DNA from: the human T2T-CHM13v2.0 reference genome, Homo sapiens
Assembly: GCF_009914755.1 (NCBI RefSeq)
Contig: NC_060936.1
Strand: one strand, 5' to 3'
DNA: 64,000 nucleotides
A program made the position numbers and the translations under genes. The first letter of the stretch is position 1, and every line of letters starts with the position of its first letter. Below the pieces are notes generated by a model that ran no database searches, was not told the DNA's origin, and saw nothing but the letters and a program-made list of their open reading frames with translations. Below, piece by piece: positions 1 through 64,000 of this stretch.

Positions 1-69
1 CTCAAATGATCCTCCTGCCTTGGCCTTCCAAATTGCTGGGATTACAGGTGTGAGCCACTGAACCCGGCC
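1..69 (-). mobile_element. Alu, cut by the window edge
   Basis: tgctgggattacaggtgtgagccactg...cggcc. Confidence 0.9.
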
Positions 70-665
70 TAATTTTGACCCTTGTAAATGTTTTTATGAC
101 TACCCTGAATGACTAAGTACATTCTTGTTCCTGTTGGAGGGTCTTAGGAAATAGAAATCTCTTCTGAAGGGATCCATGAGTCAGAGCTTGACTAAAACAA
201 ATCAAGAATTGACATTAAAAATGAGATAAAATGGAAGTCCATCTTGTGCAGAGTGTAGGTTCTAGAGGTAGCATTTAAAACCAAAATCTCGTATAGTCAA
301 CATTCTCCTTGAAAACTCCCCACACGCACGGCACGTCTGATCGCATATGTACAGCCCTGCACATCATATCCTATGCACAGTCAAGATTTTCAGCCCCTGA
401 GCTCAGTGGAAGAAAGTCAACCTCTGACTGTCTGACTCTCCAAGCCATTCTGTTTTGAGGTACAGAACTGAGTCTCCAGCAGGAAATGTGGAAATATTCC
501 CATTTTCCTGTGGGGTTTATTTTATCCTGTTTGACAGTGGCTATATAACCATTCATTCATTCATTCTACAAATTTTTATTAGAATAATTGGCTCAGGCTG
601 TGTTTTGGGGGCTGGGGTTACCTTGCAGGGGTGCTTCACAATTAGTATTAATTAAATCGTGTTAG

Positions 666-971
<306 letters not shown>

Positions 972-1607
972 AATGCATTCTCATGGAAAGTGTTCCATAA
1001 TGTTACAGAGTCATCTCTAATGAAGAAGGTAGGATCAAAAGTCATTGAGAACATGACCTAAGAGCTATTCAGCCTCAACAATTTTTCAGGATAAAAACCA
1101 CATCCAAGAGGCTGCAAGTAATTTCTAAGAGAATCTTTGTAGAGTAAAGGAATTTCTGGGAAAAATGAATACAAAAAAGGGGGAGGGGTTTATTGAAAGG
1201 AATGACTTCATCTGCCTCTGCGGCCACAATCTATTTTAAAGAGATTATTTTATAATTTACTTCTTTCAGACTCATAAATAGTCCTTAAAAATTTAGGCTG
1301 AGAGAATTGTCCTCCTAAAATATAACATCATTCTGCTAAATTACAAAAGCTTCAAAAGCTTTCTCCTTAGAAAAGAAGAAGAAAAAAAAAACAACCATAG
1401 TCATGCCTTTTTCATTAGAGGCCTTTAAAATCACCCTAAGCACTTTGGAAAGCTTCAACTAGTAGAACAGTCATGCTTCGTTGAAAACAGATTGTTGTCT
1501 TTAGCATCTGTATTTTCATTTTACCATCTAATATAAAAATATGGTAGAAAGGTTAATAGCCAGACGTTTACAAGAATCCAGAGATCGGGGTGCCAAGAAG
1601 TATAATT

Positions 1608-2086
1608 CAGCGGTCCCCAAACTTTTTGGCAGCAGGGACCGGTTTCATGGAAGATAACTTTCCCATGGACTGGGGTTGGGGGTGGATGTGGTTTGGGGAT
1701 GATTCAAGTGCATTGCATTTATCGTCCACTTTATTATTATTACATTGTAACATATGATGAAATAATTCTACAACTCACCATAATGTAGAATCGTTGGGAG
1801 TGCTGAGCTTGTTTTCCTGCAACTAGATGGTCCTATCTGGGTGTGACGGGAGACAGTGACAGATGATCAGGCATTAGATTCTCATAAGGAGCACACAACC
1901 TAGATCCCTCACATGTGTAGTTCACAATGAGGTCCATGCTTCTGTGAGAATCTAATACTGCTGCTGATCTGACTGGAGGTGGATCGTGGTAATGTGAACA
2001 ATGGGGAGCGGCTATAAATACAGACGGAGCTTTGCTCACTCGCCTGCTGCTGCACAGCCCCGTTCCTAACAGGCCACAGGCCGGTC
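1608..2086 (-). mobile_element. MER1A-like hAT-Charlie DNA transposon
   Basis: Terminal cagcggtccccaa and the characteristic internal inverted repeat attagattctcataagga...gagaatctaat. Confidence 0.85.
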
Positions 2087-2456
2087 ATTGATAGTACAGT
2101 CAACTATAATAGGTTTCTGACTCAGTATTTGGTGTAAATTCCTTGATTTTAAAAATATATGGAAAAATAGCTTACAGAGTCTAATGACCTGCTGGATTTG
2201 GATTCTGTGAAGAAAGTGTCCCTCTCTGTGATTCTCTGTCGTGTCTCTCCCGACGTCTAAATGCACTCAAGGGCTCAGCCATTCTGTAAACAACTGCCAG
2301 TCATGAGAGGATTTGGAACAAAGCCGTGTTTATGACTTAGACACCGTCAGATGGGGACAGTGCTCCACTTCTGTCCACCACAGCAAACATTAACTGAACA
2401 GCTACTCTGTGCCAGGCAGTGCTCAGTGCTGACAACATTGAACTTCCCGAGCTCTG

Positions 2457-2838
2457 TGTTGCCTGAAAAATACCCGGGTTCATTCACCCGGCGAGTTACA
2501 AATGACTCCATCACAATGTGGGTTTTGATCAATAGGAGTTTTACTACTTGACTGAAGTAAGGAGAGCCCTGGGAGGGTTCCTCAAAGCAGCGTCTCCGTG
2601 GGGGGAAGTGACAGGAGGGCTTATGGGGTCGGGGAGAGGGGAGATGGTATGTCATTGCATGTAGAGCTTGGGCCCCAGCTGCAAAGACACAGTGAGTCTC
2701 ATGTCAGCACAGGTCACATGTGATGGTAATGAAGCTGTAGCTGCCCCTGGGATGGAGGCTCTAGCGTGGCACTGAGGAAGGCTCAGTCAGGCTCATCTAT
2801 AAGTTACTGGGGCTGTCAGGAGAGGGTTCCAACCAACA
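2457..2838 (-). mobile_element. Probable ERV solo LTR, family not determined
   Basis: TGTTG...CAACA termini and LTR-like composition; no clear TSD. Confidence 0.4.
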
Positions 2839-3159
2839 AGGTGTCCGCATTCCACCCAGGGTTTGGGGAAGAACAGGCTGTGGGGCAGGAGACTGTAAAA
2901 CTGGCTGATGCTCAAGTGGATTAATTTCCCACAGTCCCTGGAGATATTCCCTGTCTGCTGACACCTGGAAGACAGCAAAGGTCAGGACACCCCTCACTGC
3001 AAAGAGCCCCTTCCCCGAATGGGAGGAGACTCACAGATACCCTTATGTTTACCTGTGACAAGGCCAGATACAGCCCCTTCAAAATCTCAATCTTTGCCTC
3101 ATCAGTGACTGAGCTGAACTGTACCCCCATGGTGGACCAGAATAAAATGCATGTGAACT

Positions 3160-3477
<318 letters not shown>

Positions 3478-3902
3478 TTATTAAAGCTCCTCTCCATCTC
3501 CCAGGCCTGCGCCACTCCCCAGCCTGAGCTGCAGATGGCCCCCAGCAGATCCTCCTGGGAGCAGACGGCTCCAAGGCAAAACTCTGGATCTGCTGTCTGG
3601 TTTTTGCCACCCTCGCCCCAGCTCCTCACACTGTACTGGCTCTTCCTAGCTTGTTTTTGCCTCCCCCCAAAAAAGGAAAGTCCAGGCTGCCTGACCCTGG
3701 ATACTGGCAGAGCTCACAGTTAGAGCCCTCTCTCCACATTGCCATCTTCCCTTCCTGCCCCCTTAGGGATCCGTTAGAATAAAGTCCCTTCCAGAGTCCA
3801 GATTTGCTTCTTATTGGACAGTGTCTTATCCACAATAGTTCAGTTAATCCTCAAACCACCCCATACATTTACAAGTGAGAAAGCCAAGGCCCTGAACCTG
3901 GT

Positions 3903-4050
3903 CCTGAGACAGGGGGAGGAAGAGTGGGAGCTAGGAAGCACTGAGACAGGGGGAGGAAGGGCAGGAGCTGGGAAGCACCTGAGACAGGAGGAGGAAGGGC
4001 GGGAGCTGGGAAGCACCTGAGACGGGGAGGAAGGGCGGGAGCTGGGAAGC
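3903..4050. repeat. Minisatellite, ~4 copies of 37-38 bp (cctgagacagggggaggaagggcaggagctgggaagca)
   Basis: Units start near 3903, 3941, 3978 and 4016. Confidence 0.9.
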
Positions 4051-4069
4051 CTCTCTCTCTCTCTCTCTC

Positions 4070-4367
4070 TTTTTTTTTTTTTTTTTTTTTTTTGAGACGG
4101 AGTCTCACTCTACTGCCCAGGCTAGAGTACAATGACACAATCTCTGCTCACTGGAACCTCCGCCTCCTGGGTTCAAGTGATTCTCCTGCCTCAGCCTCCT
4201 GAGTAGCTGGGATTACAGGTGTGCGCCACCATGCCTGGCTAATTTTTGTATTTTTAGTAGAGATGGGGTTTCACCACGTTGGCCAGGCTGATCTCCTGAC
4301 CTCAAGCGACCCACCCACCTCGGCCTCCCAGTGTTGAAATTACAGGCGTGAGCCATGGCCCCCAGCC
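4070..4367 (-). mobile_element. AluS with adjoining (CT)n
   Basis: Dimeric Alu. Confidence 0.95.
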
Positions 4368-4672
4368 TACTGTGCTCTCTCATTCTCTCTCTGGTTCTCT
4401 CTGTCTCTGTCTCTTTCTCCCGCAACTCTCCTCCCTCATACAGTTGCCAGCTGTACCCTATGATATCCAGTTTGCACATGGGCTAGACAAATGTCCAAGT
4501 CAGGCCAAAGGAAACCATTAGTTTTAATATTCTCACATTTACTTTGAATGAGGTGCATAGTATAAGTGTTACCAGAAAGGGGTCCTGATCCAGACCCCAA
4601 GAGAGGGTTGTTGGATCTTGCACAAGAAATAATTTGGAGCACAAATTATTTCTTCTTGCACAAGAAATACAG

Positions 4673-4979
4673 TGAGACAGACAGGTGGGAAGGCCTCCCT
4701 GGCAAAACTCCAGCTGGCCTGCATACTGGGAGGAGTGCACACTGGGGTGGAGCCATCGAAGTCTGCGCTGTTTGCAGCAGGGAAGAGCCTGGCTCCTCTT
4801 CTGTAATGAGCCCCAGCAGGGACTCTGGCTTTGTGGAGGGTCCCTGTTTCCTCTTTTCTTCCTTTTCACCCAATAAAACCCTGCCCTACTCACCCTTCAA
4901 ATAGTCTGTGAGCCTAAATTTTCATGGCCATGTGACAAGGACCCTGTCTTTAGCTGAACTAAGGAAAAGTCCTGCAACA
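4673..4979 (+). mobile_element. MER61(A)-like solo LTR nested in MER41B
   Basis: tgagacagacaggtgggaagg...AATAAA...aaggaaaagtcctgcaaca; flanks acag/aaag. Confidence 0.8.
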
Positions 4980-5010
4980 AAAGCAAGTTTATTAAGAAAG
5001 CAAAGGAATA

Positions 5011-5365
<355 letters not shown>

Positions 5366-5434
5366 CTACTCGTTGGCTATTTTATGGTTATTTCTTGATT
5401 ATATGCTAAATAAGGGGTGGACTGTTCATGAGTT

Positions 5435-5467
5435 TTCTAGGAAAGCGGGGGGGGGCAATTCCTAGAA
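5435..5467. promoter_or_regulatory. Tandem GAS (TTC-N3-GAA) motifs in MER41B
   Basis: TTCTAGGAA at 5435-5443 and TTCCTAGAA at 5459-5467. Confidence 0.6.
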
Positions 5468-6639
5468 CTAAGGGATCCTCCCCCTTTCAGACCATATAGG
5501 GTAATGTCAGGAAGTTACCTGATATTGCCATGACATTTGTAAACTGTCATGGCGCTGGTGGGAGGGTCTTTTAGCCTTCCAATGCATTATAGTTAGCGTA
5601 TAATGAGCCGTGTGAGGACGACCAGGGGTCACTCTCGTCACCACCTTGGTTTTGGTGGGATTTGGCTGACTTCTTTATGCAATCTGTTTTATCAGCAAGG
5701 TCATTATTATCTGTATCTTGTGCTGACCTCCTATCTCATCCTGTGACTTAGAATGCCTTAACCTCCTGGGAATGCAGCCCAGTAGGACTCAGCCTCATTT
5801 TACCCAGCCCCTGTTCAAGATGGAGTTGCACTGGTTCAAACGCCTCTGACCTAAGGATTGTTATTTGTTGATAAGAGGCACGGAGAGGGAATTTTGATTA
5901 TTGGGTTCTAAACACAATGAGACTTTATTGGTTTTAGAATGTCTTTAGTAGTCTAGAAATAACTATTCTTTGGATAAACCTCATAAGCTATGATACTGCC
6001 TGTATGTAAACGTTTGTTCTGTTTTTTAGTGGCAGAATAATAAACTCAGATATTAACTGGTAAGTATTTTGTTTTGCACACATACACACATACATGCATG
6101 TATAATTCATTATGAAAATTAGACCATTCTGAGCTTACTGCGTTTGAGGGTGGAGGTGGCCATCAACACAACCAAATTCAGGTCATCAAGAGTCAAATTC
6201 TTGGCTCTGAGTGCCTGAGGAGGCTTTTGAATGTTATGAGAGAGGAAACAATAGTCTTGAGAAACAAAGCTATTGAATGGCAAAGCAGGGTTTTTTTGAG
6301 AGAGAATGATTTTAATGTTCAAAATGCAAGGTCTAGATGGGTATTGGACTCAAAATCCTGAAGGACTCAGGCTTAACGTCTGTGCCTTAATTACCAGATT
6401 GGAAAGAAAATAGATGAATCAGGTCCCCTGGGTCTATGAGAAGGTGGCCCAGGCTGGGATAGGGGCGAGGGTGGGAGCCGGGAGTGGGATGCAGGAGGGG
6501 CAGGGTGTGTGCCACATCCCCTCTGTCACCCTCCCTGAGATCAACTAAACACAGTGATCTGAGAGTAGAGGACACAGCTGGGGGAGGTGTTGGGCCCAGT
6601 GACCTTGTGGCAAGAGAGGAAGAGATGATCTTGGTGCTG

Positions 6640-7210
6640 TCTGTTCTCAAGTACAGAGAATTAATAGGAAATTTTGGTTCTGGCAAGACCAACAGATCTG
6701 AGATGACTGCCATTCAAATGATATCTGTCACTCACAGTTCCCAAGAGGAGGGGACACTTCTCACCCCACGTGATGCACCAGGGTTGCTCAGGAGACACAG
6801 AGAGAGGAATATGCAGGGAAGACCCTTTATTATGGTTTCCATGGGCAGGAACAAGTAAGGCTTAGTATTGACTCGCTTGAATAGTTTCAGTGGGCTCTGA
6901 GCATAGGGGCTGCCTCTAGTTGTCTGGTACCTGGCTTTGGGGTGATTGGGCAGGTGGATACTGACCTCTAGGGTATGAAAGCCTGATAAGGAAGGTAGTT
7001 GTAGATGTGGACTCTGGATTGGTTGGTTTGTATTTGAAAAGTGCTCCTAAGTGGTGGGGAGTGGTGGTGAGGGTTAGGGAATGAGGGAGGCAAGACAAGG
7101 CGAGGTAACCTAAGCACCTTAGACGTCCTGTCCAGAACCAGGAGTGCCCAGCATATGCTTAGAGGGCAGATGTTAAAGCATGAATTTTACAGAAGGTAGA
7201 AGATTACCAC
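6640..7210 (-). mobile_element. Old ERVL-type LTR (MER76-like)
   Basis: Resemblance to remembered consensus (actcacagttcccaagaggagggg...ctagttgtctggtacctggc); boundaries approximate. Confidence 0.4.
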
Positions 7211-7538
7211 ATAAGCAATGTTACAAATAGAAATTTCAAAATGTTAAAAATATAATTCTACCAATGAAACTATGTTAAGTTTCATTTAACACCTTAATGA
7301 GGGGTCAGTGGAAAACAAAGTCAGTTTGAAGAAGATTGAGACACCAATGTCTATATGCTCAGTGAAGTTTTCAAAAATGGTCAAATAAGACCAATCAAAG
7401 CCATAATCTTTGTGGTTGACTGGTCTAAATCATTTGCATCACCATTTGACTAAGATCATTTTTAATATCTAATGTTGCAAATGTTTAAAATGTCTGAATT
7501 ATAATCAAGAATATATGTATATATATATATTTAGTTAT

Positions 7539-7907
7539 TGATATGGTTTGGCTCTGTGACCCCACCCAAATCTCATCTCAAATTATAATTCCCATAATCC
7601 CCACATGTTAAGGGCAGGGCCTGGTGGGAGGTGATTGGATCATGGTGGTGGTTTCCGCTGTGCTGTTCTTGTGACAGTGAGTTCTCACAAGATCTGATGA
7701 TTTTATGAGTGTTGTTTGACAGTTCCTCCTATACACTCTCTCTCACCTGCCGCCATGTAAGACGTGCCTGCTTCCCCTTCCACCATGATTGCAAGTTTCC
7801 TGTGGCCTCCCCGGCCATGTGGAACTGTGAGTCAATTAAACCTCTTTTCTTTGTAAATTACTCAGTGTCAGGCAGTTCTTTATAGCCTGTGAGAATGGAC
7901 TAATATG
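7539..7907 (+). mobile_element. THE1/MSTA MaLR solo LTR
   Basis: tgatatggtttggctctgtg...ggactaata; 5-bp TSD GTTAT. Confidence 0.9.
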
Positions 7908-9427
7908 GTTATTAATAATATATCATATACAGCCTCTTCCTCAGAACCCTTCCTCTGGTCACAGTTTGTTGGACCAGGAGTAAATGCTTGTTTCAAGATA
8001 ACAGGCAATTGGAATCTTTCCCTGACAATTTGGAGCCACAAAGGAGAGAGGAAAATATAATAAAGGGTACAGAAAAAAGCAGAATGTGAGAGAGGGAGAG
8101 ATCCAAAGGCACTCCAGTCCCTGATTCTGGTCGTTCCTGAGATAGTTCTTATCTTTTGGTTCCAACTGACCCCTCTTACCTTTAAAATAAATTACGCTTT
8201 TTGCTTACGTTAGTATGGGTTGGACTGCAATGAAAGCAGCTTATAATTACTTGAAAGCTGTTGGTGAACGAGGCTATTTGGAAGTCTGGAATGGGATTAG
8301 TCCAAGGCACTGACAGGTCAAAGGTAAAAGCTTCCATCTGAGTGCAGTCAAGCTTAGGGTTTGGTGAATCCTGTTGACTAAATCTGTGGGTTTTGCTCTG
8401 GCTGTGACTGAGGGTGCTGTCATGCCTCTCTGAACCTGCTGTGAGATCTTCTCACTGGTGACGTTTTCTCACTGGTAATCTTTTTGCTTCCTCTGCATGA
8501 ATTCACCCTCAGTGGCAGAGAATGCTAACTGCATACCTAGTACCTACTGTCTCCTTTTTTCTTACCAACTAAACCCCAGTTTTGTTCAAAGAAGGCGATG
8601 TGTTCAGGTAACAATACTACATCCCTCCAGTCTGCCTGTGGCCATGAGTCACAGTCCCAGCATATATAAACAGAATTTACTAGATGTGACATTACCAGAA
8701 ACAGATGCCTTTTACCCTTTGCCTATCCCTTCTTCCTGTCCAGAACTCAGGTGTGATGGCTGGAGCTCCAACAGCCATCTTGCAAGCATGAGGAGGTAGG
8801 GAGGTGGCAGCTGGACCATCTTGCAGGAGATTGGAGCAGTTTGCTGCCTCAGCCTTCTTTTTAAAAAAAAGTCTGTTACATTTTTCTAAACTTTTTGTCA
8901 TGGAGAATTCTGAACATACATAAAGCATGCAATAATATCATGATATACTCATGTAACCATGCCACAGAAATAGGTGCCCCCATCCAACTTTGAGAAGAGT
9001 TTCATACAAGGATTACTTACACAGGTGCAGCAGAGTCTAGGAACATCGCATGGGTTGGTGCATCTCTGGGACTAATAGAGGGGGAAGCTTCAAATCTACA
9101 GACCCAAAGAGCAGGGGTGGGAGTGGTTCCCATACCTGGAGAGAGAAAGCTGTGTGGAGAGGGCGCTTTGATAGGAGCTGCAGCCTTGTGTGGAGGGGTG
9201 CAGCCTCTCCGGTCCCAGCCCCAGTGGGGCCCCTGCAGGGAGGGACACCCACTCTCCTCCCCCTTCTGCTTGGCTGCTGATACTCCCCATACCTAGAAGC
9301 CACTGGATGAGCAAGCGGCTCATCCATCCTTACAAGCGAGTCCCTGGCGCAGCATGCAGGACAGGGAAGGTGGGACAGGCGTCTGCAGGGGCCACAGGCT
9401 CATTGAGGGACAGAGAAGGTGGAGTGT

Positions 9428-9568
9428 ACTCAGGAGGCTGAGGCAGGAGAATCACTTGAACCCAGGAGGCAGAGGTTGCAGTGAGCCAAGATCGCACCAC
9501 GGCCCTCCAGCCTGGGCGACAAGAGCAAAACTCTGTCTTAAAAAAAAAGAAAAAAGAAAAAAAAAAGA
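9428..9568 (+). mobile_element. Alu right-arm fragment
   Basis: Begins tactcaggaggctgagg; A-rich tail. Confidence 0.9.
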
Positions 9569-10275
<707 letters not shown>

Positions 10276-12626
10276 CCAGTGCAGATACATTTTAGCCAAG
10301 CTAAGACCATCCATTTATGTGCCAACCCAGGACCTCCATGTTTCCAGAATAAAATGTGCATGTCACCCTCCAGAGCTTCTCAACGCACCTGGGCCCCCTG
10401 CACGAATAAGCTGTCCACTATGTGGATTGCTTAGGCAATTAGCCACTGCTATAGCAGGGGTGGGGGCGAGAGGATGGGGAGCGGGGACATTTTACACCGA
10501 ATACTGATGAAATCAGTCAGAGCATTTGCTCTCTGCCCTGTGGAATTAGAAGGCAGGTTGGTGGAAGAAAGGAAGACATCAAAGTGCCGGCTAAAGACGC
10601 AAACACCTTAAAATCACCAAGCTCTCACGCGCTGCTAGGGGGGTTGTCATTGGTAGTTTGGCACAAGCTTTCTTTAGAACTACTTGGTATATATATATAT
10701 ATATATATATGCACATACACACACATATATATATTTTATATTTATTATATAGAATAGGTAAACATGTATATATATTTATTGAAATGATGCATACATATGC
10801 ATAAACCAGAGCTTGTAGTGGTACGCACGTGTGTATTTGGGTGATAAGGTTATGAGTAATTTTTATTTTCTTATGCATTTTTTTTGTAGTTTTTCAGGTT
10901 TTCCAAAGTGAGCATTTTTTGGTAGATTAAAACATGATATTTTAAAATGAATTAAGGGAATGAAGCAGAAAACATAATTACTAAGTTCTGACTCATCCCT
11001 CAGTGACTGTGTCTCTGGTTCCTACCAGGTCCAAATGCCAACAGGAGGGGCGAATGTGTCATTTCTGGAGTGAACTAGCTGAAGGCATGGCATAACATGA
11101 AGGGCACCTTTCCATCTTCTTCCCCGGCGTCTCACTGGAGATATTTCATCCTAAAACCTCATGAAATCTTGATCCAAAGCTCAAAACATGTGTTGTGTAG
11201 GTATTTCCTGGGCTTCTGGCTTAAGGCTGTGTTTTGGTCTTCTAGCCAGTACTTAATGAAATGGCAGAAAGAAAGAGTTGGACATAAAGGTCGGGCACAC
11301 TTCAAATACAGTGCTCCAGGATTAAACGTTGAAATGTTCATTTCATACACAGACGGGCACATGACTTTAATCTGTGAGGGTTTTAAGAGGGAGATCGGGA
11401 GTAACCTCCCACTCAAATATGGCATGGTGTTTAACGGATCAATATGGCCATTGCAGTTCTTAACTCAGTTGAAATTAGCTGTTTTGCGGCTGTCAGTGTA
11501 TCAGCCATGCCAAGTTTTTTGAAGGCCCTACAGAGTGAAATCCTGACATTCGGTGGCGAGTGTACTCAGCAGATTAATTGCAGCGATTTGGGATGCCAGC
11601 TTTAATTCAGAGTCAACCCGAGTGATCTAAAGACATAATGGCCAGCCTGAGAGTCCCAAATTAACCAAATGTGAATTACTTCTGAGCTCTCAGAGCTAAA
11701 CTCGCCTTTTCTTGTTTAACAACCTCAGTTACTGAAATTTGAAAATCTCTCAAGAGAGGACTTTATTTTTTGCCGATGGAAGGTGGCAATGCTGAATTAC
11801 TTGGGAAAAGGAAAACAGCTCTCTTTCTCTATGAGCAATTTATAACTCAAGTCAATTCAAAACATGTAATTAACAGCCCATTCTAATTGGAAGCGAAAGC
11901 ATAATCCATCTTTGGATGTTCCTGTTCTTCCTCCGCTGGCTGAATCTTCACTGGTGAGCAATGAAGCTCACTGGCAAGGCTGCAGTCAAGGGAGGTCTTC
12001 TTGGTTCATCTTTTTCGTCTCTAACGTTTCTGTGGAAAAAATAAAGAAACAGTTTGTCACAAGCGATGGAGGCTTCCATGTGGAAATCAACTATTTAATG
12101 CCTCAGTGGGAACTGAGAATTTTTCATTAACTTGTCCGGTGTAATTTCATCATTCCAGGAAGTATCCCTCTTTCTCCTGTTCTTTCAGGTCAGATGCAAA
12201 GTCACGAGAAAGTCAACAGCTCTATCTGGTGTCCTGCTGAGTGGCCGGGCAGCTTTCTTGGCGTGAACTCCGAGCATTCGTCGTCTCCTGCTTTGGTCTT
12301 GGTTGACTTGTCGGTGTTTTCATGGTTTGTTCTTTCCCAGGGAGGTGGGTTATTATCCCCAGGCCCATTCCACCTCTCCAGCGCCCATCCTTTCTGATCT
12401 CATGCATGCTTGCCTCAGAAGGGTTCACTCCTCCAGTCATTTGTTTATTTAACAGCTTTTGAGCACCTATTATGCATCAAATGCACTTCTGCACATTAAG
12501 GAATCTGACATCAAGAAACGCAGGCTCCCTGTCCTCATGGGGGGTTGTGTTTTAACAGGTAGAGTCGAACTATGAACCGGTAAGCCAGTACATTTAAAAA
12601 AAGATAATTGCAGGTAATGATAGGTT

Positions 12627-12928
12627 TTATTTATTTATTTTGGGATAGCATCTTGCTCTGTCACCCAGGCTGGAGTGCCATGGTGACCATGGCTGACTGC
12701 AGACTCAAACTCCTGGGCTCAAGCGATCCTCCCACCCCAGCCTCTCAAGTAGCTGGGGACCACAGGCGCACGCCACCATACCCAGCTAATTTTTTTTTTT
12801 TTCCTGTGTTGTAGAGACAGAGTCTCGCTGTGTTAGCCAGGCAGGTCTAGAACTCCTGGGCTCAAGTGATCCTCCTGCTTTGGACTCCCAAAGTGCTGGA
12901 TTATAGATGTGAGCCACTGCACCCGGCC
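12627..12928 (-). mobile_element. AluJ
   Basis: ctcctgggctcaagcgatcctcc in both arms. Confidence 0.9.
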
Positions 12929-12955
12929 ATGTTGTAAAGAAGATAAAACAGGGCT

Positions 12956-13286
<331 letters not shown>

Positions 13287-13795
13287 CTACAGAGTGACGG
13301 GCGTGTAAGAGTGGGGTGAGACTTGGTCTCAGGTGATGGGAGCGGGTGCTTGTGAGGAGGGGCATCGCTTTGAGGTGGAATTGTCATGAGGTCGCATGCG
13401 CACAGCTGAGATGAAGCTGTCCAGACACAGGCAAGAGGAAGTGCAGAAGCCCCAGGCAGGAAGGGCTTGGGCTGTTGGAGGAACAGGAGAAGAAGGGCCT
13501 GCCCTGTGACAGGAGTGAGCGGTGTGGAGGCAGGACAAGTGCTCAGGGCTTATGGAGCTGAGACCATGGGGGGTCTGGATGGCAGTGGCCAGTTTGTGTT
13601 TCTAACTTACCTGTCGTGGGACGCCATAGGAGAGGTCTAAGTAGGGGAGTGGCTGCTCTGTGGACAGTGGGTTATAGGAAAGTGAGAGCAGCTGGGTCTC
13701 AAGTCAAGCAGCAAACGAAAGTAACCAGCTGCTCTCTATTCAGGGAGCATTTATTAGATATGACAACACACATTTATCACAACGTCGTGCACTAA

Positions 13796-14101
<306 letters not shown>

Positions 14102-14377
14102 CAGTAGGTTCTTAACAAAACACGGTGGAACTTAGGAATGATAATAGCAATAGTTTACACTTACTGTAACGTCTCGGGGGTAGGGTAGCAGCGGGGATGC
14201 AGAGAGACGTGGGCAGGAATAGATGTATTTTGGGTGTGGAAAATTGGTGCATCCTGCTGTTCAATGAGGTGTGGAGGATGCAGGCAAGTGAGCCAGAGGT
14301 CCTGCTGTGGTTTTGGCTGGAGCAGCTGGGGGTGCAGTTCATGAGGTGGGCAAGTCTGGGGAGAGGTGGCTTATAGG

Positions 14378-15210
14378 AGGTAGCTGAGAGAGGAGCGGTT
14401 TGGAGGGGGTAGCTGAGGTAGGAGTGGTTTGGAGGAGGTAGCTGAGGTAGGAGCGGTTTGGAGGGGGTAGCTGAGAGAGGAGCGGTTTGGAGGGGGTAGG
14501 TGAGGTAGGAGTGGTTTGGAGGAGGTAGCTGAGAGAGGAGCGGTTTGGAGGGGGTAGCTGAGAGGAGCGGGTTGGAGGGGGTAGCTGAGAGAGGAGCGGT
14601 TTGGAGGGGGTAGCTGAGAGAGGAGCGGTTTGGAGGGGGTAGCTGAGAGGAGCGGGTTGGAGGGGGTAGCTGAGAGGAGCGGGTTGGAGGGGGTAGCTGA
14701 GAGAGGAGCGGTTTGGAGGGGGTAGCTGAGAGGAGCGGGTTGGAGGGGGTAGCTGAGAGGAGCGGGTTGGAGGGGGTAGCTGAGAGGAGCGGTTTGGAGG
14801 GGGTAGGTGACATAGGAGCGGTTTCGAGGGGGTAGCTGAGGGAGGAGCAGTTTGGAGGAGGTAGCTGAGACAGGAGCAGTTTGCAGGGGGTAGGTGAGGT
14901 AGGAGTGGCTTGGAGTGGGTAGCTGAGAGAGGAGTGGCTTGGAGCGGGGAGCTGAGAGAGAAGCAGTTGGAGGGGGTGGCTAAGAGAAGAGTGGCTTGGA
15001 GGGGGAAGCTGAGGGAGGAGCAGTTTGGAGGAGGTAGGTGAGAGAGTAGCGGTTTGGAGGGGGTAGGTGAGGTAGGAGCGGTTTGGAGTGGGTAGCTGAG
15101 AGAGGAGCAGTTTCGAGGGGGTAACTGAGAGAGGAGCAGCTTGGAGGAGGTAGCTGAGGGAGGAGCAGTTTGGAGGAGGTAGCTGAGAGAGCGGTTTGGA
15201 GGGGTAGCTG
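14378..15210. repeat. G-rich VNTR, ~29 copies of a 29/27-bp unit (ggagcggtttggagggggtagctgagaga)
   Basis: Homogeneous core at 14520-14800, diverged flanks. Confidence 0.95.
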
Positions 15211-17168
15211 GTACTGCTGTTGCCCCACTGGTGTTCCCTTGTCCTCTCTCGGCCTCAGAGCCCGGCCTTTCTCAGGGGTGGCAACTTGCTGAGATCAAAA
15301 AGTCTGCACCTTCTGGCTTTCCTGGCAGTTTGGTTTAGGCATGTGACTAAGTCCTGGCCAATCAGATAAAAGTGGCATCTTCGGAAGGAACTTCCAGGAA
15401 GGGCCTTTAAAAGTTCTGGCTCAGCCGAGAGGGGCCCACCTCTTACCTCTCCTTCCGGCTACCTGGAATGGCTATATGGTAGTTGGAGCTTCAGGGGCCA
15501 CTTTGTGACCTTTGGGTAGAAAAAGCCTTGGTCCCTGATTACTTCATGGGGTCTCTGTGTCAGGCCTGAGCTGTCCATCTTTCAATGCCTTTTATGTGGG
15601 AGAATAAGGCCCGTTATGTTTATGCAGCTGTTATTTTGTGATTTCCGTTCTGTGCTGCTGAGTCTACTCTTAGGGGGAGGAATGAACAGTAGAACAAAAA
15701 CCAAGAACCCGTGTGGTTAGAATGAGTTACAGGTGCCTTTTAGGTACCCATCCAGAGGTGTGGAATAGATACTTACATACACATGAATGGAGCTTAGGGC
15801 TAACTCATTGATTAATTATTAATCCTGTTGCCACACAATAAGAAACAAATCTCTTTTTCATGTCCTACAAATTACTTTCCTCATGAGCTTGCAAAGCCAA
15901 ATAACAAGGACTGTCCTTCAAGAAATGTTCCAGACGAAATGTATTTGTACCATAACGACCATTACAAATCAACTGGTCACTCCATTTGCATAGGTACAAT
16001 ATCTGGGCGATTTCCATTCCAGCCTTCCACACAGCACTGACCACAGAGCACCTGAACCCGGGTGGGGGTGAGGAGAAAAGCGCCAGAGGGCAACACAGGG
16101 GGACACTATGGTGGGCTCTTCCTGGATTCCAGCAAATGCATGTTTCTCCATAGAGAAGGATGGGCATCAACGAGATGCACGAGGTGTTTTTATTTTATTT
16201 ATTTATTTATTTTTTAATGTTTCTAGGTCTACAAGGGCTTTAGGGAGATGGCAACCAATGTGATGTCTAGCCTTTTACATGAAAAAATCTTTTACTTGTG
16301 TTACCCCTCTAGATAAAGGCCATCTGAAGTTTAAGCTTAATTCAATCATGTTTTAGTAGGCATCCAACAGGGTCTGAATTATTTTCAGAGATCTTTCATA
16401 CCATAGAAGGGCCCAAGTTATTACTGGGGTCCAGGGGAAATAAAATAGAAAGCAATAACTAAGATAAGTGATCCGTCAAAAGTTACACATGCTAACAGGC
16501 CCACACAACACACACTTGTGCACAGATCTCTAAGGCTTGCACGGAGAAACGCTGCAAACCCAGGTTTGCAGAAGCAGTTGTTTCTTTTCTTCTCTCCTTG
16601 AATTTAATTAGAAATGGAGATACATAATATTAACACCAAGAACTGTCTTTCTTCTCAAACTGGTTTTCCAATCCCTAGAAATCAGGACATATTTTTTATA
16701 TGTGCTGGAAACTGGAAACGCGTTTCATGTATTAATTGGGTAAATCCTTCTATCAGCGCTATGAGGCATGAGTTTGTATTATGCCCATTGTGTAGGTAAG
16801 GAAACTGAGACACAGGGGATTCAAATGGCTTGTGTGAGAGCTGGGATTCACACAGGCAGGCTGGTCCCAGAGACCCTGAGGACAGCCCCTGTGCTGGGCT
16901 CTTTCTTGACGGGAGTGGGGAGGCTGAGAACTGATGAGGGTATGCTGCCCCCATATCCCTCTGTATTAGTATCTTACTGCTGCAGTGATAAATCACCACA
17001 AATCTGGTGACTCTAAACAGCATGCATTTATTATCAGACAGTTCCGAGGTCAGAAGTCCTAACATCAAGGTGTTGGCAGAGCTCCCTTCCTGCTGAGGAC
17101 TCGGGGAGAATCAGTTTCTTGCCTCTTACAGCTCCTAAAGGCTGCCCAATTCCCTGCCTCGTGGCCGC

Positions 17169-17580
17169 TGACGTGGTTTGGATCCATGTCCCTGCTCAAA
17201 TCTCATGTAGAATGGTTATACCCGATGTTGGAGGTGGGGCCTGGTGGGAGGTGATTGGGTCATGGGTTTGGATCCTCCATGAATGGTTTAGCCCCATCGC
17301 CTTTGGTGCTGTCCTGGTGATAGTGAGTTCTTTTGAGATCTGGTGATTTAAAAGTGTGCAGCGCCTCCCCCCTTCCTCCTGCTCCACCCACGGGAAGTGC
17401 TTGCTCTCCCTTTGCTTTCCACCATGATTGAAAGCTCCCTGAGGCCTTTCCAGAAGCCAAGCCAAAGCCACTCTGCTTCCTGTACCATCTGCAGAACCAT
17501 GAGCCAATGACACCTCGCTTCTTTAGACATTACCCAGTCCCAGGTATGTCTTCATAGCAGTGCGAGAATGGACTCATACA
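17169..17580 (+). mobile_element. MST(B)-like MaLR solo LTR
   Basis: tgacgtggtttggatc...gactcataca; TSD gccgc/gcccc. Confidence 0.85.
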
Positions 17581-17737
17581 GCCCCTTCTTCCATCTTTAC
17601 TGCCAGCAGGACAGCGTCTTCAGGTCTCTCTGACCTCTGCGTGTCCTTGCATCTCCTATTGTTCTGGGACTCTGTCTCCCTATTATAAACATTTTGATTC
17701 TTGGGATAATCCCAGATGATCTGCTCACATAATCACC

Positions 17738-18149
17738 TGATGTGGTTTGGATCTGTGTCTCCACCCAAATCTCCTGCTGCATTGTTATCCCCAGGGTTGG
17801 AGGCGGGGCCTGGTGGGAGGGGATTGGATCATGGGGGCGGAGTTCTCATCAATGGTTCAGCACCATTGTCTCCATGCTGTTCTCAGGAGGGTGAGTGCGT
17901 GAGTTCCTATGAGATCCGGTTAGGTGTGTGGCACCTCCACCCACCTTTGGCCCTGCTCCTGCCATGTAAGATATCTGCTTCCACTTCACCTTCTGCTATG
18001 AATCAAAGCTCCCTGAGGCCTCCCCAGGAGCAGATGCTACCAGGCTTCCTGTGCAGCCTGCAGAACTGTGCGCCATTTAAACCTCTTTTCTTTGTAAATT
18101 ACCCACCCTCAGTTATTTCCTTATAGCAGTGCAAGAACAGACTAATACG
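17738..18149 (+). mobile_element. MST(B)-like MaLR solo LTR
   Basis: tgatgtggtttggatc...actaatacg; TSD TCACC. Confidence 0.85.
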
Positions 18150-18367
18150 TCACCCCTACAAAATCCATTTGGCCATGTCAGTAACACCTCCACAGGTTCC
18201 AGGGATTAAGATGTGGACATCTCCGGGGTGTCATTGTATATTTACCACATAATCTAAAGAGTGTGTGTGTGGAGGGGGAGAAGAACATGGAACTAACCTT
18301 ATTCATCTGCATTCCTGGCTTTTGCAAATCTGTTTACTGCAGGTCCAGAATGTGAATGTCTCACTTA

Positions 18368-18766
<399 letters not shown>

Positions 18767-20303
18767 TCAATTCAGGGAGCATTTATTAAATCCCACAACA
18801 CACATTTATCACAACATCATGCACTAAGTAGGTTCTTAGTAAAACATGGTGGGACTTAGAAATGATAAGAGTAATAGTTTACACTTACATTGTCCTCCCT
18901 TTTTTCTAAGCACTGTTCTGCATGTTAACATGTTAGATTCACACAACTCCACACATTCTAGGAGGAAGGTGGGAAAAGCCTTCTGAGAGGGTGATGGTCT
19001 TCATATAGTGCCGAACTTCCGCCTCAGCTAAGGCTATTTATTCACTTTTTTCCTATTACCTTTAAGGTATGCAATCCATAGAATTAACTCCTGACAGGGT
19101 TCAACTTCTAACTTCAGCTTCCTTTGATGACTGTTTCAATGGGAATAAGAGCAAACAATAAAATTGGACCTGAATAGTTTGAATTTATCAGATGTCAATG
19201 AATAATTTCACTTAATAGCACTGGTGAAAGTTTAATTGTTCCTTTCTAGCCTTTGGCTTTTATTGAAGCAATCAACAAAGTCCTAGGTGCAAAGCTGGGG
19301 CAGAGGAGGGGGTAAGGCCACAAAATGAGTGCAGTGGCAAGGAAGTGAGGTTATTTTTGCAGCCTTATCACCTCCCCTGCCTGGGCTCCATGCCTAGGAC
19401 TTCGTTGTCTATTTCCTCATGCCTAAGTGGAAAACACAGCCTGGTCGCTTGACTTGCTTTTGTTAACAGCATGCAGTAGAACCAGTGTCTTGTGTGCCAT
19501 TCTAGACCAGCCAGCCCCCAGCCGACCAGGCATCTGACCACAGATATATGAGTGAGTCCAGTCACAACCAGCCGAGCATGACTTAGGTCAGCAGAACTGC
19601 AGACTCATGAGCAATAGTTATAGTAATTAATAAACCATCATAATAAATTACAATCAATAAACCATAATAATAAGCAAACTGTTTTCATTGTAAGTCACTA
19701 AGATTTAGTGTGTTATTTAGTTTTGTGATGCAATCATAGATAAAGAGAGGGTATCCTTGGGTGAGCTCCTCAAGCTGGTCTAAATGAATCACAGAGGGCT
19801 GGCAATTTGTGTCAACACAACATTATCTAGTTCTAATTCACAGATCATAAGATGATCTACAGTTATTACAATAAGCCGAGTCCATATTTTAAAATTGAGA
19901 CACTTTATAAAGAAATCCCAAGTTTGAGCTCTTTCCACAAAAAGATGAAATATCTGTTGATGCTGAGGGTGTGTTTTCCAAGGACAGCCACGCGTGGAGC
20001 TGCTGCCTGCCACATCTGCCCTCACGTCCTTGATCCTCACTCTGGTTGTCAGGTGCGGTGTTGAAAATGCAATATGGAATGTCAGGATTCTAACTCCTGG
20101 CTGATTTCATCCACTTACGGTTATGCATTCTGAACTGCCTTGTATTGAGTTCTGCTATTTTCTAGCTGTAATATCAGGTATTTTGCTCACTCTCTTTGTG
20201 CCTCAGTTTCCTCACCTGTAATATGGGGGATATGAAGGTAACCTACTTTAGAGGTGTGTTGTGAGGATCAAATACATTGTGATGTGGAAAGTCATTTGGC
20301 CAG

Positions 20304-20663
20304 TGAATTAGTCTGTTCTCACACTGCTATAAAGAATACTACCTGAGACCGGGTAATTTATAAAGAAGAGGTTGAATTGGCTCACAGTTCTGCATGGCTG
20401 GGGAGACCTCAGGAAACTTACCATCACGGCAGAGGGTGAAGGGGAAGCAAGGCAGTCTACATGGTGGCAGGAGGGAGAGAGAGAGAGTGAAGGAAGCCAC
20501 ACACTTTTAAACCATCAGATTTCCTGAGAATTCACTATCATGAGAACAGCATGGGGGAAAACACCCCCATGATCAAATCACCTCCCGTCAGTCCCTCCTT
20601 TGACATGTGGAGATTACAATTCAAGATGAGATTTGGGTGGGGACACAGAGGCAAACCATATCA
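20304..20663 (-). mobile_element. THE1/MSTA MaLR solo LTR
   Basis: tgaattagtctgttctcac...aaaccatatca; TSD GCCAG. Confidence 0.9.
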
Positions 20664-20985
20664 GCCAGTGCCTGACGTCTTGAAAGAGCTCTGTCAATGT
20701 TTGCTACACTTATGATAATAATTGTTTTTTAATGTTACCAGCTGGGCCCTGTAGGTACTTGAGTTCTCAACTCCTCCTCTGATTTCCTCTTTTTCTGCTT
20801 TATTTCTCATTCTGTACCTGCATTGTGAATCTACCCCAGTAAAAAGAAAGGACAGCAGTTTGGAAAATAGATTGGGGATATTGAGGATTTTTAATATATA
20901 GATTTTCACTTCTCTGTTGAGGTCCCCCATAGAGTCCATAGCAGGAACTATCCCTGAGGCCATGTTGCCTTTAAGAAAAGCCCAT

Positions 20986-21961
20986 GCTACGTCTCTGCTT
21001 TGTATCCCCTAACCCACATCTCCCCGTTTCCCCAGACCCCACCTGTGGTAATGACTGTTTCATTCTTTGTGTCTGCATATTTGAGCTCTTTAGAAAATAT
21101 TCCACATATAAGTGAGATGATGCAGGATTTGTCTTTCTGTGTCTGGATCTCACTTAGCATGATGTCCACCAGGTTCATTCATGTTGTGGCACACGGCAGG
21201 ATCTCCTTTTTTTTTTTTTTTTCTGAGATGGAGTCTCACTCTGTCACCCAGGATGGAGTGCAGTGGCGTGATCTTGGCTCACCACAACCTCAGCCTCCTG
21301 GTTCAAGCGATTCTCCTGCCTCAGCCTCCCAAGTAGCTGGAACTACAGGCATGTGTCACCACGCCCAGCTAATTTTTGTATTTTTAGTAGAGACGGGGTT
21401 TCACCATGTTGGCCATGATGGTCTCGATCTCTTGACCTCATGATCCGCCTGCCTTGGCCTCCCAAAGTGCTGGGATTACACACTTGAGCCACCACGCCCA
21501 GCCCCTTTTTTAAAGGCTGAATACTATTCCATTCTCTCCCTCTACGGAACCACATTGTCTTTATCCATTCGTCCGCTCATGGGCATTCAGGTTGTTTCTG
21601 TGTCTTGGTTATTGTGACTATGTTACAATGCCGCAATGTGGGTCAAAGGATACAAATGAGCAGATATGCCAAATAAACAGGTCTAGAGGTCCAGGGTGCA
21701 TTAGGCGGACGAAAGTTAACAAAGTTGTATTAGGGGTTTTGTTAAATACGTAGATTTTAGCTGCTCTTGTCACAAAAAAGGAACCATGTGAGACGACGGT
21801 CATGTCAATCTGCTTCACCATAGTAATTGTTTTATTTTATTTTCTGTCTCTTTTTTGTTTTATTTCTTTTGCAGTAACCATTTTTAACATCTATATGTAC
21901 CCCAAAACATCACATTGTGAACCTCAAATATATGAAACAAAATTTGCTAATTAAAAAAAAA
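20986..21961 (+). mobile_element. Old L1M 3' fragment with 5' inversion (twin priming), Alu inside
   Basis: Inverted part ~20986-21620, sense part ~21637-21961 with A tail; TSD aaaagcccat. Confidence 0.7.
21206..21503 (-). mobile_element. AluSc-like, in L1M
   Basis: Dimeric Alu. Confidence 0.95.
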
Positions 21962-22531
21962 AAAAGCCCATCTGTGTAGCTGCTTTCAAGGGGATTGGCA
22001 GAAAATATTGAAATCAAAGATGTGATAACCTGTGACTTGGTATCTCTCTTCCTATAGGCTGCCCTAGAGCAATCTCCTTGTGTTGGGTGTCATATGGATG
22101 GTCACAGCAGCATTGTACATATATGATTACTTTTAAAAATCAATTTACTTTAAAAAAATTACCACTTATCAAAATTGACATCTTGTCTCTGTGTAGTTCC
22201 ATGACATTTACTCAGGTATAGATTGGTGTAACTGGCACCACCATCAGGGCACTGGAAATTTCCTCACATTAACCTTTTGTAGTAACACACTCCTTCCCCC
22301 ACCCCTTACCTCTGGCCCTTGTGATCTGTTCTCCATCACTATAGTTTTTTTTTGAGGATATCATAGAAATGGAATCATATGGTACATAACCTTTTGAGAT
22401 TGTCTATTATTATTTTTCCTAGTGCAAAACTTGAACTCACCGAAAAGTACACCAATAAGTGAATAGTTAAATAAAACAGTCTATAAACATACTGTGAAGT
22501 GCCATATGCCAGTTAAAATAGCATAAAGTAG

Positions 22532-26637
<4,106 letters not shown>

Positions 26638-26713
26638 AAATAACATAAAGTAGACCTATATGTGCTAACATAGAATTCCATGACATACTGTTGTATAAAA
26701 AGTCTCTAGTAGT

Positions 26714-27006
26714 GGCCTGGCGCCATGGATCACACCTGTAATCCCAATACTTTGGGAGGCTGAGGTGGGCAGATAGCGTGAGCCTTGAAGTTCGAGACCA
26801 GCCTGGACAATATACAGAGACACTGTCTCTACAAAAATACTAAAATTAGCCCGGCATGGTGGCATGCGCCTCTAACCCAAGCTACTCAGGAGGCTGAGGT
26901 GGGAGGATCACCTGAGCCTGGGAGGTCAAGGTTACCGTGAGCCAAGATCCTGCCACTGTACTCCAGCCTTGGTGACAGAGCAAGACCCTGTCTCAAAAAA
27001 AAAAAA
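26714..27006 (+). mobile_element. AluJ
   Basis: gggaggatcacctgagcctgggaggtcaagg. Confidence 0.9.
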
Positions 27007-27226
27007 TCACCAACAGGTATATTTAGTATATTATCATTTATGTTAATTCCCTCTTCTTTATGTAGGTTCCATATAAATTTATAGGAAAGGAAAGCACCAA
27101 GTAGTTAGCAGTAGTTACGTGATAAGGCTCAAGCATTCTTTGTTCATCCCTAAACCTGAATCCTGAAACCCCCCAATCCTCATACCCACCCACAGCCCTG
27201 GGACTGTGTTATCAATGTTGTCCTAG

Positions 27227-27772
27227 TGATACAGAATGGCTCCCAACTAAACTCCACCCTCAAACCTGGACCCTCCACCCTGAGTAAAAACAGCTGACCC
27301 TGATACAGAAGGGCTGGGCTCCCAGCTAAACTCCACCCTCAAGCTGGAACCCTCCATCCTAAGCGAAAACAGCTGATCCTGATACAGAAGGGCTGGGCTC
27401 CCAGCTAAACTCCACCCTCAAGCTGACCCTCCATCCTAAGCGAAAACAGCTGATCCTGATACAGAAGGGCTGGGCTCCCAGCTAAACTCCACCCTCAAGC
27501 TGGAACCCTCCATCCTAAGCGAAAACAGCTGATCCTGATACAGAAGGGCTGGGCTCCCAGCTAAACTCCACCCTCAAGCTGGAACCCTCCATCCTAAGCG
27601 AAAACAGCTGATCCTGATACAGAAGGGCTGGGCTCCCAGCTAAACTCCACCCTCAAGCTGGAACCCTCCATCCTAAGCGAAAACAGCTGATCCTGATACA
27701 GAAGGGCTGGGCTCCCAGCTAAACTCCACCCACAAGTCTGGACACACGGCCCTAAGTGAAAGCAGCTGACCC
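27227..27772. repeat. Tandem array, 7 copies of ~79 bp
   Basis: Units begin at 27227, 27301, 27380, 27457, 27536, 27615 and 27694. Confidence 0.97.
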
Positions 27773-28279
27773 CATTCCAAATGATTGCCTTTTTGGCTCA
27801 CCCTGCCCCCTGTCCTGTGTACCTAAAAGCCAGACCAGGTGGCAGGAAAAAAAGAAGAGAACAACACAAGCTGCTGATGGGCCGGGATACAAGCGGCTGA
27901 GTGGGGAGCTGAGAAACAGCAACTGAGCGCAGGAGAACTTCAGATGGTGCAGCTTTGGAGGCGAGCTCAGCCAGAGACGGCTGGGCTTCAGGGAAAGATC
28001 ACCTTCTTCCTGCACCATCTCCTTTCCAGCTCCCCTTCCATCGAGAGTCACTTCCACTGTTCAATAAAGCCTTACACATTCATTGTCTTTCAAACAGTTC
28101 ATGTGACTTGGTTCTTCCTGGACACCCAACAAAAACTGTGTCAAAAAGGGCAGGTGCAGGAGTCTGTCATCCTAACTCTTCACTGAGCTGTTAACACTTA
28201 GCTGTCCACAGACTGCAGGCTGAGTGAAATGTACCACTCCGGGAGGGGGTCAAGGTCAAGGGAAAAATCCTGTCTCCAC
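27227..28279 (+). mobile_element. ERV1 solo LTR (LTR1/LTR27/LTR28-like) with tandemly amplified 5' end
   Basis: TGATACAGAA start, AATAAA near 28063, 3' end ggtcaagggaaaaatcctgtctcca. Confidence 0.7.
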
Positions 28280-28299
28280 AGAGTCTTCAACCTGCTCCC

Positions 28300-30135
<1,836 letters not shown>

Positions 30136-31100
30136 TTAGCAGATAACCAGCAGAAATGGCACAAAACATCTTTCTGTAGTCAACTTCATTTCAGTCTTTT
30201 AGAAGCATTCAAAAATGTACCGCAGTTTAGAAAATAGCAGTTCTTTCTTTTTAAATTTAATCCCTGTAATAAACAATATATTCAAATGTACAAAAATAAT
30301 ACCTTCCCCTTCCTCTCTTCACCCCCAAAGAGGCCATTACATCTCTTCATTATTTGTGTATTATTACATGGTATCTTTATGTGAACACATGCAAATACAA
30401 TGTGTATTCTTGTTTTCCACACTTTTTAACATAAATAGTTGCCTGCTGTAATACTGTATTGCAACTTGCTTTTTTTCATTGAAATGTATATCTTTCTACA
30501 TCAGTACAGTTTTCTCGTTCCTCTTTTTCAGATGTGGTGCATTGCATTATTTATTCTGATGGATAGTATAATGTAATTTATTCAATCAGTCTCCTACCAA
30601 TAGACATATGAGTTACTTTCAATCTTTTTCTATTACACAAAAAAGCTGCAATGAATATTCTTATGCACAGGCATTCTCACATGTACAAGTATTTGGGTGG
30701 GATAAGTTTACAGACATATGATAGCTGGGTCAAATGTATTTGTACTTGTAATTTTAATGGATATTCCCAAATTAACCCATATGGTGCTTGCATTGGTTCA
30801 CATTTTCACCAGCTGTGTGTGAGAGACCTTGGGTCCCCACAGCCTCGACAATGCAGTGTGTTACTGTGCTTTGGGATTTGTTCCAATCTCCTAGGTTAAA
30901 AAAATGGTATCTCAATATACTTTTATACTTGTGATATTATGAAGTCAGGTTGGACTCTTTTTTCATATGTTTAAGAGCAATTTTTTTTTCCTTTCTGTGT
31001 ACTGTCTATTCATGTGAAAATGACATTTCCAAGTTTCTGTGTTTTTTTCATACTAGGTCGTTAACTAGAGTATCTTAGCCTTCATCTTTAACTCAAATAC

Positions 31101-31636
31101 TGCGGCCCTCAAGACTACCCCCAGGCTCAATGACTTCCTAGAAGGCCCATGATTCAGCAAAGTGGTTATGCTCACAACAACAGTTTATTACGGCGAAAGC
31201 ATGCAGATTGAACCCAGCATATGGAAGCAGTGCACAGGGTGGGCCCAGGAGAGTTCCAGTTGTCCTCTCCCGCTGGAGTCACAGGTACTGCACTTACTGC
31301 CCCCAGCCATGAAGCATGGCAACACACCCAGACTCCCGCCGGCCAGTGAAGCCCGCCCCCCCCCTCCCCGCCTTGGTGGGCAGAGTTCTGACTGGGTGAT
31401 GGTCCTGTAGACTCACCTGATCACCCTCATGACTGACCTTATTCTCCAGCCCCTACAGAGGTTGAGCAGATAACTGCATTGTCTAAGAACCCCACCATGG
31501 ATCACATTGACTAATGTGGGCAAAAGGTCCCAGGTAAACAAAGGTGCTCTTGTCAGGCAGGACATCCCAAGGACTTAGAGGCTGGCTGGTCAGGAGCCAA
31601 GCCTTTCTTGGGGCAAGGTTAGCCTCTACTGCACAA
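31101..31636 (-). mobile_element. MER21/MER77-like LTR
   Basis: caagactacccccaggctcaatga...cagtttattacggcgaaag...ggggcaaggttagcctctactgcaca. Confidence 0.55.
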
Positions 31637-32079
31637 TCCCCACCCACTTAGATTCTGTGCATGCTTCAAGACCCAGCCAAAAACCCAAAAACCCACCTCA
31701 TTCATGCAGCCTTCTTCAACATCCTCAATGAGCATGAGTAAGAATTAATTTCTGAATTTCTATGCTCCCAAAGCACTTCCATAACCCTCTGCGACAGATA
31801 TTAGCCTTGCATACTGAGATGTTGTGAAGCAGCCCTTGTTGATATCGCCCTTTAGGTGTTTTTCATTATCAAAAAAAGTACACCCATCCCACTTTCAATT
31901 CCAAATATCTCATCATTCTCTGGTCTCCTCTTCTCACCTGTGTAGCTCACTGGCCCCCGTTCTTCAAATCCTTCAGGTCTTTTATTGCACCTGGATCTGT
32001 ACTCCGTTGCTCCTACTTCCTTCTCACGTTTCACTACTCTCGGGGAGGAAAGGTTGACCTCCAATCAGAACACACACAG

Positions 32080-33950
32080 TTCATCTTCACCTCTCTCTGT
32101 GCTGAGCTTAGACACTGTGTTCCGCGGTAATCATCGAAGTCTTGTCTATACCCTCAGTGCTCTGGGCTCTCTCTTCATCTGTTAGATTCACTTGCAAAAA
32201 CAGCAATTCCAGGTAAATCCAACTGCATCTACATCGCCCCTGCATGCAGGCAGCTGAAAGTAACCGGGGAAACACCCGCTCATGCCCACTGGCCTCGCTT
32301 AAATCTTCTTACCGTGAATTTCAGTGGATCCTCAGTGCAGTCTAGAAACCGCTTTATAGCTCCCAAAGCCATTTGCTTCCTGTTCACCGAGTACAATAGA
32401 AGTAGTAAGAGAAGAATTTTGTGAGCTCTCAGAGCCATATCTCAACCTACAGATAGGTTCCATCCCGTTACAATGGATGAATGGTTTGTGCTCTGATTTG
32501 ACGTCAACCTTCTCCTTGGTCAGTGCATCCCATCTATCAACTAACTACGTGAGGACATTCACATTCCAGAAGTAGTTCTCTTGTCCCCTTGCAATATTAT
32601 GTTTCTTCTCACCACTTGATCAGCCCTGCAATATCTTATAATATCTCTAATTTTTAAGAAAACTGCTATCCCACCTTTTCTCTTTCCTCCCCCTTCTTTA
32701 TTTTAGCAACACCCATTAGAAAAACTGTCCACAGTATTTTCCTCTCTTCACTCTTGTTAAGCTACTCTTTTACTCCCAGCACTCAAGAAAAGAAGTTCCT
32801 GTTCAGATGACCAGTGATCTCAGTGTTGCTGAACTTCATGTTCAATTCTCTGTCGTCATCTTGATCTGCCTTTAATCAGCATACAGCACCATTTATCGTT
32901 TCTTGCTTCCTGAATCAACTTCTTCCTTTGGGGACCCCACTCCCTCCTGTTTCTTACCTCCCTCCACTAGCACCTCCTTCCCCATCTCCTGGGCAAGTTC
33001 TTTCTCGTTTTTCAATTCCTTAGGTCTTTTTTTTCTCCTCTCCTCTCTTCCTTCTCTTTAAATACAATCCACAGGCTGATGACTCTCTAGTCTATGTATC
33101 TGGCCTGGACATCTACCTCGGACTCAAGATTTTCACATGCAGTATCTTTTTGGATATCCCTCCTCGTATATCTAGCATAGATCTCACTTTAACATGCTTA
33201 AGGCAGAACTCATGAGTTAGTGCGCTCACACAGCCATCTTCCCCGTCTCCGTCAATGACAACTTCATTTATCCCGATGCTCCAGCTGAAGACCCTGGAGT
33301 CACCTGGACTCTTCCGCTTCCATCACGCCGCACAGTCAGTCCATCAGCAAACCCTTCCCCACAGTCAGTCCATAAGCAAACCCTTCTGGCTCTGTCAGCC
33401 TCTGAGGACTTCTCACCACCCTCATCTCTGGGGATTATTGCACTGATTTTCTACCTGTTCTCCCTTGATCCACTCTTGCCCTGCTCCAGATAAATCTACT
33501 AAAAACAAGTCAGATTATGGCACTCTTCTGCCCCAAACCTCCCCGAATTATTGCGATGGTCTGCTACCTGGTCTCTCCTCTTCCGTCTTTGACTCTCTCT
33601 CATGTATTTGTTGCAGAGCAGCCAGATTGTTTCTTTTAGGACATCTGCCAGATTGTGCCTCTCCTGTCTTCAGAATCGTCTGATTACTCCCATATCACTT
33701 AGAGGGAAAGTCAAACTCGCCCTACCCCATTCTTGGTCCCTGTCTGCTCTCTAATGTCACTTCCCACTGTGTCCTCCTGCCCACCCAGCTCATCACTCTT
33801 GCTTCAAACACTCTTTCCTGTGATTCTTTGTGTCTTTCTGCATCATTTCCTTCAGATATCTTCTCAAATACCCCTCTCTGACTACCACGTAAATAAGAGC
33901 ACCCCTGCTGCAGGCATTCTGCTCGCCTTACTTATTTTGCTTTATAACAC
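32080..33950 (+). mobile_element. Degenerate L2 LINE
   Basis: Pyrimidine-rich L2-like motifs such as gctgatgactctctagtctatgtatctggcctggac and cagagcagccagattg; an L2-like tail resumes after the CA tract. Confidence 0.55.
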
Positions 33951-33954
33951 TTAT

Positions 33955-34965
33955 CACTCACACCCACACACACTCACACCCACACACATCCACATGCTCA
34001 CACCCACACACACTCACCCCCACACCCCCACACACATTCACACCTGCACCCACACCTCACACACAGACTCACACACCCACACACACATCCGCACCTCCAC
34101 ACATAGGCTCACATCCCCCCACACCTCCACACTTACACCTACACACCCACACACACTCACCCCGATACACTCACACACCCACACATCCGCATCCCCACAC
34201 ACACTCACCTCCACACCCCCCCACATAGACTCACACCCACATGCTCACACCCCCACACGCACTCACCCCACACCCCCACACACATTCACACACGCACCTC
34301 ACACACAGACTCACACACCCACACACATATCCACACCCCCATACAGACTCACATCCCCCCACACCCCCACACTTACACCTACACACCCACACACACTCAC
34401 CCCATACACTCACACCCACACATCCACATCCCCACACACACACCTCCACATCCCCCACAGACTCACACCCATGCACTCACACCCACATGCTCACACCCAC
34501 ACACACACTCACCCCACACCCCCACATACATTCACACCTGCACCCACACACCCACACCTCACATACAGACTCACACACCCACTCACACATCCACAACCCC
34601 ACACAGACTCACATCTCCCCACACCCCCACACTTACACCTACACACCCAACACACCCCATATACTCACACTCACACCCACACATCTGCATCCCCAGACTC
34701 ACATCCCCCCACACCCCCACACTTACACCAACACGCCCACACACACTCACCCCCACACGCACACACACATTCACACCCGCACCCACACCCACACCTCACA
34801 CACAGACTCACACACCCACACACACATCCACAGCCCCACACACAGACTCACTTCCCCCCACCCCCACACTTACACCTACACACCCACACACACCCCCATA
34901 CACTCACACACATCCGCATCCCCACACACAGACTCACACACCCGCACACACAACTCACGTACACA
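33955..34965. repeat. CA-rich low-complexity array with a higher-order ~240-bp period
   Basis: Anchor acttacacc(t/a) recurs at ~34131, 34371, 34631, 34721 and 34868. Confidence 0.9.
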
Positions 34966-35037
34966 TCCCTTGTATTTGTCTCTCTCCATTAGCATGTAAG
35001 TTCCAAGAGAGAAGAGACTTTATATACATATATAGTC

Positions 35038-35337
<300 letters not shown>

Positions 35338-35948
35338 AAGACTTTATATTTTTCCCATCACTTTCTTCCTAGCAACCTGAATGGTACGTGGCATGTGGCA
35401 GTGTTCAGAACATATTTGTTAAACAAACCAATGTGCTTTATGTTCTTCTTGGGTGTTCTTCAAATTCTTTAAAGGCCCTTTCTTCTCCCTAAGACAGTCA
35501 GACTTTTGAAAGAGACTGGCCACTCTAAGGGCAGCAGATGATCAATTCTTGTACACAAGGCCAATGGTACAAGAAAGCAGCAGAGGCACCTTAGCAGGCC
35601 AAGCTTTCTCTGCCCCTGTTCTGTGCCCAAGGCAGCATGGCTGGGGGAGGAGCTGGCCTAGAAGCATCCTGTACACAGGAGCCAGATGGTGACCACGAAC
35701 ACCCTCCGTGGCAGAGCCCGGGAGCCAGGGACAGCTGGGTCAGGGTTTGCTTTTCTTCTCACCCTTCCAGTGAGGGCCGCTGACCGAGAGATGGTGGTGA
35801 GACTCCTCAGCGTGAGCAGTGCCCCAGACAGGCTCAGATGACTTGCAAGATCACCCGATGTGAGGGCTCAAGACACTTGGAGGAGTTGTGGTGTGAAAAG
35901 AAAGCTTCCCATTCTTGGCTAAAGGGGGATTAGGAGAAAACTGAATTC

Positions 35949-37292
35949 CAACAGGTGTATGAAAAGGTGCTGAACCTCACTAATCATCAGGGAAATGCAA
36001 ATCAACAGCAGAGTGAGATGCCACCTCACGCCTGTTAGGTGGCTCATATGGTTTGGCTCCGTGTCCCCACCCAAATCTCACCTCCAGTTGTAATCTCCAT
36101 AATCCCCACGTGTCAAGGGAGGAGCCTGGTGGGAGGTGATTGGATCATGGGGGCCTTTTCCCCCATGCTGTTCTCATGGCAGTGAGGGAGTTCTCGCGAG
36201 ATCTCATGGTTTCATAAACGGCAGTTTCCCGTGGGCTTCTCTCACTCTCCCCTGCTGCCTTGTAAAGAAGGTTCCTTGCTTTCCCTTCGCCTTCCGCCAT
36301 GAGTGTAAGTTTCCTGAGGCCTCCCCAGCCATGCGGAACTGTGAGTCCATGAAACCTCCTTGTTTATAAATTACCCAGTCTCAAGTAGTATCTTCATTGC
36401 AGTGTGAAAATGGGCTAATACAGTGGCCACTGGTATTAAAACTGTATTAAAACGATGAAAGGTGTGTTGGCAAGGATGGGGGAAAAGGGAACACTTACAC
36501 ATTGTTGGTGAGAATGCAAACTGGTAAATTTGTACAGCCTTGATGAAAAATGGTATGGAGGTTCCTCAAAAAATAAAAAAAAGAAATAGAACTCCCATAT
36601 GATTCAGCAATTCCACTTCTGGGTATGTATCCACAGGAAATGAGATCAGTGTATTGAAGAGACATCTGTACGCCCAAGTTCACTGCAGCACTATTCACAG
36701 CAGCCATGCCATGGAATCAACTCAAGTGTCCACCAGTGGATGCATGGAGAAAGAAAATGTGGCATCTGTATACACACACGGGAGTATTATTCAGCCTTAA
36801 AGAGAAGGTAATGATGGTAATGATGCCATTTGGGATAACGTGGATGAACCTGGAGGACATTATGCTAAGTGAAATACGCCTGACACAGAAAGACAAACAT
36901 GGCGTGATCTCACCCATAGGTGGACTCTAAAGTAGTCAAACTCATAGAAACAGAGCAGAAGGGTGGTGACCAAGAGTCAGGGGTGAGGGAAATGGGGAGA
37001 TGTTGTTCAAAGGATACAAACTTACAGTCATAAGACGAATAAGTTCTGGAGACCTAATGTGCTGTGTGCTGATAGAGTTAATAGTATTTGGGAAGAGAAT
37101 AACTCTCAAGCGTTTTGACCACACAGAAGGTAACTATGTGAAGGGATGGGTATGTTAACTAGCTCGGTTGTGACAATCATCTCACAGTGTATACATATTT
37201 CAAAACCTCACGCTAGACACATTTGAATATATAATATTTTTATTTGTCAATTATGCCTCCATAGAGCTGGAAAAAAAAAAGAAAAAAAAAAA
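35949..37292 (+). mobile_element. L1MA-type 3' fragment with A tail, interrupted by a MaLR LTR
   Basis: ORF2 C-terminal/3'UTR motifs (atcagggaaatgcaaatca, ggatgaacctggaggacattatgctaagtgaaata), A tail at 37271-37293. Confidence 0.85.
36044..36422 (+). mobile_element. THE1/MSTA MaLR solo LTR
   Basis: tcatatggtttggctcc...gctaataca; TSD GTGGC. Confidence 0.9.
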
Positions 37293-38812
37293 ACCCTGCT
37301 GTACTTCCTTCTCAGGAGACCAAATAGGCAAACACAGCCCCTTTGGGTAGGATTATGTCAGTTAAACATGGCCTTGCTGCCCCGAACTGGTGTGTGGACT
37401 TCTGGGGCTGAGACTGAGCCCATCTGACAATCTTTGTATACAGTGGCTGCCCATGAGTCTCTATCTCTGTGCCTTGCACCAAGTCGGTGCCCAGTGAATG
37501 CCTGATAAACTGCGAGCACCCACAGTGTTTGCTAAATACGTGAAGAGACATATGGTGTGTAGGCTGGTCCAGGTTAGAGGAGTATCTCGATTAGGGCACC
37601 TCGGGGGATTCTCCAATGGCTCAACTAAAGACACCTGGAATTTAGTCGGGGCAGCCCTGGGTCAGGGCCACGGTGTTAGGCAAAGTTGACTGCTGTAAAT
37701 AGCACCTCAACACAGCTTATGTCCTACTCATATAATAGTGCCACTGCGTTGGGGAGCTCCTTCCACACGGTGATTCAGGGACCCAGGTCCTTTCCATCCT
37801 GGGACTCTGACCTCCTGTGTGGCTTCTTCATTCAGCTGGCAGATGGTGCAAGGGAGGGATCAGGTCGAGAAGGTGCTTATAAGCCAGGTCTTCTTCATTC
37901 AACCATGAATTCACTCCCACTCACATTCCACTGGTGAAACCTCAGCCATTTGGCTTTGCCTAACTACAGGGGGTACTGAGAAATCCTGTTGAGCTGCGTT
38001 CCCAAGAGGAAAGGAAGTTGTTTTGGTGGATACCTCGCAGCTTCAGCCACAGCAGTGGAACGAAGCAGGTGCCTCTCCTTACTCTCTATCCACTCCCTGT
38101 TAGGTAGGATCCAGGTCGGCTAAGCATGCTGGCTTCAACAGCAGGGATGTGAGGTGAGGGAGGACAGCGATGCAGGAGGAATGGAGATGCGTCTAACACG
38201 GGGTCAGACGGCAGATTCGAGGGCTCCCTGATGAATGAGCAAACGCTGGCTCCAGCATATTTACTGCGTCACCTGTAAGTGCATTCCTTGCTGTGCAAAC
38301 TTGCTAAGTATTTTTAGTAAGGCCAAAAGTTCCCCTAAGCACCGTAATTATCTCGGTTGGAGATGTCAGGAGAGTTTACCGTTAAAGAAGGAGGCGGCCG
38401 CTGCAAGCGTGATCATAAGGTACACTCAGTGCTGCTTTTATGGCTGCGGAACAGAACATTCCCGCAGCCGCCTTTACATATGGATAGGGGACTCAAGTGT
38501 CCTTTGGGGAGCTGTGGAAGGGTAATTTCTCTTCAGTAGACCAGGGTAAGTTATTCTGACCCACACGGCTCACACCTCAGGAGGCAGGAAAATAAATCAG
38601 CACTCTGAAAATCTTCCCTCATTAGGCCAGGCTCTGATGAGACCCCGTGGGTCGTGCTGGTCTGAAGGCAGCAAGCAGGCTGGCTTCCACAGAAATAGAA
38701 TCAGCCTCATGTGAGAGCTTTCTTGGAATTGGGGGCAGTGTGAGGGGAACAGACCCTGGGAGCTTGGATCTTCTCAGGAAAGGAAAAGTCATTTTTAAAA
38801 AAGTGGGCTCAT

Positions 38813-39108
38813 GGCCAGGCGTGGTGGCTTATGCCTGTAATCCCAGAACTTTGGGAGGCTGAAGCGGGAGTTTGAGCACAGGAGTTTGAGACCAGCCTGG
38901 GCAACATAGTAAGACCGCATCTTTACAGAAAAAATTATAAAAATTAGCAGGTGTGGTGGTGGGTACCTGTGGTCCTAGCTACTCTAGAGGTTGAGGTGGG
39001 AGGATCGCTTGAGCCTGGGAGGTTGAGGCTGCAGTGAGCTATGACCACACCAATGTACTCCAAGCCTGGGTGACAGAGCAAGACCCTGTCTCAAAAAATA
39101 ATAATAAA
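38813..39108 (+). mobile_element. AluJ
   Basis: Dimeric Alu with a small left-arm deletion. Confidence 0.9.
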
Positions 39109-39759
39109 ATACCAAATGGGCTCAGAGAGAGGTGATCAAGTGTGATGCTCAACAAAGTATATTTGGGATGTAGATTCCCCCCAGTCGAGGTCAGGCATCA
39201 CCAATGACCGGCTTTGTGATCTTGGGCAGAATTCTTAACCTCTCTGTGCCTTAGTTACCTGCATGGAGAAAGGAGGTGATAAGTCCATATCAGTCAATTT
39301 AGTTTTATTTGTGCTGCAGAAACATAGGACCCCCCCCCCCCCACCCCCGCCCCACACCATCTCGGTGACTCATCAGAGATTTGTTTCAGGGCCACATTTC
39401 GTGTCTATTGTGATATCACATCTTGTTCATTCTGTGAACTGTGTTAACAGAACAGCTCTTGCCTGGGGTGTTGCTGGTCTTATGGGAGAAGAAAAAGAAG
39501 GGAAGTGAGGGATCTTTTCATGGCACTTAAAACTCCTGGGAGCAGCAAAAAAGTCACTTCTGTTCCCATTCCAGTGGACTGAGCAAGTCATATGGCTGTG
39601 TCAATGTGGGCGGGGCAGTCATGTACGATTCTCCTGTAGGGACTGTTGTTAAGGAAGGAACAGGAGTGAATATTTTAAACAACTGCACAGTCTATCCCAG
39701 GTCCACAGTCATTCATTGAAAACCTTGGTGCTCAATTGAGCTTTAAGATTTAGAAATTT

Positions 39760-40054
<295 letters not shown>

Positions 40055-41769
40055 TTAGAAATTTTAAGTTTTATGCACATACACACGCACACACACACAA
40101 TCTCTATTCATCTATCTTTCTACACATAGATGGATACATAGTATATTAATTTATAGTATCATACTCAGGATTACCTCCAATCTGAGGTAGAACCCTATAA
40201 TATAAAAACAATATTTCTGTAGTAAAACATGTAAGACAGCAACAGTAAGTGTGCTACAAAAGCATTTTATATAGTTTTGCATTATTCCAGCAAGTTTTCC
40301 CACCAAATATTTTGATGCAAACCTATGAAAAAAATTTTGAATTTGAGAGTGATTTTTTCTTCAAAAAAATTTCAGAATTGTGGATAAGATATTGCAGATC
40401 TGTTAGGATGATAAAAATACTGTATAAAAGCCCTTACTGCAACTCTGGCATGTAGCAGGAACTCAGTAAATATCGATATTAATTTTTAAGAGGTAGAAGA
40501 GTTTGGAACATCCCCTTAGCAAAATCAACGACAGGTGAAAAGATGATTGAAGTAAGACAATGATGGTCTACAGAACACCATATCCAAAACCCAGGATGTC
40601 CTCAGCTTGACGTGCTCCCTGCCCTTAGAGAAAGTATGATGTCTCTATTTTTCTTTTCCTCTGAACAAGGATAGATGAATTCATCGAATTTGTCTCTACT
40701 TTACTCTGGGGTTCTTCTAAATTATTAGTTGTTCAGCAAAGCCCTTTCATCATTACTGGAAAATTGTATCCTCCTTTGGATCTGGGGACCTCCACTGAGG
40801 CTTTCCCTTTCTGCTGCCTTTCTCGGCCCCCAAGGTGACCTTCCCAGTCCTCCGTGCCATGTTTCTAAGGCTTGCTGAGCAATGACAGCCAACTGTATCA
40901 AGCTGTTTCAAAAATACTGGCCTAAAGCCGCTCTTCCCTGGAAGGACATTTGCATTCACATAGGACCAGAAGCACCTGAACTTAAAGGAATTTCTAAAGC
41001 AGAAATGGCTGGCCTCCAGCTACCTAGATGGAGGGAAGGATCATTTGAGTCTGAGGACTCCTAAGGTCAGAAAGCTACCTTGGGAGAACATTTGATTGTC
41101 AATCAGATCTCTCAGCTTTGCACGAAGACACATTTGCAGCCCACCACCAATGCCGCCCCCTCAGCCCTGGTCAGTGGCCCGGCTTGCAGCTGCTTTGCCA
41201 GGGAACCCTAGGGAAACTGAGAGAGAGGCGATTCTTCACAGCCCCTTTGTCCTACTAACAACCAGAAAATCCACTCAAAGGTCACCTTTGTTTTTGAAAG
41301 ATGTGACATTTTTTCAGCTAGTTAATGACACACTGGGGCATTGCAGTGTGTAGGTCTGTGGTGCTTGGTTCTGGAAAGACACATGGCTCATATTTGAGTT
41401 TCAGACTTTGGGGAAATTAGTAGGATTTTTCACTGCACACGCTCAGTGCTCAGTTTGCCTCTGTGAGTCTCAGCTTGTAACATCTGCGTGTCAGTCAGCC
41501 CTTTCCGCAGGCAGCTCCCGGGTGGACAGCTGGGTGTTCTGCTTTCCTGTAGGAATTTTTGTTAAGGTAATGTGCTCTCTCTGGATGCACCTTGCAGACA
41601 CAGTGCTCATATTCTTCCTCTGCAAAGACCCTTCTCAGCTGGTCTCTTCTTGCTGCCCCTCGACAGTGCATGCCCCCAGCACTCAGAGTGACCTGCAAAG
41701 GTTGCAGACAAGGTCCTGCCAACCAAGAGCTTCTTGCTGCACTTAGAATAACATTCCAGCTGCTGCTGC

Positions 41770-42194
<425 letters not shown>

Positions 42195-43189
42195 TAGCAC
42201 TCCTGACTTCCTTCAACAACCTGCATCCCTCTGCTCACAAGGCTGGCTCAAATGTGCGTCCTCCATGCAGACCTTCATCAACTGCCTGTCCCCAGCAGCC
42301 ACCAGCCCCAGGACTTTTTCCATAGAGCCACTCATCAGTTTTGAGATGACCTTGTTTATTTACACCCCTTTTCATTGTTTGCCCTCACTCCGCCCCTTAC
42401 AATGGTGATTTCCCCAGAAGCCTCAGCCTCACGTGCTCCTAGTTTCAATCTCTAAAGAAAGGTTCTCTCTTCCTAGAATTCCCATGAAATGTCTAAGGAT
42501 TGAGCCTTGTTGGCTGACAGAGTTGTGTGCTTATCCCTGAACCAATCACTGTGGCTGTTTAGATTCTATCTTCTGCTTGGACAGGTAGGAGCCACACCTC
42601 CCCTCCGGGTGGTGATTTAGGGATCCCATGCAAGAAGGGGGGTTTCCCAAAGGAAGTCCAGGGTGCTGCTACCAAGAGAAGGGGCAATACTGGGTTCGCT
42701 GCTGGATCTTGCACCGTGAGTGCTGCTGGGCCCGTCGTAGGTGCTCAAGAGATTTGAAAGAATGAATAAATGAATAAGCACTCACAGGGTTGCTAGAGAA
42801 TTGAATGAGATGGCTCATGCAACGTTCTCAGCAAGGCTTTCATGTGAAGCTGGTGTCCCATGAGCATGGACTATCATTATTAAGAGGGTTTACTGGGAGG
42901 TAGTGCCTGCAAGCTGGTAGCCTCTGGGTCAAATCTGAGCCACAGACCAATTTGGTTAGGATTTCAGAATGTTCTAAAAAATGGAACCAACATGAAAACA
43001 TTGGAGGGGTTTATGTTAAATCCTGATTTCTAGATAGTTTTCCATAGGCCTGCTATCCTTCAAAATCAGAAATATGTCAACGCCAGCCTCACCTTTTAGA
43101 TGACCACCACTGGCTCGTGCCGAGTGGCACCTGCTCTTATCTGATGGCAGTATGTCTCCAGCTCACGGCAGCCCCCACACCTGTCAGTA

Positions 43190-43677
<488 letters not shown>

Positions 43678-44662
43678 CCCTTGATTCCTAAATGTTTCAG
43701 TTTCTGAAGCAGAGGCTGCCTTGGGGCATGGGGCCTGCAGTAAACCCAAACTCATTTTCTTGTTCCTCTGCAGCCACAGATATATTTTTGGACCCCACAC
43801 AGCTCTCTATTCTGAGCTGTAGAGCAGTGTCCTTTGGGTTTCTTTCTGCTTGAAGCGGCCCCAGTGGGTCCATGGATGTGGTGACGGTGGGTAATGTTGG
43901 CCGGCTGCCTCCCCTCCAGGAAGCTGTCAGCCACCAGCTCTCTGCACCCAGCTTGCAAGCGAGATGAGTCCACTCTTCCCGTAAATCCTAGTCGCCTTCC
44001 AGCTCTCAGATGCCTGGAAGTCTCCCTGCCATAAGGAGGCAGCATCCCACCCTGACCTCCAGCGCTCCACGGTTAGCCTGGAGAAGGGTGGGGACAAATA
44101 TGAGTCTACCTGCTAGACAGGAGGATGAACAAGAAGCTCTTGGGCACTGCTGTTCCCCATCAGCTATGACCAGGACTCGTCACCCCTCAAAGCAGCAAAC
44201 AACAAAGAACTCCTCATCCCTAACTTCCAGCCCCTAGATCTCCCCCTAATTCCCCACCGTGCCCCACACATGTGGGCCAAGCCAGCCTCTAACAGCCGAA
44301 TGATGGTTGTAGCCTTTCCGCGCACACGCAATTTACAGTTCCTGCAGGAACTCCGTGGAGAGCCCCTCTGAGCAGGAGTGGTCTGCAGAGCAATTAGGAT
44401 GAAAAAGCGTCTGGGCTGCCGATGGCTATGAAGCTTTCTACCTTGTCACACAGGAGAATTTATGTTGCTGCAGGATGTAGCAACTGAATGGCTGGTGCAG
44501 GGCTCACCCTGTAACTCTTGGCTTGTTGCAAAGGCAGATAAATGTCTCCCTTTTCTGTGAAAAGCAGACAGGAATGAACAGCTCTAAACAGGCCTATTTT
44601 GGCCATGAGTCTTTTATGAAGGGCTAGTTATTATAATTAGCTGGTGTAATAGAAACCCTTAA

Positions 44663-45006
<344 letters not shown>

Positions 45007-45133
45007 AGCACTGGTTTTCAGCAACTGTCTGTGGAGCTGCATTGAGTGCTGCTGGGAGAGGCAGTGTTCCCAGATTTTACTCTGAAATCGAGAGTGAAGG
45101 AAAGCACTTGCACAGTCAAAAAAATGGAAGTAT

Positions 45134-45489
<356 letters not shown>

Positions 45490-45773
45490 TCACACACAGA
45501 CTTAATGGCAACAGACATGCACACGCGTGCACACACGCACACATACACCCTCTCGGCACCCGTCAGCACCAAGAAAACAACTCGTCAGTGAAATGTCTTT
45601 TGTGGCTACCAGGATGCAAAGTGCTAGACTGTTGCCTTAGTTTCAGATTTTCGTTTGCTCCATTTTCTTTGGAGTTTCAATATGACTCAGAGCCTGACAG
45701 CAGGACTTCTTACGTTTCTTCTGTTCCTCACCCCATATCACTCCCTTGACTACTCCTGGGCTTGTCCCTGTCT

Positions 45774-46567
<794 letters not shown>

Positions 46568-47097
46568 CTGAGGAATAGAAGGAGCCTCGCTGGTGATTGG
46601 CTTGTCATCCTGGCCACGCCACCACCCTCCTTCACGTGACTGTGTGCCTCTAGGTGGTTCTAATCATGGTGTGAAGCTGGAAGGACTTGGCGTTTGTTGA
46701 ATGAGTAAGCAAGATGGTGAATGATGAGAGGGGGGTGGCTGGAGGCCTGCTGCACAGGCCATTGTGCAAATGGGGCCACTGGCACTCTGCCTCCATGCCC
46801 ATCTTTTGGGCTGAGAACAAACAGGGAGAATGAACCTTGCTGCTGGCAGACCCCTTTTTCTTTTCTTTTTTTTTTTTTTAAATTTTATTATTATTATACT
46901 TTAAGTTTCAGGGTACATGTGCACAATGTGCAGGTTTGTTACACATGTATACATGTGCCATGTTGGTGTGCTGCACCCATCAACTCGTCATTTAGCATTA
47001 GATATATCTCCTAATGCTATCCCTCCCCACTCCCCCTACCCCACAACAGTCCCCGGTGTGTGATGTTCCCCTTCCTGTGTCCATGTGTTCTCATTGT

Positions 47098-50917
<3,820 letters not shown>

Positions 50918-50980
50918 TATTATGTCAGTTGGTTATTTTGCTCATTAGTTGATGCAGTTTCTTCCTAGCCTCGATGGTCT

Positions 50981-51996
50981 TTACAATTTGGCATGTTTTT
51001 GCAGTGGCTGGTACTGGTTGTTCCTTTCCATGTTTAGTGCTTCTTCCTTCAGGAGCTCTTTTAGGACAGGCCTGGTGGTGACAAAATCTCTCAGCATTTG
51101 CTTGTCTGTAAAGTATTTTATTTCTCCTTCACTTATGAAGCTTAGTTTGGCTGGATATGAAATTCTGGGTTGAAAATTCTTTTCTTTAAGAATGTTGAAT
51201 ATTGCCCCCCACTCTCTTCTGGCTTGTAGAGTTTCTGCCAAGAGATCAGCTGTTAGTCTGATGTGCTTCCCTTTGTGGGTAACCCGACCTTTCTCTCTGG
51301 CTGCCCTTAACATTTTTTCCTTCATTTCAACTTTGGTGAATCTGGCAATTATGTGTCTTGGAGTTGCTCTTCTCGAGGATTATCTCTGTGGTGTTCTCTG
51401 TATTTCCTGAATTTGAATGTTGGCCTGCCTTGCTAGATTGGGGAAGTTCTCCTGGATAATATCCTGCAGAGTGTTTTCCAACTTGGTTCCATTCTCCCCG
51501 TCACTTTCAGGTACACCAAACAGACGTAGGTTTGGTCTTTTCACATAGTCCCATATTTCTTGGAGGCTTTGTTTCTTTTTATTCTTTTTTCTCTAAACTT
51601 CTCTTCTCACTTCATTTCATTCATTTCGTCTTCCATCACTGATACCCTTTCTTCCAGTTGATCGCAGCGGCTACTGAGGCTTGTGCATTCGTCACGTAGT
51701 TCTCGTGCCTTGGTTTTCAGCTCCATCAGGTCCTTTAAGGACTTCTTTGCATTGGTTATTCTAGTTATCCATTCATCTAATTTTTTTTCAAAGTGTTTAA
51801 CTTCTTTGCCATTGGTTCAAACTTCCTCCTGTAGCTAGGAGTAGTTTGATCGTCTGAAGCCTTCTTCTCTCAACTTGTCAAAGTCATTCTCTGTCCAGCT
51901 TTGTTCTGTTGCTGGTGAGGAGCTGCGTTCCTTTGGAGGAGGAGAGGAGCTCTGATTTTTAGAGTTTCCAGTTTTTCTGCTCTGTTTTTTCCCCAT
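50981..51996 (-). pseudogene. L1 ORF1p (RNA-binding), frameshifted
   Basis: ATGGGGAAAAAACAGAGCAG start at 51996. Span is 1016 nt, not a multiple of 3. Only the C-terminal MKEKMLRAAREKGRVTH...QKHAKL appears as an ORF in the track. Confidence 0.9.
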
Positions 51997-53022
51997 CTTT
52001 GTGGTTTTATCTACCTTTGGTCTTTGATGATGGTGACGTACAGATGGGTTTTTGGTGTTGATGTTCTTCTTGTTTGTTAGTTTTCCTTCTAACAGGACCC
52101 TCAGCTGCAGGTCTCTTGGAGTTTGCTAGAGGTCCACTCCAGACCCTGTTTGCCTGGATATCAGCAGTGGTGGCTGCAGAACAGTGGATATTGGTGAACC
52201 GCAAAGGCTGCTGCCTGATCGTTCCTCTGGAAGTTTTGTCTCAGAGGAGTACCTGGCTGTGTGAGGTGTCAGTCTGCCCCTACTGGGGTGTGCCTCCCAG
52301 TTAGGCTACTCGGGGGTCAGGGACCCACTTGAGGAGGCAGTCTGCCCATTCTCAGATCTCAAGCTGCATGCTGGGAGAAGCACTACTCTCTTCAAAGCTA
52401 TCAGACAGGGACATTTAAGTCTGCAGAGGTTACTGTTGTCCTTTTGTTTGTCTGTGCCCTGCTCCCAGAGGTGGAGCCTACAGAGGCAGGCAGGCAGGCC
52501 TCCTTGAGCTGTGGTGGGCTCCACCCAGTTCGAGCTTCTTGGCTGCTTTGTTTACCTAATCTAGTCTCAGCAATGGCAGGCGCCCCTCCCCCAGCCTTGT
52601 TGCCTCCTTGCAGTTTGATCTCAGACTTCTGTGCTAGCAATGAGCAAGACTCCGTGGGCATAGGACCCTCCGAGGCAGGTGCAGGATATAATCTCCTGGT
52701 GTGCCATTTGTTAAGCCCATTGGGAAAGTGCAGTAGTAGGGTGGGAGTGACCTGATTTTCCAGGTGCCATCTGTCATCCCTTTCTTAGACTAGGAAAGGG
52801 AATTCCCTGACCCCTTGCGCTTCCCGGGTGAGGCGATGCCTCGACCTGCTTCGGCTTGCGCACGGTGCACTGCACCCACTGTCCTGCACCCACTGTCTGG
52901 CACTCCCCAGTGAGATGAACCCAGTACCTCAGTTGGAAATGCAGAAATCACCCATCTTCTGGGTAGCTCACGCTGGGAGCTGTAGACCAGAGCTGTTCCT
53001 ATTTGGCCATCTTCGCTCCTCC

Positions 53023-53425
53023 TGCTATTGTTTATAAGAATGAGCAATCAAAACAGGCATGTACCACAGTTTCTTAATCTACTTGTCCATTGGCAAACAC
53101 TTAGGGTGTTTCCATATCTTGGCTATTGTGAATAATGCTCATTTTTGTTTATAGGAGATCAATTTATGGTATCTTCTCTCTCTCTGTCCTTCTCACTCTT
53201 TGCCATGGGGTGATGCAGCAAGAAGGCCCTCCTCAGATTCTTGTCCCTCAGTCTTGGATGTTCTAGCACGATCACTAGGTGAGGTCTCACAATAGGCCAT
53301 TTGCAAGCTGAGGAGCAAGGAAGCCAGTCTGAGTCCCAAATCTGAAGAACCTGGAGTCTACCTTCGAAGGCAGGAAGCATCCAGTATGGGAGAAAGATAT
53401 AGACCTGAAGATAAAGCTAGTTGCA
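53023..53425 (-). other. 5'-transduced mosaic leader of the L1 (MLT2A exon + MaLR piece + unique piece + old L1 piece + short flank)
   Basis: Lies inside the direct repeat gcagaccccttt (46846-46857 / 53426-53437). It has abrupt junctions between unrelated repeat fragments. Confidence 0.75.
53268..53425 (-). mobile_element. MLT2A-family (ERVL) LTR fragment, from about the TSS to the splice donor
   Basis: Minus strand reads atctttctcccatactggatgcttcctgccttcgaa...ttgctcctcagcttgcaaatggcctattgtgagacctcacctagtgatcgt, matching remembered MLT2A1/A2 consensus. Confidence 0.8.
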
Positions 53426-54175
53426 GCAGACCCCTTTCTCTATCACAAAGTGTCAGATTAGTAAGACTCATTCTTGGGCACAGATGCCCAGGGAAGCCCC
53501 TTGAGGTCATTCTATGAATGAAGTAATGTTGCCTGCTGAAATCATGAAAAGCAACCCAGGAGTAAGTATATCTCCCATTGGCAAAAACTGCTCAGACTTC
53601 AAAGCACCCCATTCTATCACCATTGCAGAATCTCTATGGGTATGTGACTGCCCCAACCCCATTCAATTCTAAAATTTCCATGGCCACAAGCACTCCTTTT
53701 GGTTATTTAGTAAACACCAGATACTTCAGGCATGTTTAGGGGGGACTGGGGACAAAATCACAATATATAGTTGATGCTTCATTATTCTCTATTAGTAGAT
53801 AATGAAACATCTATTATCTACTGCTGTTTACCTCTTTGGACATTTTTTAGCTCATGATTACTTAGATGAGAACAAGTTTTGAAAGGGAGAGGATGAAGGG
53901 AGGAGTTGAGTCTTTGGGGAGTGTGGTCCAAGGAGGCAAAGGGGACTAACAGGCAGGTGGGAAGGTGTGGCCGGTGAAGAGTCTCACACCATGGATGGCA
54001 TTTGCTGTTTGAAGGAAAGGCACTCAGCAGGAAAGGCTAAGGAGAAAGACCCCTTCTGCTGTGAGGATTTCAAATCACACTTGCTTCATTTTACCCAGTT
54101 TGTAGGTGGTAGAGAAATAGGGAGATTTCAGGACCAGGCAAAATAATATTTGTTTCTTCTGCTACAAGAATTATT

Positions 54176-54652
<477 letters not shown>

Positions 54653-57600
54653 CTAGGCCACCCCCAGGAGGGGAGGTGTGGCTCCTACCTAACCAGTCAG
54701 AAGATAGAATCTAAATGGCCATGGAGATTGGTTCAGGGATGGGCACATGACTCTTGTTAGCCAATGAGGCTCAATTCTTGGACATTTCATGGAAATGCCA
54801 AGAGGAGAGAAGCTTTCTTTAGAGAATGAAACCAGGAGAACGTGTGTTGAGGCTTCTGGGGCAATTACCATGTTGGAAGAGGCTTCCTGAGAGTCATGCC
54901 ATTTCAGAGGAAAGCTAAGCCAGACGGCAAAAAGAATCTAAGTCTTGATGCCCTCCAGACACCGTTTTATTTTACATGTGACTATGAATTTCCTTTTCTA
55001 CTTAAAACCATTTGACCCAAGATTCTGTCATTTACAACTGCCTAGGTGTATCCTAATAAACGTAGGCATCATGAGTATCATTAATAGGAAGTTGAGGGTT
55101 GTTTTCATCAGGAAACAGAACAAATGTAGATAGATAGATGCCTCCAAGTATGATCACGCAAGCCTTTGAAAAATAATTTCTTAATAAAACAAGCAACAGT
55201 TTTTTCTCCACAGTTCTGCATAAATATTGATTAAATTCTTCCCAGGCCTTATTTGGTCTGAGGCCCACACTTGTGATTCAGTATTGTATTTTCAACAGAC
55301 ATTTAATAACATGTTAAGAGTCTCATTGTTACAGACTTTTCTTCCTAGTTGATGCTTCCTGATGACATAGAGAGGCATTTTAATCTCATCAATAACTTGT
55401 CTCCAAGCTATATTTTCAGGAAGGTTTGCTTTTGGAAGCATTCCTGCAGCCAGTTAATTCCATCTGTGGGATGTAACTTACTATTATCTCATGGATTGAC
55501 CTATCATTTCTAGAAGACTAAGGGGCTTATATTTTGGGGTTCATCCAAGGTTCTTTGGGTTGCCAGTGACAGAAATGGACTTTGACTAACTTGGAGAGAA
55601 ATGGGCTTTATTAGAGGGTATCTTACAAAATGGGAAAGTAGAATGAAAACGAGACTTAAAATGGGCAGGAGAAAACCAAGGTAGCAGAGCAGGAATAGGA
55701 AATAGAAACCAATGGCTGGGCTCTTGAGGGCACCAAGGAGATATCCTTTAGTGGAGGAAACTAAAGCATCCTGGTTGAGAGCTTCACCAGACTGCGTCTG
55801 ACAGGGGAAAAGTGGCTGCCCCAAAGGAAATTTGGAATATTGTTGCCAGAAAAAGGTGGAAAAGTTGCTGACAGCAAAACAGGAGCTGACTACTCCATCC
55901 TCTTTGACCTCTTGGTTGACAGAGGGATTGCATTCAGAATTTTTAATAACTAGTATGAGCACTGACAAATCAGAATGGAACTGGCCGTAAACATCTGGGA
56001 TGCCCCTGTTGGTGTACGCGAGCTGAACATCAGTCACAACTGCAGGTAGACATAGTTTTCACTCGTAAAGAATTTAGTTTTCTTTTTCTGAAAGCTGGAT
56101 AAGTAAAAATAAAAAACACTGGTTTCTTATTTACATTGTCTTTCCTTCCTATACATTCATTTCTGGATAATTTTGGAACCAGTGTGTCTAACGAGGAGAG
56201 CCTTGGGCTAGGAATTCTGACATTCTGTCATTTCAACTCTTCGTCTTCAGCTGGGTCCTGCTGTCTTATCTTGATCTGTTTTCCTACCATAAATGTGAGG
56301 CTGGGGACCTTTAAATTCAATGAAATTCAATTCCTGTTTGCCTAGCATATCTCAGCCACAAGTGACAAATTTATTAACTGTAAAAAAGCAACAGTCTCTG
56401 AATAAGACAGCTGCTTGTCTTTTGGTTGTTTTGTTAGACTGAGAAGCAAGATCGCCCAGAACTTGAAGATTTCAGTCTCTCACATTGATAAAAGTTAAAA
56501 GTACACACATGGGCTTCCTGTTTAGCATTTCTGCTGTCAGAGCCAGCTTTAGTTAGATGAAACCCCTCCCCAAAACAAAGCCAAACACTGTCTCTTTTCA
56601 TCTTAGGGAACAACAGCTTAATTGCCTTCCCCATTTAGTAACCATTTAGTAACCAAATACATTGATATGTTCATTAATGAAATGTTTTATGCTATTTGGA
56701 TTCTTTGAGAGGAGAAGAAAAAAAGCTAACCCCAATCTATAAATCAAGTTAAATAATTTCTATTCCCTTCTGCAGGCAACTTTTTCACACTCTCTGTGTG
56801 TTATATTATCTGTGTGAAACAGACGCTGGCAGAGGGAAAAATGACAGGACATTCTAAGCTAATTTAATGAAGTAGCTCCAAATATTGTATCAAAATAAAT
56901 GAAGTGAATAATGCAAGAGCTCATTGTTGGGTCTCTCTACAACAGTAACCATTGTGTGAGTCACACACCAGAGGCAATTCAGACGGATGGCTGAGTTTGA
57001 AGGTGCCACTGTAACATATTACATAGCAAGAAACAATAGGCAGCCTCAATTGCTATATTTAATTTCAGTAATTATTTGAGTCCAGGAACTGAGAAGAAAT
57101 GGGAGAGTAGTGAAGAAAAGTTACAACCCTTTCATGTTTAAGTTTTTGCTTTAAATTTAATGAGATAGCAGCAGACCTGTTTTTGCATTTTAACTCTTCT
57201 AGATCTCTTGGTGGACTACCCATGGGAAATGTTTTTGCTCTAGGGAAGAACATTGCTCAGAAGCTAGTGCCTCTCATTCCAGTGGGATTTTGTCATTTTT
57301 TGACTGTTGAACACCAGTGATCCCTTTAAGAGAGTTGGAAGCTGAAGGTGTGAGATTCTTCTCACAGCTGGGTCAGTACAAGGCTAGGGCTTTGTCAACC
57401 TGAGTCTTCTTCAGGAATTCTGATTCTTGAACCAGAAGTGCGGGGAGGCTGGGGGCTATAGGAGGTCACACCCATGGCAGGAACAGAAGTGGCTTTTGTT
57501 TCCTCTGCTGTGGTATCCAATATCTCACTCTTTGCTGTTCCCTTGGTTCTGTTCATTTCCCAAGCATTTATCCCCAGTCATTTGTTCTCTGAGCCTCTCA

Positions 57601-58744
57601 TCTCTTTTCAATAATGAGTCAATTTCTGTTGCCTGCAACCAAGAAATCTGGCCATCTCCAACAAGCTTTGTAGTGGCAAATGCTGTTTATTTTGGCTCAG
57701 ACAAAAAAAAAAAAAGCAAGGTAGCTTATAAACATCCTGAAGGGGCTTGAAAATAAGAAGACAATGTTCAACAACTTCATTTAACTCTTACTTTATTGAA
57801 CTGTTCTAAATAGTTTATATCTACTCAATCCTCACAACTATATTTTGAGATCGTTCATTATTATTCCCATTTTACAAGTTAGAAAGCTAAAGCAGAGGGA
57901 TGATAAATAAATTACTTTGGTATATAGGACTGGAAGGAAAGGGCCAAGAATTGAACCCTGGTAGTCTGGTTCAAGTTTGACCTTTTAAGTGCCACATTCT
58001 ATTACCTCTACAAAACAATAAAACTACCCAAACTCAAGATGATTGCAAACCACATATCTGTCAGTGGGAAGAGTCTCTTACCGTGTGGCCACAAGAATAG
58101 TGGTTGATTTGGTGGATACAGCTGATTTTGGTGCTACTGCGGTTCCCTAGACATCCCCCAAAATAAAATACCTGAGAGTAATTCTACTTCCCTATTGCCA
58201 ATTGTATTTATACTCCATACTATAACATTAATATAGCAAAGTAGACTAGATATATTATTTATTTTGGGAATAGTGGAGAAAGTATTTGCTGCTTTTAGCA
58301 ATAATCTGGTGGCCATGGCAGTTCTGTGTAGGTCCTGGCTAAGCATGCCATGCCCAGTCCCTCTCAAGCCCTGTAGGATTTGAATTCTTTCTGTCTTAAA
58401 TAGTTCTTTCTTAAATAGTTGAAGCATAACTTTGCATAGGTGATGCTTTGTCATTTTCATATAATCTGTGGACAATATAGGGAAATACCTATAATCATAC
58501 TCAAAATGGCATGTGAGATTTAGGAGCTGTGGTTTACTAAAGTCATTTTTGAAACCAGGAAAGGGATTTATGAGGTTGCTACCTCACAGCTACTTCAGAG
58601 TAACATAGCTGGGGCTGCAAGAGCCTTGGTAAACCCCATTTGAGACTACCTGTAATCCTGGACAGACAGAACACCATTTCCCACGGGGAATTAAGAGACT
58701 GTAATTAATGTCCTCCTGACCAGACCTATATAATCCTTTGCTGA

Positions 58745-59144
<400 letters not shown>

Positions 59145-59427
59145 CAAAGAACTTTGTCTTAATTCTTTTTTTTTTCTTTTTTTTTTTAATAAAGCCTTAA
59201 CCTCTGTTCTTCATGGGTCCACTTAAGCCTTGCCTTGCTACCTTCTCCTCAAATACAGCTTTTGGAAAAGCTTAGCCAACTTCACCCTGATCTGGCTGGC
59301 TTGAAAATAGAATCCAATTCATCTCAAGTGGTCTTGATCCTAAACTCCTCCTTTTCAGAGCAAGGGAAAATACCAGAGCTTGCATCTAAATGGGCGGGAA
59401 TAGCCTTGTTTATTCTCTAGTGAGTTA

Positions 59428-59448
59428 ATCAGCACCATGGACAGATCT
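59428..59448 (+). promoter_or_regulatory. RE1/NRSE (REST binding) motif
   Basis: aTCAGCACCatGGACAGatct: both half-sites exact with the canonical 2-nt spacer. Confidence 0.7.
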
Positions 59449-60204
59449 ACCCATCAGCCCCTGCCTTGCTGTGGTAATGACCAAGTTGGGTGACTTCTGG
59501 GCTCAGCCTTGGTATCATAAATGCATGGTCACTACTCACCCAGCACAGTTAACAGATTGAGAAGCTGCAATTAATATGATAACTTTTCACACAGGACATT
59601 TAATCTATGGATATAAATGACAGGAAATATGTATTGTTTTCAGCTGTGGAAAACTCTGAATCACTTAGAAGTTGTAGCCTCACTTGAACAGCTGAATGCT
59701 TTGTAAACAAAAATGTAAAAAGAGGAAATTAAATTGGGTCCTCTCTGTAGTGGGCATATAGAGATATAAGTTGAGTTTGTTACCTTGAGGGTGTGTGTGC
59801 GAGAGTGTGCAGGCACACCACGTCTGTGCATAGGGTGGGGGTTACGAATGCAGGCTCTGGGGCCAGGTGCACTAATTTCATAGCCCATATCTGCTGTGTA
59901 TGAGCTGTATGAACTTGGGGAACTTCCATGGCTTTTATGAACCTCAATTTTCTCATTTATAGATTAGGAATGGTAACATTTGCCACCATAGGGTAGTTGT
60001 GAGAATGAAATATGTGAACTATCCTTGATCAGTGTTTGGCACATAGTGCTCAATACATTTTGCCTATTTTTCTTTTTTTTCATATTTATAACATACAGTT
60101 GTTTATAGTTTATATTATTATCACTATTGTTATATTGATAGAACTATAATTTAGGTTTAGGAAAATGCACAGAACTGCATATTTTTATTTTTGTTAAAAT
60201 TTGT

Positions 60205-60501
<297 letters not shown>

Positions 60502-63166
60502 TACAAATGTTTAAATATGTAACCACTCCTGAAACCACCACCCAGATTAAGATATAGGACATTAGCAGTACTCCTTGAAGGCTTTCTCATACCCCTTCTA
60601 GGCAATATAACCTTAACAGTAACCACTATTTGGACTCATATCATTATATATTATTTTGCCTGTTGTTGACCTTCCTACAAATGCAATCATATAGTATATT
60701 GCTCTTTTGTGTCTTCTTTTGCTTAACATTGTGTTTGTGAGCACTCAATTCATTTTATCTGTTATTTTTATTTTAACCACACTGTCAAAGAGTATAACCT
60801 CCTTCATTTATTATTTCCTACAATCCCAACATGATTTATTTGTTAGATAGCTGCTAAGAATTGCCTATCTGAAGGTTTCACATACAGATTGAAACTTCCT
60901 GATTCTTCTGAAAATTTCAAAAGCTTGAAGACACTGGGCTTGCATTTCCACATGCCTGATGTGAAGGGGTGGTCACCCCTTTTGGAAAAACATCTCCTCA
61001 GTCCCTACCCCTTTTAATTGTCCTCCTGACACTAAACCCAATTGTCAGTTGCTGTATATCATGATGTGTGCGCTCATGTGCTTCTTATGGGAGAGTCAAG
61101 AGGGAAGCCAGTCATGCTTGTGTTCCAAGAACAATGATAGAGAGGCTCATTCTCTGTGCACGTAAAGATTCTGTGCACCTGTTTAATATGCAAGCAACGT
61201 GCTTCTGTGCTGAAGAAAATGCAGTCGGGTATGACGACTCACACATTTCATTACCTGGCTGGCCCTGGCAGGTACTTGAGTTTCCTGCCCCAGGGGGACA
61301 GTATGGAGACAACGTTGCCATCCAGATTCCAACCTTGTCTTTGCCATGTATCACCACTGGTGTAAACTGATGACACTGACTTCCCTTGTAAACCTTAATA
61401 TCCCCACTGAAAAAGCCAACCACAATGATAGCCACTGTTCTGCTGCCTCTGGATCACAGCTGCCCATGCCTTCTTCCCCAGAGATCATCATAGTGCCAGA
61501 GACACTTATTTCGATGATGGTGAGCTCTGACTCTTCTGCTTCTGAGGCATATATGGGGGTCCTGGAAGCCTGGGGTGACTTTATGTGTCCAGAGAAGAGA
61601 CTCCGCAGATCCTTTATACTATGGGGCCTACAGAATGCTATGTGATAACAAGAAGCCACATTGACTCTATAATAAAGATTAGGGAACCACCATAGCCCCA
61701 CCCAGATGTATCAGTTAGCTCCTGCTGCATAATATACAAGCACTAAACCCACAAGTACTAAACCCAGTGTTAATAAACATTTATCCAATGCATGCATCTC
61801 TGCATTGGCTGGACAGTTCTTAAATCTTGGCTGAGTTTACTGATGTTTCTATGGTCAGCTGGCTGGGCTGTCTTATGTTTGCAGCCTTGACAAGGGCAAC
61901 TGTTCTACATGACTCATTCCTCAGCAAGCTAGCCTGGGCTTGTTACTATGGAGCCAGAAAGTTCTAAAGAATGAGCAGGAGCATTCAAGGGTTCTTGACA
62001 CTTAGGTTTGGAGCTGGCACAATGTTCCATCTACTGTATTTTGTGAACTTAAGGCAAGTGGAAAGGTCAGCTGAGATTCAAAAAGTGGAGAAATATACTC
62101 CCCCCAACCGACACAGTACAGAGATATATTGAAAATAACTACACAATGTATATATAATATCAAATTATCATGTTGTATGCTTTGAGTACATAGAATATCA
62201 ATTAAATATTACAAACTGAAAAAAGGGAAATGATGTGCACATGGGGAGAAGAATTGGTATAATCAACCCATTATACCAGTCCACACCACTAGACAATAGA
62301 GTCCACACTGGCATCGAAGCTTGGAGACACTTATGGGGTCCACACAGGGCTGGAAGAGCCCATATCAGCCCTTTACAGCCTTGGAAGCCAGTACTATGTC
62401 CATGGGGACTGAGGTGCTGTCATAACCCCACAGAAGCAGAGGGCCCCATGAACTCCTTAGCTAGCTTTCTACTGAAGGCCATTTAGGTTGTTCCCAGTGT
62501 TTCATCACGACAGTAAGCTCTGCAAGAAATACCCTTATGCCTTTATCTGTTGTGCAAATGCACGGGTCCAACTGTAGGATAAATTACCTCATGTACTTTG
62601 AAGAGTCAAGTCTTGCCTTTTTTTCTGGCGAGCTATCTAAGTATCTGCATGCAGGCTCCGTACAGGAGCGGAGCTCCTTGCAGCTGGCTTCTGGAGGCTC
62701 ATTCGTCATCGGTGGCAGCAGTGTCTGTGGCCGGCAGCCACCTTCTGCACTGAATTCATTCGCTCGCCACACCTCTGCAGTATTCAGCACTGGTCTTCCC
62801 AACAGCATTCTACTGAGTGTGACTCTCATCTCACTCTGCCACGCACACACACAGCAGAGGGCTGCTTTAAATCCAATCGCCGCTGAATGGTTCAGGAACA
62901 CAGAATCCTGCAGGTCAGCATTATTATTTAAAGAGAAGATTCTTTGCCCATCACTGACCTTGAGAGCTTGCCCAGTGCATGAAGAGGAGTGCCAAATACT
63001 AAGAGGAGAACCATTGATCGGGACTGGAAGGAGGAAGGATGACAGAGAGTCGTAAATGCTTATTAATGGCTTGGGAAGGGACCAAGGCTGGGATTTCCAG
63101 CTTGAAGATAAAAGGACAGAGAGTGAAGTTAAAGAATTGGAATATAAAATTTTAGCATTGGAAGGC

Positions 63167-63335
63167 CAGTTCCCAAACCTGGCTGTACATCAGAATCAAC
63201 TGGGGGAAGCCTTTACAAATACAAACTCCTAGGCCCTGCCCCTGATCAATCAACCGCAAATTCCTCAGAGAGGGGGGGGGTGCTTTTCTATCTAGATTTT
63301 GTAAAAGCTCTCCAAGTAGGTTTCAGGAACCACTG
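63167..63335. mobile_element. MER5A-like hAT MITE
   Basis: cagttcccaaacctggctgtacatcagaatca...ggaaccactg. Confidence 0.65.
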
Positions 63336-63399
63336 ACCTAGCCCAGCGCTGTAATCCACCCCTCAGCATCCGTGAAGGACTAACCTGGTGATATTTACA

Positions 63400-63545
63400 G
63401 CTGCGATAATTCCTGGTTACTGAGCGCTTCCTATAGCCAGCCAATGTGCACCATTTCCTCACCCCCCCTCACAACTCTATGATGTTTGAACAACTATCAT
63501 CCCATTTCACATATGAAATAATTGAGGATTAGAGTGAAGTAAACA
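63400..63545 (-). mobile_element. MIR fragment
   Basis: actgagcgcttcctatagccag...atcccatttcacatatgaaataattgagg. Confidence 0.55.
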
Positions 63546-64000
63546 AGGGAATAGTCATTAAGGAATAGAGAGTCAGTAAACTTCCTCAGCTAGGAATTAG
63601 CGGAGCATAGATTCCAACCAGCGACTGTCCACCCTCAAAACCTCCACCATTTAAACCTTCATTGCATCTTCTGTACCATGGGGTTAACACCAGCAGCAAG
63701 CTCAAATCCGTGTCCCTATGACCCCAAAGCTCCTGCTCTGAACCCACTGGCTTTGCTGCAGCAATGGGGAATATACTTTTGCCCATCAGAGATGATGCCC
63801 ACTGACTTTTCTTACAACTTCTCTATGTTCTAGGTCCCCCGTCCCTAGAGAACCCAAGAAACAGAGTATATATATATATATGTTAAATATGTGTGTTATT
63901 TATGCATATAAGTATAGGTGTACGTGTATGCATTATGTACATGTGAGTTTTCTATGTATATATACATGAGTGTAGATACACATATAACAATGTACATGCA

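What the first reader, a model, noticed from the sequence alone, without database searches (positions are those of the whole stretch)
53130..53290. Leader junctions fall where repeat consensus splice sites are expected
Seen on the minus strand: ...cacctagtgatcgt|gctagaacatccaaga... and ...aaaatgag|cattattcacaatagccaaga. From remembered consensus, MLT2A continues gatcgt|GTGAGT (donor), the antisense MaLR piece is normally preceded by ttctggAG|, and the L1 piece by tgcAG|. Three breakpoints coinciding with GT/AG signals is separate evidence for splicing rather than random deletion.
Basis: partly seen in the sequence, partly recalled or inferred. Interest (0 to 1): 0.7.

Follow-up and report, generated by a model that had tools for sequence, protein, structure and literature searches.

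The report
Spliced LTR transcript carried by L1
An old full-length L1 jumping gene on chromosome 12 carries at its front a copy of a spliced RNA that began in a retroviral LTR on chromosome 4, a rare but already described kind of L1 insertion.

Summary
On the minus strand, a full-length L1PA and a 399-nt leader lie between one pair of target-site duplications (exact 12-mer, 15/16 over 16 nt) with one A-rich tail, so they arrived in one L1-mediated event.

The first 365 nt of the leader map, in order and orientation, to four blocks on chr4:23.63-23.65 Mb (92-94% identity, against 74-90% for other copies of the same repeats). The blocks are separated by 5.8, 6.0 and 7.5 kb. In the chr4 source each junction lies exactly at GT...AG.

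The leader starts inside a 431-nt MLT2A-type LTR, 34 nt downstream of an AATAAA, and leaves it at the LTR's own GTGAGT donor.

Two further junctions are not splice junctions. Block 4 stops mid-sequence, then come 34 nt that match single-copy chr5 DNA (33/34), then L1 base ~3. How the leader met the L1 is open: serial 5' transduction through two unfixed L1 copies, or RNA-level recombination.

This is a new member of a known kind (L1 5' chimeras with spliced lncRNA/mRNA exons; 17 catalogued). It is not in that catalogue's readable tables.

The parts
53426..53441 (-). 5' copy of the target-site duplication
   Evidence: Exact 12-mer AAAGGGGTCTGC at 53437-53426 is repeated at 46857-46846; 0 of 500 shuffles reach 12. 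15/16 identity over 16 nt (D6).
53422..53425 (-). 4 nt (TGCA) between the TSD and the start of chr4 homology; origin unassigned
   Evidence: No match to the chr4 sequence upstream of the leader start.
53268..53421 (-). Leader exon 1, 154 nt, from inside an MLT2A-type LTR at C4:23650316-23650163
   Evidence: 143/154 identical; other copies of the family 83-92%. Source continues GTGAGT. Starts at LTR position 206 of 431, 34 nt after an AATAAA.
53173..53267 (-). Leader exon 2, 95 nt, repeat-derived (MaLR by recall), from C4:23644374-23644280
   Evidence: 88/95 identical; other family copies 74-93% over shorter stretches. Source has ...ttctgaAG before it and GTAAGA after it.
53138..53172 (-).
   Evidence: 33/35 identical; the only other copy in the genome at up to 3 mismatches. 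Source has ...caactttAG before it and GTATCT after it.
53057..53137 (-). Leader block 4, 81 nt, from an old sense-oriented L1 ORF2 fragment at C4:23630776-23630700; begins at an acceptor and ends at a non-splice break
   Evidence: 71 of 77 aligned positions identical, plus a 4-nt indel. Source has ...ttattgcAG before it; after it the source continues ATACCATGG, the old L1, with no GT.
53023..53056 (-). 34-nt tag matching single-copy DNA at C5:59173639-59173672 (+)
   Evidence: 33/34; the only match in the genome at up to 3 mismatches. The chr5 region has no other match in the genome. No AG or GT at its edges and no L1 beside it in chr5.
46880..53022 (-). Full-length L1PA element, starting at about base 3 of the 5' UTR, with reading frames broken
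   Evidence: 5' UTR collinear over 1-923 with many L1s at 88-92%. Only ORF fragments of 101-297 aa remain. 94.1% identical to a chr4 L1 over 5.3 kb.
46862..46879 (-). A-rich tail
   Evidence: Read directly.
46846..46861 (-). 3' copy of the target-site duplication
   Evidence: D6.

Best explanation
CORE (about 0.9). A transcript started inside an MLT2A-type solo-size LTR on chr4 (T2T C4:23,650,316, minus strand), about 34 nt downstream of a TATA-like AATAAA. It used the LTR's own GTGAGT donor, which lies 17 nt upstream of the LTR's second AATAAA. It was then spliced through three canonical GT-AG introns (5,788, 5,973 and 7,495 nt) onto a repeat-derived exon, a 35-nt unique exon and an acceptor inside an old L1 fragment. 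This spliced RNA, joined at its 3' side to a full-length L1PA RNA, was reverse-transcribed and integrated on chr12 in one target-primed event, with one A-rich tail and one pair of TSDs. The L1 therefore carries a 399-nt intron-less 5' leader. Leader-to-source divergence (K2P 0.076) puts the event roughly 17-30 Myr ago; the rate used is recalled. The element is now dead and has no surviving descendants that carry the leader.

JOINING STEP (inferred, about 0.5). This was serial 5' transduction in cis. An L1 once sat at chr5:59,173,672 and picked up 34 nt of its upstream flank. A daughter of it landed in the chr4 old-L1 fragment, 81 nt downstream of the acceptor. It was then read through from the LTR promoter. 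Both intermediate L1 copies were never fixed and are absent today.
For: One event: an exact 12-nt TSD (15/16 over 16 nt) lies immediately before the leader and immediately after the A-rich tail, and 0 of 500 shuffles reach 12. The sequence next to the L1 5' end is not repeated after the tail.

Source locus: the best non-self genome hits of the three leader pieces searched are collinear on the C4 minus strand within 20 kb. blastn against the 60-kb chr4 region then resolves four blocks. Identities are 143/154, 88/95, 33/35 and 71/77, against 74-92% for other copies of the same repeat families. Exon 3 is unique in the genome apart from these two places.

Splice signals: GT and AG sit at all six intron ends in the source, with pyrimidine-rich stretches before the acceptors.

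Family check: GT follows the donor position in 9 of 9 LTR copies.

LTR anatomy: the LTR spans 23650521-23650091 by homology to 8 of 8 other copies. The leader starts at LTR position 206, AATAAA lies at 172 and 377, and the donor is at 360.

Cis model: the architecture 'acceptor, short flank, L1 base ~1' matches the documented RAP1GDS1/L1PA2 case, which has a cryptic acceptor 15 bp upstream of its source L1. A YY/RRRR endonuclease-type site (TT/AAGG) lies 19 nt before the chr4 break. This is weak support, because 26% of random points in the region have one.
Against: No L1 is present today at the chr4 break or at the chr5 site, so the cis model needs two lost intermediates.

The full-length L1 that does lie 1.2 kb downstream of block 4 on chr4 is not the parent. 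Its 5' UTR is only 87.8% identical, with a ~125-nt length difference, while at least 8 other L1s match at 92% over the full length. Its own nearest relatives are 94-95% identical.

The chr5 junction has only a one-off endonuclease-type site, read by eye.

Junction 3 is canonical only if the last exon base changed after copying (A in chr4, G in chr12). Without that substitution the junction would shift by 1 nt to a non-canonical AG...CA.

Four nucleotides at the very 5' end are unexplained.

Family names, the promoter activity of this LTR and the expression of the chr4 transcript were not testable here. A strict DUX4-type motif (recalled) is absent from the LTR and from 8 of 8 other copies; only a 10/11 near-match is present, in chr4 and 3 of the 8.
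Confidence: 0.85

Rival explanations
1. Same spliced chr4 RNA, but joined to the L1 in trans. During one TPRT event the L1 reverse transcriptase reached the 5' end of an L1 RNA, jumped to a chr5-derived RNA fragment (34 nt), and jumped again into exon 4 of the spliced chr4 RNA. Alternatively, the three RNAs were ligated before reverse transcription. This rivals only the joining step, not the splicing.
For: No L1 is present at either presumed intermediate site, so no lost elements are needed. The extant chr4 L1 is excluded as parent. Law & Burns report full-length L1PA insertions fused to spliced exons of genes that hold no source L1 (MAP3K13), and consider recombination of two RNAs. Tripartite chimeras by double template jumps are described in a fungus (title and start of the abstract only, PMC2104539). 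RtcB ligation of U6 to L1 RNA is also described (listing only, PMC6789731).
Against: It needs two independent switches or ligations, one of them involving a 34-nt internal piece of an otherwise unremarkable single-copy region. Both junctions are clean, with no extra or overlapping bases. No A-tract marks the end of the chr4 RNA. The break lies only 81 nt after an acceptor, which is the layout expected for cis read-through. There are no splice signals at these two junctions, so trans-splicing in particular is not supported.
Confidence: 0.4
2. No RNA splicing. The chr12 arrangement arose at the DNA level, either by independent nested insertions of MLT2A, MaLR and L1 pieces followed by random deletions, or by a segmental copy from chr4 with deletions.
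For: All blocks but one are repeat-derived, so the adjacency of such pieces is common in the genome. The junctions have 1-2 nt of ambiguity.
Against: The blocks are much closer to one chr4 locus than to any other family member, and they are collinear there. Three deletions of 5.8-7.5 kb would each have to start at GT and end at AG to the nucleotide. The whole unit ends in an A-rich tail and is flanked by a TSD. The unique 35-nt exon exists only at these two places.
Confidence: 0.02
3. The leader is a separate processed retrocopy of the chr4 lncRNA, and the L1 later inserted next to it by chance.
For: Processed retrocopies of spliced RNAs are common.
Against: There is no A-tract at the 3' end of the leader. 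There is no TSD around the L1 alone: the bases before its 5' end are not repeated after its tail. The only TSD pair encloses leader plus L1.
Confidence: 0.03

Closest known systems
L1 5' chimeric insertions with spliced mRNA/lncRNA exons (Law & Burns, bioRxiv 10.1101/2025.02.02.635956; Cell Genomics 2026, PMC13174262; sections 24 and 25 of the preprint read)
   Same: A near full-length L1PA in sense orientation carries first exons of a transcript with the introns removed, a TSD enclosing both, and an A-tail. The leader starts at the transcript's first exon. In most cases no source L1 is found in the donor gene.
   Different: Here the donor is an unannotated LTR-initiated transcript made almost wholly of repeats, which a screen for 'unique (non-repetitive)' upstream sequence would miss. 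Four exon blocks are carried. The last block does not end at a donor, and a 34-nt piece from a third chromosome lies between it and the L1. '1290' (the expected start of the hg38 coordinate) and 'MLT2A' occur 0 times in the 6 readable supplementary files; mmc7.pdf could not be read.
RAP1GDS1/L1PA2 promoter co-option (same paper, section 25)
   Same: An upstream promoter, splicing onto a cryptic acceptor a short way upstream of an L1, read-through into the L1, then retrotransposition.
   Different: There the source L1 is extant, lacks part of its promoter (a SpIRE), and left several daughters. Here the L1 5' UTR is complete, the presumed source is absent, and no daughter carries the leader.
SVA 5' transduction / exon trapping (for example the MAST2 exon in SVA_F1; review PMC4859970, passages read)
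   Same: Upstream transcription and splicing give a retrotransposon a new 5' end.
   Different: [quoted passage not shown] In SVA_F1 the splicing goes into the element; here the L1 is intact from base ~3.
MLT2A1-headed TE-TE chimeric RNAs of the human 8-cell embryo (review PMC13690279, passages read; PMC10616205, passages read)
   Same: A conserved LTR-derived 5' head is spliced to variable tails made of other transposable elements, including L1.
   Different: Those are present-day RNAs. This is a genomic fossil of such an RNA. Whether this particular LTR is MLT2A1, and whether it is active at genome activation, was not tested.
U6/L1 and other template-switch or ligation chimeras (PMC6789731, PMC2104539; listings only)
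   Same: Several RNAs are copied into one insertion, flanked by one TSD.
   Different: The classical cases join the 3' end of a small RNA to a 5'-truncated L1. Here the 5' partner is a spliced Pol II transcript broken inside an exon, and the L1 is full length.

Membership tests
L1-mediated (TPRT) insertion with 5' transduced/chimeric leader | One target-site duplication encloses leader plus L1 | tested here: met
   Exact 12-mer, 15/16 over 16 nt, at 53426-53441 and 46846-46861; 0 of 500 shuffles reach 12.
L1-mediated (TPRT) insertion with 5' transduced/chimeric leader | A-tail at the 3' end only, none inside | tested here: met
   A-rich tail at 46862-46879; no A-tract between leader and L1.
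L1-mediated (TPRT) insertion with 5' transduced/chimeric leader | Endonuclease-type target site (YYYY/RR on the nicked strand) | tested here: inconclusive
   With the 16-nt TSD the site reads CTCT/AT, one purine short of the consensus. Sites ending in /AT are listed among real insertions in PMC4859970 Table 1.
L1-mediated (TPRT) insertion with 5' transduced/chimeric leader | The leader maps to another locus, in sense orientation relative to the L1 | tested here: met
   Four blocks map to C4:23650316-23630700, collinear and on the same strand as read.
L1-mediated (TPRT) insertion with 5' transduced/chimeric leader | A source L1 lies directly downstream of the transduced flank (classical cis 5' transduction) | tested here: not met
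   There is no L1 at the chr4 break or the chr5 site. The L1 1.2 kb downstream on chr4 belongs to a different subfamily. An unfixed, lost source cannot be excluded.
Processed (spliced) RNA copy | The blocks are separated in the source by introns with GT...AG exactly at the block ends | tested here: met
   3 of 3 introns (5,788, 5,973 and 7,495 nt). Junction 3 needs one substitution at the last exon base.
LTR (MLT2A/HERVL)-promoted chimeric transcript | The 5' end lies inside the LTR downstream of a TATA-like box, with exit through the LTR's own donor | tested here: met
   Start at LTR position 206 of 431, AATAAA at 172, donor at 360. The donor GT is present in 9 of 9 copies.
LTR (MLT2A/HERVL)-promoted chimeric transcript | The repeat is classified as MLT2A1/2 by Dfam or RepeatMasker | not testable with these tools
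Shown here is only that it is a ~431-nt dispersed repeat, with 39 other copies among the 40 hits scored.
LTR (MLT2A/HERVL)-promoted chimeric transcript | DUX4-type binding motif / activity at genome activation | tested here: inconclusive
   The strict recalled motif is found in 0 of 9 copies. A 10/11 near-match lies at LTR position 144 in chr4 and in 3 of 8 other copies. Expression was not testable.
SpIRE (L1 spliced within its own 5' UTR) | Internal deletion of the L1 5' UTR between L1 splice sites | tested here: not met
   The 5' UTR is collinear over 1-923 with many other L1s.
Trans-spliced exon/L1 chimera (proposed by Law & Burns) | The last leader exon ends exactly at its splice donor where it meets the L1 | tested here: not met
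   Block 4 ends inside continuous old-L1 sequence with no GT, and the 34-nt chr5 piece has no AG or GT at its edges.

The most novel reading that the evidence does not exclude
The insertion records a three-stop itinerary of one L1 lineage (chr5 to chr4 to chr12), written as nested 5' transductions, with both source copies lost from the population. At the chr4 stop the L1 was expressed from a HERVL-type (MLT2A) LTR, the promoter class that today fires at human embryonic genome activation. This would be fossil evidence, from a catarrhine ancestor some 17-30 Myr ago, that cleavage-stage LTR promoters can drive heritable L1 retrotransposition independently of the L1's own 5' UTR, which is targeted by KRAB zinc-finger repressors.
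Probability: 0.2. Interest if true: 0.6.

Novelty: new member of a known kind. Interest (0 to 1): 0.4.

Why it matters
5' transductions are called 'almost non-existent' for L1 in the review PMC4859970, and only 17 L1 chimeras with spliced mRNA/lncRNA exons are catalogued for hg38. This one adds a case whose leader is built from repeats, a class that screens for unique upstream sequence would overlook, so the true number may be higher.

It also preserves, as DNA, the exon structure of an LTR-initiated TE-TE chimeric RNA from an ancestral primate germline or early embryo. That structure includes the LTR start site and the donor.

The 34-nt chr5 tag gives a concrete handle on an open question, namely whether such chimeras form in cis from lost source elements or by RNA recombination. 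The element itself is dead, left no leader-bearing descendants, and lies in intergenic DNA, so no present-day function is implied.

Tried and rejected
1. The extant chr4 L1 (C4:23629469-23623438, 1.2 kb downstream of block 4, same strand) as source. Rejected. Its 5' flank differs from the 34-nt tag. Its 5' UTR is 87.8% identical with a ~125-nt length difference, while at least 8 other L1s are 92% identical over the full length. Its own nearest relatives are 94-95% identical, which marks a different subfamily.

2. The 34-nt tag as a fifth chr4 exon. Rejected. There is no match longer than 12 nt in the 60-kb chr4 region, and the only genome match is on chr5.

3. The chr5 region as a repeat or duplicated segment. 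Rejected: it has no other match in the genome.

4. Sibling insertions carrying the leader. None were found. Only the 40 best candidates are scored per DNA search, so weak or partial copies could be missed.

5. Strict DUX4-type motif in the LTR. Not found.

6. Endonuclease-type sites at the presumed intermediate insertion points. One strict site at chr4, but 26% of random points have one, so this is uninformative.

7. A fuzzy-regex scan timed out and was replaced by blastn-short.

9. The phrase '5 transduction' did not work as a literature search term (0 occurrences in the L1 papers among the 15 listed, one in an unrelated parvovirus paper).

10. Coordinate look-ups for the chr4 source in the Law & Burns supplements gave nothing, but may have failed on the colon in the coordinates.

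Full report
OBSERVATION. On the minus strand the two quoted strings are present, with breaks at 53268|53267 and 53138|53137. Downstream on the same strand a full-length L1 begins at 53022 (GGAGGAGCGAAGATGG...) and ends in an A-rich tail at 46879-46862.

ONE INSERTION. An exact 12-mer (AAAGGGGTCTGC) lies at 53437-53426, just upstream of the first leader block, and again at 46857-46846, directly after the tail. In 500 shuffles of the two flanks none reached 12 (maximum 11, mean 6.7). The repeat finder reports the same pair as 16 nt at 15/16 (D6). The bases next to the L1 5' end are not repeated after the tail. The 6,568-nt unit from 53425 to 46858 is therefore one L1-type integration: 4 unassigned nt, a 399-nt leader, the L1 and the tail.

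SOURCE LOCUS. Searching the window's own assembly with the leader gave, as best non-self hits, three places on contig 4 on the same strand and in the same order: C4:23650162-23650316 (93%), 23644277-23644374 (92%) and 23630700-23630778 (88%). Other members of the same repeat families scored 74-92%.

I fetched C4:23600001-23660000 and ran blastn against it.

Global alignments give 143/154, 88/95, 33/35 and 71/77 (plus one 4-nt indel). That is 26 substitutions in 361 positions, K2P 0.076. The 35-nt exon 3 occurs nowhere else in the genome at up to 3 mismatches.

SPLICE SITES IN THE SOURCE.
- Intron 1 (5,788 nt): ...GATCGT|GTGAGTCAAT ... TTGTTCTGAAG|GCTAGAAC.
- Intron 2 (5,973 nt): ...GAGAGAAG|GTAAGAAAGC ... 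TATATGTCAACTTTAG|ATACCATA.
- Intron 3 (7,495 nt): ...AAAATGA(A)|GTATCTAG ... TTTTTATTGCAG|CATTATTC.

All six intron ends are GT or AG at exactly the positions where the chr12 copy changes block. Intron lengths are my arithmetic from the coordinates.

One caveat concerns the last base of exon 3, which is A in chr4 and G in chr12. If no substitution is allowed, the junction slides by one base to a non-canonical AG...CA. At 7% divergence a single change is unremarkable, and G is the usual base at that position of a donor (established knowledge).

The 1-2 nt of overlap at the junctions (G at junction 1; AG at junctions 2 and 3) is what the exon-AG|GT...AG|exon consensus itself produces. It is not deletion-type microhomology.

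No Dfam was available, so I read individual copies instead of a consensus.
- LTR family: 9 copies including the source, and 9 of 9 have GT(GAGT/C) after GATC[G/A]T.
- Exon-2 repeat family: of 5 copies, 4 show AG at the position before the block (source ttctgaAG; one ttctggAG; two ...gAG). In the fifth the position was not displayed.
- L1: of 5 fetched copies, 4 have AG and one has AT before CATTATT/CACTATT. The window's own L1 has GG there.

The recalled signals are therefore right. I did not test the family names themselves.

LTR ANATOMY. Pairwise blastn of the chr4 locus against 8 other copies bounds the LTR at 23650521-23650091 (431 nt). 8 of 8 copies align, and 6 of 8 start at 23650521.
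- The leader's first chr4-templated base is LTR position 206.
- An AATAAA lies at 172-177, that is 34 nt upstream, the usual place for a TATA-like box.
- The donor G is at position 360.
- A second AATAAA lies at 377.

The transcript thus starts where a U3/R boundary is expected. It leaves the LTR 17 nt before what is most simply read as the LTR's own polyadenylation signal (inference).

A strict version of the recalled DUX4-type motif is absent from all 9 copies. A 10/11 near-match sits at position 144 in chr4 and in 3 of 8 others, which is inconclusive.

THE TWO NON-SPLICE JUNCTIONS. Block 4 ends at ...GTGGTACATGC (53057). In chr4 the old L1 fragment simply continues (ATACCATGGAATAAT...), with no GT.

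The next 34 nt (53056-53023) have no match longer than 12 nt in the 60-kb chr4 region. They match C5:59173639-59173672 (+) at 33/34, which is the only hit in the genome at up to 3 mismatches. The chr5 region has no other match in the genome. It has no AG before or GT after the 34 nt, and it holds no L1. The L1 follows directly, from about its third base. Neither junction shows overlapping or extra bases.

THE NEIGHBOURING chr4 L1 IS NOT THE PARENT. A full-length L1 lies 1.2 kb downstream of block 4 on the same strand (C4:23629469-23623438; 94.1% over 5.3 kb, but 87.8% in the 5' UTR with a ~125-nt length difference). Its 5' flank is unrelated to the tag. At least 8 other L1s match the chr12 5' UTR at 92% over its full length (only 40 of 7,491 candidates were scored). 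The chr4 L1's own nearest relatives are 94-95% identical (40 of 6,125 candidates scored). The two L1s belong to different subfamilies. The region is L1-rich, so the proximity is best read as coincidence.

MECHANISM. Shown:
- a single TPRT-type insertion;
- a leader copied from a chr4 transcript that had lost three GT-AG introns;
- a start inside an LTR.

Inferred:
- the LTR was the promoter;
- the event took place in the germline or early embryo, which is necessary for inheritance;
- the age is about 17-30 Myr, from K2P 0.076 halved and divided by recalled neutral rates of 1.25-2.2e-9 per site per year.

How the leader became joined to the L1 is open. I favour serial 5' transduction in cis (about 0.5). 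In that account an L1 at the chr5 site acquired 34 nt of flank. A daughter inserted 81 nt downstream of the chr4 acceptor and was read through from the LTR. Both copies were unfixed and are lost.

Points for it are the layout 'acceptor, short flank, L1 base ~1', which mirrors the proven RAP1GDS1/L1PA2 case, and a TT/AAGG site 19 nt before the chr4 break. That site is weak evidence, since 26% of random points have one.

The alternative (about 0.4) is RNA-level recombination by two template switches or ligations. It needs no lost elements but does need two rare joins, one of them with a 34-nt internal fragment. Trans-splicing at these two junctions is not supported, because no splice signals are present.

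COMPARISON WITH WHAT IS KNOWN. [quoted passage not shown]

Law & Burns (preprint sections 24-25 read; abstract) catalogue 17 hg38 L1 insertions with spliced mRNA/lncRNA exons at the 5' end. These are mostly near full-length L1PA in sense orientation, and most have no source L1 in the donor gene. The catalogue includes one proven cis case.

The present element has all the defining marks of that class. In the six readable supplementary files of the published version, '1290' (the start of the expected hg38 coordinate, which I estimated from the TMEM132D offset in the hub's table together with a recalled hg38 position), '12903', '12904' and 'MLT2A' occur 0 times. One file (mmc7.pdf) could not be read. 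The element is therefore apparently not listed. This fits their screen for non-repetitive upstream sequence.

Present-day MLT2A1-headed chimeric RNAs with TE tails in human 8-cell embryos are described in PMC13690279 and PMC10616205 (passages read). The leader here has that architecture.

VERDICT. The splicing interpretation is supported and extended: three splice junctions rather than two, an identified source locus, a defined start site, and two further junctions of another kind. The element is a new member of a known, rare kind. It is dead: its ORFs are in fragments of 101-297 aa. No descendants carrying the leader were found. It lies in intergenic DNA.

Noticed in passing
L025 (C4:23620001-23630000), about C4:23629520-23629470 and 23623440-23623400: The extant chr4 L1 may itself carry about 45 nt of extra 5' sequence. 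A 9-nt word, AAATATTTA, lies about 52 nt upstream of its first base and again just after its A-rich 3' end, and could be its TSD. The word is AT-rich and short, so chance is not excluded.
   Followed up: no
outside the window, G000:C12:129092466-129093383 (-), about 17 kb upstream of the element on the same strand: This is the best non-self match of the chr12 L1 5' UTR genome-wide (92%, 1327 bits). It is only marginally better than the next hits (1325, 1323 bits), so it is probably just another copy of the same subfamily.
   Followed up: partly
G000:C5:59390121-59391041 (+): An L1 of the same subfamily (91% in the 5' UTR) lies 216 kb downstream of the chr5 site that matches the 34-nt tag, on the same strand. 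It is too far away to be the tag's source as it stands.
   Followed up: no
C4:23630640-23630620 (minus strand), about 75 nt downstream of the block-4 break: An AATAAA lies in the old L1 fragment and could be the natural polyadenylation signal of the chr4 transcript's last exon.
   Followed up: no
window 54180-54470 (minus strand): An Alu-like element lies upstream of the insertion site, with a T-run at its upstream end as read on the minus strand (so it points the other way). It is unrelated to the finding.
   Followed up: no
window 52122-52246: About 125 nt of the chr12 L1 5' region have no counterpart in the chr4 L1. By recall, L1PA subfamilies differ by a ~129-nt 5' UTR segment bound by ZNF93. 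Whether this is that segment was not tested.
   Followed up: no
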